Assembly (NCBI GenBank): GCA_963804995.1
Contig: CAWDSK010000009.1
Location: forward strand, 326,168 to 390,167
Length of the DNA stretch: 64,000 nucleotides
Direction: 5' to 3'
Source of the DNA: an uncultured Acidobacteriota bacterium
Lineage (GTDB): Bacteria; Acidobacteriota; Terriglobia; UBA7540
Below, piece by piece: positions 1 through 64,000 of this stretch. The position numbers and the translations under genes were made by a program. The first letter of the stretch is position 1, and each line of letters opens with the position of its first letter. The notes beneath the pieces are model-generated. The model ran no database searches, had not been told where the DNA came from, and saw only the letters and a list, made by a program, of their open reading frames with translations.

Positions 1-109
1 ATCTATCCGCAGCCTGCAAAGCCCTGCCTAATTCCGCAACGCAGGGTATAATGGCCGCTTGTTTACGACTCTTGGGGGAACCCCGTGCGCAAGGAGCTTA
101 AGTAAGCGA

Positions 110-3100
110 ATGAAGCGAGCCGCTGTTATTTCTGTTTTCCCCTTAATTCTGATTTTGACGATTGCCTGGTGCATCACCTTCGCCCAAAAGCCGCCCCAGG
201 TGTCGCACCCTGGCTCCCCCCCGGCTAGCCCGCGTGCCGCGAAGGAATCCGCACCCTCCGCATCACTCCAGACTCTCCGTAATATCGGTAAGGCCTATTT
301 CGAGCAAGGCAAGTACGTCGAAGCCATCGGGGAATTTCAAAAAGTCGTGGCCTCCGGAAAGGCCCTGCCCACCGATCATCTGGACCTGGGATTAGCCCTG
401 ATGCTGGCGAACAAACTGGACTTGGCCCTGGGCGAATTGACCACAGCCAAGCAGATGGATTCGCACCTGGTCGCCGCAGACTACAACCTGGGCATCCTTT
501 ACAAACGCGAATTGCGCTATCCGGACGCGGAGGCCGCGCTCCAGCGTGTCATCGCCGTTGATTCCGAGGAGCCCGCCGTCTGGTTCAACCTGGGTAGCGT
601 GTATTTCTTCGAACGAAAAATGCAGGAGTGTCTCGACGCGCATCATCATGTCCTCAACCTCGGGTACGCCCGCGGCCGGAACTTCTACGTTGCCTCGCTG
701 TTCCGCACCTTTACGGCCTTGGTGCGCTTGAAGCGTCAGGACGAAGCTCAGAAGGTGCTGAAGCAATGGGAAAAGATGCACGAAAAGGTTCCGAACATCT
801 CGCTTCAGGACCCGGCTCTGGAGGGTGGCAAGTACGGAGCCATCCTGGTGCCCGCCAGCCCACCTGCGGAGGTCGCGCGTGCGGCATCGGCGAAGGTGAC
901 GTTTACGGAGATCACGGCGAAGCTCGGTATCAAGCTTCCTGCCTTGCCCACGCCGCCGGCGGACCAGGGAACCGCATTGTTCAACCCCTCCCTGACCATT
1001 GCTGATTACGATGGTGATGGCCATCCCGATATTTACGTCGTGGACCCCCAGGGCTCGAACCACCTGTTTCATAACAATGGGGACGGCACTTTCTCGGACG
1101 TGACAGCGAGTGCGGGGGTGGCGGGACCGGGCGGAAGTGTTTCGGCGACGTTTGCTGATTACGACAACAGCGGCCACCCCAGCCTGTTCGTCGCGGGAGC
1201 CCACGGGGTCACCGTCTACCAAAATCACGGTGACGGAACGTTTGTGGATGTGACCGAGAAGTGCGGGCTAAAGATGCCCAGCGGGTGGCTGGCTACGCAG
1301 GCCGTCTTATTCGACGCTGATAACGATGGGTTCCTGGACTTGGTTGTCACCCTCTACGGGGACTTTGGCTCTTTGCCCCTGACGGCACGGAAGGGTGATA
1401 TCCCACCCAATCTGAAGGTACTTCCCAGCCGCCTTTATCGCAACAATGGCGATGGCACCTTTGCGGATGTTACTTCCTCGAGCGGCTTGGAATCGGCAAC
1501 GGGACATATGCGGGGCGCCGTGTTCGCGGACTTCAATGATGACGGGTACGTCGACCTGTTGTTCCTGCGCGACGATGGTTCGCCCATGCTTTATATGAAT
1601 CAGGGCGAGAATAGGTTTGTGAACCGCACCGCGGAAGCGGGTGAGGCGCTGGCCAAATCCCGCGCGGTCGAGGCTCAAGTTGCTGACTTCGACCACGACG
1701 GCACTTTCGACCTGGCACTTTGGTCGAGCACGGGTTATCAAGTCCTCCTTAATCGTGGAAACGGGCGCTTCGCTGCGGTCGCCGGCCTGCCCCCCATGAT
1801 TCTTTCGGGCGGCAGCGGCGATTTCAAGGGGATTGTAGTGGACGTGGATGGCGACGGCTTCGCCGATCTCCTGAACCTTGACGCGCACGGCAAGCTGCAT
1901 CTGCTGCGCAACCGGGCCGGGCGCTTCCAGGAAATTCCCCTGGACGTCGCCGCCCCAGCCTCGGGAGCCTTAGCCTTTCTGGCCGCAACGTCGATTGCCA
2001 GTCCCGGCAAGCTCAACCTGATGGCCTTGACCCAGAGCGGTCAGTTGGCGGCGTTTGAAAAGGAAGGCCCGCCCGCGCGCTGGGTGGAAGTGAAGATGAC
2101 TGGGTTCAAGAGCAACAACCAGGGCATCGGGAGCGTGGTGGAGTTCAAAGCGGGCAACTACTACAACAAAGTTGTGGTGACCAACAGCCCCATCCGGATT
2201 TTCACCGGTGACATCGCGAAGCTCGATGTCATTCGGGTGACTTGGCCAAATGCCGTCGTGCAGAACTGGATCGATGCCGGAACCGACAGGCAGATTGAGG
2301 TCCGCGAGTCCGAGCGCTTGGCGAGTTCGTGTCCGTTTCTTTACGCCTGGGATGGCCGGAAGTTTGTTTATGTGACCGATGTGCTGGGCGTCGCGCCCAT
2401 CGGTGAGCTCGCGCCGGACGGCTCCCGCATCAAGCCCTACCCCGAGGAATGGGTGCGCCTGCCCAACTTGGTGCGCACTCCCCTTGGCGATTTCGTCTTT
2501 CAGTTGACCGATGAAATGCGTGAGGCTGAGTACTTGGATCAAGCCAAACTCGTGGCGGTCGATCACCCCGCGAGCGAAGAGATTTACGCGAACGAAATCT
2601 ATGCTTCCAATCCCGGCCGGCCCGCGCTCTACGCCGTGCGCGACAAGCGCTTTCCAGTTTCGGCGGTGGATGATCGCGGCAACGATGTGCTGCCGCTACT
2701 CTTGAAGCAAGACGACCGCTACCCGACGGAGTTCGCGCGCCACCGCATTCTGGGCATGGCGGAGCAGCATTCGCTCACACTTGACCTGGGAGAATTGCCC
2801 GCCAGTGCGCCCGTAAGTTTGTGGCTCAATGGTTGGGTTTTCTGGACGGACTCGAATGGGGCGCGCGCGCTCGAATCAAATCGGCAACTCGAAATGGTGG
2901 CGCCGTATTTGCAGGTGCGTGATGCGGCGGGCAAGTGGGTCACGGTGATTCCTGATATGGGACTGCCGAGCGGCACGAATCGCACCATGCGCGTCGACAT
3001 GGCGGGCAAATTCCTTTCTGCCGATCGCCACGTGCGCATCGTAACCAACCTTTGCGTCTACTGGGACCAGATTTTCTTCACCACGAACGAAGCCTTGGCG

Positions 3101-3604
3101 TCTCCCTCCACGGAACTGCCGCTGGCTGCGGCGGACCTGCATTATCGCGGCTTCTCCCAGGTCGCGAGCGATCCGGAGCACGTGAAGCCTGATTCCTTTG
3201 ATTACCAGCAGGTGACGGCGACCGCGCCCTGGAACCCCCTGCGAGGTAAATACACACGCTACGGGGGGGTTGTAAAGCTGCTTGTGCGGCACGACGATCA
3301 AATGGTGGTGATGGCCACGGGTGATGAGATGACGCTCGAGTTTAGCGGCGCCGCCCTGCCACCCGTGCAGTCAGGATGGAAACGGGATTTCTTCCTCTAC
3401 CTGCGCGGCTACGCTAAGGACGGCGAGCCCAATACAGCCTTCGCCCGGACCGTCCAGCCCCTGCCGTTCAGCGGCATGCCAAATTATCCGCCCGGTCCAA
3501 GCGACCACCCGCCCGGCACGCCTGAGTATCAGCGCTATCTGCGCGAGTACCAAACCCGTCCGGGCCGCGCGCTCATCCCACCCCTCGCGCCGGCGATTCA
3601 GTGA
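110..3604 (+). CDS. Secreted TPR + FG-GAP repeat + ASPIC/UnbV (CRTAC1-like) protein
   Basis: Long ORF with a hydrophobic N-terminus, TPR-like helices and repeated DxDxDGxxD/NNGDGTF motifs. It has an ASPIC-like segment followed by SCPFLYAWDG. ATG 110 chosen (AAGGAG upstream); TTG 59 is the alternative. Confidence 0.85.
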   Translation: MKRAAVISVFPLILILTIAWCITFAQKPPQVSHPGSPPASPRAAKESAPSASLQTLRNIGKAYFEQGKYVEAIGEFQKVVASGKALPTDHLDLGLALMLANKLDLALGELTTAKQMDSHLVAADYNLGILYKRELRYPDAEAALQRVIAVDSEEPAVWFNLGSVYFFERKMQECLDAHHHVLNLGYARGRNFYVASLFRTFTALVRLKRQDEAQKVLKQWEKMHEKVPNISLQDPALEGGKYGAILVPASPPAEVARAASAKVTFTEITAKLGIKLPALPTPPADQGTALFNPSLTIADYDGDGHPDIYVVDPQGSNHLFHNNGDGTFSDVTASAGVAGPGGSVSATFADYDNSGHPSLFVAGAHGVTVYQNHGDGTFVDVTEKCGLKMPSGWLATQAVLFDADNDGFLDLVVTLYGDFGSLPLTARKGDIPPNLKVLPSRLYRNNGDGTFADVTSSSGLESATGHMRGAVFADFNDDGYVDLLFLRDDGSPMLYMNQGENRFVNRTAEAGEALAKSRAVEAQVADFDHDGTFDLALWSSTGYQVLLNRGNGRFAAVAGLPPMILSGGSGDFKGIVVDVDGDGFADLLNLDAHGKLHLLRNRAGRFQEIPLDVAAPASGALAFLAATSIASPGKLNLMALTQSGQLAAFEKEGPPARWVEVKMTGFKSNNQGIGSVVEFKAGNYYNKVVVTNSPIRIFTGDIAKLDVIRVTWPNAVVQNWIDAGTDRQIEVRESERLASSCPFLYAWDGRKFVYVTDVLGVAPIGELAPDGSRIKPYPEEWVRLPNLVRTPLGDFVFQLTDEMREAEYLDQAKLVAVDHPASEEIYANEIYASNPGRPALYAVRDKRFPVSAVDDRGNDVLPLLLKQDDRYPTEFARHRILGMAEQHSLTLDLGELPASAPVSLWLNGWVFWTDSNGARALESNRQLEMVAPYLQVRDAAGKWVTVIPDMGLPSGTNRTMRVDMAGKFLSADRHVRIVTNLCVYWDQIFFTTNEALASPSTELPLAAADLHYRGFSQVASDPEHVKPDSFDYQQVTATAPWNPLRGKYTRYGGVVKLLVRHDDQMVVMATGDEMTLEFSGAALPPVQSGWKRDFFLYLRGYAKDGEPNTAFARTVQPLPFSGMPNYPPGPSDHPPGTPEYQRYLREYQTRPGRALIPPLAPAIQ

Positions 3605-3649
3605 GCAATTTTTCACGAGTGAGTTGAAGGGCGGAGCTTCATAGCAGTT

Positions 3650-3974
3650 GTAGCGCGGACCTCCGCTGTTGAGGTCCGCGGTTCTTCATGCCCCATCTGA
3701 GCGAATGTGGCCGTTCGTACTTGGGGTTTGTGGGTTCTGCAAACGAAAAGCCGCGGACCCCAAAACCGGGGGACCGCGCTACATCTACCGAGGCCCGTGA
3801 GGGCCACCAGCAGCGTAACGCGGACCTCCGCTGTTGAGGTCCGCGGTTCTTCGTGCGCCCTTTGAGCGAATGTATCGTGGCAAAGAGGCAGGTGTGGCGC
3901 CGCCCCCCGTCGTTGAGATTTGCGGATTCTTCAAATGAAAAGCCGCGGACCCCAAAACCGGGGGACCGCACTAC
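3650..3974. repeat. Two tandem REP-like palindromic units (3650-3782, 3815-3974)
   Basis: Both units read GTA(G/A)CGCGGACCTCCGCTGTTGAGGTCCGCGG...AAAGCCGCGGACCCCAAAACCGGGGGACCGC(G/A)CTAC, with different interiors. Confidence 0.85.
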
Positions 3975-4035
3975 GCTTACCACGCCCTCCAACCTTGCCA
4001 AGGGTTCTGCATTTGCTATAGTAACCGTTCGCTTC

Positions 4036-4080
4036 GTAGGGGTACCCCTCGCGTGTGCCCTTCACGAGGGGTGCCCCTAC
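4036..4080. repeat. GTAG-type REP palindrome
   Basis: GTAGGGGTACCCCTCGCG...CACGAGGGGTGCCCCTAC imperfect inverted repeat. Confidence 0.7.
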
Positions 4081-4139
4081 AAGGCGCCTTGGTTGCGGCC
4101 CCGCCGCTCTGCGCCGCCCCCCAAGGACACGAGGAGATA

Positions 4140-5552
4140 ATGCGAACTGGGTGGTCACACTTCCTTTTCATTTTCCTATTCTGCACGGTGTCTGTGGTTC
4201 GAGCGGGCCAGCTTGAACCGAAGGTCGCGGCACTCAACTGGGGCGCGTACCAGGATGAGACAGTGAAGATGTTGCAAGCATACCTGCGCATCAACACTTC
4301 GAATCCACCCGGACAGGAGCTGGCGGCAGCCGAGTTTTTCCACCGGATGTTTGATGACGCCGGCATCCCCAACACCATCTATGAATTCACGCCCGGCCGC
4401 GCTGACATCTACGCGGTTCTCAAGGGGGATGGCAGCTCGCGGCCTTTGATATTGCTCAATCACATGGACGTGGTGCGCGCCGATTCCAGCAACTGGCGCC
4501 ATCCGCCGTTTTCAGGCGAGATCGTGGACGGTGAGCTTTACGGACGCGGCGCGCTCAACATGAAGGGCGAAGGGTTGCAGCAGGCGATGGTGATGGTCAT
4601 TGCGGCGCGTGAGCACGTGCCCCTGAAGCGCGATCTGATATTTCTCGGCACGGCGGATGAGGAGGTTGACGATGTGGGCAGCGCCTGGTTCCTGGAAAAT
4701 CATTCAGACCTGGTGCGCCACGCTGAATACTTGATTACCGAGGGAGGGTCAAACCTGGTGCGCCCCGGGCAACCCACCCTCTACGGTGTGGGAGTTGCGG
4801 AGAAGGCTCCCTATTGGATTCGCGTGACGGCCACGGGGCGCGGCGGACACGGGTCGATCCCTCTCGCGGATTCCCCACCCAATCGATTGATTCGGGCGCT
4901 CTGCCGGATGGTGGACTGGCAACCGCCGATTCGCCTGTTGCCTTCCGTAGAACAGTATTTCAGGGCCCTCGCAGTGATTGAGCCCGCGCCGCTGGCCGGG
5001 CAATTTCGCGATATTCGCAAGGCGCTCGCGGACCCCGTTTTCGCCCGGAAAATGAGCCAGGACGAGGATTTTAACTACCTTTTGCGCGACACGGTTTCGC
5101 TCTCCGTGCTGCGGGGCAGCGCGCAGACCAATGTGATTCCCGATACGGCTTACGCGGAATTGGACGTGCGCCTGCTGCCCGGCCAGGATCCGCAGGTGTT
5201 TCTCTCCCAACTCCGCAGCGTCCTGGCGGATGAAAACCTTCGCCTCGAAAATTTCAATCTCTTCAAACCGCCAAATTCTTCTTCCCCGGACACCCGTCTT
5301 TATCGAATTATCGAAGCGGTGGTGCATCAGTACAATCCCCAGGCCCTCGTGTTGCCCACGCTCAACAGCGGGTACACCGAAAGCCAGATGTACCGGCCGC
5401 TGGGAATCGTCTGCTACGGCTTTAACACTCTGGAAGTGACGGCGGAGCTGGATGAAACCGAGCATGCTGCCAACGAACGAGTGCCCCTGGACCAACTGCG
5501 GCGCGGGGTGAAAATGCTTTATGAAGTCGTCGTGCGAACGGCGAATGAATAG
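4140..5552 (+). CDS. M20/M25/M40 family metallopeptidase with signal peptide
   Basis: Motifs LLNHMDVV, YGRGALNMKG, ADEE, GGHGS, TNVIP and EHAANER. GAGGAG RBS precedes ATG 4140. Confidence 0.9.
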   Translation: MRTGWSHFLFIFLFCTVSVVRAGQLEPKVAALNWGAYQDETVKMLQAYLRINTSNPPGQELAAAEFFHRMFDDAGIPNTIYEFTPGRADIYAVLKGDGSSRPLILLNHMDVVRADSSNWRHPPFSGEIVDGELYGRGALNMKGEGLQQAMVMVIAAREHVPLKRDLIFLGTADEEVDDVGSAWFLENHSDLVRHAEYLITEGGSNLVRPGQPTLYGVGVAEKAPYWIRVTATGRGGHGSIPLADSPPNRLIRALCRMVDWQPPIRLLPSVEQYFRALAVIEPAPLAGQFRDIRKALADPVFARKMSQDEDFNYLLRDTVSLSVLRGSAQTNVIPDTAYAELDVRLLPGQDPQVFLSQLRSVLADENLRLENFNLFKPPNSSSPDTRLYRIIEAVVHQYNPQALVLPTLNSGYTESQMYRPLGIVCYGFNTLEVTAELDETEHAANERVPLDQLRRGVKMLYEVVVRTANE

Positions 5553-5555
5553 AAC

Positions 5556-5650
5556 AGTGGTTAGTGGTTAGTGGTTAGTGGTTAGTGGTTAGTTAAAGGG
5601 CAGGAGTCAAACTGCTCTTCATTTTAGCTCCTAACTCCTAGCTCCTAGCT
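5556..5650. repeat. Heptamer tandem repeats (AGTGGTT x5; CTCCTAR-like x3)
   Basis: Directly visible at 5556-5594 and about 5625-5650. Confidence 0.85.
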
Positions 5651-5661
5651 TCTTACGTACC

Positions 5662-6096
5662 ATGACCCGTGAATATCCCAAACAACCGTTGGTGGGCGTG
5701 GGCGGTGTGGTGATTGACCGCCACCGCGCCCTGCTGATTCGCCGGGGCAGCGAGCCGCTGAAAGGGGAGTGGTCGATTCCCGGCGGCATGCTGGAGTTGG
5801 GGGAGGAACTCACCGCCGGCGTGCGGCGCGAGTTGCAGGAGGAGACTGGCCTCGAAGTCGAACCGCTCGAAATGATCCTGGCGTTTGACCGCATCCTGCA
5901 CGAAGGTGAGCGGGTGAAATATCATTACGTCATCGTCGATTATCTCTGCCGCAAAAAGCGTGGGCGGCTGCGTCCGGCGTCGGACGTCGTTGACGCATGC
6001 TGGGTGCGCCAGGAGGACCTGCCGAAATACCACCTGACCGACATGGCCACAGCGGTGATCCTTAAAGCCTTCGAGATGGTGAAAAAGCGGCGGTAG
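5662..6096 (+). CDS. NUDIX hydrolase
   Basis: Nudix box GGMLELGEELTAGVRRELQEETGL. Confidence 0.93.
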   Translation: MTREYPKQPLVGVGGVVIDRHRALLIRRGSEPLKGEWSIPGGMLELGEELTAGVRRELQEETGLEVEPLEMILAFDRILHEGERVKYHYVIVDYLCRKKRGRLRPASDVVDACWVRQEDLPKYHLTDMATAVILKAFEMVKKRR

Positions 6097-6106
6097 GGTG
6101 AAAATG

Positions 6107-6400
6107 CTCCCCTCCTCAGATGAGGAGGGGTGGCGCGCCGAGCCCCGATAGCGCGTTTTTTCCAAATTGATCATCGGGGCCGAGCGTCGGGGTGGTGCTG
6201 ACAAGATAAAGCCGTGGTGCTAATCGAGGCGTCAAGCCACCCGGCGGATGGGGTAAACCCCCCGTCGCCCCAGGTGCTCGGGTAACCACCCCGTCGCCTA
6301 TGGCGCCACCCCTCCTAAATCAGGAGGGGAGTTCTTAAAAAAGATGCCCCCCTCCTCAGATAAGGAGGGGTGGCGCGTTGAGCGCCGGGGTGGTGCTGAG
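6107..6400. repeat. CCCCTCC-N-GGAGGGG palindromic repeat cluster (family A)
   Basis: Several CTCCCCTCCT..AGGAGGGGTGGCGCG..GGGGTGGTGCTGA units. They are the reverse complement of sequence at about 36230-36350 and 37175-37292. Confidence 0.85.
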
Positions 6401-6410
6401 AGGATTCTTG

Positions 6411-6995
6411 ATGAGTAACCTGAAAGTGTGTGTTTATTGCGCCTCGAGCGGCCAGTGCGACCCGGCCTATCTCGACGCTGCCGAGCGCCTGGGCCGGGCC
6501 TTAGCGCGCCAGGGAGCGACCCTGGTCTACGGCGGAGGCGGAGCGGGCGCCATGGCCAGTTTGGCGGATGGCGCGCTGGGCGCGGGCGGCACCGTCATCG
6601 GCATCATCCCGCGCTTCATGATGGAACTGGAGTGGGGACACAAGCACTTGACCGAGATGCGCGTGGTGGAAGATATGCGGGTGCGCAAGCACCTGATGAT
6701 GGAAGGCGCTGACGCCGTCGTGGCTCTGGCGGGCGGTTGTGGCACGCTCGAAGAACTATTTGAGGCCATCACCCTGAAGCGGGTCGGACTTTATCTGGGG
6801 CCGATTATCCTCGTGAACACGCGCGGCTATTATGATCGCATCGTGGCCGCCCTCGAACACTCCATCACGGAACGATTTATGGACCCACGCCACCGGGAAA
6901 TCTGGACTGTGGTCGGCGAACCCGAAGAAGTGCTGGGAGCCATCCAAACCGCACCCCGCTGGAGCGCGGACAATCGCGACTTTGCCGTGCTGTAA
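6411..6995 (+). CDS. LOG family (TIGR00730-like) phosphoribohydrolase
   Basis: VCVYCASS, LVYGGG, RKHLM and GGCGTLEE motifs. Confidence 0.92.
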   Translation: MSNLKVCVYCASSGQCDPAYLDAAERLGRALARQGATLVYGGGGAGAMASLADGALGAGGTVIGIIPRFMMELEWGHKHLTEMRVVEDMRVRKHLMMEGADAVVALAGGCGTLEELFEAITLKRVGLYLGPIILVNTRGYYDRIVAALEHSITERFMDPRHREIWTVVGEPEEVLGAIQTAPRWSADNRDFAVL

Positions 6996-7284
6996 GCCTG
7001 CGCCAGCCTACCGCAACTCCGTAGCCTGATCTTCCTTCACGCCACCCAGTGAGACAGTGGCTGGCGCAGAGCGAGCCCAGTTCTGCGCTTCACGTCTCTG
7101 ACCATCGATATCCCCGCCGATCTAGAGATGCCGCTTCGAGCCCGGCCACGTCCAGCTTCCGATTCTATTATCGGAACGATTCGTCCGTCTCTAGCATGGA
7201 CCGGCATGCTTAAGTAAATCGCCCCGACGAGTCGGGGCGCCAGCCGGCCAGAGAGAACCCATGGTTGAATCCCGAAGGACGGGC

Positions 7285-7369
7285 AAAATAAAAAGCAGAC
7301 CCAACGCTCACGTCCAACGTGATCTATCTGCTTACCTCACGGCCAGGCGCGCGAAGGGTCTGCTTTTAT
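7285..7369. terminator. Long hairpin with T-tracts between convergent genes
   Basis: AAAAGCAGACCC...GGGTCTGCTTTT arms with an internal CGTGA/TCACG stem. Confidence 0.5.
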
Positions 7370-7467
7370 CTATGCTCAATCGGCTATCGGTATCTTCTTA
7401 ACCGGTGCCTCTTGAGCCTTAGGGCTACGACGAGTTGTTTCCAAAACTTCTGCAGCTTAAGTCCACA

Positions 7468-10400
7468 TCAGAACGTATACTTCATCGCAAACTGCAAGAT
7501 ACGCGGATCGCTTGCACTCTGGATCACGCCGAAGGTGGAATCCTGCAGGTTATTGTCCGGAGTGCCGAAATTCGCGTGGTTAAACAGGTTGAAGAATTCG
7601 AACCGCAGCTCCACGCGGTGGCTCTCGTGCCGTGGGACGTTGAAATATCGCGTCACCGCAGCATCCACATTGAAATATCCAGGCCCCACCTGCGCAGCCT
7701 GTCCCGAGTTGCCAAACGCGCCGATGGTATTAGGAACAAAGGCGGCGGGGTTGAGCCACTGCCGGGTATTCATATCTTTCACGTAATTACTTGCCCCGGG
7801 GACAACGTTGGCGCGATCCAACCCGACTGCGGTCAGGGAATTATCGAGGCCGGAGCTCACGCCGTACCATATTCCACTGTGGATGGCAACAATCGGCGAG
7901 AACTGCCAGTTGCCCAGCAGCCGGTTGGTCCACAGACCGGCAAACTTGGGCGAGGTAGCAACAAAAGACATATTGAACACGTGGCGGAGGTCAAAGCCGC
8001 AATTGCCGCGGTCGGCGTTGCGATTGTAGGGATTCTGGTTTTGCGGACCATTGATGTCGCCACCGAAATCTCCTTCGTCAATGCAGTGTGACCAAGTGTA
8101 ATTGGTCAGGAACGTGTAATTCTTGCTGAAACGATGCTGGGCGGAAAGGAATAGCGAGTTGTACTCACCATTTGATCCGTCGTCCGCCACAGCAAGGGTG
8201 GAAAGCTGCGCGCCGTAGACGGGGTTTTCCAGATAAAGCAGCCGCCTCTGGGCGGTGTTGTCTTCCGTCGAGCAAGGTGACCCGCCGCACATTCCGGGAA
8301 TATAAACGGCGGGGTTCGCCGCCTCACCGGTCCAGATATGGGTCGTCTTGTTTCCAACGTAAGTCGCCGAAACCATCCAATTGGGTGTCAATTGACGCTG
8401 ATAGCTAATGTCCCATTGCTGCATGCTGGTGGGCAACCCTTGCGTCGGAAACGTAAGATAGGCGCTCGGGAAGAAAGGTACATTCGTGGAAGGGACAACG
8501 GGAACCGGGAACGGGTTGCCCCCGGGGAATCCTTGGTAGGGATTCGTAAAGCCTCCCACAGGGGCGGTAAAATTGACGGCGCTTGCCCAGGGAGAGTTCT
8601 CACCCGCGTCGGTGTAATAAAAGGTCTGGGGCGTGTGATAGAAGATGCCGTACCCCACACGGATCGTCTGTTTGCCGTTGCCGGCAGGATCCCAGACCAG
8701 CCCTACGCGGGGCTCGAGATCCGAGAGGCGGCTGAAACTAAAGGCGTTCGACGGATACCCTGGATCACCTATGTAAAAGATTCCGGGCGGCGCGTTCACG
8801 AATACCTTGCTCTTCGTGCCGGCCAAGTATGCCGATGGCGAAAAGTACGTCCCGCCGATGTGATGCAGCTCACTCATGGGCAGGTAAGGTTCATAGCGCA
8901 AACCCACCTGAAGATTGAAATGCTTGGTAACCTGGACATTGTCCATCGCATAAGCGCCAATGTAGAGCTCCCGTTCGTCCCCGGGGTCGGGAGCACCCTG
9001 CCGGAAGCTATTATCCCGCCCCAGCAGAAAATCCAGCAATGCGTCATTCGAAAATTGCCCGTTAAAGTTGATCAGGCCATCACCCAGATGGCCAGTCTGA
9101 TTGTTGAGCTGGTTGCGAACCACGTCCCCACCGAATGCGAGGTGATGGCGGCCATGCATAATATCCACATCATCCGCAAATTGATAGGAGTTGGTGTTGA
9201 AATAGGACGGCGAGCAGGAACTGCAGCCCGAGGCGAATTTACCGCTAACCGTTACCACCAGACCGTCGGGGAAATAGGAAAACATGTTTACGCCGAGCTT
9301 GGTCGGACTGAGGTAATCCAGCGCCGGCCCGCGCGTAATGGCCAGCCGCGACCAGGTGAGATGGGCAGAATTGAGTACAGTGGGACTGATCGAATAGGTG
9401 TCGCCCAACACAAAGGAGTGGTTGCGGTCAATGACTCCGCGTTCGGTGGTTACCAGTACATTGCCGCCAAAGGGGGCCGGACTTTCATAGTCCGCCAAGT
9501 AATAACGCCCAAAGAAATTGTGCTTGGGACTTAGGGTCCAGTCAACTCGACCGATGTATTCATCTTCCCTGGCGGGCACGGGAATTGCGTAGGTCACCAT
9601 CCCGCAGGGATCAGTGGAGAGGGGTACGTATTTGAGCAAGTTTAGAGCCTGCTGATTGTAAGTACTCGGATCGACATAATTGCTTGTGTAAGGCTGCTGC
9701 GTGGCCGGGTTGATGATCGTGCGTGCCTCGCCATTGGACTGGCAGGCGGCGGATTCCATAGCGCTCCAATCGCCATTCAGGACCGCCTGCGTGGGTACGT
9801 AAGCGATTGAGGAGGGCGAGGCGGTTCGTTCGCGGTCCCCTTGGTACCCGAAAAAGCCAAAGAGTTTATCCTTCTTAATCGGGGCGCCAATCGTCCCGCC
9901 AAACTGGTTTCGTTTCAGACTGTCGTGCGTGTCTGCGAAGAAATTCCGGGCATTGACATCGCCGTTACGCAGGAACTCGAACAGATCCCCGTGTACGCGA
10001 TTGGTGCCGGACTTGGTCACAACGTTGACCACCGCGCCGGGATGCAGCCCATAGCGAGCCGAAAGGCTGTTGGTCTGAACGCTGAATTCCTGAAGGGCAT
10101 CTGGGAAGGGGAAGGGGAGATTGATATTCGAAAAGGAGTCGTTGTTGTCCCCGCCATCCATCAGATAGTTTGTCGCGTCCGGCTGTCCACCCGCAACCGC
10201 AATCGAATCCGCAGTAGGCCAGTTCTTACTGCCGGTGAGATCATTGGCTTGGGTAAGCGCCGGGCCAATGTTGTTGGCGGATCCGGCCAAAATGACCAAG
10301 TATAGGGCGTTGCGGCCGTTTAATGGCAGATCGACCACGCTGCGCTCATCGATGACCTGGGAGACGGAAGTAGTTTGTGTCTGCACCATGTTGGCGCCGG

Positions 10401-10776
10401 CGGTGACCTCAACTTGCTGGGTCACCTGTCCTACCTGCAGCTTCACGTTGATGGTAGGGCTGTCGTTGACCTGAAGTATGATTCCCGTCTGAACATAGGT
10501 TTGGAATCCGCTGACCTGTACTTCCAGCCTGTAAGGTCCAACGGGAAGATTGGGGAGCAGATAGGTACCATCCGCCCCGCTAACCGTTTCACGCGACACC
10601 TTCGTATTTGTCTGCGTGCCGATTACCTTCGCACCGGGGACGGCTGCCCCGCTGGGGTCCTCCACGGTGCCTGAAATCTGTGCGCTTGCCACGGCTTGGC
10701 CCCATAGACGTGGGGCATACCCAGTTAGTAGGAACAATGCGGCTACCAACAAAGGTCCCGCAATTCTTCTGGTCAT
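7468..10776 (-). CDS. TonB-dependent receptor, Oar-like, with carboxypeptidase-regulatory N-terminal domain
   Basis: ISGTVEDPSGAAVPGA, DLPLNGRN, TKSGTN and RNQFGG motifs; C-terminal PRILQFAMKYTF. AAGGAGG RBS precedes ATG 10776. Confidence 0.93.
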   Translation of the reverse strand: MTRRIAGPLLVAALFLLTGYAPRLWGQAVASAQISGTVEDPSGAAVPGAKVIGTQTNTKVSRETVSGADGTYLLPNLPVGPYRLEVQVSGFQTYVQTGIILQVNDSPTINVKLQVGQVTQQVEVTAGANMVQTQTTSVSQVIDERSVVDLPLNGRNALYLVILAGSANNIGPALTQANDLTGSKNWPTADSIAVAGGQPDATNYLMDGGDNNDSFSNINLPFPFPDALQEFSVQTNSLSARYGLHPGAVVNVVTKSGTNRVHGDLFEFLRNGDVNARNFFADTHDSLKRNQFGGTIGAPIKKDKLFGFFGYQGDRERTASPSSIAYVPTQAVLNGDWSAMESAACQSNGEARTIINPATQQPYTSNYVDPSTYNQQALNLLKYVPLSTDPCGMVTYAIPVPAREDEYIGRVDWTLSPKHNFFGRYYLADYESPAPFGGNVLVTTERGVIDRNHSFVLGDTYSISPTVLNSAHLTWSRLAITRGPALDYLSPTKLGVNMFSYFPDGLVVTVSGKFASGCSSCSPSYFNTNSYQFADDVDIMHGRHHLAFGGDVVRNQLNNQTGHLGDGLINFNGQFSNDALLDFLLGRDNSFRQGAPDPGDERELYIGAYAMDNVQVTKHFNLQVGLRYEPYLPMSELHHIGGTYFSPSAYLAGTKSKVFVNAPPGIFYIGDPGYPSNAFSFSRLSDLEPRVGLVWDPAGNGKQTIRVGYGIFYHTPQTFYYTDAGENSPWASAVNFTAPVGGFTNPYQGFPGGNPFPVPVVPSTNVPFFPSAYLTFPTQGLPTSMQQWDISYQRQLTPNWMVSATYVGNKTTHIWTGEAANPAVYIPGMCGGSPCSTEDNTAQRRLLYLENPVYGAQLSTLAVADDGSNGEYNSLFLSAQHRFSKNYTFLTNYTWSHCIDEGDFGGDINGPQNQNPYNRNADRGNCGFDLRHVFNMSFVATSPKFAGLWTNRLLGNWQFSPIVAIHSGIWYGVSSGLDNSLTAVGLDRANVVPGASNYVKDMNTRQWLNPAAFVPNTIGAFGNSGQAAQVGPGYFNVDAAVTRYFNVPRHESHRVELRFEFFNLFNHANFGTPDNNLQDSTFGVIQSASDPRILQFAMKYTF

Positions 10777-11184
10777 AAATGGGTACCTCCTTCGCAGATA
10801 TCCCAAATGATGGATTGTCTCGCCCACGGGATGTGGAGATCATTCGGTTACGTCGGATTCTGACCGGAAATCATTTCGACCTGCCAAAGGGTCTCACGCA
10901 AGGCACTAACTGTGGGCTGGTAAAGGGCGTGCATTTTGCGGCCCAAATCGATTACCACTTTACGGATTTCTCGCTGTAACAATAACTGATTGTAAATCAA
11001 TCGGATGGCGGGATCGGGAGGATGCAATGTTCTTTCCAATCAGTCATTTAGCCATGTGTTATTCTATAATTTGGATATGATTTTCAGTAGTAGGTATCTC
11101 TTTGCGAAATACAGAGGGTTTGATCGTATCTTCGGCAGGCAAGCAGAGTCAATCCCGGCGCAATAATCAAATGCCCCTGATTGT

Positions 11185-11247
11185 GCTGCCTGCCGCATTC
11201 TGCTTACCGCCTACTGCTTACTGCCTTCTGCATTCTGCCTGCTGCCT
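11185..11247. repeat. Degenerate heptamer repeats (CTGCCTA/CTGCTTA-like)
   Basis: ctgcctgccgcattctgcttaccgcctactgcttactgccttctgcattctgcctgctgcct. Confidence 0.7.
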
Positions 11248-11303
11248 ATCCCGACGGGTCGGGACTCGCACAAGTCGCTCGCTGCCCACCGGCCTCCATC
11301 CCC

Positions 11304-11349
11304 AAAAACGAAAAGCCCCTGGTTGTACGCTGACCGCACAACCAGGGGC
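11304..11349 (-). terminator. Rho-independent terminator
   Basis: 12-bp stem GCCCCTGGTTGT/ACAACCAGGGGC followed by TTTTCGTTTTT on the minus strand. Confidence 0.85.
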
Positions 11350-11468
11350 CCGGGTAACTGATGGGTTTGGCTTCCCGTTTTTCGATCGGGACGGCGCCCT
11401 GCAGCGCCTTGCCAGAAAACCCTCTCCCGCTAGAGAGAGGGACCCACGAATGCGCGCGTGCTTAGCGC

Positions 11469-11510
11469 CTAAGCCTCAGCACCCTCGCTACAGTAACTTT
11501 CGATCGACAT
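11469..11510 (-). CDS. Putative 13-aa peptide MSIESYCSEGAEA
   Basis: ATG directly follows AGAAAGGAGGTGATCC; the TAG stop lies in a GCTTAG/CTAAGC hairpin. Confidence 0.5.
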   Translation of the reverse strand: MSIESYCSEGAEA

Positions 11511-11538
11511 GGATCACCTCCTTTCTAGCGATGGGGCG

Positions 11539-11567
11539 ATAATAAGACTCCATGTCCGTCGAGTCAA
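11539..11567 (-). promoter_or_regulatory. Sigma70-type promoter
   Basis: TTGACT-N17-TATTAT. Confidence 0.75.
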
Positions 11568-11608
11568 GAGAAAAAAATGGCGAAAATAGGGCGAAAACCG
11601 CACGGAAA

Positions 11609-12332
11609 TCACACTTGGTACTGACCCGTGAGGGCGCGCCAACGTAGAACCAGTAAGTCCAAAATCATGAGCAGGGAGTCGCGGAGATAATGCACTCGGG
11701 TGGCGGGGTCGTTGTTCCAGCGCACGGGAACTTCCACGATCTTTCCTCCCAGGCGCTGGATGAGAAAGAGCACTTCTGGGTCGAAGCCGAAACCTTCCAC
11801 GCGTTGCAGCTCGAAGGCGCGTCGCGTGGTCTCGCGGCGAAAGAGTTTGAATCCGCACTGCGTGTCTTGGATGCGCAGTCCCGTGAACATCCGAACCAAA
11901 AGGTTGAAGAATCGTCCTCCCCATTCGCGGAACTGCGACTGGTGAATGCCGATCAGCTCCCGCTGCAACGCCCTGGAGCCCACGGCCACGTCGGCGCCGG
12001 AGGATTCGAGCGCCCTCAGCAGCTTGTCCGCTTCTGCGATGGGGGCGGAAAGGTCGGCATCGGTGAAGAGGATGAACTCGCCGCGCGCTTCCAGCACTCC
12101 GTGCCGAACTGAAAAGCCTTTGCCACGGTTGCGATCGTTGGGAAGCACTCGGACTTCCGGGTGGCGCGCTACAACTTGCACGGTGTCGTCCGTTCGAGCC
12201 GTCATCCACCACGATCAGTTCGCTAGAGAAATTCTTCGCGCCCAAATAGCCTCGAATCGCTTCAAGTGAGCTGTGGATGCGACCAGCCTCGTTATACGCG
12301 GGGATCACGACACTCAGGAACGGTTCGGACAT
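11609..12332 (-). pseudogene. GT2 glycosyltransferase (dolichyl-phosphate glucosyltransferase-like) with a +1 frameshift at about 12193
   Basis: SVVIPAYNE...VVDDGS lies in one frame, and TDDT...NRGKG...FTDAD...DTQCGFK in another. Removing one base joins them. May be a sequencing error. Confidence 0.85.
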
Positions 12333-12340
12333 GACGCATG

Positions 12341-12370
12341 ACTATACGGGAAGCGAGCCTCGCGAGTCAA
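12341..12370 (-). promoter_or_regulatory. Sigma70-type promoter, probably giving a leaderless GT2 mRNA
   Basis: TTGACT-N18-TATAGT ends 8 nt before ATG 12332; no SD sequence. Confidence 0.55.
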
Positions 12371-12413
12371 AAGGACGACGGCGGCTGGGGACACGGCTGA
12401 AACTTGCGAAACT

Positions 12414-12571
12414 TAGCCCTCTCCGAGGGGTCGCAGATTCGCCGTGGCGGAAGAGGGTGGACCGCAGCCGGCGTTCTCATCAGCCGGGGCGGGACGGGCC
12501 TACGCCCACCGAAGGGGCACATAGAGACTATAAACAACTTCGGCTTCGGCCCGCAGGCGGGTGAGGGGTCA
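12414..12571 (+). repeat. Dispersed palindromic repeat, family B
   Basis: AGCCCTCTCC...GAGGGTGGACCGC...CAGCCGGGGCGGGACGGG...GGGTGAGGGG. Other copies lie at about 17592, 36405, 37352 and 61948. Confidence 0.85.
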
Positions 12572-12638
12572 CTTGGGCGTTTGAGAATTCCAGGAATTCA
12601 AAGACCATAAGCCCGGCGCTACGGCCGCGGAAACTACC

Positions 12639-13310
12639 CTACCCATACCCCTGCGATTTTTCCGGCCACCCGCCTTTTCCAATCAAGGGGACGAACTGAC
12701 AAGCGTCGAGAAGATGGGTTTCCATTTTGCCGCCGTGTTTGATGACCAGCAGAAGATCCTGATAATACAAATCACCGACAGGAACAATCAGGCGACCCTC
12801 CTCGGCAAGTTGGTCGACCAGAGCCGATGAGACGCTCGGCGCCCCGGCCGTCACCATGATGAGGTTGTAGGGCGCCGACGCAGCCAGGCCCTCGCTGCCG
12901 TCGCCTAAGAAGACCTGTACGTTCCGAAAGCCCAGGCGAGCGAGGCGTTCGCGCGCTGCTTCGACCAGCCGGGGATTCCTTTCGATCGTATCGACCTCGG
13001 CTCCCAGGTAGGCCAGGATGGCAGCCTGGTATCCGCTGCCCGTACCCACTTCGAGCGCCCGGTCGCCGGGTTCGACGCGCGCCGCTTCCGTCATGGCCGC
13101 GACCATGTAGGGCTGCGAAATCGTCTCAAGATTCCCAATGGGCAAGGGACGATCCTCGTAAGCGGCCGCGGCAAGTTCCGGTGGAACGAATTCATGGCGG
13201 GGAACTTGCAGCATGGCCTCAAGCACGCGCTCATCGCGGATGCCTCGCCTGCGTAACTGCAACTCGATCATGTCGTGGGCGCGTTCTTCGAACTGCTTGG
13301 CGGTAATCAT
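12639..13310 (-). CDS. pcm: Protein-L-isoaspartate O-methyltransferase
   Basis: VPRHEFV, TISQPYMVA, LEVGTGSGYQAA and FVPLIG motifs. Confidence 0.95.
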   Translation of the reverse strand: MITAKQFEERAHDMIELQLRRRGIRDERVLEAMLQVPRHEFVPPELAAAAYEDRPLPIGNLETISQPYMVAAMTEAARVEPGDRALEVGTGSGYQAAILAYLGAEVDTIERNPRLVEAARERLARLGFRNVQVFLGDGSEGLAASAPYNLIMVTAGAPSVSSALVDQLAEEGRLIVPVGDLYYQDLLLVIKHGGKMETHLLDACQFVPLIGKGGWPEKSQGYG

Positions 13311-13596
13311 GTGAAACTGGCGGAAACAATTCACCCGCCTGTTGCTGGCGCTTGCGGCTGGGTCTACCTGCAACCTTCGGCTAATGCCTATCATCCCTCC
13401 GGCGAGGGAGCACGTCCAGTCCATAATCGCCGTCATGGATTCAGCGAGTTTTGCGCTGCAAGTCCGAAAACCTTTGTAGTTTTAGCACTATCTTTGTACC
13501 ATTTGAGGTATTACGAAAACAAGAATGGCGCGGTCGTTTGGTTGGGGCTCGACCGCCTTGCGCCACCCGCTTCGAGAGTCTACGGTCCTTAATAAA

Positions 13597-13800
13597 GTTG
13601 GTGTGCGAATCGGAGGTGGAAAATCTGCCCGCCCGGCTCGATGAGGGGTGAAATGGTCGGGCTCGGCATCGCCTAGTCGCCTGCTCAACATTGGCAGGCC
13701 CACGACTTTTTGTCATTAGTGGGACAGTCCCACTTGTTGCTCTCCGCGCGGTTGCGCGCGCGAGGTCCCACCAACTTTCCGGGTTCCATGCGTTTTTCCG
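13597..13800. repeat. ~200-bp element homologous to 40117-40320
   Basis: Shared blocks GTCGGGCTCGGCATC, CCCACGACTTTTTGTCA, TGTTGCTCTCCGCG, GCGAGGTCCCAC and CATGCGTTTT. Confidence 0.75.
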
Positions 13801-13983
13801 TTGATTTTTCGTCAAGGGCTCCAGCGCGCTTAACTTCAAAGAGTGACTCCGCATAACGACATTCGGTGACTGCCAATCCGCACGGCACTACGTTTGGAAT
13901 GGGAGCGTATAATTGTATGGGTTGGGCAACGGCAAGACCGCGAACGCATGTGACGTCGTTTATCCCGGAAGGTTGAATTAGCA

Positions 13984-14997
13984 ATGAATGCTGAGAAGTA
14001 TTCGCGACAGATCCTTTTTTCGCGCATCGGGGCGGAAGGGCAAAAGCGATTGCTGCAATCGCGGGCTGTGATACTGGGCTGCGGCGCGTTGGGGACTGCG
14101 CAGGCCAATGCTCTGGTACGCGCCGGCGTGGGAACCTTGCGGATTGTGGATCGCGACTTCGTCGAAGAGTCGAACCTGCAACGTCAGATGCTTTTTGACG
14201 AAGCCGATGCGCGCGAGAGTTTGCCCAAGGCGGTGGCCGCGGCGCGGAAGCTCCGGCAAATCAATTCGGATGTGCGCGTGGAAGGTATTGTCGCTGACGC
14301 CGACAGCCGCAACATCGAGGAATTCATCGAGGGCTTCCAGGTCGTGCTGGATGCGACGGACAATTTCGAAGCGCGTTTTCTGCTGAATGACGCGGCGGTG
14401 AAAATGGAGATCCCCTGGGTGTATGGCGCCGTCGTAGCCAGTTACGCGGCCTCGATGACCATCCTTCCCGGGCGAACGGCGTGTCTGGCTTGTGTGTTTC
14501 CCAAATCTCCCCGGGGGATGCACGAGACTTGTGACACGGTGGGCGTGATCAGTCCGGCTGTCTCCTGGGCCGCGGCAATCCAGGTGACGGAAGCGCTCAA
14601 GATTCTGCTGGGTCGCGAAGACGAGTTGCACGGTTCGTTGCTCGCCTACGATGTTTGGAGCAACCACTATCAACAGGTGAAGCCCCAGCGGGATTCCGCA
14701 TGCCGGGTTTGTGTGGCCCACGAGTTTGCTCATCTGGAGCTCGGTGGGCCAACGCACCTCAGCCTGTGCGGCCGGAACTCCGTGCAGATTCATCAAGCCG
14801 AGTCGCGGTCGCTCGACCTCGAAGCGCTGAAAATACGGCTCGAGCAATTCGGACCGGTACGCGCCAATGAGTTCCTGCTCAAATGCTTCCTTGACCCCTA
14901 CGAGTTGACGATCTTTCCCGATGGCCGCGCCATCGTGAAGGGAACCCAGGACACCGCCGTGGCCCGCGCCATCTATGCCCGCTACATTGGCTCCTGA
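13984..14997 (+). CDS. ThiF/MoeB family adenylyltransferase
   Basis: YSRQI, GCGALG, DRDFVEESNLQRQ, CLAC, ETCDTVG and CRVC motifs. Confidence 0.93.
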   Translation: MNAEKYSRQILFSRIGAEGQKRLLQSRAVILGCGALGTAQANALVRAGVGTLRIVDRDFVEESNLQRQMLFDEADARESLPKAVAAARKLRQINSDVRVEGIVADADSRNIEEFIEGFQVVLDATDNFEARFLLNDAAVKMEIPWVYGAVVASYAASMTILPGRTACLACVFPKSPRGMHETCDTVGVISPAVSWAAAIQVTEALKILLGREDELHGSLLAYDVWSNHYQQVKPQRDSACRVCVAHEFAHLELGGPTHLSLCGRNSVQIHQAESRSLDLEALKIRLEQFGPVRANEFLLKCFLDPYELTIFPDGRAIVKGTQDTAVARAIYARYIGS

Positions 14998-15137
14998 AAC
15001 GAATCAGGCGCAGATTGATTCGCCGCACCACGTGGTGAAGGCCTCGCCCCCCTTTGATTCGAAATGTTATACTGACCCCCCTTTTATTGAAACACCCGAA
15101 TCTTCAGAGGCTACCTGCGGATAAGGAGAGTAGAGGA

Positions 15138-17537
15138 ATGATTGGCTTTTTCCTGGGATTGGGTCTGATGTGCGCCTGCACTTTGATGTACGAAATCACT
15201 TTGACCCGCTTACTGAGCGTGACGTGCTGGTACTACCTCGCGTTCGTATCGGTTTCGATGGCGATGTTCGGGATGACGGCGGGCGCGCTCACGGTGCAGC
15301 TCCATCCCGCGCTGTTTGATCCGAAGCAGGTGCGATTACGTATGGCCCAGGCGTCTTTTGCCATGGCCGTGTCGATGCCCATTGTCCTGATGATCATGTT
15401 CACCATTCCGCTTGATGTTTCCTTTGCCCTCCAAACGGTTTCGAGCTTCCTGATCTTCTGCTCCATCATCGCCGTCCCCTTCTTCGGTGCGGGAATTGTT
15501 GTCTGCCTCTCCCTCACCAAGGCTTCCGCTCCCATTGGGCGGGTTTACTTCGCTGACCTGATGGGCGCGGCGGCAGGATGTTTCGGCTCGGTGATTCTCT
15601 TGAATCTGATTGACGCTCCGAGCGCCGTCCTGGTCATTTCCGCCCTGGTCTTTTTGAGCGCCTCAGCCTACGCTCATTTCGCAAACCAACCGCAACTTCA
15701 GAGGCGCAGCTACATTTGGGCGGGTGTGCTGGTGGTGCTGGCGGCCCTGAACGCTTCGACAGTTCATGGAATTCAGCCCATCTGGTCCAAAGGCCGGATC
15801 GACCGGCGCAGCCACATTCTCTACGAGGCGTGGAACCCGATTTCCCGGATCCGAGCTGTGGACCCGGTGATGGAGTCTCAATTCGGAGGTCCCCAGACGC
15901 CGCTAATCTCGAAGGAACGAATCTATGTGGACATCGACAATGATGCCGCCACTTGGATTTTTCCTTTCCGGGGCGATCTTAAAGAGGTGGATTTTCTCCG
16001 CTACGGAGTGAACTCCCTGGGGGAGCGATTGCGGGCGGGGGGCAGCGCTGCGATCATGGGTGTGGGCGGGGGGCAAGACGTCTTGTCCTGCGCTCTTTAC
16101 GGTTTTCGCCGCATCGTGGGAATTGAGATCAATCACACCATTGTGAATATCACCTCACAACGCCTCGCGTGGTATTCAGGCTTCGGCAAAATCCCCAACT
16201 TTGAGTTGCACAACGATGAAGCCCGCAGTTACCTGACTCGCACGCATGAGGATTTCGACCTGATTCAGGCTACCCTGGTCGATACCTGGGCCGCCACCGC
16301 CGCCGGAGCCATGGCCCTCACGGAGAACTCACTTTATACGCTGGAGGCGTGGCAAATCTTTTACCGCCATCTCAAGCCGGGCGGCGTCATCGCATTCAGC
16401 CGCTGGAACCATAAACCCGATTTTCACGAAAGCACCCGCCTTTTCTCCTTGGCATACGCCACCCTGCTCAGCGAAGGCATTCAGGACCCGGAAAGTCACC
16501 TGGCCATGATCGAGCAGGAGGAATTGGCCACCCTCCTAGTAAGCAACCAACCTTTCAGCCCACAGGATCTGGAAAAGATTCGCTCGACAGCCAAGGAATT
16601 GAAAGGCGTGATTCTTTATCTGCCCGGGGAAGAATTGGGGATGCAGCAGTTGACGCCGGTATTGCAGGCGCGCACCCTCCAAGGTTTGGCGGCGCTACGT
16701 TCCAAGGCTTATTTTGATCTTTCTCCGCCCTCCGATTCTTCCCCATACTTTTTCAGCTTTGTGCGTTTCCACGCCATTCCGGCAATCCTGCGAATTCCTG
16801 GCGTTGATGAGAAGGTGCTTCTTCCGCTTTTGCATTTAACCATTTTCATGGTGGCCGCCTTGATTCTCGTGGCCCTGACCATCGTGTGGCCTGCCAGCCG
16901 CTGGGCGCGATTGCAGCAAGGAGCAGCCCCCGCGCCGGCGGGTGCCATCCTCTACTTCATCGGAATCGGTCTGGGATTCATGCTGGCGGAAATGGGGATG
17001 ATGCAACAGCTCTCGATCTTTCTCGGGCAACCCATGTACTCGCTGGTCGTGGTGCTGGCGGGGCTGATTCTTTCCGCGGGCTTGGGTAGCTTCGTGTCCG
17101 ATCGAATCCAGTTGGGCACAGCCTGGATGGGTCGAATGCCCGCGCTCGCTTCCGGCTTGGTGATTCTACTTTATTCTGCTGGGGTCCTACCCGCGATTCA
17201 CTCGGCAGTGGCAGGAGTGCTGTGGCAGCGCGTGGCGGTCTGCCTGGCGTTGGTGCTTCCTTGCGGTTTCGTGATGGGCTTCTGCTTCCCGGTCGGAATG
17301 CGTTGGGCCACCGAACTCGGCCAAGAGGGAAATCTACCTTGGATGTGGGCGCTGAACGGTGCAGCCTCTGTCCTGGCCACCTTCATTGCCATGTGCATCT
17401 CGACGGAGATCAGCATTCGCGCCTGCGTGCTGACGGGCGCGGTCTGCTATGCGCTGGCCGGAATCCTTCTCCCCGGAAGGCGCGAGTCAATCCCAGCCAA
17501 GCCGCTGATCGCAACGGAAGCGAGGGTGGAGGGCTAG
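15138..17537 (+). CDS. Multi-TM membrane protein with a spermidine-synthase-like SAM-dependent domain
   Basis: N- and C-terminal TM bundles; GVGGGQD, GIEIN and SLYTLEA..LKPGG motifs. Confidence 0.85.
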   Translation: MIGFFLGLGLMCACTLMYEITLTRLLSVTCWYYLAFVSVSMAMFGMTAGALTVQLHPALFDPKQVRLRMAQASFAMAVSMPIVLMIMFTIPLDVSFALQTVSSFLIFCSIIAVPFFGAGIVVCLSLTKASAPIGRVYFADLMGAAAGCFGSVILLNLIDAPSAVLVISALVFLSASAYAHFANQPQLQRRSYIWAGVLVVLAALNASTVHGIQPIWSKGRIDRRSHILYEAWNPISRIRAVDPVMESQFGGPQTPLISKERIYVDIDNDAATWIFPFRGDLKEVDFLRYGVNSLGERLRAGGSAAIMGVGGGQDVLSCALYGFRRIVGIEINHTIVNITSQRLAWYSGFGKIPNFELHNDEARSYLTRTHEDFDLIQATLVDTWAATAAGAMALTENSLYTLEAWQIFYRHLKPGGVIAFSRWNHKPDFHESTRLFSLAYATLLSEGIQDPESHLAMIEQEELATLLVSNQPFSPQDLEKIRSTAKELKGVILYLPGEELGMQQLTPVLQARTLQGLAALRSKAYFDLSPPSDSSPYFFSFVRFHAIPAILRIPGVDEKVLLPLLHLTIFMVAALILVALTIVWPASRWARLQQGAAPAPAGAILYFIGIGLGFMLAEMGMMQQLSIFLGQPMYSLVVVLAGLILSAGLGSFVSDRIQLGTAWMGRMPALASGLVILLYSAGVLPAIHSAVAGVLWQRVAVCLALVLPCGFVMGFCFPVGMRWATELGQEGNLPWMWALNGAASVLATFIAMCISTEISIRACVLTGAVCYALAGILLPGRRESIPAKPLIATEARVEG

Positions 17538-17591
17538 TCCCAATATTGTTCAATTAAGCTTTTTTAGGGGGATGGGCTTGCGTTCGATGTC

Positions 17592-17743
17592 ATGACCCCC
17601 CTCACCCGCCTGCGGGCCGAAGCTGAAGTTGTTTACGGCTCCCAGATGCCCCTTCGGTGGGCGTAGGCCCGTCCCGCTCCGGCTGATGAAAACGCCGGCC
17701 GCGGTCCACCCTCTCCCCCAAACGGGAGAGGGCAATGAATTCA
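17592..17743 (-). repeat. Family B repeat (inverted copy)
   Basis: Reverse complement of 12414-12571. Confidence 0.85.
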
Positions 17744-17887
17744 AAAGTTATGGTGGGAGCATAGATTCAAGGAAGTCGAAAGCTCTGAAAAAATTGAAGG
17801 GAGAATTGGGGCGGCGTTTCGCGCGCGGGACACTAAGAGACGTGCTGCCCCACAGCAGTGCGGCAAGAATGCATGTCGCCAAGAACC

Positions 17888-18568
17888 TCAGTCGCGGGCG
17901 CCGCGCAAATGGTTTGCCGCGCTGGTCGCGGAGGCACTATGCGTGATCTCCAGCGCTCGCGTCAACTGGTAGTTGAGCTGAGTCCCTGCCGGAATCGTCA
18001 AATCCTTACCTCTCCGGCGCAGGCGATCGATGGTGGTTGCCGTGGCGCCAAACGTGGCCCCGATAAAGGGGTGAGCGAATATCAAACCTACCAGTGTGCC
18101 GCCGACAGTTCCTGCCCCGATCTCTTTGGCATCGGCGACGCGTGAACTTGGGCCCTTGACGAGCCCTTCATTGCCGACCACCTTCGCGTGCTCCGCTCCA
18201 TAGGCGGTCATCAGGACGGCGCTGAGAGGAAAGGTGCGGCCATCGGGAAACGAGATGTGCTCCACATCCAGCCGCATCTGGCCAACGCCCTTGATGCGCC
18301 CGGGCTTGTCCATTTGCGCGATGCGCCCCTGAAGCGTCGCGCCGGCGGGAATCATCTCGCGGCCATCGAGCATGACGGGCTCAGAGACGCTGGCGGCGAA
18401 AGCATCACCTTGGAAATTGAGTTTGGTGGTCAGAGTCTCGGTGACGCGGCAATGCAGCATGGTTCCGGCGGGGATGGAGAGCGACTCTCCTTTCGCCGGT
18501 GATTCTGCAAATGCCAGTGGGATGCCTGCGGCGGCAAGTAAAACGGCCAGCAAAGCGCGCTTGACCAT
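17888..18568 (-). CDS. Secreted hypothetical protein, TrbI/VirB10-like beta domain
   Basis: Signal peptide; IPAGT repeats; GDAFAA..IPAGATLQG; glycine zipper; AGGAGG RBS. Confidence 0.7.
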   Translation of the reverse strand: MVKRALLAVLLAAAGIPLAFAESPAKGESLSIPAGTMLHCRVTETLTTKLNFQGDAFAASVSEPVMLDGREMIPAGATLQGRIAQMDKPGRIKGVGQMRLDVEHISFPDGRTFPLSAVLMTAYGAEHAKVVGNEGLVKGPSSRVADAKEIGAGTVGGTLVGLIFAHPFIGATFGATATTIDRLRRRGKDLTIPAGTQLNYQLTRALEITHSASATSAANHLRGARD

Positions 18569-18699
18569 AGTAGACCTCCTTAAGGTCACTACCTGGCCGG
18601 ACCTGGCGCTTTATCCAGCTTGATTCGAACGGCGAGTGCGGGCTGCGAAAGCAAGCAGGAGACCCGCTCACGGTGAACGGGTCCCCCCCTCGGAAGCTC

Positions 18700-19578
18700 T
18701 TAGTGCGTTCCCTCCGAACGCGAGGCAACCTGGGTAACACCCTTCGGGGTGCTGACGTAACCCTTCACCTGACTGGATTCTACACTATTAACCACCAATT
18801 CATAGGGTTTTTTTGAGCCATTCACGTAGAAGATGATGGGCTCGTTGACACTCCGGTCCTTCTTCTCAACCTGCATGTTGTCTACCGTAAGCGCCACGTT
18901 GAAGCGATAGCGCTTCACATTGGTTCTCTTCAGGTCCAGGCCTACACCCGCCACGGTGGTGGGGTGATTCCTTTCAAGAGTGAATTCGACGTAGTCACGC
19001 TCACCCAGCTTGCGCAGGTATTCTATGTCGTCATGGTTTCGCGCGATGAGCGTGCCCAGTTCGCTGCGGGCCATTCCCAAATCGCCTGACAACGTGGTAA
19101 CGGCTTTCTTGGTCGTGTCGAGATCTACCTTGGTGGAAGAAACGTCCTGGGTCAACGCGCCAAGCTGCTGCTGGTCAGCCTTCGTGGCCAGTTCTTCAGC
19201 TTGCTTGCGCTGCTGGTCCTGGAGCTCAGTCACCATGGCGCGGGCGCGTTTCAACTCGCCTCCCTGTGAGCCCAAGTGCTTCGCCGCCTGGTCAAGCTCC
19301 GTTTTGACGGCGTCCAGTTGCCGTGCATCCTGCTCTTCGAGAGCCGTCAGGCGGGTCGAAACTTCTTGCTGAAATTGGGTGGTCAACTCGCTACGCATCT
19401 GGCTTTGCTGCGCCACCAACGCTTGACGCGTTGAGCTTAGCTTGTCGACGGTATAAAACTCTCCCACGGCCAAGGCCGCGAGGACGAGGGTAATCACCAG
19501 CAATTGAATGCCGTGACTCGATTGTCCGGCGGGTTCCACCGAAACGCTTTCCTGTTTTGGGATGTTGTCGATCGCCAT
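18700..19578 (-). CDS. Membrane-anchored coiled-coil hypothetical protein
   Basis: Single TM, long Q/E/L heptads and a beta-rich C-terminus; AAGGAG RBS. Confidence 0.8.
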   Translation of the reverse strand: MAIDNIPKQESVSVEPAGQSSHGIQLLVITLVLAALAVGEFYTVDKLSSTRQALVAQQSQMRSELTTQFQQEVSTRLTALEEQDARQLDAVKTELDQAAKHLGSQGGELKRARAMVTELQDQQRKQAEELATKADQQQLGALTQDVSSTKVDLDTTKKAVTTLSGDLGMARSELGTLIARNHDDIEYLRKLGERDYVEFTLERNHPTTVAGVGLDLKRTNVKRYRFNVALTVDNMQVEKKDRSVNEPIIFYVNGSKKPYELVVNSVESSQVKGYVSTPKGVTQVASRSEGTH

Positions 19579-19805
19579 GATAGTCACTCCTTCTGGCTCT
19601 AATCTGCCTCGGGGAGCGTCACAGCTTACCTTTCATCCGCTTCCCCCGCAGGAAGAAGGGCACGCCACGGGCCAACCTTGATATCTTCCAACATCTTGTT
19701 TATGAGTCTTTTACAGACATGGCAGGGTTGACCCCAGGGTTTGCGACCCCGCAAATCTTACGCGCGGCAGGTAAAAAATACGGGCGGGATTCACGGGTTT
19801 AAGCA

Positions 19806-21170
19806 TTATTTCCGCGTGATGGCCGCGGAGGCGGTTGCAGGCAGCAGTTCGATACCTCTCCCCCCCGTGAGGACTCGAAAGCGCAAGCCAAATATCGTCA
19901 TATGGCAACTGTCGGCCCATCGCGCACCCGCGGTTTGCTGGTAGGCAATGAAGACGGAACCGTCAGGCAACTGAACCCCTCGTGAATATCCATACACGGA
20001 AGGGTCTATAGAAAAACCGTAATCCGGCCCTGCGGCAAACCAAGTTTTTCCGCCATCGGGACTGAGAATAGCCCGGAGGCCACGCCTTTCCTGATTGTAC
20101 GAACCATGAACACAAAGCAATGTCCCGTCTTTCAGGGTGAGCAGCCAGGGGTCGAACATTCTGAACGGCAGGCGGACGGGATCCGTCCAGGTGTGTCCTC
20201 CGTCGCTCGACCAAGCGAGCGCGCCTTCCGGTCGGGCAACCATAATCAGCCGGCCATCCCGCAAAAGTGCGATGCTCGATTCATCGAGGTCATAATACGT
20301 CTTAAGGGTTCCTATGCATTTCCAGGTGTCTCCTTGGTCCTTCGATTGGAACACCCCAAACTGCAGCGCGTCGGGCTCGGGCTTTTTCGCGCTGCCTTCG
20401 GGCGTCCACAGTGTCGTCTTTTCTAATCTGAAATTTGGCTTTTCAGGGTCCAGCGGGTCATTGTTGCCATAGACGCAAACGAGGATGGACTTGTCCGGCA
20501 TCTCCAGCGGAGGACCATTCGTGGAGGTCCAGGTGAAAGGTCCGTTCAACCATCGGGGGTTTTGTTCCCATGTCTTGCCGTCATCGAACGAACGGATGAT
20601 TCCCGTTTGTTTGCCACCCCGCCCGTCGTAATCGAAGAGGCTGGCGACCAGAGTTCCATCGGACAACTGAAGTGGCGCAGGGGCACAGTCGTCATTGGGT
20701 GTGTCAATCATCAACTGAGGCGCCGACCAGGTGAGGCCATTGTCTTCAGAACGGATGATTTCCGCCCGGCCGCCCCGGGGAGCGTTGAAAGTCGATAAGT
20801 CAACGCCCGACACCTCCTCGAACAGTTCCCTAAAATCGCGAGGCAGGAGGATAGGGCCTGTGGGCGGCGATCCGTGCCAATACCCGGAAGAAAAGGTAAC
20901 CAGGAGCGCGCCCGCTTTGGTGTGCACAACTCCCGCCCACCCTACAAAACCCGCATAGCCGGGGTAGGGCTTGGGCTGGTTCATTCCGGGCCCGACCAGG
21001 ATGCGTCGGAATCGCGCGTAGGGGGTCTGCTCAGGGCTGACAACGATGGTAACGGTTGGCCGCGTAGCCGATGGTCTGCCGACCTCAGCGGCGGTGGCCG
21101 GAAGCCCCGCTGGCAGGCAGGTGAGTAGCACTCCGAAACCCACAGTGACAGCGAGTGCGGATAACCTCAT
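19806..21170 (-). CDS. BNR/Asp-box sialidase-like protein, secreted
   Basis: Five Asp-boxes: SEDNGLTW, SFDDGKTW, SKDQGDTW, SSDGGHTW, SPDGGKTW. Confidence 0.85.
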   Translation of the reverse strand: MRLSALAVTVGFGVLLTCLPAGLPATAAEVGRPSATRPTVTIVVSPEQTPYARFRRILVGPGMNQPKPYPGYAGFVGWAGVVHTKAGALLVTFSSGYWHGSPPTGPILLPRDFRELFEEVSGVDLSTFNAPRGGRAEIIRSEDNGLTWSAPQLMIDTPNDDCAPAPLQLSDGTLVASLFDYDGRGGKQTGIIRSFDDGKTWEQNPRWLNGPFTWTSTNGPPLEMPDKSILVCVYGNNDPLDPEKPNFRLEKTTLWTPEGSAKKPEPDALQFGVFQSKDQGDTWKCIGTLKTYYDLDESSIALLRDGRLIMVARPEGALAWSSDGGHTWTDPVRLPFRMFDPWLLTLKDGTLLCVHGSYNQERRGLRAILSPDGGKTWFAAGPDYGFSIDPSVYGYSRGVQLPDGSVFIAYQQTAGARWADSCHMTIFGLRFRVLTGGRGIELLPATASAAITRK

Positions 21171-21297
21171 TCTGATCCTCGATCAGCGGGTGAGGCAGCG
21201 CGGCGGAGCCGCAACCAAACGTGTAGGGGCTTGCGCCGTGGGGCACATGATGCCGCCCGCTATGCGGGCTTTCCAGCAACCCATTCGGCAATCCAAC

Positions 21298-23412
21298 CTA
21301 CTCCAACTTCTTGCGGCCCACGGCGAAGAGCGCCGCTGCCATCGCGAGGAAAATCAGCAGGCCGAAGGCGCTCGAGTTCGCGAGCCTGGGCCAAAGCCTG
21401 AGCCCGATAGCAGCTTTTTGATCGACTTCGAATCCTACCAGCGCAGCAAGAATCAGGCCGCCGATGGAGCCTCCGGCAATCAGCCCGGCCGCGAACAAGG
21501 CGCCGCTTGAAACTTCACCTTCCTGGCGCTTCGTGACGACCTGAAGCAGCCAATTCACCACGCCGCCTGCGAAGATCGGCGCGGTCGTGGAAATGGGCAA
21601 GTAGGAGCCGACCGCAAAAGCCAGAGATCGCACCCCGCAAAGCTCCAGGGTTACCACGATAAAAACGCCGAGTAATACCAGTCCCCAGGGGAGGCTTTGG
21701 CGCAGGATGCCATTGATTACCGTGCTCATCAACAGGGCCTGCGGCGCGGGCAAGCGCTCTGACCCGATGCCTTCGCGACGCTGATACCGGATGCTCTGCG
21801 CGGCGGGGTCGTAGAAGTAGCGGCCGTCCGGAATCCGGTGCGACCCGATGACGTTGATCAGTTGGTAGTTCTTGCCGTCCTCGCCGGTGACCTCACCCAC
21901 AACTTTCATTTCTGAGGTGAAGGGGACGTTCTCAACCACCAGTGGCTGGACACGCGTGTAGGCACGGTTGAGCAATACCAGCGTGAAGCCCACCACCAGG
22001 ACGGAAGTGAGCGCGCCCACAATCATGGCGATTTCCGCGCGGCGCGGTGTTGCGCCCACCAGGAATCCCGTCTTCAGCGATTGCGAAGTGGCTCCTCCTA
22101 CGGCCGCGGCAATACACACGATGCCGCCGATGGAGAGCGCCACGGCGGGATAAGCGCCGGACGTCCAACCGACGGCAACAAAGAGCAGAGCCGTCAGCAT
22201 CAAGGTCGCTATGGTCATACCCGAAATGGGATTGGCGGAGGCTCCGATCAGGCCGACGATCCGCGCCGACACGGTGACAAAGAGGAAACCGAAAATCACC
22301 ACCAGAATCGCAGCGATCAGGTTCCCGCCCAGATGCCCGGGATTGATACGCAGGGCAATCAGGCCCCAGACCACCAGCACCAGTAAAAACGAGCCACCAA
22401 AAATTACAGTGCCCGGCAGTTCTTCTTCGGTGCGGATGGCGGCAGGCCGCTCACCCTTCTCTTGTCTTAACTGGCGGATCGAAGTCCGCAGTGCCCGCAC
22501 AATCGTCGGCACGGTGCGGCCGAGGGTGAAGAGTCCGGCAGTAGCCACGGCGCCCGCGCCAATGGGTTTGATGTAGGCGGCCCATACCGCGAATGCGTCC
22601 ATGTCGTGGATGGGAATCGTGCCGGGGAAAATTGCTCCGGGCAGGCCGCCACCGAAGAATTTGATCATGGGGATGATCACGAGCCACGAGAGCACACCGC
22701 CCCCGAAGATCATTCCCGCGGTGCGTGGTCCGATGATGTAACCGACACCCAGGTACTCAGGCGTCACCGAGCCTGCCAGCGTGGCCCCGGGGAACCACCC
22801 CGGTTGATAGATGGGTTGAGGCTGCCAGAAGCGTCCGGCCTCGTTGAGCAGCTTATAAGCCAGACCGAGGCCGAAGCCGCCAAACACCTTGCCGGCAAAA
22901 CTGCCGCCCTTTTCGCCGGCGATAAGGACGTTGGCGCAGGCCGTGCCTTCAGGATAAGTCAGCGCTCCGTGCTCCACCACGTTCAACTGATGCCGCAACG
23001 GGATCATGAAGAGGATGCCGAGCAGTGCCCCCACCAGCGCCAACACCAACACGCGCGGAATCTCCGGCAAATCGAGGGAGTAACCCAAAAAAATCAGGGC
23101 GGGCAGGGTGAAGACGACACCCGCCGCAATCGATTCACCGGCGGAGCCCGCCGTCTGCACGATGTTATTTTCGAGGATGGTGGACTTGCCGATCCACTTG
23201 AAGATGCTGATAGAGAGCACCGCGACGGGAATCGAGGCGCTGACCGTCAACCCCGCCGTCAGGGCAAGGTAAACCGTGACCGCGCCGAAAACCACTCCCA
23301 GCAAGGCGCCCAGGATGATGGCTCGCGCGGTTAATTCGGGGATTATAACTTCAGGGGGAATGTAGGGACGGAACGTGATTCCCTGTGGTTTATCGGAGGA
23401 TTCAGCAGCCAT
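21298..23412 (-). CDS. OPT family oligopeptide transporter
   Basis: ELTARA, ENNIVQT, YPEGTAC, NPISGM and LPAPQA motifs; many TM segments. Confidence 0.93.
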   Translation of the reverse strand: MAAESSDKPQGITFRPYIPPEVIIPELTARAIILGALLGVVFGAVTVYLALTAGLTVSASIPVAVLSISIFKWIGKSTILENNIVQTAGSAGESIAAGVVFTLPALIFLGYSLDLPEIPRVLVLALVGALLGILFMIPLRHQLNVVEHGALTYPEGTACANVLIAGEKGGSFAGKVFGGFGLGLAYKLLNEAGRFWQPQPIYQPGWFPGATLAGSVTPEYLGVGYIIGPRTAGMIFGGGVLSWLVIIPMIKFFGGGLPGAIFPGTIPIHDMDAFAVWAAYIKPIGAGAVATAGLFTLGRTVPTIVRALRTSIRQLRQEKGERPAAIRTEEELPGTVIFGGSFLLVLVVWGLIALRINPGHLGGNLIAAILVVIFGFLFVTVSARIVGLIGASANPISGMTIATLMLTALLFVAVGWTSGAYPAVALSIGGIVCIAAAVGGATSQSLKTGFLVGATPRRAEIAMIVGALTSVLVVGFTLVLLNRAYTRVQPLVVENVPFTSEMKVVGEVTGEDGKNYQLINVIGSHRIPDGRYFYDPAAQSIRYQRREGIGSERLPAPQALLMSTVINGILRQSLPWGLVLLGVFIVVTLELCGVRSLAFAVGSYLPISTTAPIFAGGVVNWLLQVVTKRQEGEVSSGALFAAGLIAGGSIGGLILAALVGFEVDQKAAIGLRLWPRLANSSAFGLLIFLAMAAALFAVGRKKLE

Positions 23413-23527
23413 GTTAGTCTCCTGGAGGAGTAACCGAATCCAAAGCTCTGCACTTTGTCGTGACATGCCTCGGGCGGAGCATCAACCAGCCGCCGTTCAG
23501 AGGACCTGTCTTCTCTCACCTTCCTGG

Positions 23528-23977
23528 TCAGCCACCCAGCTTGGCCCGAACTTTTTCACTCACGCGTTTGCCGTCAGCATTCTTTCCCGCCAGCTTTGCC
23601 ATGGCCGCCTTCATGACCTTACCCATGTCTTTCGCAGTACTGGCGCCGGTTTCGGCGATGGCAGCCCCCACGGCCGCATCGATATCATCATCACTGACGG
23701 CGGCGGGGAGGTAGGCTTCCACAATCTTGATCTCAGCTTCTTCTTTATCCGCTAGGTTGTCTCTGCCGCCTTTGCGAAAAGCCTCAACCGACTCATGGCG
23801 TTGCTTCGCCAAAGTGCGCAGAACTGCCAGCGCTTCCGGGTCCTCGAGAGCTTTGCCCAGCTCGACTTTCTTATTCATCAGAGCGGCTTTTACCATGCGC
23901 AGCACGGAAAGCTTCAGGGCCTCCTGCGCCTTCATGGCCGCCACCAGATCCTTCTCAATCTTTTCAGCGAGTGACAT
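23528..23977 (-). CDS. GatB/YqeY domain protein
   Basis: AAMKA..LRMVK, KQRHES..F..GGR, YLP and DMGKVM motifs. Confidence 0.93.
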   Translation of the reverse strand: MSLAEKIEKDLVAAMKAQEALKLSVLRMVKAALMNKKVELGKALEDPEALAVLRTLAKQRHESVEAFRKGGRDNLADKEEAEIKIVEAYLPAAVSDDDIDAAVGAAIAETGASTAKDMGKVMKAAMAKLAGKNADGKRVSEKVRAKLGG

Positions 23978-24078
23978 CGTAAATTATCCTTTGCGAAATT
24001 CTCCGCGACTATACCACAAAGCACTCGCAGTGAAACCTGGCTTCAGGCGAGAGTTGGAGTTCGCTGACCGCAGTCTGC

Positions 24079-24169
24079 GGTAGTGACGCATTTTGAGGTG
24101 CCACGGACGTTCCCGCCCGTGTCCGGTCACGGCCAAGATGGCCGTGCCACCTCAAAATGCGTCACTACC
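24079..24169. mobile_element. 91-bp MITE with 22-bp TIRs and 8-bp TSD
   Basis: TIR GGTAGTGACGCATTTTGAGGTG; CAGTCTGC at 24071-24078 and 24170-24177. Confidence 0.85.
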
Positions 24170-24265
24170 CAGTCTGCGACAGGATTGACAGGAGGGGGTG
24201 CCCGTGCAAAACTATAGCTTGCCTGGAAGGATAAGGTTAACTCCCCCCGGCAAAGCACACAGTGT

Positions 24266-24342
24266 GCGCCCGTAGCTCAGCTGGATAGAGCACTTGCCTA
24301 CGAAGCAAGGGGTCGGGTGTTCGAATCACCCCGGGCGCACCA
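24266..24342 (+). tRNA. tRNA-Arg(ACG)
   Basis: 77-nt cloverleaf: GCGCCCG/CGGGCGC acceptor stem, CTTGC-CTACGAA-GCAAG anticodon arm, GTTCGAATC T-loop and encoded CCA. Confidence 0.97.
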
Positions 24343-24356
24343 TTCTTTTCAATGAT

Positions 24357-24545
24357 TTAGCTCGATAAGACTCCCTCAGAAAAGGCCTTTGTGACGTGGT
24401 TTGTGACATAACCACCCGGAAACTGGTCTGTTTTCGTGGTCATGCGGGCTTCCACGGCTGCACGGCGGGCCGCAAGTTGAGGGTGGGAGTAATGACGGGT
24501 CGTGGCGGGGTCAACGTGTCCCGCAACCTCACGAATGACGCCGGG
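24357..24545 (-). pseudogene. C-terminal remnant of a tyrosine integrase
   Basis: VIREVAGHVDPATTRHYSH matches the box II GH...TT..Y motif; it converges on the tRNA 3' end. Confidence 0.7.
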
Positions 24546-24617
24546 AAGCTTGGCAAACACTCTGAGGCGGCGAAGATTGAAAAGTTGTAGAATAGGGTGC
24601 AATTAGAGGAGGCCTCT

Positions 24618-25118
24618 ATGAAAGCCCCAAGGCGAGGCACTATGAAACGGATTTCGTCGGCCTTGGTGGTGTTGTTCTTTGCAAGTGCGGCACTGCCGAA
24701 GGAAAACCCACGCATCACTATTCAAGTCGTTGGATCGCAGACGAACGAACGACGGTACACCAACACCACACCGGGACCTGTCATAACATCCCAAACGACC
24801 TGCAGCCCCAACCGGAATGGCTCCGTTACCGGCCCCATCATTGATCCCGCCAGCACCACGCTCTGTGCTACCACATCCCAGACCGGCGCCCCGCCGGTGA
24901 CCCTTGTAAATTCCATAAAGGAAGAACATGTGCGAGCGATTATGCCCGACGGGGCGCACGTAACGCTATGGTGCGAAGGGGGCGTCCGTAGGTGCGACTC
25001 GCTGCGACCGGGGAACTACTCCGCTGAAGTCAAAGGCAACACGGTCTGGATGTACCCTCACGATCCGTCGGGTAAGGAGCACAAAATTAAGTACAAGGCG
25101 TTGCGTGGTGATTGGTGA
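24618..25118 (+). CDS. Small secreted hypothetical protein
   Basis: GAGGAGG RBS, signal-peptide-like segment and four Cys. Confidence 0.65.
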   Translation: MKAPRRGTMKRISSALVVLFFASAALPKENPRITIQVVGSQTNERRYTNTTPGPVITSQTTCSPNRNGSVTGPIIDPASTTLCATTSQTGAPPVTLVNSIKEEHVRAIMPDGAHVTLWCEGGVRRCDSLRPGNYSAEVKGNTVWMYPHDPSGKEHKIKYKALRGDW

Positions 25119-25264
25119 TACGGAGTCTTGCCAGAATGGCCCCGCCGTTGTGCGCAATTGGCCCAGTTTCAATAACTTAGTAAATCTGGTTCGCCGCAAG
25201 AGTAGTTGCGTGGATTTCAAAGGGTCTCAAGCCAATCACCCTTGGTTCCCTCCAGCGGCTCCTC

Positions 25265-26344
25265 TTAGTTGCTGCTCAGGATGACGGCTCTTGCCAGGTT
25301 TCGTGGGCTGTCAATGTCGTACCCCTTTTTCAGGCCGGTGTAGAAACCCAACAACTGGCAGGTTACGAGGTAGCCGGCGGCCCGGACAGATTCGGGGGCG
25401 TCCAGGTTGAGCTCCACCAGGAAATCCGCGTTTTCCCGGGTGGCGGCATCTGCCTGGTTCGTGATGACGAGCGTCGTGGCGCCGAGACCTTTAATTTCCT
25501 CCAGAACTTTCCGCTCCTCCTCGTATGCTGACTCCGAGAGAAGAAATGTGACGAGGATCTCCGGACCTGAAATCGCTTTCGGGCCGTGGCGAAACTCCAG
25601 GGTATGGAAGACCTGCGCGTAGGAACAGGACATCTCCTTGATCTTGAGTTGGCCTTCGGAGGCAATGCCGAATAACGGTCCCTGGCCGAGGAAGACATAG
25701 TCTGCAAAGGTCCGGACTTGCACGAACCCACGGATTCTCTGATCCACTGAATCAAGAACACTCTGCACGCCTTGGGGAAGCCTGCGTAGCCCGTTGGCAA
25801 CGTCTTTCCGGTCGGCAACCAACGCCGCCAGCGATTGCGACCCGAGCAACATCGACGTGAAGGAACGAGTCATCACCACGCTTTGTTCGTCGGCGGGCAG
25901 AAGGTGGAGCGTGGCTGACGCGATCGCTTCGAGCGGTTGGTGCGGGGCACAGCTAATGGCCAGGGTCCGGATGTCCCTTCCCTTCTCCAGATATTGAGCG
26001 GCGCGAACCACCTCCGAAGACTGACCGGAACGTGACACCAGGACGGGCTGGCACTTTGCGGTGTCGGTCAAGACAAGGTCCGGGAAGAGAAGAAGTTCTG
26101 AAGCAGGGACGGCCCGAGCCCGAGTTCCCGTGATCATCTGCCAACTGGCTGCGGCTGCCAGTGAAATGTAATAGCTCGACCCGCAACCAATGAAGAGACA
26201 CTCCACATCCTTGTGGAAAAGTTGCCCGACCTTCTCCAATTGGCCGCTTTCATCTAAGGTTTTGAAGCATTCTTCCCAGCAGCTCGGCTGAGAAAGGATC
26301 TCCTCTTGCGTCTTCGCTCCTGGAACTTCATGTGAAAATCGCAT
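25265..26344 (-). CDS. Double-SIS-domain sugar-phosphate isomerase/deaminase (AgaS/GlmS-C-like)
   Basis: EILSQP, GCGSS, SRSGQS, VMTRSFTS, LKIKE and EFRHGP motifs. Confidence 0.9.
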   Translation of the reverse strand: MRFSHEVPGAKTQEEILSQPSCWEECFKTLDESGQLEKVGQLFHKDVECLFIGCGSSYYISLAAAASWQMITGTRARAVPASELLLFPDLVLTDTAKCQPVLVSRSGQSSEVVRAAQYLEKGRDIRTLAISCAPHQPLEAIASATLHLLPADEQSVVMTRSFTSMLLGSQSLAALVADRKDVANGLRRLPQGVQSVLDSVDQRIRGFVQVRTFADYVFLGQGPLFGIASEGQLKIKEMSCSYAQVFHTLEFRHGPKAISGPEILVTFLLSESAYEEERKVLEEIKGLGATTLVITNQADAATRENADFLVELNLDAPESVRAAGYLVTCQLLGFYTGLKKGYDIDSPRNLARAVILSSN

Positions 26345-26540
26345 ACGGAAATCCCTCCCCTCATTTACATCCAACAGGCAGATTTATGACTTCCAAAAAC
26401 ATGACGTGACGGAGCAGCACGTACCTGTCCCCGTCTTGCTTGCCCCGTCTTTCTCGTAATCGAGTCTTGCGTTTTGACTTCCCTTTGCGGCTCTGCCACC
26501 TTGTGCTACCTGCTTTAGAGGCTGGGAATTCGAGCCTTCC

Positions 26541-27476
26541 TTATCTTTCAGTCCCCAGACGTTTATAGGCCGGTGGGTAACGAGTCGGAAGGCCGTAAAC
26601 CGGATTCCACTCATTCCTCACCTTGCGTAGAGCCGTAAGGTTCAGGCCGCCCACCAAAACACCCTCAGCCTTATCGAGTTCGTCTTGCGTTGACCCGTCG
26701 AAGTCGATGATGGAACTGGTTCCGGAGTTGCGGGGAGCCCCGTAGTTCACGCGGACGATATAGACGCGATTTTCAAGCGCGCGGGTTTGGTACAAGTGCA
26801 CGAGGAGAGGTCGAGAAAAATCGTTAGTGCAATACGGATTGAAGACAATCTCGGCGCCTCCCAAGGCGAGCTCAAGGGTGGCCTCTGGATGCTGAATGTC
26901 GAAACAGATCTCTATCCCAATCTTCGTCCTTACCCCGCCAATTTCAACTTCCCAAACAGGAAAACCATCGCCATGGTTCACCCCCGAGGCAAGCATCCAG
27001 TTCTGCAGATGCACCTTGCTGTAGGTGCCCACGATCTCTCCTTGAGGATTCATGAGAATCGCGGTGTTGAACAACTTCCCCCCGCGACTCTCATCCATTC
27101 CCAAAACAATCCAGATGCCCAGTTCTTTGGCAAGGCCGGCGAAGCGGTTGGTGGCAGGCCCAGGAATCGTCTCCGCAGCCGCCAGGATTTTCGCGCGCTC
27201 GGCGACGATCTGGGGTGTGTCCGTGGGAGTGTCCGGAGGCAAATCAACCCTTGCGTACCCCTGAACGGCTGCTTCCGGCGTGCATACGATCTTCGCTCCC
27301 CGGTGGGCAGCCTCCCTGATCAGTTTCTCTGCTCGTTCAAGGTTGTATTGTTTATCGTAGACCCGTGCGTTCATCTGGATCAGGCCGACCTGAATAATCT
27401 CATCAGCCTTCGTCTCTGGCGGATTCGCTACCGTGAGCAACAACACCAGAGCAGCCAAGATGAACGGTCGATGCAT
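26541..27476 (-). CDS. Carbon-nitrogen hydrolase (nitrilase superfamily) with signal peptide
   Basis: E-K-C triad in CTPE, YSKVHL and EICFD. Confidence 0.9.
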   Translation of the reverse strand: MHRPFILAALVLLLTVANPPETKADEIIQVGLIQMNARVYDKQYNLERAEKLIREAAHRGAKIVCTPEAAVQGYARVDLPPDTPTDTPQIVAERAKILAAAETIPGPATNRFAGLAKELGIWIVLGMDESRGGKLFNTAILMNPQGEIVGTYSKVHLQNWMLASGVNHGDGFPVWEVEIGGVRTKIGIEICFDIQHPEATLELALGGAEIVFNPYCTNDFSRPLLVHLYQTRALENRVYIVRVNYGAPRNSGTSSIIDFDGSTQDELDKAEGVLVGGLNLTALRKVRNEWNPVYGLPTRYPPAYKRLGTER

Positions 27477-27740
27477 ACGGGCCTCCTGGAATTCTCTCTC
27501 CTTGAGCCTAGTACACCGGGATTCCGGTGGAATCTATGTCCAGGACCGTCCGGTTCCCTAAATCCCTCCTTTCCGCTCTCCCGATCAGTGCGTGATTGAC
27601 CGGAGACCACCTGAGCACCCTTCAGGAGAGGGGAAGGATTGGGTCGGGCCCCGCCCTCCCCTCACCTTCCCCACCCGCTGCATTCCAGTGCAAACTGCTC
27701 GGAAATCTTTAACTAGGTTCGTCGATATCCGAGCTGCCAA

Positions 27741-30700
27741 TCAGAAAATGAACCGCAAACCAAACTGCAGTTGGCGTGGACTGAGCAGCGTGCCCGTGGA
27801 AACACCAAACCCCGACGAAGCCAATGTGGTGCCGGGAGCAGAAAAAGCATGCTGATTCAGGATATTGAAAAACTCAGCCCGGAACTCCATTTGGGTGCGC
27901 TCAGTAATGTGAGTATCCTTCATAAGGGATATGTCCGCATTACTGTAGCCACTCCCGCGGAAAGTATTGCGCCCGAGGTCTCCGGGATGCGTCTGCACCG
28001 TCTGGCCGTTAAAGTTTACCAGCGGTACTCCAAAGTATGTCTGCCAGTTGCTAATCACATCATTCGAAAAATACTGCTGTTTCGGCCCCTGCCCCCCGAA
28101 GTTCCGGGTTGGAGCTTGCAACATATCCGGCCTGGTGTCCCCACCGTTATAGTCGTCGATGCCGTATTGAGCGGTCCCATAGGGCGTAGTAATCGTGAAG
28201 GGGAAGCCGGAATTGGCGGTAATGATTCCCAATAACGCCCACCCTTGGCGTAACCGCTTGGGCAGAGACTGTACTCTATCGAGCGGAATCTGATAGTTGA
28301 AGTTCGCGACGAACCTCTGTGCCGCGTCGAACGAAGCCGCACCTTTTTCGCATCGGAAGCAGGTTGGGTCGTTCAGAGATTGTGCGGAATTTGCGAGGTT
28401 GCCCGCGTTCTCCACACTGGTCGCGTTGTCGATCGCTTTCGAATAGGTATAGGACAGTTGGAAAACCATGCCGGCCGAGGGCACTGTCTTCCGAAGCGAC
28501 AACTGCAGAGAATTGTAGGTCGAGTGCCCGTGATTGTCGGTCACCATGACTTCACTCAGATTGGGAGAAACGGCACTGAGTGGAGCATATTGCGGCATCG
28601 CGCCGTCATAACCGTTGGGGTACTCAGAGGCGAAAAGCCCAACCGCGTTGTTCATTACATAACCGACTTGAAGCACCGTATCACGTGCCAATTCGCGCTC
28701 CAGAGTGAAATTGCCGCTCATCCCGTAACCATTGTGAAAGCCGGTTGACGGGCCATTTTCCTCCATGCCAGGGTCTGGGGTAAGGTCGATGGGAGTGTTC
28801 ACAGGGACGCTGCTGGTACCGTTCCCCGGCGGCAAGACTTGGCCGATCAGATTCGTTAGCGGGGTATTCGGGAGTGGCAGTGGGGTGGCCGAGAAAGGCC
28901 GATTGAATACTGTAGACGATCCTGCAAACGGGAAATTGAACCCGTGCTGGTCCGCTTCCTGCTCCAGGGGGAGGAGGGTGAAGATACCGAAACCACCGCG
29001 CACGACCGTTTTCGGCATAACCTTCCAGGCGAACCCAAACCTCGGGGCCAAGCCCCTGTAATCTTTCCGGTATAGAGGAGAGGGATTCACTACATAATTC
29101 CCGAACAGCGGGGAAGCCGGGTTGTCTTCTACCGTGGCGATACGGCCGTGGGTCTCCCACGGAACGCCGTTATATTCATATCGAATACCCAGATTGAGTG
29201 TCAGGGATTGGGTCAAGCGAAAATCATCTTGCACCCACCCGGACCAGTTGGCTCGTCGCAGTGAAAATGGCGCATAGCCGCCACCCGCCGGCCCAAAACC
29301 AGGATAGGCGACCGTGCGCCCGTAAGTTTGGCTGGCGCCCTCCATGAAGCTAACCAAAGAGTTGGGACTGGGAGCGCCAATTGCTAAATCGTTGTTCCCA
29401 CTTGCCGAAGGGACGGCCACGGGCAACAGTGTTCCTTGCGCGAATTTGAAGGCGCCGTTGTCACCTCCATTTCCTGCCGTGCCCCAATAACTTGCATTCA
29501 TCTTGCGATATTCACCGCCGAGGTTAATGCTGTGCCTTCCCTTCGACCATGAAAGGCGGTCTTTGACGATGAAGGTGAGGGGTTCCAAACTGTATCCTCC
29601 GCTATACGGCCCCCACGTTGACAGTGCTCCATCCGCAAAACCAACCTGGGTGAGGTCGGATTGCCGCGGGGAGCTCTCCTCGTGGGTCCGCATGAAGCTG
29701 ACCTCCAGAATATTCAGCAGGGTCGGGGTAAATGTATGAGTCTCGGACACCCCGGAATTCAGCCAGTCATTACGAAGGAAAGCTGAGAAGGTGGGGTCCA
29801 GAATGGCCAGGCCCACATTACGGTACGGTAGGACGTTATCTTCATTGCTGAACCGGAAGAAAAGCGAGTCCTTCTCTGAAATATGTTCATCCACACGGAT
29901 CGAATATTGATGCCGGTTCGTCGGTGAACTGAACTGTTCCAGGAACGTACGAGGCCCGTACGGTCCACTCGGGTCATTGGGTTGCGGATACTTGTTCAGG
30001 ATGTTGGACACCGCCGGCACTACAGGCACATGTAATGTGTCCGCAACACCGCCTGTCCCGACGATACTCACCAGGCCCTGTCGTTCATCTGCCGTCGGTA
30101 CCGACAGGAAGTTAGGCGCGGCCTGTCTTTCCCGAAGGTAAGCCTCCTGGAAAAAGAAAAATGTCTTGTTCCGGCCGTCATAGACGTGCGGAATATAAAC
30201 TGGCCCACCCACGGCCCCTCCGAATTCATTTCTTCGGAAAGGCGGGTTTTTCGTTGAGAAGAAACTTCGTGCATCGAATACATCATTGCGCACGAACTCA
30301 AAAAGCGAGCCGTGCAGTTGATTGGTGCCGGTTTTCGTGACAATCTCCTCGATCAGACCTGCCCCGCGGCCATATTCGGCGGAGTAGTTATTTTGCAGCA
30401 CGCGGACTTCAGCTATCGCGTCCAGATTGAAATTCGTGAACTGACCGCCGCCCAGCTCGTTGTCGGTCGAGTCCATGCCATCCAGATAGCCCGCCCCCGT
30501 GGTTCCCCGGTTGCCGTTTCCCGAGGGTGTGCTATTGAAGTGGAACGTGCCATTGTTTTCTGCCTGTATGCCCGGCAGCATGAGGACAAGATTGCTGACG
30601 TCGCGTCCGTTGAGCGGAAGCAGGTTGACTTGACTTCCCTGCACCACGCCACCCAGCGCCCCGCTGGTCGTATCGAGGACGGGAGCCGTGGCCGTAACCT

Positions 30701-31064
30701 GCACGTTGCTTGCGGTGCTGGCCAATTGCAGGTCGAAGCGAACCTCGCGCCGCTGATCGGCATCCAATTTGACCTCTACCGAGGACGCCTTGAATCCCTG
30801 AGCCGTCGCAGTGACCGTGTAGGTTCCCACCGGCAGTAACACCAGCGTAAACTCTCCGCCGGTGCCCGCAGTCTGTCGGCGGGTGAAATTTGTATCCTTT
30901 TCAACGGCCGTCACAGTGGCGCCGGCCACCAACGCGCCACTGGGATCGAAGACGGTCCCTGTGATACTGCCGACTGCCTGCGCTCTGAGGTCGCCGCTGA
31001 AAGAGCAAACGCCAACACAGAATAATAAAGCGATGACTATATTTCGCAATACGTCTCTCTTCAT
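27741..31064 (-). CDS. TonB-dependent receptor, Oar-like
   Basis: ITGTVFDPSGA, LPLNGRD, TKTGTN and RNEFGG motifs; C-terminal PRQLQFGLRFIF. Confidence 0.93.
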   Translation of the reverse strand: MKRDVLRNIVIALLFCVGVCSFSGDLRAQAVGSITGTVFDPSGALVAGATVTAVEKDTNFTRRQTAGTGGEFTLVLLPVGTYTVTATAQGFKASSVEVKLDADQRREVRFDLQLASTASNVQVTATAPVLDTTSGALGGVVQGSQVNLLPLNGRDVSNLVLMLPGIQAENNGTFHFNSTPSGNGNRGTTGAGYLDGMDSTDNELGGGQFTNFNLDAIAEVRVLQNNYSAEYGRGAGLIEEIVTKTGTNQLHGSLFEFVRNDVFDARSFFSTKNPPFRRNEFGGAVGGPVYIPHVYDGRNKTFFFFQEAYLRERQAAPNFLSVPTADERQGLVSIVGTGGVADTLHVPVVPAVSNILNKYPQPNDPSGPYGPRTFLEQFSSPTNRHQYSIRVDEHISEKDSLFFRFSNEDNVLPYRNVGLAILDPTFSAFLRNDWLNSGVSETHTFTPTLLNILEVSFMRTHEESSPRQSDLTQVGFADGALSTWGPYSGGYSLEPLTFIVKDRLSWSKGRHSINLGGEYRKMNASYWGTAGNGGDNGAFKFAQGTLLPVAVPSASGNNDLAIGAPSPNSLVSFMEGASQTYGRTVAYPGFGPAGGGYAPFSLRRANWSGWVQDDFRLTQSLTLNLGIRYEYNGVPWETHGRIATVEDNPASPLFGNYVVNPSPLYRKDYRGLAPRFGFAWKVMPKTVVRGGFGIFTLLPLEQEADQHGFNFPFAGSSTVFNRPFSATPLPLPNTPLTNLIGQVLPPGNGTSSVPVNTPIDLTPDPGMEENGPSTGFHNGYGMSGNFTLERELARDTVLQVGYVMNNAVGLFASEYPNGYDGAMPQYAPLSAVSPNLSEVMVTDNHGHSTYNSLQLSLRKTVPSAGMVFQLSYTYSKAIDNATSVENAGNLANSAQSLNDPTCFRCEKGAASFDAAQRFVANFNYQIPLDRVQSLPKRLRQGWALLGIITANSGFPFTITTPYGTAQYGIDDYNGGDTRPDMLQAPTRNFGGQGPKQQYFSNDVISNWQTYFGVPLVNFNGQTVQTHPGDLGRNTFRGSGYSNADISLMKDTHITERTQMEFRAEFFNILNQHAFSAPGTTLASSGFGVSTGTLLSPRQLQFGLRFIF

Positions 31065-31362
31065 GTGCCCTCCTCTCGTTGGTCTAAATAATCTCCTGAT
31101 GGCGGCTCTACCCCGGTTTAGCCAGGATCAGCAAACTATCCTGAAACTGAACCTGAAGTGCAGCCGTTGGCCCACTGACTTAACCAAGACCGCTATGGCG
31201 ACGTGATTAACCAGCCGAAACCTGTGGCGTTCGAAGCCTTGGAATTGTCCGGCCCCTGCACGGCCCATTGGAACTGCCCGCCTCGACTGCTCCATGGGGG
31301 CCTTGCCACCTTGGATCCGGCAAATCGAACCAAAATGAAAGCAAAAGACCTAAAAAATAGCT

Positions 31363-31404
31363 GCGAACGCTTGCGAATCTATGCCCGTCATATGGGGTTG
31401 TCAA
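31363..31404 (-). promoter_or_regulatory. Promoter with LacI-type operator for the TonB receptor operon
   Basis: TTGACA-N17-TAGATT followed immediately by CGCAAGCGTTCGC. Confidence 0.7.
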
Positions 31405-31556
31405 GGGGAATCTTTCGGAATCGTCCGCAATCATTCGAAACCATCCTGCCGGGACCATGGCTGCCGGGGATACGAGCTATCTTTTGATTGCTGCGTTGTG
31501 AGTGAAATCTATCCCGCCAGACTGAGAGGCCACGATTCCACCCGTCGCGCGCTGCA

Positions 31557-31616
31557 TGAAACCGTTCCAGCAGATTTTCTTTTCCCTTGACCTGGCAAAA
31601 CAACTCCGGCTAGAGT
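31557..31616 (+). promoter_or_regulatory. LacI-like site and promoter for the GH36 gene
   Basis: TGAAACCGTTCCA at 31557, then TTGACC-N18-TAGAGT. Confidence 0.5.
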
Positions 31617-31748
31617 CCCTGCCTGTCGCATCGCGTGACCGCCGAATCCATAGAGCGCGCGATTCCTTGAGCCGCAGCGATCCCGCAGTTTACGCCTATC
31701 TTCGATTCGGCCTTCAAGCGCTAACTTCTCTCGAAGTGAGGCCTTCCC

Positions 31749-33887
31749 ATGGGAAATTTCCTATTCCGCTGTTTTCATTATTTCTTCGTTATTCTCTTTC
31801 TGGGATTAGTGATAGCCGGATGCTCGTGCTCCAAAAGTCCTGAGGCTGTATCGGTCGTCTCACTCACTTCGCAGGCAGAAGGAGTCCGGGTGGAGACCGC
31901 ACGGCTGGCGCTCGAATGCAGCCGCACGTTGCAATTCCGGGTTTTCTTCAAAAAGAACGGGCAATGGATAACCCTCTCTCCGGAGCAAGGCCTGCCTTCC
32001 GGCATCTCCGTTCAGCTCGACAACCAGCCCGCGACTTCCTTTGCATTCTCGAAGGCGCCGTTTCTCCAGAAGGCCGTGTCAACACCCTTCGGACCAGCGG
32101 ACCAGGTCGCGGTGGAGGCCCGGGATTCTGCGAGGACTGCCGGGCTTAGCCTGGATTTGAGCTTCCCCAAAGACTTCCCTGACCTGGTGATTGTTGAGTC
32201 GCACCTGAAGAATTTGCAATCGTCGCGGTCATTCACCATAGGTGAATTCGATCAAGCCGCACTGCGCCTGGCCGCGGGCGCTCCGCGCGACGCGAAAGAC
32301 ATCCTCTTCTGGTCAATGCAAGGTGGAGGCTATGCCTGGGGTAAAGACTATGTGCTGCCCGTGAGCGCCGGGTTCACCCAGGACAATTACACGGGGCCCA
32401 AGGGCGGAGGCAACGGCGGGGGAACCCCCATCGTCGACCTCTGGCGGCCGGAGATGGGAGTCGCCGTGGCTTTGCTCGATCCCAAACCCGCGCTTGCCTG
32501 GGTGCCCGTCAGCGCCAATCCAGAGGGAACGGCCGATGTTAAAGTGGTGACCCGGCCTTCTGCGGAAGTCGCGCCGCGCGCAACTTACACGCCGCCGCCG
32601 GTGATGATCGCCGCGCATCAACTCGACTTCTATGATCCGGTGGCTCGTTATCGAGAGGTCATGGGCCGGCTGGGCGCGCCGGTGGTGCGTGATTTTTTGC
32701 CAGGGGACTTTGCACCCGCCTGGTGCACCTGGGGATTCAAACGCAACTTCACCGTGGCGCAACTCCTGGAAAAACTTCCGCAGATGAAAGCCATGGGGAT
32801 GAAAGATTTCATCCTCGATGACGGGTGGTTCGATCTTTTCGGGAATTGGGAGCCCACTCCCCAGAAGTTTCCGCGGGGTGAGGCTGATATGAAGGCCCTG
32901 ATCGAAAAGGTTCACGCCGCGGGCCTCACCTTTCGCTTGTGGTGGTCACCGGGCTCCGCCGACCCCGGCTCGGAGATCGATCGGGATCATCCGGATTGGT
33001 ACATCCTCGACAAAGCCGGCCATCGCGAGAAGGCAGGCTGGAATGCCTTTTATCTCTGCCCTGCGTACGCCCCGGTTCGAGAATCCAATCGAGGCCTGGT
33101 AACCCGGTTTGTAAAGGATTGGTCGGTTGATGCCTTCAAGCTCGACGGCGACAACCTGAACCACGCGCCGCTGTGCTTCAATCCTGCGCATCACCACGCG
33201 CGGCCGGAGGAATCCTTTGAACAGTGGCCGGTGCTGTACCAGGAGCTTCGCGACACAGCGCGGGCGATTCGCAAAGATTTCAGATTTGAATTCTGCCCGT
33301 GTGGCATCACGCCCACTTTCCAGATGCTCGCCATCTTTGAACAGCCGACGGACTCCGACCCCTATGATTACCAGGTGACAGCTCGGGTGAAGTTCTTGAA
33401 AGCGTTGCTCGGCCCGCATTCTCCGGTGTTGCAGGAATACGTGGGACTGAAAGGGTTTTATGAGCTTCCCTACCTCCACGACCGTCTCAAGGGTCACGTC
33501 GACCTTTATCCGCGCGGGATTGGGACGGGTGAAGTTCCCTCCTCCTTCAGCCCCGTGCTGGCCAAGCCGCATGCGGATTGGAGCGCCATCTATAACGCTC
33601 AGCGTCCTGCCGAGGGCGAATACGTGAACCTCTACGATATTCGTTGGGAGAACCCGGAAGGCCATGCGATTCGCAAGGGCGCTAAGCTCTATTACGGATT
33701 TTTCTCGCAGACCCCGGGGGAATCCTTCAGCGGCACGGTGCAGTTACGAGGGCTTGACAAGCGGTCTTACCACGTCACGGATTACGTCGCCGGTCACGCC
33801 CTGGGAGATGTCACCGGTCCCGCGGCCGAACTTCCCGTGAAGTTCCAGGATAGCCTTCTGCTGGTGGCTGAGCCTTCCGCGCCTTAG
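31749..33887 (+). CDS. GH36-like alpha-galactosidase, probable lipoprotein
   Basis: IAGC lipobox-like; WCTWG, ILDDGWF, KFP and FKLDG motifs. Confidence 0.88.
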   Translation: MGNFLFRCFHYFFVILFLGLVIAGCSCSKSPEAVSVVSLTSQAEGVRVETARLALECSRTLQFRVFFKKNGQWITLSPEQGLPSGISVQLDNQPATSFAFSKAPFLQKAVSTPFGPADQVAVEARDSARTAGLSLDLSFPKDFPDLVIVESHLKNLQSSRSFTIGEFDQAALRLAAGAPRDAKDILFWSMQGGGYAWGKDYVLPVSAGFTQDNYTGPKGGGNGGGTPIVDLWRPEMGVAVALLDPKPALAWVPVSANPEGTADVKVVTRPSAEVAPRATYTPPPVMIAAHQLDFYDPVARYREVMGRLGAPVVRDFLPGDFAPAWCTWGFKRNFTVAQLLEKLPQMKAMGMKDFILDDGWFDLFGNWEPTPQKFPRGEADMKALIEKVHAAGLTFRLWWSPGSADPGSEIDRDHPDWYILDKAGHREKAGWNAFYLCPAYAPVRESNRGLVTRFVKDWSVDAFKLDGDNLNHAPLCFNPAHHHARPEESFEQWPVLYQELRDTARAIRKDFRFEFCPCGITPTFQMLAIFEQPTDSDPYDYQVTARVKFLKALLGPHSPVLQEYVGLKGFYELPYLHDRLKGHVDLYPRGIGTGEVPSSFSPVLAKPHADWSAIYNAQRPAEGEYVNLYDIRWENPEGHAIRKGAKLYYGFFSQTPGESFSGTVQLRGLDKRSYHVTDYVAGHALGDVTGPAAELPVKFQDSLLLVAEPSAP

Positions 33888-33965
33888 CGCTTTTGTAGCG
33901 CGGGTGTCCCCACCCGCGATTGTTCTTCCGAACTGAGCCCTCCGCGCCTTAGTGCGGCAGAGTCT

Positions 33966-34127
33966 CGGGTAGCCACGGTGTCGCCGCGGCGACTTCTTGT
34001 GACCGTGGGCTTTTCCTTCGATTACGAACCAACGGTCAATTCCAAAGACGAATAGGCCGTGGTTGAGTTTCAACGATTTTGCTTTAGAAAAGCCCACGGT
34101 CAGAAAAACGCTGACCGTGGCTACCCG
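33966..34127. repeat. REP doublet (CGGGTAGCCACGGT...ACCGTGGCTACCCG)
   Basis: Terminal inverted repeat with internal hairpins; related units at about 36170-36202 and 36488-36518. Confidence 0.75.
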
Positions 34128-34139
34128 CAGGTGTTTCGC

Positions 34140-36128
34140 TTATTTCACAGCAAAATTATCAAACTCAGTCCGGTTCCAACCGCACCCGACGCCGACCATC
34201 CCCGCGCGATGGGTTGTGTCCTGGACGTTTGCCACAATTTTGCCGTCCAGGGAAGCCTGGATGTTCGTTCCCTTGAAGTTCAGTTCCAGGTGATGCCAGA
34301 TCTTGAGGGGAAAGCGGGCCTGGCCAGAGGCAAGTTTAACGGCGGAGGCTTTGAGTTTCGTGCTCAGCAGGTTCCACCGGCCCTCCTGATCCACTTCGAG
34401 AACGTAAGCGGCCGGAAACCTTGCTTTCTCATCCTTGAAGTAGTCTGCATCATCAATCCTGCCGAGCAATCGAACCTCGCCGGCTTGTTCGAGCTGCGCG
34501 TCAGTGCTGACGGTGTAATCGCCCCAGTCGGCGCTTCCCAATAACGTATAGGGATCAGGCAGGAGCCCCCAGGAAATCGGTTTCTGATTAATGACTTGTT
34601 CGAGGCAACGGCCCCCGCGGGCCAGGCACGGCCGGACTTCGAAGGCGCCATCCTGATCGGCAAAGTAGGGTGGGGACGCGCCCAGGCTGGCCTCGTCAAA
34701 GTTTTCCGTGAAGGGGAAGGGGAAAGGCGCCGAAGGAGCGGGCGTGGCCGTCCCTTTGCCTTGCCCCGACGTTGTCGTAAATGAATACAGTGAGTCGGCG
34801 TCAAGCGTGATGCTGAAGGAGCCGTTCTGGGGTGTCAGGTCCGTCACATGTTCGAAATTCCTGGTCGCGTTGCTTTCCCAGACGTGCACGATGCCCGGGG
34901 ATAGATTCCCGGTCGTGGCAAAAACCACCTTCTGCGGGGCTTTCGCTTCGATGGTCTCCACGATGGTGCTGTAATCGCCGGAGGTGGGAGATTTCAACGT
35001 AACGTAGCTGCCTTGGCCAGCCAGGTACCCGCAGCCACTATCAAGATATCTCCAGCCAGGCCGCGCAAATTGCGTGGTGTGTGCCGTGACCCAGACCGTG
35101 GGCGGGACTTCATAATGTCCCGACCAGGGAGTGTTGGCGCGCATCAACCCGGATCCCGGGGCCGGCAGGTTGTCATAATAGGAGGTGACGGGGCTCCAGA
35201 TCTCCGTGGACGTAATTCGATCCCGGATGTAATTCAAGTTGTAAATCATCGCCAGGGATTCCGCGAAGGGCGACCAGGTTTTGGGCAGGCCCTGGGTGTA
35301 GTAAAAGAACTCGTCCTCAGAAGCCCACAAAGGCTTGCCGCTCGCCCGCGCTGCCTCGGGAGCCGTAGCCTTCTCGAGGACGTTGGGGGCATGAACTCCA
35401 ATCACGCTGACGGCCTCGCGGAATTCAGGATCTGCGGCCACTTCGTCGGCCACCTTTGCCCACGCGAGGTCACAGCACACGATACGGGTGGAAAGGCCGT
35501 TCTTCACCAGAGTCTTTTTGAGTTGCTTGACGTAACTCGCCTGGTACTCTTTCTCGTTCCAGACGCCGGTGTACTGCAACTCCAGGTGGTGCGCGCTCCG
35601 GGCGCCCTGGATAAATTTCACCACGTAGTCGGCCATGTCCTGGGAATACAAGTTGCCGTTACCGATCCAGCCCGGCGCCCCCCAGGCCAGGGAGTCGAGG
35701 ATAATATCCGGGTTGCGATTCTTGGCTTCCTCCATCAGCCACCATTCGTACCCTCGGTTGAAGTTCACATCCTTGGCGCTTCGCATATGGCTGGGTTCGG
35801 CGCCGTCGGTGGAGTTCACGTCGCCGCCAATCTCTACTTTCAACTCTTGGAGCGAGGCGCCGTAGTAGGGTTTGAAGAGGTAGTCAAGAATCTGGTTGCG
35901 GACGGGCTCCGGATAGTCCACCAATAACCGCGTGGAGGCGCCGGCGCTTACCGCACCAATGCCATCGAAGACGCGCCCGGCGCCGTTTCCGTCAATGTTG
36001 ATACGGGTTGTCGGGCCGACGCCCTTCCGAAAAGCGCAATCGGTAAACAGGCTGACGGTCCCCAGCAGGCACAGTACTGTCAACTGTAAGCGACGGTTTC
36101 GTGCGTGGAGAGTGAATGAGCGGAGCAT
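34140..36128 (-). CDS. GH59 galactosylceramidase-like beta-galactosidase
   Basis: FDGIGAVSAG, LKVEIGGD, EPSHM, RGYEWWLM, GVWNE and LWASED motifs. Confidence 0.9.
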   Translation of the reverse strand: MLRSFTLHARNRRLQLTVLCLLGTVSLFTDCAFRKGVGPTTRINIDGNGAGRVFDGIGAVSAGASTRLLVDYPEPVRNQILDYLFKPYYGASLQELKVEIGGDVNSTDGAEPSHMRSAKDVNFNRGYEWWLMEEAKNRNPDIILDSLAWGAPGWIGNGNLYSQDMADYVVKFIQGARSAHHLELQYTGVWNEKEYQASYVKQLKKTLVKNGLSTRIVCCDLAWAKVADEVAADPEFREAVSVIGVHAPNVLEKATAPEAARASGKPLWASEDEFFYYTQGLPKTWSPFAESLAMIYNLNYIRDRITSTEIWSPVTSYYDNLPAPGSGLMRANTPWSGHYEVPPTVWVTAHTTQFARPGWRYLDSGCGYLAGQGSYVTLKSPTSGDYSTIVETIEAKAPQKVVFATTGNLSPGIVHVWESNATRNFEHVTDLTPQNGSFSITLDADSLYSFTTTSGQGKGTATPAPSAPFPFPFTENFDEASLGASPPYFADQDGAFEVRPCLARGGRCLEQVINQKPISWGLLPDPYTLLGSADWGDYTVSTDAQLEQAGEVRLLGRIDDADYFKDEKARFPAAYVLEVDQEGRWNLLSTKLKASAVKLASGQARFPLKIWHHLELNFKGTNIQASLDGKIVANVQDTTHRAGMVGVGCGWNRTEFDNFAVK

Positions 36129-36198
36129 ATAAGCCTCCCTGAAAATCTTTTTTCGATCCATCCAGAACAGCGGGTAGCCGCGGCGACACGGCGGCTAC

Positions 36199-36427
36199 CC
36201 GCTTGTTCAACACCACCGCTATTTCTCCAGGTCAGCACCACCCCGTCGCTCGGCGCGCCACCCCTCCTCATCTGAGGCGGGGAGCTTTAAAGAAGAACTC
36301 CCCTCCTGATTCAGGAGGGGTGGCGCGCTGAGCGACGGGGTGGTTACCGGCAGCGCGGCGGGGACGCGACCTGGTTGCTCAACACAGGATAGAAATTGAA
36401 CTCATAGCCCTCTCCGAGGGGAGAGGG
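36199..36427 (+). repeat. ~230-bp direct repeat, copy 1 (families A+B)
   Basis: Near-identical to 37143-37374. Confidence 0.9.
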
Positions 36428-36475
36428 TGGACCGCCGCCGGCGTTTTCATCAGCCGGGGCGGGACGGGTGAGGGG

Positions 36476-36625
36476 TTACTTCACCACCCACGGTCGCCGA
36501 GGCGACACCGTGGCAACCTGCTGCGCCGATATCACCAGAGGGTGGTCACAAGGCGGGCCAAGGCGTGGGTTGCCCTCCAAGTGCCACACCAGCGCGTGGG
36601 TATCAAGAACGTATTTATGGGCCAT
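36476..36625 (-). pseudogene. Truncated PIN-domain (VapC-like) toxin
   Basis: MAHKYVLDTHALVWHLEGNPRL is a PIN N-terminal motif; the frame runs into repeat DNA and stops at 49 aa. Confidence 0.75.
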
Positions 36626-36842
36626 TCATTTCCCGGTCCTGGGGGCGCCACTCCGCAATCTTGAAATCGTCGTCTGTCGACATTCTTCCGCCTCGGAATT
36701 CTCCATACAGGAGGCGCCGCGATTCGGCTGCGCGCGGCGGCGTGATCAGGGTGTCAACGACGGTCCGGATAAGCCGCAGTCGTTCCTGGGGTGAGAGATC
36801 CTGAATCTCGGCGACAATCCTTTCAACGCTGGTCTGTGCCAT
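36615..36842 (-). CDS. Small antitoxin-like protein
   Basis: 75 aa with LSPQERLRLI; its stop overlaps the start of the PIN fragment. Confidence 0.7.
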   Translation of the reverse strand: MAQTSVERIVAEIQDLSPQERLRLIRTVVDTLITPPRAAESRRLLYGEFRGGRMSTDDDFKIAEWRPQDREMNGP

Positions 36843-37028
36843 GTGCCACCTTCACGCTAACGCGCGGTAACAGCGCTACTCGCTCATTGCCCATCCTACC
36901 CTAATTATCGCGAACGCTCAACATGCGGGACACATCCGTACAAACGCGAAGGCAGGTAGCCATCACCGGCTGGCGCAGACTCCTGCTTTTGGGAGTCTGC
37001 GATCCCGAAGGGACTTCGTCAGTTGAAC

Positions 37029-37127
37029 TCAACGCATCCGATCCCTGCGGAGAATTGACACATCCTGCAAATAGCAGAATCTCCAGCTTGACCACGGCCA
37101 GTCGGCGGGGGCACTCACCAGGCCGCG
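37029..37127 (-). pseudogene. C-terminal fragment of a REP-associated/IS200-like tyrosine transposase (RAYT)
   Basis: Translates RGLVSAPADWPWSSWRFCYL...; followed by the hairpin GCAGACTCC...GGAGTCTGC (about 36975-37000). Confidence 0.65.
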
Positions 37128-37142
37128 CGTCACAGCGGGTAG

Positions 37143-37374
37143 CCGCTTGTTCAACACCACCCCTATTTCTCCAGATCAGCACCACCCCGTCGCTCGGCGC
37201 GCCACCCCTCCTCATCTGAGGCGGGGAGCTTTAAAGAAGAACTCCCCTCCTGATTCAGGAGGGGTGGCGCGCTGAGCGACGGGGTGGTTACCGGCAGCGC
37301 GGCGGAGCCGCGACCTGCTTTTTCAACCACACAGGATAGAAATTGAACTCATAGCCCTCTCCGAGGGGAGAGGG
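37143..37374 (+). repeat. ~230-bp direct repeat, copy 2
   Basis: Near-identical to 36199-36427. Confidence 0.9.
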
Positions 37375-37500
37375 CCATGAATTCACAATCACGGTTGGAT
37401 GACCTGATTCGCAGCCTATCTCAGAGCTGGGGGCGCCCTGCGCCAGCCGACGCATTACCCCAAATCCTTGTTTTCTTAGCACGGATTTGTGATGGTCCGG

Positions 37501-37546
37501 CTTTGAACTTTTGACTTTTGCCTTTTGCACTTTGCCTTTTGACTTG
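37501..37546. repeat. Heptamer repeats (TTTTGCC/TTTTGAC-like)
   Basis: ctttgaacttttgacttttgccttttgcactttgccttttgacttg. Confidence 0.75.
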
Positions 37547-37578
37547 CTTTTGCGCCTCCGCTGCGCCGCGCTACGCCC

Positions 37579-39960
37579 TCATTTCCCAGCCTTTGCAGCG
37601 AATTCCACTTCCCAGTCCACCGCTTCTTTCCGCCCTGGAAAGCTCAGGCTCAACGTATTCCCGCTCAATTCCCGGTGCACGGGAACTTCACTTGACCCTT
37701 TGGCCGCCGCTCCGGCCTTCGCCACGCTCAATCCCTCCGGAACGTTGATGAACAGTGTGTAGGTCTCACCCGGGATACTTTCCGATGAACCGCGCAACTG
37801 GTTTCTGGAGCCGTCCCACTGGAGGTCCGAGATCGAATAGGCGCCGGTGATGTGGCGGGACGTCCCGATCAACTGCGGTCGATTCAACAGGGGATGGATC
37901 AGCAGCACGCGCGTATCATGCGGCCCAATCTCCACCTTCATCCGGTCTTTGAACACCCCCAGTGATTTCTGGTTCCAATAATCGAAGGCAACATAGCGAG
38001 ACGCGGCGCTGAGCCCCAGTTTGTCCGCGAAGGCGAGATCTCTCGTCACCGCCCCGCTCCGCCAGTTGGTCATGCCGACCACGTCGTAGACGCCGGACTT
38101 GGCATTCACCTTCAGATCCAGGATCTCCGGGTAGTTGTGAATATAAAGATCGGGTGTCGTATGCTTGAAAAGGTCCCACAGCGGCATGTCGTTTCCACGG
38201 CTGAAGAGGTCAATGGGAAGAATGGGCATGCTGGGCAACGTCATCTTCAACAGCCTGGTTCGCTCCTCCGGAAGCTCGGGCATAACACTGGAGAGAGAAT
38301 AGACAACGCCGGTCAGCGAAGCGTAGGTGACCAGGGTGCGCGCTTCCGCGAGCGTGGTGCCGAATCCCACCAGGGGGTCCTCGCGCGTGCGGGCGACCTC
38401 AACCACGGAGGGATTCCTTTTCTTCTCGGCTTCCGCAACCGTCATCGGCGGTATCAGCTCAATCCCTTCGCCGGCCATGGTGTAAATGACGATGTGGTTC
38501 AAGAACGCGTTGGCGTTGATGGAACTGAGCATGGCGTAATTTCCCTGCCAACTGCCGTACATATCCTCTCCGGTGAAATAAGACTGGAAGTACCCGATGC
38601 CGTTGAGCGGCGCGCCGGCCGGGCAGCCTTCGATGAATCGTTGGGGGCCAATCGTGTCGCGAATCAGTTTCAGCCGGTTGCGATAGGCAACGACGGGGTC
38701 GATCGACTTGTCGTAGATTTTATCCAGGTCAATCCCCGGGGCGTATTTGGCAATGGCGTGCTCGCCGTCAAACTTGTAGTACTCAAATCCCCAGTCGTCC
38801 AGGGTGGTGAAGATTTTCTTGAGGAGTTCGAGCACCGCGGGGTTCGTGGAGTCGAGGGCGGGCGTGTGGTAATCCAACGGAATGCTGCCGTCCTTCTTGA
38901 AGCGCAAATACCAGTCGGGATGCTCTTCCACCGCACCCGCGTAGGCATTGGGGACGAGCCATATGCCCGGACGCAGGCCTTTGGACTTGATGTAGTCGGT
39001 CAGCCACTTGGGCCCGTGCGGAAACTTCTTCTGGTTCCACTTCTCGATCCAGTAATGTTCGCCGTTCCTGCCCCGGTCGTAGCCGTCATCCAGCACCACG
39101 TACTCGAAACCATAGGGAGTGAGATGAGCGGAGATCCAGTCCACGTTGCGGACGATGTCCTCCTCGCGCACACCCTCGTAACAGCTATCCCAACTGCACC
39201 AGACCATGGGAGGCTTGCGGAAGTAGGTGTCGTCAAACGGGACATAGTAGGGGACGCCCAGAGTCTTCGTGTAATAGTCGGGAACCAGACGGATCAGAGC
39301 GTTCCCCGGCACGGGAATGGTGAGATCGAGCCGGTCGGGGTCCTGACGGCTGCGCTGCATCAGGGTCTGGTCCGGGAAATTGATCGCCGTATCTAGCTTG
39401 CGGTCGAAGAGGCTGTGCAGGTTCGCGCCGGATACCTGCCCCAAGGCGAAGTACATGACCTCCGGGTTTCGACTGGGAAGGGAGGAGGGAGTCCGAACTT
39501 CGCTGCCTCCATAAGTGTTGACGACTTCATCGCTCAAAACCCAATCCACCGGCGCCCCCTGAGGGTCCAACAGGCGGGCCACGATGCGGTCCTTCGAGGC
39601 CGGCGCCTGGGCGGTGAGCGCCGCCTCCGCCGTGGTGCTGGAGAACTTCAAGGTGTTCGGACCTAACTCCACGAGCCAGGCGGTTACGGGGTCGGCGGAT
39701 CGAATCGAAAGCTGATTCTCGCCCTTTTTCGCAACCGACCAGTTCGCGAGCGGACCGAGGCCACGCTCAACCTGGAGATTCAGCCGAACATCCTCCAGCA
39801 CCGTTCCCAGACTCTCGTGCGTAACCGTAAGCTTGCCCTGTTCGCCATCCGCGGTGACCGTCCAGCCGTCATGCGTGACGGAAACTTGATTCCCCGCCTG
39901 CGCCCATCCTGACCCCACGGCCATTAAGATCGAAATGATGATCGAAGCGAATTTGCTCAT
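37579..39960 (-). CDS. GH36/GH27-like alpha-galactosidase, secreted
   Basis: Signal peptide; WCSWD, VLDDGY, KFPHG and YYKFDG motifs. Confidence 0.85.
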   Translation of the reverse strand: MSKFASIIISILMAVGSGWAQAGNQVSVTHDGWTVTADGEQGKLTVTHESLGTVLEDVRLNLQVERGLGPLANWSVAKKGENQLSIRSADPVTAWLVELGPNTLKFSSTTAEAALTAQAPASKDRIVARLLDPQGAPVDWVLSDEVVNTYGGSEVRTPSSLPSRNPEVMYFALGQVSGANLHSLFDRKLDTAINFPDQTLMQRSRQDPDRLDLTIPVPGNALIRLVPDYYTKTLGVPYYVPFDDTYFRKPPMVWCSWDSCYEGVREEDIVRNVDWISAHLTPYGFEYVVLDDGYDRGRNGEHYWIEKWNQKKFPHGPKWLTDYIKSKGLRPGIWLVPNAYAGAVEEHPDWYLRFKKDGSIPLDYHTPALDSTNPAVLELLKKIFTTLDDWGFEYYKFDGEHAIAKYAPGIDLDKIYDKSIDPVVAYRNRLKLIRDTIGPQRFIEGCPAGAPLNGIGYFQSYFTGEDMYGSWQGNYAMLSSINANAFLNHIVIYTMAGEGIELIPPMTVAEAEKKRNPSVVEVARTREDPLVGFGTTLAEARTLVTYASLTGVVYSLSSVMPELPEERTRLLKMTLPSMPILPIDLFSRGNDMPLWDLFKHTTPDLYIHNYPEILDLKVNAKSGVYDVVGMTNWRSGAVTRDLAFADKLGLSAASRYVAFDYWNQKSLGVFKDRMKVEIGPHDTRVLLIHPLLNRPQLIGTSRHITGAYSISDLQWDGSRNQLRGSSESIPGETYTLFINVPEGLSVAKAGAAAKGSSEVPVHRELSGNTLSLSFPGRKEAVDWEVEFAAKAGK

Positions 39961-40116
39961 CGTCCTCTCCCTGTATTGCCAGCCGGTAAATTCCGGGTTT
40001 TTAGCAAGAGTGTGTTTTCCATTTACGCTATTACGAACATAAGTATGATTCGATCGTTGGGTTGCGGCTCATCCGTGCCGCGTTCTCTTTCCGACTCTCC
40101 GGTGGGACTTCAGTGA

Positions 40117-40320
40117 GTTGGCGCGAAAGCCGGAGATGAGAAATGCGACGTCCGGCTCAACGCGGGGCGATGAAGTCGGGCTCGGCATCTCCTGCGCGCC
40201 TACTCTGCCTTTGCCAGCCCACGACTTTTTGTCAATGTGGGACATGTCCCAGATGTTGCTCTCCGCGGGGCATAGCGAGCGAGGTCCCACTAAATTCCCC
40301 AAGTTCATGCGTTTTCTTCC
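40117..40320. repeat. ~200-bp element homologous to 13597-13800
   Basis: Same conserved blocks in the same order and orientation. Confidence 0.75.
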
Positions 40321-40329
40321 CCCTGATTT

Positions 40330-40887
40330 TCACTTGCCAATGTTCGCTGCGAAATTGACTTCCCAATCCACCGCTTCCTGCTGTCCTTGAAAATTCACGC
40401 TCAGTAAATTCCCCCTCAGTTCGTGGTTCACCGGAACTTCACGATTCCCTTCGGTCACAGCTCGCACCTGCGAGGCGCTCATGCTTTTGGGATCATAGAG
40501 GAAGAGCGAGTAGTTTTCCCCCGGCACGGGAATGGTGAGGTCGAGCAGATCCGACGCAGTTGTGCTGGAAAGCTTCAAGGTGTTCGGACCCAACTCAACT
40601 TGCCAGCCGGTTATGGGCTTGGCCGTTCGAATGAATAGTTGATTCTGGCCCTTCTTCTCTATCGACCAGTTCTTCAACGGGGCCAGACCACGCTCGTCCA
40701 GGAGATTCAGCCGAACGTCCTTCATTACCGTTCCGAGATACTTGTGCGAAATGGCGAGGGTGCCTTGTTCGCCATCTGCGACGGCCGTCCAGTCTTCACT
40801 AGTAATAGAAACCGGGCTTGGGGTTTGCGCCCATCCCGCTCCAACCGTCATGACGATTGTGATTAGGACAGAAAAAAGTCTTCCCAT
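40330..40887 (-). pseudogene. Internally deleted paralog of the 37579-39960 glycosidase
   Basis: Matches the neighbour's N-terminal ~110 aa, LDLTIPVPG and its C-terminal ~60 aa; the catalytic barrel is absent. Confidence 0.85.
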
Positions 40888-41477
40888 TTTTCCCCAACTG
40901 ATTGCACTTCCGGCCTAAGGCGAAGCGCGGTACGAGAACACCTCGGCGCCAGGGTGCGTCTAACACCGTGTATTAGCCTTGTCAATTGAAAACTGTAATC
41001 CTGGGCGGCATGGAGTCGCTGAGCATTCGCGCGGCGCCTGACTCTTGAACCCCAAAGTTGTCCACCGAGGTCAACTAAACCCCGAGGTCGACGTGGACAA
41101 CTGAAAGCACCAGAAGAAGATCCAAACTCCAACGACCCGCCGCAGCTTCTTGCTTTGGGCGATCCCTTCAGCGTGATCATCCCCCTCGGGGTGTGGTCCC
41201 GAGGCCAACTCCGGCGCCCGCCCACCAGACTGATGAAGCAAATCGGAACCTAGCATCAGCGATTTCGCATTACCGCTGGGGTGAAAATCACTATCGCGGT
41301 GGCGCCGCCACCGAGGCGCAGGGGAAACTTAAAGCAGCGGATAAGTAAGATCCCCGGCTGGCGGAAGCTCGCTACAAACTCTGTGTTATCCCGTTCTGCT
41401 GTCAGAAGAATCGATTAATTGCATTTTACCATGAAAATATATTTCGAAATATTGTGAAATATTGCAATTAATTTCTC

Positions 41478-41520
41478 TTGACAGCCTTCACTCTCCAGAC
41501 TTAGATTCGCAACCGTTCTG
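41478..41520 (+). promoter_or_regulatory. Promoter with LacI-type operator
   Basis: TTGACA-N18-TAGATT-CGCAACCGTTC; AT-rich GAAATATT repeats lie upstream. Confidence 0.7.
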
Positions 41521-41627
41521 ATTAACGCATTAATCTGCCCAGCGAAATCCTCAGGCATTCAAATACTTGGCAGGAACAGGTTCGCTGGCCAAGGGAAGGC
41601 GCTGGATTCGGCAGACAGGAGTCTGAG

Positions 41628-44123
41628 ATGAACAGAACCGAAAGCAGTAGAGTTTCCGGCCTGAAGTGGGGAGTTCTGTTTTGCCTGATCCTTGGAATCG
41701 TGCTCCCAATTAAAGCCGAGGAGATTACCTCACTTAACAATGCTCAACTGACCGTATCGGTAAACTCACAGGACGGTTCATTCGAGATGCGCACAGAAGG
41801 ATCGGGCCATCCGGTGCTCACCGCCCAGGTCGCGGCCGAGATTGATCATGGGTGGCTGAAGGGCTCTGCATATCCCCGGCACCAGGCGATTGCCTCCACG
41901 TTTGATGACCTGTTGGGGCATGGCCACCAAATCACAATCACGTTTTCGGGCCTTAATTCCCAGCCCGACCTTCTTGCTATCCTGAAACTTTATGATGCTC
42001 GTCCCCTCGGGGTTATTGAGGTTAGGGTCCGGAATAATACCGCCCGTGCCCTGACTGTGCAGGCTATCCGTAGTGTGGAAGCGATCGGAGAGCCGCGGCT
42101 CAACTTGGGTGGGAATGAAAAGGCTGATCGAATTCTCTCCGACATGTTCAGTGAGGACATACCCATCCTCGGTGATCTGGCTCAAGCACCTCACGGCGTC
42201 CACCGAGCCGCCGGAAGCCAGCTCATTTATAACCAGGAGAGCGGGGTGAGCTTGCTGCTCGCGGCTCTTGCCTCCCGGCGATTTCTGACCATCATGCACC
42301 TCCGGGTCGCAGGCTCTCCCGAGGATCCAAAGATCCTGTCGTATACAGTCGACTCCACGGGTACGACAGAATTTGTAAAGGAGCGTTCGTTGCTTCCTGC
42401 GCCTCCGGAGGACCAGATTGAATTGAGCCTTCCTCTTTTGCCCGGAAAGGAGCTTTCCTCTGAGCCAGTCATGTTCACTGCGGGACGTGATTATCACGCC
42501 CAACTCAGTGTCTACGCCGAAGCCATACGGCTCCTTCACCATGCGCGAGTGTCCAGTCGCAATCTGATGGGATGGTGGAGCTGGGCGAGCTTCTATGCCG
42601 GGATCACGGACGGCGAGGCTCGGACCAATGCGCAATGGCTTGCCGAGCATCTGAAGACGCTGGGGTACGACACCATCCTGATCGACGAAGGTTACCAGTA
42701 TGCCCGTGGTGAGTACGCGACGCCCGACGCCAGCCAGTTTCCCGGGGGCATGCGCAATCTTGGCCTCGATATCAATCGATTGGGTCTGACCTTCGGTGTC
42801 TGGACTGGTCCCTTTGAAGTGTCCGAGCGTGCGTGGGTCTATGAGCACCACAAAGACTGGCTCGTCCATAATGCGCAGGGCAAGCCGTTGCAGATTTATC
42901 AGCATGGAATCGAGCCGCTCTACGTACTGGACACTACCCATCCTGGCGCGCAAGGATACCTTCGCGCGACCTATCGAACTCTCGTGCGGGAGTGGGGCGT
43001 GCGATACATCAAGCTCAACTTCATGGACGAGTCTGCGGTCGAAGGCTTCTATTATCGGCCCCACACTACGGCTCTTGAGGCACAACGGCTGGGCCTCGAA
43101 ATCATTCGCGCGGCGGTAGGTGACGATGTTTTGCTCAACAAAGATGGCAGCCCCATGCTGAATCCGGTGGGGATTGTGGACGAGGGCCGCATCTCCGATG
43201 ACACCGTGCATTCCTTCGAGGTCATGAAAGAGGTGGCCTCGGGTATTGCGGAGCGTTATTACATGAACCGCAAGTTTTTCGTGAGTGATCCTGACGCCTA
43301 CACCATCTCGGGGGTAGTCCTGGGGGCCCAGGCATGGCGCAAGAACACCGTGCCCTTGACCCTGCAGGAAGCGCAGATGTCCATCGTGCTGGCGGCGGTA
43401 TCGGGAGGGATGTACGAGATCGGCGACGATCTCCCCACCCTGGCTGAGGATCCCCCTCGGTTCGCACTGGTGGAGAACCAGGAACTACTGCAGATGGTCA
43501 AGTTGGAACAGGCTGCGGTGCCGATCGATCTGATGACTTATCGCCCCGAGGACGGGCAACCGAGCGTGTTTCTCCTCCACGAGGACCGGCGGCAGACGAT
43601 GCTGGCCGTGTTCAACTGGACCGAGCAGCCACGCTCGCACGCCTTCAGCCTCGCTGATTTGAACCTGCGGGCTGGAGGAAGCTTTGAAGCCTACAACGTT
43701 CTCGATCATAACCGGCCCGTTCCTTTCGCCAGGGATGGAATGGAGCTACCGAATCAAGCCCCTCATTCGGTCCGAGCCATCAAGATCATTGATACCTCGG
43801 TGGCCGCTGCTCCACCGTCGGTCACAACGCAGGGTCCTGCCGCAGCAGAGGTTGGAAAGCCCGCAAATTTCACGGCCACGTTTGAGTCGGACGGTGTTCC
43901 GGTTGTTCAGTACCACTGGGATTTCGGCGACGGAACATCTGCGAACGGGGCTGAAGTGAGGCACACCTATACTAGGGCTGGGACCTTCTCGATCCAGCTT
44001 GAAGCTGAAGGCGCAGACGGCATTGCCGCGCGGAAGACAATTCCTATTACCATAAACGGAGTGATAAAAGCCCAACACGATTTCAAGAACCGGCAACGAT
44101 ACGTTGAGCCAGGCGATCGTTAG
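41628..44123 (+). CDS. GH36/GH27-like glycosidase with C-terminal PKD domain
   Basis: GWWSWA, LIDEGYQ, YIKLNF and RISDD motifs; PKD motif YHWDFGDG..HTY. Confidence 0.88.
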   Translation: MNRTESSRVSGLKWGVLFCLILGIVLPIKAEEITSLNNAQLTVSVNSQDGSFEMRTEGSGHPVLTAQVAAEIDHGWLKGSAYPRHQAIASTFDDLLGHGHQITITFSGLNSQPDLLAILKLYDARPLGVIEVRVRNNTARALTVQAIRSVEAIGEPRLNLGGNEKADRILSDMFSEDIPILGDLAQAPHGVHRAAGSQLIYNQESGVSLLLAALASRRFLTIMHLRVAGSPEDPKILSYTVDSTGTTEFVKERSLLPAPPEDQIELSLPLLPGKELSSEPVMFTAGRDYHAQLSVYAEAIRLLHHARVSSRNLMGWWSWASFYAGITDGEARTNAQWLAEHLKTLGYDTILIDEGYQYARGEYATPDASQFPGGMRNLGLDINRLGLTFGVWTGPFEVSERAWVYEHHKDWLVHNAQGKPLQIYQHGIEPLYVLDTTHPGAQGYLRATYRTLVREWGVRYIKLNFMDESAVEGFYYRPHTTALEAQRLGLEIIRAAVGDDVLLNKDGSPMLNPVGIVDEGRISDDTVHSFEVMKEVASGIAERYYMNRKFFVSDPDAYTISGVVLGAQAWRKNTVPLTLQEAQMSIVLAAVSGGMYEIGDDLPTLAEDPPRFALVENQELLQMVKLEQAAVPIDLMTYRPEDGQPSVFLLHEDRRQTMLAVFNWTEQPRSHAFSLADLNLRAGGSFEAYNVLDHNRPVPFARDGMELPNQAPHSVRAIKIIDTSVAAAPPSVTTQGPAAAEVGKPANFTATFESDGVPVVQYHWDFGDGTSANGAEVRHTYTRAGTFSIQLEAEGADGIAARKTIPITINGVIKAQHDFKNRQRYVEPGDR

Positions 44124-44160
44124 AACCTGCGCTTGCATCGCGGATGGAGGTTGTTTCGTT

Positions 44161-45264
44161 ATGGATTTCCTTACTCGTATTAATGCTGTTCTTCATCACC
44201 AGAGCCCGGACCAGATTCCGTTCGCTCCGTACGACAACCTGGTGCCCCGCGGAGAATTCGCCAGAAATTTGAGAACCGGGGGATGGGACTGTGTTACCGC
44301 CGCTCAACGGTCTTTGCCGAAATGCCCCACGTCACGGTCGAAACCCGGGCGCAGGACGGTAACCTGATTACCGTCTACCACACGCCTGAGGGAGACGTCT
44401 CCGACTCTGGCCAAGATGCACGCGGGAAGAATTGCCGACAATCTCACGGTCGAGACCGAGGGCCTGATCAAAAGCGTGGACAACTACGACCCCGTCCTCT
44501 TCATCCTCGAGGACACGAATTTCAGCACTGACAACAGCGTGTACTACAACCTGGTCCGGGATATCGGCCGGGACGGTATTTTCCGGGATTGGGGTCTGGA
44601 CTTCGAAGTGACTCCCTATGGCGCCACCCGGCGCTATTTCGGAGAGTTGTATGGCCTCGACGATTGGGTCTATCACCAGCATGACCATCCCGACCACTTT
44701 TCAAAGCTGGTAGAGGCACAGATCCGTCGTGACGAGCGGCGACTGAATCTGGTCGCCGATTCTCCCGCGGAGTTCCTGGGATTCGGATGGATTGAGGGGC
44801 TCTGGGGCCCCGAGGAGTTCCGCAAGCACGAACTGCCGTTCTATAAGAAATGGGTGCCATATCTTCAACGCAAGGGGAAGATCCTTGCCTTGCATTGCGA
44901 CGTTACGCGCGGTTTTGAGGGCTACAAAGAGGTGATTGCCGAAACCGGCATCGACGTGGTTGAGGCTTTCACCCCGCCACCCGTTTCCGACCTGTCTCTC
45001 AAGGAAGCCCGGGAGGCTTGGGGGAACATAATCATCTGGGTTAACTTCCCGGAGTCGATCTTCTGGTTGGGCGCCGAAGCAACAAAACAGTACACCATAG
45101 ACCTTTTGAAGAGCGCCGCGCCCGGAGATCGGCTGGTCTTGAGCTTTACCGAGATGGGGACCTGGGGCGCCACCGACAACGCCACCGAACAGAGCTTCAA
45201 GGCAGGCACCCTGGCGATCATGGAGGCCATCGAAGAACACGGCACTTATCCCATCCATGCCTGA
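44161..45264 (+). pseudogene. URO-D/MtaA-like TIM-barrel protein with two compensating frameshifts (about 44274, 44403)
   Basis: Three consecutive reading segments; HCD, EAFTPPP and IWVNFP motifs; GGAGG RBS. Confidence 0.7.
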
Positions 45265-45290
45265 GCGGACTCTCGCGAATAGGGAAAAAC

Positions 45291-47267
45291 ATGCGCGTCA
45301 CAAGATGGTTAATTCTGGGGATCTTCTTAACGGCCAGCCTGGCGAACTCCCAGAGTTTGCCCAATCAGGTTGAACCCATTTTGAGTCAACGGATCCAGGC
45401 GGCGGAAGTTACGGAATACCTGCTGCGCGAATATGCCATGGCGCACGTCGTGCCCCTATCGATTCCACAGAGTCCTGAGCAGTGGACCACCGAGGCCAAG
45501 CGGATCCGGCGGCACCTGCTGGACGACATTGTTTTTCACGGATGGCCGGGCGAATGGGTCGACGCGCCCGTCAAATTTGAGGACCTCGGCATCCTGTCAA
45601 CGGGCAACGGATACCGGATGCGAAAGCTTCGATACGAGATCGTCCCGGGGTTCCAATCGACGGCCATTCTTTACGAACCCCTCAACATTCGCGGCAAGAT
45701 CCCGGCGATTCTATGTGTGAATGGGCATGGGTACACACTGGGCAAGGCCACCGAGGAAAAACAAAAGCTGTGCATCAATTTCGCCAAGCGAGGCATGCTT
45801 GCCTTGAACCTGGAATGGTTGAACTGCGGCGAGTTAAACCATCCGGAAAACGACCACAACTTCGCCGGCCACCTTGACTTGGTGGGAGCAAACGGGGTGG
45901 GCCTGTTTTACCTTGCCATGCGCAGAGGACTCGACTACCTCTACGATCTTCCCCAGGTTGACCGCCAGCGGCTGGCGGTTACCGGCAAGTCGGGCGGCGG
46001 GTGGCAGATGATCGTGCTCAGCTCTCTCGACGAAAGAGTGGCGGTCTCCATTCCCGTCGCCGGATTCGCCTCCCTCATTTCCGGCGCCGAGCATCCAGAG
46101 CAAATCGGTGATGACATCGAGCAGAATGCCACGGACTTCCGCGATGGTCAGGACTATACCCAACTTACCGCCATGCGTGCGCCTCGACCCACGCTGCTGA
46201 TTTATAACGTCGAAGACGATTGCTGTTTTCGTGCCCCTCTCGTCAAGCCCTACATCTACGACGATATTAAGTCTTTTTTCCGCCTCATGGGAGCGAAGGG
46301 CGCCTTGGCTTGGCACGAGAATCTCGACCCGGGAACCCATAACTACCAGGTGGATAATCGGCAGACGGCTTACCGGTTCCTTGACAAGTATTTCAACCTG
46401 GCGGGACCGGCAGACGAAATTCCAGTGGACTCCGAAATCAAGAGCCTAGACGAGCTGAAGGTTGGCTTGCCCAAGGATAACCTGACGATTCTTGGGCTGG
46501 CGAAGCGCTTCGCGGGCGGCATCCAGCGTCAGCCCATCCCTTCCAGTGGCGCTGAAAAGGCGAATTGGGTTGCTTTCGAGAGGGCCCACTTCAAAACCCT
46601 GGTGCGTTACAAGGCGGTTGCCGTGAAACACGCCTGGGCGATTACAAACACCAAGCACCAAGGCGTGGAGACCCGCTCGTACCGCTTGGAAATGAACAAT
46701 GGCCTTAGCGCCACTGGAGTCTGGCTCAAAGCCATCGCCATCCCGGATAACGCTCCGATCACTATCGTGTTGAACGACCGAGGGAAGCAGCGAGCCGCCG
46801 ACGAGGTCTCTGATCGCGTGAATCGGGGGGAACAGGTGCTTGCCCTCGACTTGTTGTTCTTTGGCGACGCCTCACCCGAGAAGCCGGTACCCGGCGCTTA
46901 CACACAACTACTCGCGGCGATTGGTGATCGTCCTTTGGGTATGGAGGCGGCTCAACTAATAGCCATTACGCGATGGGTCCAGAGTCTCTCCCATGCCCCC
47001 CGGATCCGCGTTGAGACTACGGGGATCCGTAGCCAGGCCGTGGCGCTCACGGCTTGTGACCATGAGCCAACTTTGTATGCGGAATTGATAACTCATGGCG
47101 GGATGACGTCCTTGGGTTTTCTACTCGACAAACCTGTCAGCTATGACGACGCTCCAGACCTTTTCTGCTTGGACCTTTATAGAGACCTTGATGTCGACGG
47201 GCTCGTCGCGTTAGCCGAACCGACGAAAGTGACACAGTTTGATCCTATGCCATCCTCCTCAAAATAA
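45291..47267 (+). CDS. Secreted alpha/beta-hydrolase (acetylxylan esterase-like)
   Basis: NGHG, VTGKSGGG nucleophile elbow, APRP and GTHNY motifs. Confidence 0.85.
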   Translation: MRVTRWLILGIFLTASLANSQSLPNQVEPILSQRIQAAEVTEYLLREYAMAHVVPLSIPQSPEQWTTEAKRIRRHLLDDIVFHGWPGEWVDAPVKFEDLGILSTGNGYRMRKLRYEIVPGFQSTAILYEPLNIRGKIPAILCVNGHGYTLGKATEEKQKLCINFAKRGMLALNLEWLNCGELNHPENDHNFAGHLDLVGANGVGLFYLAMRRGLDYLYDLPQVDRQRLAVTGKSGGGWQMIVLSSLDERVAVSIPVAGFASLISGAEHPEQIGDDIEQNATDFRDGQDYTQLTAMRAPRPTLLIYNVEDDCCFRAPLVKPYIYDDIKSFFRLMGAKGALAWHENLDPGTHNYQVDNRQTAYRFLDKYFNLAGPADEIPVDSEIKSLDELKVGLPKDNLTILGLAKRFAGGIQRQPIPSSGAEKANWVAFERAHFKTLVRYKAVAVKHAWAITNTKHQGVETRSYRLEMNNGLSATGVWLKAIAIPDNAPITIVLNDRGKQRAADEVSDRVNRGEQVLALDLLFFGDASPEKPVPGAYTQLLAAIGDRPLGMEAAQLIAITRWVQSLSHAPRIRVETTGIRSQAVALTACDHEPTLYAELITHGGMTSLGFLLDKPVSYDDAPDLFCLDLYRDLDVDGLVALAEPTKVTQFDPMPSSSK

Positions 47268-47352
47268 AACTCCCGTGCGTCGCCAACAGGAAGAGGCAAT
47301 TTCCCACGCTGGCAAACCTGATCATCGCGACTGTCGTACCTTGGAGGCTCTC

Positions 47353-49753
47353 GTGGAAAGATCATTCCATTCCCCTCTGACTCCTATTGGTCTCATTCTG
47401 GTTGTCACCCTTAGTGCGGGGATGCCTGGCTGCAATTCAAATGGAGCCAGGGAAATGAGCGGTGGGGATGTAACCGTCTCGTTTTGCGACGGGGGCGATA
47501 TCTCAATACGCGCTCGCAGCTTGGTTATCGGTTTGAGCCCTCAGCACGTACTGTCAACGGCCCTTTTGGAAAACGGCAGGGAACTGAGCCTGAATAGTCA
47601 CACGCCAGAGGCAAAAGCTGAACCTTCTGATTACGTGGCGGTGCGTGGGGAAGATATAAAGAATTTTACGATTCAGTACTCCGGCATTGCGCTTCATCAG
47701 GTCCGCACCCGGCTGGGTGATTGTGAGACGGTCACCATACCTTCCAAGCGTCTCTGACGGTGACCTGCGAATTCAAAGAACTCTCAATATCGATCTCTGC
47801 CCATCCTTCCCTCAAAGCGCAATTTTCACGGCCACCTATGAGAACCTCGGTTCAAGCGTGCTTCAAATCAGTCGTGTCGTGCAGGTTGCTCAAACCATCC
47901 AACCTCCCAACCGGGAATCGAAAGGGCTATGGACCTTTCAGGGCGTGAGCATGCTCTGGGGCCGGGACACGGTCTTTGCCCTGCCAGCTTCTTTCCGGGC
48001 GGAGAACCCCATGGGACAAATGGTGGCAAAAGGAAGTGGGGCCGGGATGGCGGCGGACGATTACAGTCAGGGGAATGGCGGCGGGATCCCCTTGAACGAT
48101 TATTGGGATGGCGAGGTGGGCTTGGCGAGTGGCCACATTGAGCGGGAGGCCGTGGCTTGCTGGATTCCGGTTGAAACCCAGGGTGACCGCCGTACGCGCA
48201 CCTATCTTGAGACTCGCCCTCAAGTCGCGCTCGCTCCGGGTGAATCCCTAACTACTCCACGCAGCTTTGTCACGGTCCATCGTGGCGACTTCTACGAACC
48301 GCTGGCAACTTACAGTGCGATGCTGCGGGCACAGGGCGTGACTTTCCTGAAGTATTCCGAAAGCCTTTATCATCCCATCTGGTGGACTTACGCGTTTGGT
48401 CATAACTTTCGGCCCGCAGAAGTCTACAATTCCATCCCCAAGTTCAAAGAATTGGGAATCGAATGGCTGGTCCTTAACAACCGTTGGTGGGATCATTACG
48501 GTGACTGGAGGCCGCGCTCTGATAAGTTCGGGAGTGAGGCGGGTTTCAAGGAAATGATCGCCCGGCTGCATCAGGCCGGCCTGAAGAGTCTTCCCTGGTG
48601 GCTGCCGTGCGGGGTTCAGGTCAATGAGTCTTCGCGAAGCGGCGCATACACAGAGCCTGTGGTGGGGCGGCCCATCAATCCGCCCCCCGAAGTCGAGAAA
48701 ATGCTCAGCGCAACCGCAGACGTGGCGCTCCAGCACCGTGACTGGCTTATTCAGGACCAGCAAGGCAAGCTGGTTCCGATTATAAGGAATTTGGCCAGTT
48801 TATGCCCCGCCTATCCCCCTGCCCGGAATTACATGGTGCAGTTGGCAAAACGCATGATCGTAGACTGGAAAGCCGACGGCTTTTACATGGATGCGATCTT
48901 TACCGTCCCGCCCTGCTATAACCCAGCCCATCACCACAAGTCACCCTATGACTCGGTGCGGCAATTGGCCGATCTCTTTCAGGATATCCGCAAGGTCATC
49001 GAGCAGTATGCCCCCGAGGGCATGCTCATGATCTGCCCGTGCGGAACCACGATCAATCATTGCCTGCTTCCCACCCTGAATGAGCCCGTGACGGCTGACC
49101 CCATCGGGTCAGAGCAAATTCGTTGGCGCGTAAAAATGTATAAGGCGCTTATGGGACCCACCGCGCCCGTCTTCGCGGATCGTGTTGAGTCGAGTCAGTT
49201 CACAAAGGTCGACTCGAACAATATAGCAATCGGCAGGGACTTTGCCTCCTGTATGGGTACCGGAGGGGTCATTGGCACGATTTTTGTGTGGCCGAAGATC
49301 GATAAGCTCCCCGGGGACCTGGAATCTCGCGGTGCGGGCTCGATGGAGTTCATGAAGGCCCTTCTCCTCACGCCTGACAAAGACGCACTCTGGAAGAAGT
49401 GGTTCGATCTCTACAGGCAGAAAATGATTTCCGGCGGCGAGTTTGTGGATTTGTACACGGTGGGCTTTGATGTTCCGGAAGGTTACGCGATTCGGAAAGA
49501 CCTGAAGATGTATTACGCTTTCTTTAAACTCACACACCGGCCGTGGGGTCTCGACAAGCCTCCCGACCTGCCCCCTGCGAGGAATGAAGTTTGGGAAGGC
49601 CGCCTGGAGCTACGAGGGTTGGATAAGTCCAAGGAATACCATGTCGTGGACTACGAACATGGCAAGGACCTCGGATCCTTGAAGGGATCGAGCCCTTTCC
49701 TCAACACGAAATTTACTAGCCATCTGGTTCTTGAAGTGACGCCAAAGCCATGA
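47353..49753 (+). pseudogene. GH36-like lipoprotein glycosidase with a frameshift at about 47745
   Basis: GGAGG-GTG start and signal peptide with Cys. The catalytic part in the next frame resembles 31749 (GNGGG.P, CYNPAHHH, CPCG). Confidence 0.8.
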
Positions 49754-49958
49754 GGGTGGCGCGGCTGTGCTTCCTAACCGTACCGGAATTGAACCCGTGG
49801 AGGACCGCCTTGGCAGGTGAGCTTTGGAGTTCAACGACAGTGTCGAAGCGGCGCCTTTCAGGCCGATTCTTTAATAATGGCGAATGAAAGACTGAGCTAT
49901 GATGCGCTTTGATTCCAAAGATAACGGACGATTCTCGTGAGGAAACAGTCGAGCGATT

Positions 49959-52169
49959 ATGAAGCGGATCCCCCGTAGCGCCTTTGCCTTGCTTCTGGTT
50001 TGTGTGGTCCTCGCCACGGCTTTGGGTCTGCAGGCACGCGACCCGCTTGCCGACCAGGTCAGCACCTATCGCGACGAGTATGGAGTCCCCCACATCGTGG
50101 GCGACACCGAGGAGGCCACCTTCTTCGGTTACGGTTACGCACAGGCCCAGGATCACCTGGAAAAGATGATGTTGCAGTATCGCGATGCCCAGGGGCGGCG
50201 GGCGGAAGTCCTGGGCTCCGAGGCTCTGGGCGACGGCTACTTGCGATTTATCCCGCACGAATATCGCTGGGACGGTGACTACCTGCAACGGCTGCTGCGC
50301 ACCAAGCGGACTGTGGTCGAGCGCCGCGACCAAATCGACCCCCAGGTTTACAGGATTCTCTCCGGCTTCGCGCGGGGAGTGAATGCCTATATCGACGAGC
50401 ATCGGGCGGAAGTCCCGGCCTGGATCGACAGCATTACGCCGGAAGATGTGGAAGCCCTGGAGCGTAGCCAGTACCTACGTTTCTACAGTATCCATGAGGC
50501 ACTCAGCAAGCTGACGGACCTGCCGCATTCGTTCCCGAATCTGGGTTCCAATCAGTTTGCCATCGCGCGTGAAAAGTCCACCGACGGCCACATCATCCAC
50601 GTCGAACACACCCATATGCCGTGGGACAATCGCTTTCAGAATTACGAAGCCCACCTGATTACCCCGGGGAAACTGGACGCGGCGGGCATCAGTTGGTTCG
50701 GCAGCCCGTTCTTCCTGGACGGCCTCAACGATAAGATCACTTGGTCAGCCACCTGGAACACTCCCAACATTTCAGACGTGTACGAGGAGAAGCTCAACCC
50801 GCGGAACTCCCTCGAATACCTTTACGAAGGTGCGTGGCGCGAAATTGAAGTCACCTATGAGACCTTCCGGATCAAAGGGCCCCATGGATTGGAAACGCTG
50901 ACCCTGCCGTGCTACTACACGCATCACGGGCCCATCGTCAAATTCGATAAGGAAAGGCATCGCGCCTACGCGGTGAAGCTGCCCAACTACGACGGCGTGA
51001 ATTACTCCACCAACCTGTACCGTTTTATGAAGGCGCGGAATCTTGCGGATTTCAAGGCCGTGGTCGCCCTCCACCTCATGCCGCGCTGGAACCTTCTCTA
51101 CACGGATCAGGAAAACATCTATTGGGTTCACAATGCCAATGTCGCGGAGCGCGCGGACGGTTTCGACTGGCGCCAGCCCGTGCCCGGCTGGGTGAAGGCT
51201 ACCGAGTGGGGTCCTTACTTTCCGTTGGAGAAGTACCCCCAATTGCTGAATCCGCCCTCGGGGTTCATACAAAACTGCAACAACCCACCCTGGCTTTCCA
51301 CGGTCAACTCAGGCCTGTCGCCGCTTGAACCAGCTCCCTATTATTTGATCTCCGTCCAGAAGCCAGAAATCAGCCAGGAGGACCTGAACCCACGCGGGGA
51401 GAGGCTACTGAAAGTCCTGGCGCAGAACAAGCGGTTCACGCTGGAAGAGATGAAATCGTTGGCGTACGACACCTATGTAGTGCCCGCGGATGTAATCGTC
51501 CCTTTGCTAACCAGGGCGTTTGAAGGAAAGCAAAATGAAATTACCGACCCGCGAATCCACCAAACCATCGCGATCCTCAAGTCCTGGGACCGCCGTTCGG
51601 CCGCGGGCAGCGTTGCACAGACGGACCTTTATTTTTGGGCCCAGGCCTACCGAGATCTGTTTTCATCCGCGAGGCTCTCGCGTTTCCTTGCTTACGCGCG
51701 CTACGACATCAACCTTGAATCACCGGAAGAACAAGAGATGGCGCTCAAAGCGTTAGAGGAAGCCCTTCGCCGAATTGAGAAGAACTTCGGTAAGGCGGAG
51801 GTCGCCTGGGGCGAGGTGAACGTCGTCGAGCGGGGAGGCACTTTTGCGATGGATGGAACGGGCGTGTTTGATGTGCTCCATCCCGATGACGGAGCGCTAC
51901 AGGAAGATGGCAGGATTCACAGCGATGACGGCTGGGGGCATCTGCTGGTGGTGGAGGAAAGCAACCCCAAGAGGGCCTGGAGCCTCCTCCCTTACGGAGA
52001 ATCTGAGAACCCCGCCTCACCACACTTTAACGACATGACCAAACTGCACAGCCAAAGGAAGATGAAGCCGCTTTGGCTTTCGCCGCAAGAAATTCTGGCC
52101 CACACGGAATCGGTCTGGGGTGACAGGGATCGCCTCAAGAAATATCTGCCTGAGTCACGGCCCCATTGA
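49959..52169 (+). CDS. Penicillin/AHL acylase family Ntn hydrolase
   Basis: YRDEYGVPHI, GYGYAQAQD, GSNQFAI (beta-chain Ser), THHGP and NPPSGFIQNCN motifs. Confidence 0.92.
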   Translation: MKRIPRSAFALLLVCVVLATALGLQARDPLADQVSTYRDEYGVPHIVGDTEEATFFGYGYAQAQDHLEKMMLQYRDAQGRRAEVLGSEALGDGYLRFIPHEYRWDGDYLQRLLRTKRTVVERRDQIDPQVYRILSGFARGVNAYIDEHRAEVPAWIDSITPEDVEALERSQYLRFYSIHEALSKLTDLPHSFPNLGSNQFAIAREKSTDGHIIHVEHTHMPWDNRFQNYEAHLITPGKLDAAGISWFGSPFFLDGLNDKITWSATWNTPNISDVYEEKLNPRNSLEYLYEGAWREIEVTYETFRIKGPHGLETLTLPCYYTHHGPIVKFDKERHRAYAVKLPNYDGVNYSTNLYRFMKARNLADFKAVVALHLMPRWNLLYTDQENIYWVHNANVAERADGFDWRQPVPGWVKATEWGPYFPLEKYPQLLNPPSGFIQNCNNPPWLSTVNSGLSPLEPAPYYLISVQKPEISQEDLNPRGERLLKVLAQNKRFTLEEMKSLAYDTYVVPADVIVPLLTRAFEGKQNEITDPRIHQTIAILKSWDRRSAAGSVAQTDLYFWAQAYRDLFSSARLSRFLAYARYDINLESPEEQEMALKALEEALRRIEKNFGKAEVAWGEVNVVERGGTFAMDGTGVFDVLHPDDGALQEDGRIHSDDGWGHLLVVEESNPKRAWSLLPYGESENPASPHFNDMTKLHSQRKMKPLWLSPQEILAHTESVWGDRDRLKKYLPESRPH

Positions 52170-52236
52170 GGGGTGGCGAGGCTGCGGCCCCGCGGTTCCA
52201 AACCCGTGGTGAGAAATGCGGGCCATCACCACGACC

Positions 52237-53877
52237 TTACCGTATGACAACCTCACCCGCCCACATCCTTCTGATCGTCACGGCAAAATCTCCTCTGCCG
52301 AGATTCCTCAGCGTGTAGCCCTCCGCATTGAGGTCAGGACGCAAAGAAAGATTGACACCCTTGACCATGATCTGGGATGGGCGGAACGCCAGGTGAAGAT
52401 ACTCCGTCCCGGGGCCTTCGGTGGCCGTGTACAGGATCTTCCCGGCAGCATAGGAAACGTCCTTGAGCACTGTTTCTGAGTACAGAATATGGTTTTCGTG
52501 AGGCGGAGCCCATTCGGGAACCCCTGCGAATGCCGGGTAAAACATCCTGGGGCCCTCGCCATAACAATCAGACCACCAGTTGGAAATATCCTTGCTCACC
52601 GGGCTTTCAAACGCCTCCCCATCGGGTTTATTGCAATAGGTCACCCAGTTGAGAGAGCGGTAGGCTTTTTCCTTGTAGGCTTCATCACCCGAAACCGCAT
52701 ACCAGCGGGCGCACTCTGCGGCATAGCGCGCGGTTTGATAATCCATCTTGGGGAGGAACGAATCCTGCTCCCCCACGATATTGGCTCCCCATTGTGTCGC
52801 CGGCTCGCCGGGGGCACATCGATAAACAAAGTTGTCTTCCGTCCACTTGATCAGCCTGGGTACATCTTTCCGCCAATCGGGATTGAGTTCAGGATGATCG
52901 AACATACACAAGGTAAAATTACTGGCGCTCATGTTGCTCTTATAAGTATTGCTGTTGACACTCGTATCCGTGTGCCCGTCAGTCCAATACCCGGTCTTCA
53001 GAGGGTATTGCAGCAAGAAATCCCGGGCCTTCGCGCACGCCTCCTCATAGGCCCGTATATTGCCAAGCTGGGCTCTGGCAAGATGGTCGAGCAGCAGGTA
53101 AGAACCGATCCAATTCGCGCCATATTCGGCGGTAATCTTCCCGGTATCCATCACCACCCGGTAAGGCCACACCGAGTGGGCCGCATCGCCCCGGCGGGCA
53201 TGGCTCGCCAGTGTGTTGGCGACATTAATTGCGGCAGTCAGGTGTTTCCTCTCACCGGTGTAGAGGTACAACCGGTAATAGGCCAGCCCCATGTCACCCG
53301 CATGATCGACTTGGACTTCATGCAGAACGAGTTTCTTGCTGTTGGTAAAACCCCGGAATTCCATGTCGCCCGCGTTGGTCGTCGTGTAGGGAAAACTCGG
53401 CCAGGCGAAGGTGGAAGGGCTCGTACCGTGATCAATCGTGTAGTCCAAAAGCTTCTTCACGATGGTCATCACCGAGGTGTCACCCGTGTAGGCATAGTAC
53501 AAACGCCCTGACTCCAACCAATTCGGGATTTTTTCGCCCACATCGTTCATCCAGGTGTCCGCTTCCAGGGTTCCGTGCTTATTCCGGAACGCGCAATAGA
53601 AATAGTATTGCGGGTAGGACGATCTTGGCGGCGGGCCGGGGCAGTTGGGGACTTTGGTCTTTATGAAATTCCAGCGCAGGCGAAGGAAGTGATCGTAGGC
53701 ATTCTCAGGCGGCGCCGACCACGGAATGATTTTGTTCTGATCGTCCAGAATCACCCTGTGGCCATTAAACACGTCTTCGGCGAGGACTGGAAATGATCCC
53801 AGTTTGAAGATTGCCGTTAGTCCGAGCGTAACAACGCCGCAGATTACAATCCATTTCAGCCCACGTCTGGCAAACAT
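52237..53877 (-). CDS. Secreted hypothetical protein, possible (alpha/alpha)6 glycosidase-like
   Basis: Signal-like N-terminus and aromatic-rich helical repeats; family not recognised. Confidence 0.6.
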   Translation of the reverse strand: MFARRGLKWIVICGVVTLGLTAIFKLGSFPVLAEDVFNGHRVILDDQNKIIPWSAPPENAYDHFLRLRWNFIKTKVPNCPGPPPRSSYPQYYFYCAFRNKHGTLEADTWMNDVGEKIPNWLESGRLYYAYTGDTSVMTIVKKLLDYTIDHGTSPSTFAWPSFPYTTTNAGDMEFRGFTNSKKLVLHEVQVDHAGDMGLAYYRLYLYTGERKHLTAAINVANTLASHARRGDAAHSVWPYRVVMDTGKITAEYGANWIGSYLLLDHLARAQLGNIRAYEEACAKARDFLLQYPLKTGYWTDGHTDTSVNSNTYKSNMSASNFTLCMFDHPELNPDWRKDVPRLIKWTEDNFVYRCAPGEPATQWGANIVGEQDSFLPKMDYQTARYAAECARWYAVSGDEAYKEKAYRSLNWVTYCNKPDGEAFESPVSKDISNWWSDCYGEGPRMFYPAFAGVPEWAPPHENHILYSETVLKDVSYAAGKILYTATEGPGTEYLHLAFRPSQIMVKGVNLSLRPDLNAEGYTLRNLGRGDFAVTIRRMWAGEVVIR

Positions 53878-53918
53878 GATGGCTCTCCCTGCATGGATTA
53901 TATAAGGATGACTCTGAT

Positions 53919-55358
53919 TCAATCCGATTTCCGCGACTTTCCCACCAGGGTAAAGACAGCCTCTGCGGGCAGATCGAATTCCGCGAGCCCATCCTGCACG
54001 GCTACCGTCGCCACCTTCTGGCAATCCAACTCACGCGTGGTCGCGTAGAGGTCCCAACTTCCCGGCGCAGACTCCGTTCTGGGAATGGCGATCGTCAGGT
54101 GATTGGGACCTCCCTCCTTCACCCCGACCATCACCGGCAGGTTTGTGGAAGCATCCAGGAAGGCCGAAACCGTCAACCCTGGGGCCTCTGTGACCGCGGC
54201 GATTCTCCGCGAGCCAGGCCGCACGAAATGGTAAAGCTGCCTGGTTGCGTAGTAACTCTTCTTGGGGGAGTAAACGTGACTGGCGCTTCGAAACAGGCCG
54301 TAATAGCAGAGTCGCTTGGCGCACTCCTCGTAATCGTCGAAGGCGTCGAAGAAGAAGATCGCCGCAGCGCCTTGATTGAGAGCCGTCAGCGCTCGCCGGT
54401 TGGCGGCGAGAGAGAAGTTCTTCCATTGATTCTCAAACGTCTTGTCCTCATCGTTCAGGTCGCCGTATTCGGTAAGCCACACGGGCAGGTTGGCGTGCTT
54501 ACTGGCTTGCACTCGCGCCACCTGTGGGCCGACCGAATCCTCACCGTAAGTGTGATAAGTGAAAGCTCCCACCTGTTTCATCAACTCATCGTCTTTCAGG
54601 ATGGGGTCGGTGTAATCGGTTGTGACGATCGCCTGGTCCGCCACCGTAAGCCTTACGTCACCCAGTCCTTCTTTCTTCAAGCGGCGGGCAACGGCATCCA
54701 GGACCTTGGGCGCTTCGTCAGGATCGATGCGCGGGCCCTCGGGAGGGTAACAATCGGTTTCATTGAAGGGGCTGAAGTACTCAAAGTCGACATGCGCCTG
54801 GATGCGCGCGTACTCGACCATGGAGACCACCTCTTCGGCGAATTCACCGTACATCGCCGGGTTCAAGTGCCCTTGCAGATTAGGCGCGACCTTGGGCTGG
54901 CATACTCTATGCTGCGGCGGGGGCGCCTTGTCGTCGGTCATCCAAGCCGGAACCGGGCCCATGAGAGCAATCACGGGGCGAATGCCTTTGGAATTAAGGT
55001 AGCGGAGTCCCTTCCAAGTGGCCTCGAAAATCGGCGTGGAATAACGGTCGTTGTAATATTCCCAGTTCATGTCGTTGGGATCGTTATTATCATTGGTTTC
55101 CTCCCAGTTGCTGTAAACCAGGTAAGGAACCACGCGGAACATGGTGGCGCCCAGGTCGTCGATCAGCATGTTGAACATGGGCTTCTGGTCGTCGCGAAAG
55201 TACGGTCCGGTATAATTCACGCCGAATCCTTCGATGACTTGGAGACGCTGATCGGGACTGACCGTAATGCGGCTTGTGGCGGGATTCCCTTGTGCGAACA
55301 GGGTCGTGCCCATCAGCAGTGAAGCGATGAATGCAATTGTTCCATGATATGTTTTCAT
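53919..55358 (-). CDS. GH30-like (clan GH-A) glycoside hydrolase
   Basis: QVIEGFG, SPFNE acid/base and WLTEY nucleophile motifs. Confidence 0.8.
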   Translation of the reverse strand: MKTYHGTIAFIASLLMGTTLFAQGNPATSRITVSPDQRLQVIEGFGVNYTGPYFRDDQKPMFNMLIDDLGATMFRVVPYLVYSNWEETNDNNDPNDMNWEYYNDRYSTPIFEATWKGLRYLNSKGIRPVIALMGPVPAWMTDDKAPPPQHRVCQPKVAPNLQGHLNPAMYGEFAEEVVSMVEYARIQAHVDFEYFSPFNETDCYPPEGPRIDPDEAPKVLDAVARRLKKEGLGDVRLTVADQAIVTTDYTDPILKDDELMKQVGAFTYHTYGEDSVGPQVARVQASKHANLPVWLTEYGDLNDEDKTFENQWKNFSLAANRRALTALNQGAAAIFFFDAFDDYEECAKRLCYYGLFRSASHVYSPKKSYYATRQLYHFVRPGSRRIAAVTEAPGLTVSAFLDASTNLPVMVGVKEGGPNHLTIAIPRTESAPGSWDLYATTRELDCQKVATVAVQDGLAEFDLPAEAVFTLVGKSRKSD

Positions 55359-55661
55359 CTGCGGCCCTCACGATTGATAATGATGAAGTGTTCTCTTCCC
55401 GGGAAGGGTGGCGGTTGTGTCCTTCTGGAGGAATTAACAAACGGACTCCGGGTTTCTGCTGCCTGTTTCGGCTCAGGCGATCATTCCGATAGAGTTTGTT
55501 TCCTATGGCTTTGAAAAGACGCTTGACATATCCGCCAATTCGCCGCTCATTATATGCGCGTCTGAGAATGAAAGTGCTCAGAAATCGAAGGGGTCGCAAT
55601 CACGACCTGTCTCCGTCCCCGCAACGGGAGGCGTTAAGAAAATCAGGAAGGTAGGTACTTT

Positions 55662-56786
55662 ATGAAGATAACGAAGGTTGAAGGAATCGTCCTGCGCCTC
55701 CCGGTGAGGCAAGCGGTCGCGGATGGAACCCAGGATGACTTGCTCATCCGCATTGAAACGGACGAGGGCATTGTCGGTTACGGCGAGGTCGATACTTCGC
55801 CGGAGGTCGGCAAAGCGGTGGTTGACGCGGAGATGTCGCACGGTACTTGTTACGGCCTGCGAGAAATTCTGATCGGAAAGGATCCCACCGACATCGAGCA
55901 GATTTGGGAGCTCATGTATCGGAAGACGAATTATTACGGCCGCCTGGGAGTTGTGGTGCACGCCATGAGCGGTGTGGACATGGCCTTGTGGGATATCCTG
56001 GGGAAGGCTGCGGGCAAGCCCGTCCACAAGATGCTCGGCGGAAGTTTTTGCGCAGACGTGCGTGCTTACGCCAGCATGTTGATGCCAGAGAGCGTTGAGG
56101 AGGTTCGGGAATCGGTCCACCGCTACGCCGAGCAGGGTTTCACGGCGGTCAAGCTTGGCTACGGACCGCTGGGCAAGAACGTGCGAAGGGATATTGAACT
56201 TGCCACCGCGGCGAAGGAATCGGCTGGGCCCGACGTTGAGGTAATGATCGATATCGGCCACGGATACACTTTGAAGATGGCCCTGCAAGCTGCCAAGGAA
56301 TTTGAGAACCTCGGCATATACTGGATGGAAGAGCCTCTTCCGCCGGAGGCGATCGAAGATTACCGGCGCCTCTGTGATTCCACCTCGCTGCGCATTGCCG
56401 CCGGGGAGCAGGACGTGGGCCGCTGGACGTTCCGCCGGCTGATCTGGGATGCTCACCTCGACGTTCTCCAGCCGGATATTTCGAGAGTGGGTGGGCTTAC
56501 CGAAGCCAAGCGAATCGCTTATATGGCCCATGAGGCGAACCGCCTGTGTGTCCCGCACGCCTTCCGAACCGGCGTTCTGGTGGCGGCCTGTTTGCATTTG
56601 ATTGCGGCCATCCCTAACTCTGCTTTCCTGGAGTTTTCAGTGACTGAGTCGGCGCTCCGCCGCGAACTCTTGCTCCAGCCTTTCCAAGTTGTGGACGGCC
56701 GTGTGGCGGTGCCTACGAAGCCGGGGCTGGGAATCGAGATCAATCCGGAGACGGTCAAGAAATACGAAATTCGCACCGGGGCGTGA
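55662..56786 (+). CDS. Mandelate racemase/muconate lactonizing (enolase superfamily) enzyme, probable sugar-acid dehydratase
   Basis: ETDEGIVGYGE, SGVDMALWD, MID, WMEEP, AAGE and VPH motifs. Confidence 0.92.
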   Translation: MKITKVEGIVLRLPVRQAVADGTQDDLLIRIETDEGIVGYGEVDTSPEVGKAVVDAEMSHGTCYGLREILIGKDPTDIEQIWELMYRKTNYYGRLGVVVHAMSGVDMALWDILGKAAGKPVHKMLGGSFCADVRAYASMLMPESVEEVRESVHRYAEQGFTAVKLGYGPLGKNVRRDIELATAAKESAGPDVEVMIDIGHGYTLKMALQAAKEFENLGIYWMEEPLPPEAIEDYRRLCDSTSLRIAAGEQDVGRWTFRRLIWDAHLDVLQPDISRVGGLTEAKRIAYMAHEANRLCVPHAFRTGVLVAACLHLIAAIPNSAFLEFSVTESALRRELLLQPFQVVDGRVAVPTKPGLGIEINPETVKKYEIRTGA

Positions 56787-56847
56787 GGTTGAGCAGTGCG
56801 CAAGATCCGATACTCCTTCATCACATCTTACGCGAGTGAGGTATAGC

Positions 56848-57618
56848 ATGAAACTTGAGGGTCGAGTGGCCGTGATTACCGGGTCCGCCTCCGGCATCGG
56901 TCGTGCCAGCGCCAGGGAGTTTGCCAAGGAAGGCGCCCGCGTGGTCGTTGCGGATATCAACCTGGCGGGGGCTGAGGAAACAGTAAAGCAGATTGAAGCG
57001 GCCGGGGGCGTGGCGCTCGCGGTCAAGACTGACGTGGCCGCGGCAGAATCGGTCGGAGCTTTGGTTGAGCAAACCCTGCATTCCTTCGGCCGAATTAACG
57101 TGCTGTTCAACAATGCCGCGATTCAGGTCAACAAAACTGTGGAAGATACCACGGTGGAGGAGTGGAACCGCGAGATCGGCATCAACCTGGGAGGAGTCTT
57201 TCTCTGTTCTAAACTGTTTATGCCCCACTTGAGAAATATGAAAGGTTGCATTGTCAACATGGCGTCGGTCAACGGCTTTTTCGTGGAGCCCCTGTGCGCG
57301 GGGTATTGCGCCACGAAGGGTGGCATCATTGCCTTGACCAAGGCCATGGCCATCGATCACGGGAAAGACGGCATACGCGTCAATTGCATTTGTCCGGGCT
57401 ACATCGATGCGGGGCTTGCCTGGGAATACTTTGAGGTGCAGCCGAATCCCGCGGCAGCGCGCGCCGCAGCCGGCAAGCTCCATGCGCTCGGGCGGGTAGG
57501 GCAACCCGAAGAGGTCGGCCGCCTGGCGGTGTTTCTCGCGAGCGATGACGCTTCCTTCATGACCGGTTCGGCCGTCACCGTGAGCGGCGGCTTCGGGTTT
57601 GGACTGCCTCCCGCATAA
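56848..57618 (+). CDS. SDR family oxidoreductase
   Basis: TGSASGIG, NNAA and YCATK motifs. Confidence 0.93.
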   Translation: MKLEGRVAVITGSASGIGRASAREFAKEGARVVVADINLAGAEETVKQIEAAGGVALAVKTDVAAAESVGALVEQTLHSFGRINVLFNNAAIQVNKTVEDTTVEEWNREIGINLGGVFLCSKLFMPHLRNMKGCIVNMASVNGFFVEPLCAGYCATKGGIIALTKAMAIDHGKDGIRVNCICPGYIDAGLAWEYFEVQPNPAAARAAAGKLHALGRVGQPEEVGRLAVFLASDDASFMTGSAVTVSGGFGFGLPPA

Positions 57619-57670
57619 GCAATAAGGCGTTCTGTAGCGCTATCTCTAGTGGAACTGTAGGTGGTCTAAA

Positions 57671-59031
57671 ATGCGTAAATTGCGAATCCAAAGTCTTTTT
57701 ATTCTGATGTGCTCCGCGGCGACTATCATGTGCGGGGCGGCCGCGGTCACTTGCTTGGCCCAATCCACAATGCGGCCTGAGCCTTCTGACTGGTTCGCCG
57801 GCGACCCCCACTTGCATCGTGGGATCGGCTGCGGGCGCGCCAACGAGAAGGAAATGCTCACCCCGCAGCAGCTTCTCAGATGATGAAGACCAACAATCTC
57901 GCGGTCATCTCCGTCTTAGCCGATATCGGCAATGGGGAAGTCAAGTATGCTGAGAAGGATATTCCCTTCATTACGGGACAGGACAATCCGGCCTCGACCC
58001 CGGAGCACATCATTCATTGGGATGCCGAATGGCACTACGATCCGGAAGGCGTCACGTTCGAGAGAAAGGTTATTGGCGGGCATTTGATTCTGCTCGGGTT
58101 GAAGCACGGCGGATTGCCCTTCGCCGAACACACCTACCCGATTCTCCAGTGGGCGAAGGACCAGGGCGCGATCGGCGGATACGCGCACATGCAATATCTG
58201 CCTTTCGGCCTCTACCCGCCTCCTGATGGAATCCTTCAGTCGCTCGATTGCTGCGCGCCGCTGGAATATCCGGTGGAGACCGCGCTGGGAAGCTCCGCGT
58301 TTCTGATGGAGGACGTGCGCGGAGGCGACGTGGCGCTCCAAGGTTATTATCGAATCTTGAACTGTGGGTTCCGGCCGGGCCTCGCGGCAGGGACGGACTA
58401 CTCGTGCAACGGTCTGGAGCCCCTCGGGACGCTTCTGACCTATGTGCGGATTCCCGGCGGCAAGCTGAATTACGACCAGTGGGTGGAGGGGGTCGCCAAG
58501 GGTCGGACGGTGGTCGCGCGAAACGGCCACAAAGAATTCCTGGACCTGAAAGTGAACGACACAGCACGGCCGGGAGACGAGATTCGCTTAGCAGGGAAGG
58601 GTTCCGTCCGGGTGAGAATCGAATGGCGGTCCCTGGGAGGTGCAGAGGGCAGAATCGAGCTGGTTCATGACGGGGCCGTGGTCGCATCCCAAACCGCCGC
58701 CGTCGAGCCGGGCGCTCCCGTGGTTTTTGAGGCCACCGTGGATTTTACACACAGCGGGTGGCTCGCAGCTCGGCGGATGGACTGGCAGGGTGGCCACCAG
58801 ACCCACACGGGCGCCGTGTTCGTGATCGTCGATTCGAAACCTATCCGTGCCAGCTCGAGTGATGCGGAGTTTTTTGTTAAGTGGATCGATAACCTGATCG
58901 AGAAAACCTCTCCCGGCGGCGCCTGGAACAAGTTTTTCCCCCATGATCGCGACTCCGCGGAGAAGCGATATCGCGAGGCCCAGACGGTCTTTGAGCGCAT
59001 TGCCTCCGAAGCCAAGGCGCAGGGAAACTAA
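57671..59031 (+). pseudogene. PHP-like (CehA/McbA-type) metallohydrolase with a frameshift at about 57878
   Basis: WFAGDPHLH in the first frame; GGH, GGYAH and AAGTD in the second. One added base joins them. Confidence 0.75.
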
Positions 59032-59117
59032 GTCGCAGGGGCAGCCGGACCAACGCGGTTCGGGCCAAACTCGAAACACAAAGGATCGGGTGTTCGAACT
59101 GCCAAAGATCTTAACTG

Positions 59118-59921
59118 TTACGGCAGCGCGGGCGTCGAAGGGCTTTGCGGGTGGTGATTGAACGCCTCCGCGTACTTGCAGCCATGTTCATGTCCCCGCA
59201 TCTGCGCCATCAAATCATGCAGAGAGTAGATTGCGTCATACCACAAGGTGTCGGCCAACCAAGCTTCATGCTTGCGGTCGTTGACGGAGGTGATATCGAC
59301 GTAGTGGGTGGGGAAAAAGTTCTGCGTCTGTGTTCCTAGTTCCGCCTCCATGTAATAGAGCGCAAACTTTTTCCCGCTCCTCAGCCAGGCCTCATAGGTG
59401 AGCAGGGAAGCAGCCCGGTGGTCCATGTTGTAATCGATCGGCCAGTGGGTGAAGACGATATCGGGCTTGTACTTGTCCAACAGGATCTCAGTGAACTCTT
59501 TGTAGCGCTCGCCCGATATTTCTGCCCCATTCCGATAAACGATGGGGCTAAACTGGCCACTATCTGAACCACTATAGTTCAGGCAATCCAAGCGCATTTT
59601 CAGAATCTCAGCCATCCTCATGGCGTTCAGACGGTTCTTGACCTGGCGCTCCTGGGGATTCGCATTCGGGGCGGGCGGTGGGCCCCCGCACACCGATAGA
59701 GCTACCACGTCGTGCCCCTGATCAGCGTAAAGAGTCAGCGTTCCGCCGGCACAGGTTTGGGGATCGTCGAAGTGGCCTCCTACCGCAACCACTCGGAGCT
59801 TTCGTTCGGGCTCAGGGCGCTTTTCTTGCGCGCTCGAATTCATCGCGGGGAGAAAAGTTGCCGCAGCTCCTGCCAAGCCCGACGATTGGCGCAGCATCGA
59901 TCTGCGAGTCAGTTGTTGCAT
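59118..59921 (-). CDS. PIG-L/LmbE family deacetylase with Tat signal
   Basis: TRRSML, GHFDD, PDIVFTH..DH and YAEAF motifs. Confidence 0.88.
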   Translation of the reverse strand: MQQLTRRSMLRQSSGLAGAAATFLPAMNSSAQEKRPEPERKLRVVAVGGHFDDPQTCAGGTLTLYADQGHDVVALSVCGGPPPAPNANPQERQVKNRLNAMRMAEILKMRLDCLNYSGSDSGQFSPIVYRNGAEISGERYKEFTEILLDKYKPDIVFTHWPIDYNMDHRAASLLTYEAWLRSGKKFALYYMEAELGTQTQNFFPTHYVDITSVNDRKHEAWLADTLWYDAIYSLHDLMAQMRGHEHGCKYAEAFNHHPQSPSTPALP

Positions 59922-60038
59922 ATATCCTGAGAAGATTATCTGAAGAGTGAAGGCTGGGTGGCTGCCAGGGTTTTCCCTTTACAACGCTTTATAAGCCTTC
60001 ACAAACCTTCAAGAACCCTTATAAATACGCTCAAATGA

Positions 60039-61925
60039 CTACAAGACAGGCATGAGCTGCGCGACGGCCCGGTGGGCCTCCTGGATGGAGAGATGGTGCC
60101 CATTGCCGCCGGTAAGGTCCGTGTGCGCGAAGGCAATCCTGCCAAACGGCGCATTGCGCAGGATATCGCGGGGCGCGGGTTTGCCGTCTTTGCCGTATTC
60201 AAATCCCGGCTGGGGAACGATGAAATGGTGCCCCCAACGGTTCAGGATGATGCCGGCAATATCCCGCCGCGCGTCAAATCCTGAGCTCGCAAACATGTCG
60301 GTAAACTGCTCGCGCACTTTTCGTTCGAAATCACGAAATGAGGTGGAGAGCAGTTCCGCGCGGCCTTTGCTGCACTGTTCGGCCACCGGCAAGCCCGGGT
60401 AGAAGAAAGGCGCGATGAGGGACAGGACGGTGGGCGAGTCCGGCCCGATGGTGGGCGAGTCGGGGCCAAAGGTGGCGGTGGTTCGCACTTCTGTCCAGAA
60501 GCCGAACCCCTCGAACCAGCGTCCGCCGGAAAGGCCCAGTTTGTGGAGAAACCGCCAGTTGCGCACCGCCACGTTTGCCACGATAGCCGCCGAGTAGATG
60601 AATTGGTCATAGGCGTCGCGGTGTGCGGGCGGCAGGTCCCTTACCACGTGTTTGGTAATCCAGCCGCCGCCCGCCATCACTACCGCGCGCGCCTTCAGTC
60701 GATACACTTTGCCGTTGCGCGTGTACATGACGCGGACATACGAGGATTTTTCCGGCGCGCCTTCATGCTCAACCCGCACGGCTGTTGACCGCAGGCGGAT
60801 GCGCACCTGATTTGCAGGGCGATCCAGCGTGGCAAAGTTGATGCGGTTCCGGCAAACCGCTTCGAGGGTGCGGGGGCCGGAGATGGAGTCCGGTATAAGC
60901 GTCTTCACGATGTGCCGCGTGAAGCCCGTGTTTCCGCCGGGGAAACTGTGCTGCAAGATTTCAGGGCCGGGGCCAAACACCCGGTAATGGGTGCCGGAAA
61001 GAGCATCAGCGCCCACGCCCGTGGCGGCGCCTAAATGGGGAGCAACAAACATGCGGATAAATTCGCGGCTCAGGCCGTACCGCTCCCGGAGCACATCCTC
61101 GGCAGTGAGCGTATCGAGGCGGCGCAACTCCCCTTCCGTGTCATGCGGGGGTGATTTGTGATACTCGATGACCGTCTTCAGGTATTTCGCGAAATCCGAT
61201 CGCAGTTGAGGGGATAAGGGAGCGCGCTCCAGGTTGTGCCAGGGATCAACGATCCACTTTCCCGGCCGCTGGCCGAATTTCTCTCCGAACCAGAACCCGA
61301 AGTTGGGGGGCGGAGGCAACGTCCGCGCATGGTGATAGCTGTTGCGGCTCAACTCCATCGCCGGAGGGGGGCCGCCCCACTCTTGGTATTTGAAATCGCG
61401 CCAGTTCACTCCAATGCGCGCATAGAAGGGGTCAATCAGCGGCGAAGGGGGCGGCATCTGGAACCAGTTCGACCCTTGGGGCACCAGCAGGCGGTGGCCA
61501 TCGACCACGAATTCGTTCCGCCGCGCCTGGCCGCCGAAGACGGGGTGGTTCTCAAGCACTAAACAAGTCTGCTTGGGCTTGGCCTGGTCTTGGAAGTAGA
61601 CCGCTGCCGCCAAGCCGCTGACGCCTCCACCCACGACGACCAGGTCGAAGACTTCGCCGGTGTCGACGACCGACGCCGAGGGAGAATCGAAGACCCCATC
61701 CCGCACGGAATGCCCCGCGAGCATCACATCTTCGGTGTTGCCGTTCGCGCCCGCGTAGTCGCCCTCCCCGGTATATCCTCCCCAGTCCGGCTGCTGCCCG
61801 AGGAGTTGAAGGGGGGTCAGGGATTTAAGCAGCACGCTTCCGGAAGCCAGCAGGGCAGAGTTCAGGAAGTCACGCCGACAAATCCGCGCGTTCATGCCTA
61901 ACGATTTGTCGTCTAGATGCGCCAC
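60039..61925 (-). CDS. FAD-dependent oxidoreductase (spermidine dehydrogenase-like) with Tat motif
   Basis: RRDFL, VVGGGVSGLAAA, FPGGN, NRWGH and GRIAFAH motifs. Confidence 0.88.
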   Translation of the reverse strand: MAHLDDKSLGMNARICRRDFLNSALLASGSVLLKSLTPLQLLGQQPDWGGYTGEGDYAGANGNTEDVMLAGHSVRDGVFDSPSASVVDTGEVFDLVVVGGGVSGLAAAVYFQDQAKPKQTCLVLENHPVFGGQARRNEFVVDGHRLLVPQGSNWFQMPPPSPLIDPFYARIGVNWRDFKYQEWGGPPPAMELSRNSYHHARTLPPPPNFGFWFGEKFGQRPGKWIVDPWHNLERAPLSPQLRSDFAKYLKTVIEYHKSPPHDTEGELRRLDTLTAEDVLRERYGLSREFIRMFVAPHLGAATGVGADALSGTHYRVFGPGPEILQHSFPGGNTGFTRHIVKTLIPDSISGPRTLEAVCRNRINFATLDRPANQVRIRLRSTAVRVEHEGAPEKSSYVRVMYTRNGKVYRLKARAVVMAGGGWITKHVVRDLPPAHRDAYDQFIYSAAIVANVAVRNWRFLHKLGLSGGRWFEGFGFWTEVRTTATFGPDSPTIGPDSPTVLSLIAPFFYPGLPVAEQCSKGRAELLSTSFRDFERKVREQFTDMFASSGFDARRDIAGIILNRWGHHFIVPQPGFEYGKDGKPAPRDILRNAPFGRIAFAHTDLTGGNGHHLSIQEAHRAVAQLMPVL

Positions 61926-61947
61926 CTTCTCCTCAATATGTTCCTTC

Positions 61948-62052
61948 GTGACCCCTCACCCGCCCCGCCTCCCGATAGAATGCACCGGGACGGCGGTCCA
62001 CCCTCTTCCGCCGCGGCGGATCTGCGACCCCTCGGAGAGGGCTATGCATTCA
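61948..62052 (-). repeat. Family B repeat
   Basis: ACCCCTCACCCGCCCCG...GCGGTCCACCCTCT...CCCCTCGGAGAGGGCTA. Confidence 0.8.
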
Positions 62053-62084
62053 AATCAATGTGAACGACAGGGCCGGGGTTGGCG

Positions 62085-63997
62085 GTTGCGGTAGGGATAC
62101 CGGTTACCCGGTACCCCCCGCACGGATCCGTACGTGCGCTGGTTAGCGCATACGGCTCTTATCTCGGATGTGTGGCGGCGAACCGTTGGGATGGCCAAGG
62201 ATGCACAACGTGCGGAGCAGGCAACCAGCAGGCCGCAAGCTTCCCCAGTCGGTCCCAGTTGAGGCGGTGGCGTTGACTGCGTTGACGCAGTTGTGTTCGC
62301 CACAGTCGGGTCAACCGTTCCCGAAAGATTCGCAGGCGGTCGAGGTTTCCCGGTACCGCGTGATAGTTGAAGTAGCCTTGCACGACCGACCGGAGCCATT
62401 TACCCGTATCCGCGATGGGATCGTGCCGACGCTGCCGGAGTTGTTGCTTGAGTTCCTGCAACTTCCCCCGCAGGCGCTTGCTGATCGTCTTCCGCTTCAC
62501 GGTAAATTGCCCCCTCCGGTTCTTCCCGCTGATATGCGTGAAGCCCAGAAAGTCGAACGTCTCCGGCTTACCTTCTCCTCTCCGTTTCCGGTAAAGTTCG
62601 GCAAACGGCCCGAACTCGATCCGGCGCGTTTTGTCAGGATGCAGTTCCAATCCAAACTTCCCCACCCGCTCCCGGAAATCCTCCAGAAAGCGGTCGGCTT
62701 CCGTCTGCGATTGGAATCCAAGGACCGTATCGTCGGCATACCGCACCACGACCACGTCTCCCCGGGCGTGCTTCTTGCGCCACGCCTGCACCCACAGGTC
62801 AAAGACGTAGTGCAGATAGATATTCGCCAGCAGGGGCGAGACCACCGCCCCTTGTGGCGTACCCATCTCCGTCTCCGACCATTCGCCTTCCTCCCTCACC
62901 CCGGCTTTCAGCCATTTCTGGATGAGCCGGAGAATCCGGGGGTCGGCGACGCGATGCTGCACGAACTTGAGCATCCATTCGTGGGATATCGAATCGAAAA
63001 ATCCACGAATGTCCGCGTCAAGAACGTAGTTCACGTGCTTCACCGTGAGCGCGTACGAGAGCGCGTCCAGCGCTTGATGCTGGCTGCATCCCGGTCGAAA
63101 GCCATACGAGAAGCCCAGAAAGTCTTCCTCGTAAATCGCCTTGAGGATGGTGACCACGGCCTGTTGGACGATCTTGTCCTCCAGTGCCGCAACCCCCAAC
63201 GGACGTTGCCGCCCGTCGCCTTTCGGGATATACGCCCTTCGCGAGGGCTTCGCTCGGAATGCTCCGCGGTGGACCCGGCTGTGCAGATCGACGAGTCGAC
63301 CTTCCAGCCCGCTTTCATACTCCTGCCACGTCATGCCGTCTACTCCCGGTGCAGCTTTTCGCTTCAAGGCGTAAAAGCTTTCCCGCAGCAGATCGACCGT
63401 TAAGTGGTGGAGCAAGGCCGTGAACTTCATCTCCCTGTGTTCCTTCGCGGCTTTCCGCACACCCGCGAGTCCCTGGGACACGCGTGCCCCGCTCTGTGTC
63501 GGGTGCGTGTTAGGCCAACGGGTGTTCTCCTTGATCAGCGGCCTTCCCTCCTCATTCTCCGCCAACGGCTTCCCGTCTTTGTTCAAATGATTCATCGGTA
63601 CTGTTCCGCTGTCCGACTCCTCGAGAGCGTGCAGGCGGGCTGTACGGCCATCGCCTTTTCCCGCCGTCCGGCCACGATCTACGGCGGCCGGCGCCTCCGA
63701 GGTCTCCCGGTTCTCGTGCAGAAAGTGTCTAGGCGTGTCTGGGGTCTACGACTACGCAGGACTGTGCCGGAACTCGCGTTGGCGTCCCGGCCTCATGTTG
63801 CCTTCCGTTTAGTCTGAAAACGTCGGCGTCCTGATTGGACATTTTCGAAGCTCAATACCCAGCCCACCTATTCCCCTGTTTACGCTTCACCGTGCGCCTC
63901 ACGACGCCCAGCGCAAAACTCGGGGCCGAGTGGATCGCTGCTCCTTCCTCGTGAGAAATTTTCATTCTCTGCTTTCTGCCGGTTTATCCCGGCGCAC
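62085..63997 (-). mobile_element. Complete group II intron (~1.9 kb)
   Basis: 5' GTGCG at 63997; domain V GAGCCGTATGCG...CGCACGTACGGATC; domain VI ending CCCTACCGCAAC at 62085. Confidence 0.92.
62159..63595 (-). CDS. ltrA: Group II intron reverse transcriptase/maturase, no endonuclease domain
   Basis: APGVDG, RPLG, SYGFRP, GTPQG, RYADD and FDFLGF motifs; domain X GYFNY. Confidence 0.96.
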   Translation of the reverse strand: MNHLNKDGKPLAENEEGRPLIKENTRWPNTHPTQSGARVSQGLAGVRKAAKEHREMKFTALLHHLTVDLLRESFYALKRKAAPGVDGMTWQEYESGLEGRLVDLHSRVHRGAFRAKPSRRAYIPKGDGRQRPLGVAALEDKIVQQAVVTILKAIYEEDFLGFSYGFRPGCSQHQALDALSYALTVKHVNYVLDADIRGFFDSISHEWMLKFVQHRVADPRILRLIQKWLKAGVREEGEWSETEMGTPQGAVVSPLLANIYLHYVFDLWVQAWRKKHARGDVVVVRYADDTVLGFQSQTEADRFLEDFRERVGKFGLELHPDKTRRIEFGPFAELYRKRRGEGKPETFDFLGFTHISGKNRRGQFTVKRKTISKRLRGKLQELKQQLRQRRHDPIADTGKWLRSVVQGYFNYHAVPGNLDRLRIFRERLTRLWRTQLRQRSQRHRLNWDRLGKLAACWLPAPHVVHPWPSQRFAATHPR

Positions 63998-64000
63998 CAG

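What the first reader, a model, noticed from the sequence alone, without database searches (positions are those of the whole stretch)
11304..11567. Self-contained small RNA with a 17-nt perfect complement of the 16S 3' end, a micro-ORF and a multibranch fold
Seen on the minus strand, in order: a TTGACT-N17-TATTAT promoter; AGAAAGGAGGTGATCCA (11526-11510), whose last A starts a 13-aa ORF (MSIESYCSEGAEA); a stop inside a hairpin; nested stems (TGGGT/ACCCA enclosing CCCTCTC/GAGAGGG, and TGGC/GCCA enclosing GGCGC/GCGCC and TCCCG/CGGGA); and a 12-bp terminator. Known: TGGATCACCTCCTTTCT is the typical 16S 3' end, and normal SD sequences pair only 4-8 nt. Inference: this may be a ribosome-binding or sequestering RNA, a dual-function sRNA, or a translation-coupled attenuator for the co-oriented TonB receptor ~530 bp downstream. 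I do not recognise the family.
Basis: partly seen in the sequence, partly recalled or inferred. Interest (0 to 1): 0.8.

Follow-up and report, generated by a model that had tools for sequence, protein, structure and literature searches.

The report
Ribosome-docking mini-mRNA in Acidobacteria
This is a real, conserved small RNA gene whose start can pair with the whole tail of the ribosome's 16S RNA and which carries a 13-codon reading frame locked in a helix; it is a distant relative of RNAs already described in other bacteria, whose purpose is still unknown.

Summary
Confirmed. A single-copy, stand-alone RNA gene of about 229 nt (11532-11304, minus strand) with promoter, an 18-nt complement of the genome's own 16S 3' end, a 13-codon ORF and a terminator. 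Homologues occur in 30 of 36 family genomes, and ORF indels keep the frame. It is not an attenuator (TonB gene downstream in 0 of 42 relatives, a convergent gene in 29) and not an rrn remnant. It is a divergent relative of Rfam Ms_IGR-5: below the cut-off (12.9 vs 45 bits), but found full-length by a model built from actinobacterial members alone and bridged by a class member above the cut-off. It works like the published rreB mRNA (Hahn et al., PMC5711450), which binds 30S, is weakly translated and decays translation-dependently. Best reading: 30S docks tightly, only elongation opens the helix, and the translation event matters more than the peptide. No expression data exist here for this family. 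This scan noted the same class before on other genomes.

The parts
11562..11567 (-). -35 hexamer TTGACT
   Evidence: TTGACT in 28 and TTGACA in 1 of 29 homologues while the spacer sequence varies
11539..11544 (-). -10 hexamer TATTAT, followed by a G+C-rich discriminator
   Evidence: TAWTAT-like hexamer 17-18 nt after the -35 in the homologues
11304..11532 (-). predicted transcript of about 229 nt (5' end inferred from the promoter, not mapped)
   Evidence: sequence conservation starts and ends here
11510..11527 (-). 18-nt complement of the genome's own 16S 3' end, ending in the A of the start codon
   Evidence: duplex about -30 kcal/mol
11469..11510 (-). micro-ORF MSIESYCSEGAEA*, 13 codons
   Evidence: 13, 14 or 15 codons in 29 of 29 homologues, all ending SEGAEA*
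11476..11484 (-). 5' strand of the conserved long-range helix (inside codons E-G-A-E); overlaps an SD-like GAGG at 11486-11483
11454..11469 (-). short hairpin starting at the stop codon
   Evidence: 96% of cells paired
11428..11446 (-). strand that can occlude the extended SD in an alternative fold
   Evidence: minimum-energy fold of G000; family support mixed
11420..11441 (-). hairpin CCCTCTC/GAGAGGG with CTAGC in its loop
11373..11408 (-). two hairpins of the variable insert (GGCGC/GCGCC conserved; TCCCG/CGGGA variable)
11362..11371 (-). conserved GCCAAACCCA segment (GCC can pair with GGC at 11475-11473; ACCCA with TGGGT at 11446-11442)
   Evidence: equivalent of AAUuCC in the Ms_IGR-5 consensus
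11352..11361 (-). 3' strand of the long-range helix (one bulged U in G000)
11304..11351 (-). intrinsic terminator hairpin with U tail
   Evidence: compensatory changes in the stem

Best explanation
A stand-alone micro-mRNA that docks on the 30S subunit and is read by translation; the event of translation, not the peptide, is the working part. (1) It is transcribed from its own sigma-70-type promoter and ends at its own terminator (inferred from conservation). (2) Its 5' end pairs with 17-18 nt of the 16S tail, strongly enough to open the local folds that hide the SD (computed; 30S binding is shown only for rreB). (3) The long-range helix starts at +27 from the AUG, beyond an initiation footprint, so a docked 30S leaves it shut and the RNA compact (inferred). 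(4) Escape from so long a duplex is slow, so translation is weak (shown for rreB). (5) An elongating ribosome must melt the helix; this exposes an SD-like GAGG upstream of the last codon, which may hold the ribosome at the stop, and frees the 3' strand, after which the RNA is turned over (inferred; rreB without its start codon lives about four times longer). Net effect: the RNA stays on 30S when subunits cannot move on to elongation and is cleared when they can, so it reports, and possibly holds or shields, idle 30S subunits. The physiological output is not shown.
For: 16S pairing kept at 17-18 nt in 9 of 9 paired genomes, by G-U where letters change. ORF frame kept: 29 of 29 family homologues; among 120 pattern hits from many phyla the stop, which was not in the pattern, lies 5 codons after the E codon in 72, 4 in 28 (rreB type), 6 in 3, with no such peak in the other two frames. 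Helix: 94.8% of cells paired, 47 cells changed on both sides, slid controls 28-60%; predicted with P>0.5 in 32 of 34 family members when the SD is held open. RNA over peptide: the 17 nt spanning S-E-G-A-E and the start of the last codon are invariant in 29 of 29 while the N-terminal half varies; L302 reads EGPEA and keeps the helix by a matching change. rreB: co-sediments with 30S, weak translation, half-life 10 to 37 min when the start codon is lost, peptide unstructured (PMC5711450). Ms_IGR-5 homologues are transcribed in Streptomyces and carry ribosome footprints in mycobacteria.
Against: No transcript, ribosome or phenotype data for this family. In G000 itself the helix is weak (P 0.06 in the free RNA, 0.59 with the SD open). 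In one search the number of pairs with two-sided change (5 of 9) did not exceed shuffles (248 of 500), the changes amount to a few clade-level events, and I chose the 37 rows. The internal GAGG pairs weakly with the anti-SD in this family (-6.5 kcal/mol vs -10 to -14 in Ms_IGR-5 types, -4 in rreB). rreB shares only the SD part at sequence level, so its biochemistry is an analogy. rreB overexpression had no growth effect. Patchy in the class: model R1 found nothing in families f4 (0 of 20), f5 (0 of 20), f7 (0 of 18).
Confidence: 0.5

Rival explanations
1. The product is the 13-15-residue peptide (or the nascent chain acting on the ribosome at termination); the extended SD and the helix only keep its synthesis low.
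For: Frame, length (11-15 codons) and E at -5, A at -3 are kept across phyla. RreB and RreR are conserved within their clades (PMC5711450).
Against: No synonymous variation at the conserved codons; N-terminal half variable; Ala-to-Pro change tolerated with RNA compensation; synthetic RreB and RreR are unstructured and their overproduction had no growth effect.
Confidence: 0.2
2. A factor acting on the 16S 3' end itself: it pairs across the mature end and precursor junction of pre-30S or idle 30S and steers maturation or shields the tail from nucleases; the ORF is its release mechanism.
For: The pairing runs through CCUUUCUA, past the core anti-SD, in 6 of 6 family genomes tested; the most upstream nucleotides were the ones needed for rreB ribosome binding; single copy, stable-RNA-like promoter with G+C-rich discriminator (inference).
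Against: Mature 16S end not mapped in these organisms; rreB is far less abundant than ribosomes; absent from several families searched.
Confidence: 0.17
3. A dual-function sRNA whose variable insert or freed 3' strand base-pairs with target mRNAs in trans, gated by translation.
For: Ms_IGR-5 is catalogued as an sRNA; stable multi-hairpin insert within the family; alternative folds exist.
Against: The insert differs wholly between clades and can be as short as about 20 nt; conserved parts are those facing the ribosome or paired in cis. No target search was run.
Confidence: 0.09
4. Translation-coupled attenuator for the TonB-type receptor downstream.
For: Leader-like ORF plus terminator, co-oriented gene in G000.
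Against: TonB gene downstream in 0 of 42 relatives, convergent genes in 29; unrelated neighbours in either orientation in 21 distant loci; the TonB gene has promoter-like and SD sites of its own.
Confidence: 0.03
5. Inverted remnant of an rRNA operon end.
For: 18-nt identity to the antisense strand of the 16S end.
Against: No further similarity to the rrn; conserved promoter, ORF, helix and terminator; substitutions keep pairing rather than identity.
Confidence: 0.01

Closest known systems
Rfam RF02471 Ms_IGR-5 (Actinobacteria sRNA; function unknown)
   Same: 5' ACRC-like start, AAAGGAGGUGAUCC, in-frame short ORF ending E-x-A-x-x-stop, variable insert, AAUCC-like segment, 3' strand pairing with the last codons, terminator. 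A model from 9 above-cut-off actinobacterial members aligns this element full length; the family model R1 finds Ms_IGR-5 members at up to 37.6 bits; L309 from the same class passes the Rfam cut-off (55.2 bits) and scores 55.5 with R1.
   Different: 12.9 bits against a cut-off of 45; AUG directly after the complement (6 nt from GGAGG) rather than 10-12 nt; EGAEA instead of EVAxx; insert about 100 nt with four hairpins. Rfam's consensus structure lacks the ORF/3' helix and shows no ORF.
rreB / rreR small mRNAs (Hahn et al., RNA Biol 14:1353, PMC5711450)
   Same: Stand-alone RNA, 16-17-nt (here 18-nt) complement of the 16S end ending in the start codon region, 14-codon ORF, SD partly hidden in structure. 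The paper's primer matches the start of my alphaproteobacterial hits; those also have an ORF strand paired to a strand before the terminator (28 of 28).
   Different: Described only in Alphaproteobacteria; mostly GTG start; peptide unrelated; helix in a different register; model R2 matches rreB-type loci only over the SD.
Rfam RF01867 CC2171 (Caulobacter sRNA)
   Same: Same GAAAGGAGGUGAUCCA near the 5' end followed by an open frame of 21-33 codons; expressed in Caulobacter and Methylorubrum (bioRxiv 10.1101/2022.01.24.477521, passages).
   Different: 19.9 bits against 75; match limited to the SD; no E-x-A-x-x-stop end.

Membership tests
Ms_IGR-5 (RF02471) | Score at or above the gathering threshold (45 bits) | tested here: not met
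   12.9 bits, full-length; no match in the genome-wide search
Ms_IGR-5 (RF02471) | Detectable homology with a model built from actinobacterial members only | tested here: met
   R2: top hit in the window, 20.4 bits, E 5.7e-4; only match in the genome at E<=1, E 0.067; 14 family members 16.8-32.5 bits full length, SD-only controls at most 16 bits. The margin for G000 itself is small.
Ms_IGR-5 (RF02471) | Conserved core: extended SD, GAGGUGGC in frame, stop 5 codons on, CAGUCACC-type 3' strand, terminator | tested here: met
   Present with substitutions that keep the helix
Ms_IGR-5 (RF02471) | Occurs in Actinobacteria | tested here: not met
   Named records with this family's element are labelled Terriglobia/Acidobacteria
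rre small mRNAs (rreB/rreR) | At least 16 nt complementary to the 16S 3' end, reaching the start codon of a small ORF | tested here: met
   18 nt, includes the A of AUG
rre small mRNAs (rreB/rreR) | Stand-alone small transcript | tested here: inconclusive
   Promoter and terminator conserved; transcript not observed
rre small mRNAs (rreB/rreR) | Sequence homology to rreB beyond the SD | tested here: not met
   rreB-type loci score 7-19 bits with R1 and only the SD part with R2
rre small mRNAs (rreB/rreR) | Binds 30S, weakly translated, start-codon-dependent decay | not testable with these tools
   Shown for rreB only
CC2171 (RF01867) | Score at or above 75 bits | tested here: not met
   19.9 bits; no match in the genome
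tmRNA | tRNA-like ends and tag frame | tested here: not met
   ARAGORN finds none in the window; the genome's tmRNA is on C4
Ribosome-dependent attenuator | Conserved co-oriented downstream gene | tested here: not met

The most novel reading that the evidence does not exclude
Ms_IGR-5, this acidobacterial family and (by analogy or deep descent) the rre mRNAs form one old, cross-phylum class of ribosome-sensing RNAs with two anti-SD contacts: an 18-nt one that parks a 30S at the start, and a second one hidden in a long-range helix that only an elongating ribosome uncovers and that holds it at the stop. The RNA would thus measure, or buffer, the step from docked 30S to elongating 70S, an unrecognised housekeeping function at the 16S tail.
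Probability: 0.25. Interest if true: 0.8.

Novelty: new variant of a known kind. Interest (0 to 1): 0.48.

Why it matters
It extends a class of extreme-SD mini-mRNAs, published for Alphaproteobacteria and catalogued without an ORF or function for Actinobacteria, to Acidobacteria, and supplies the structural element (ORF end paired to the pre-terminator strand, with compensation) that makes the open question testable: double mutants can separate peptide, translation event and RNA structure in tractable hosts such as Streptomyces coelicolor, Mycobacterium smegmatis or Bradyrhizobium. The kind itself is known, and its purpose remains unshown.

Tried and rejected
Rfam at gathering level: nothing at this place. 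c-di-AMP riboswitch (the GCUGA/UCAG topology reminded me of it, from memory): no match in the genome. 6S: Rfam found none in the genome, so a divergent 6S cannot be excluded by presence elsewhere, but the anatomy does not fit. tmRNA: elsewhere. Type I toxin mRNA (long SDs recalled from memory): peptide acidic and hydrophilic, terminator not bidirectional by sequence; not pursued. Sequencing runs: no RNA holder listed, so no reads were laid. A phylum-wide exact pattern gave 7 of 301 genomes, five of them SDs of ordinary genes: the long SD alone does not define the class; in viral contigs 66 of 108 hits led into frames longer than 40 codons or not closed within the locus. Co-evolution with 16S: families with GGUGGUCC still have GGAUCACC in 16S, so wobble, not compensation. 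The helix columns had an indexing error; one search is the corrected run. The codon table was filtered on GAGGGTGC and so cannot show invariance; I cite for that. The original IGR-5 paper (Li et al. 2013) is not held. Earlier scan notes by sequence and by place: none.

Full report
Observation. The minus strand carries, in order, TTGACT-N17-TATTAT (11567-11539), a 16S-complementary stretch, the ORF MSIESYCSEGAEA* (11510-11469), several hairpins and a terminator (11351-11304). The complement to the genome's own rrn is 18 nt (11527-11510) and similarity to the rrn stops there. Of 22,311 GGAGG sites in the genome only the rrn and this site exceed 15 contiguous matches. The region folds better than 200 of 200 shuffles (z -4.93). 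It is single-copy.

Conservation. A DNA search found it in 30 of 36 family genomes and 0 of 24 outside the family. A covariance model from 29 of these (R1) found it in 19 of 19 family genomes (18 of 18 without the unpublished G444) and in other families of the class: f8 9 of 9, f9 3 of 3, f12 3 of 4, f10 7 of 19, but f4 0 of 20, f5 0 of 20, f7 0 of 18; four f3 hits were SD-only fragments. Named records carrying this family's element are labelled Terriglobia or Acidobacteria. The -35 and -10 boxes are kept while the spacer varies, and the ORF is 13, 14 or 15 codons in 29 of 29, always ending SEGAEA* (the split copy L029 was left out).

Context. In 42 relatives with flanks, the TonB-type gene (PF25183) was downstream in none; a convergent NUDIX, LOG or M20 gene was in 29; glycosyltransferase and PCMT genes lie upstream in 28 and 27. 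In 21 distant loci the downstream neighbours are unrelated and in either orientation. The RNA therefore stands alone, and the attenuator reading fails.

Structure. On a sequence-only alignment of 37 rows from several phyla, which I picked from 69 distinct rows whose 3' end my regex located (of 110 elements; rows with no or a wrong anchor were dropped), 94.8% of cells pair and 47 show changes on both sides, against 28-60% paired for slid controls; 0 of 500 shuffles reached the paired fraction or the score, but 248 of 500 reached the count of 5 covarying pairs, and the changes reflect a few clade-level events. L302 changes Ala to Pro and keeps the helix by a matching change. The helix has P>0.5 in 23 of 34 family members folded freely and 32 of 34 with the SD held open; G000 is one of the weak cases (0.06 and 0.59). 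The SD is more than half paired in 29 of 34, and opening it costs a median 9.6 kcal/mol against about -30 for the 16S duplex. In G000 the occluding fold is the minimum; its 5-bp anchor shows no two-sided change among 24 rows, so a true switch is not shown.

Wider class. An exact pattern in the phylum found a second family with the same layout (L041; 15 of 40 related genomes without the unpublished G356). The stop codon, not part of the pattern, lies 5 codons after the motif in 72, 4 in 28 and 6 in 3; 101 have an in-frame start; 19 do not fit, mostly hits inside genes. Nine of 20 tested loci pass the Ms_IGR-5 cut-off and one the CC2171 cut-off. Ten model-found elements from other families of the class all have GAGGTG/GAGGTA at the same place and read GGUGGUC in the SD; their 16S ends are unchanged, so the pairing is kept by G-U.

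Membership. This element scores 12.9 bits against Ms_IGR-5 (cut-off 45), so it is not a member by Rfam's rule. Homology is nevertheless supported: R1 finds Ms_IGR-5 members at up to 37.6 bits while in-gene hits with both motifs do not score and the 16S antisense scores 9.2; L309 passes the Rfam cut-off and scores 55.5 with R1; and R2, built from nine actinobacterial members only, gives this element as best hit in the window (20.4 bits) and only hit in the genome (E 0.067), with family members up to 32.5 bits and SD-only controls at most 16.

Literature. Hahn et al. (PMC5711450; I read abstract, methods, results and discussion, and searched the one supplement held as text; its figures and supplementary alignments were not visible and may bear on the comparison) describe rreB: 165 nt, 17-nt SD, 14 codons, bound to 30S, weakly translated, half-life 10 to 37 min on loss of the start codon, unstructured peptide, no growth effect of overexpression, function elusive; similar genes in other Alphaproteobacteria. 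Passages only: Ms_IGR-5 validated by RNA-seq in S. lividans (PMC8079986), detected in S. avermitilis (PMC8780764) and M. smegmatis (PMC10454040), with ribosome footprints in two mycobacteria (PMC4974804); CC2171 on Northerns. My ten searches showed no paper linking Ms_IGR-5 to rre, describing the ORF/3' helix, or reporting the class in Acidobacteria; the library lacks most subscription papers. Earlier notes of this scan found the class on other genomes and gave me the Hahn reference; I had reached the Ms_IGR-5 link.

Mechanism. Shown here: the conserved pairing potential with 16S, the conserved frame, the conserved helix, the lack of a conserved downstream gene. Shown for rreB only: 30S binding, weak translation, start-dependent decay. 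Inferred: the helix begins at +27, so docking leaves it shut and only elongation opens it; opening uncovers an SD-like GAGG upstream of the last codon (weak in this family, -6.5 kcal/mol) and frees the 3' strand; the RNA is then turned over. I give 0.5 to this ribosome-docking, translation-read model, 0.2 to a functional peptide, 0.17 to a role at the 16S end itself, 0.09 to a trans-acting sRNA and 0.04 to attenuator or rrn remnant.

Verdict. Real and well conserved; a new, divergent variant of a known but unexplained kind. Interest 0.48.

Noticed in passing
window 11609-12332 (-): The upstream glycosyltransferase (PF00535) is split over two frames near 12200; the off-frame 272-aa ORF that runs into the element is a by-product. 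Possibly an assembly indel.
   Followed up: no
window 7468-10776 (-): TonB-type receptor lies between the RNA and the LOG gene only in G000 (0 of 42 relatives): a recent insertion.
   Followed up: partly
window 11190-11245 (-): Short GCAG-rich repeats just downstream of the terminator; similar runs follow it in L007, L010 and L024. REP-like.
   Followed up: no
L194, L196, L283 (Acidiferrales records): About 90-nt units with the extended SD, a GAGGG(G/C)GC motif and a terminator, but without the usual in-frame start and stop; perhaps a minimal variant.
   Followed up: no
L051, L055, L060, L064 and others (viral contigs): Mini-genes with a 15-nt-or-longer 16S complement encoding 13-17-residue Lys/Gly-rich peptides, followed by terminators.
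   Followed up: no
window 63742-63962 (-): Group II intron domain match, 170 bits.
   Followed up: no
G000 whole genome: Rfam 6S model finds no match in this genome.
   Followed up: no
L311, L315, L316, L317: In these class members a second strand (GCCTCAG) can pair with the same last codons as the conserved 3' strand, overlapping it, which suggests strand exchange.
   Followed up: no
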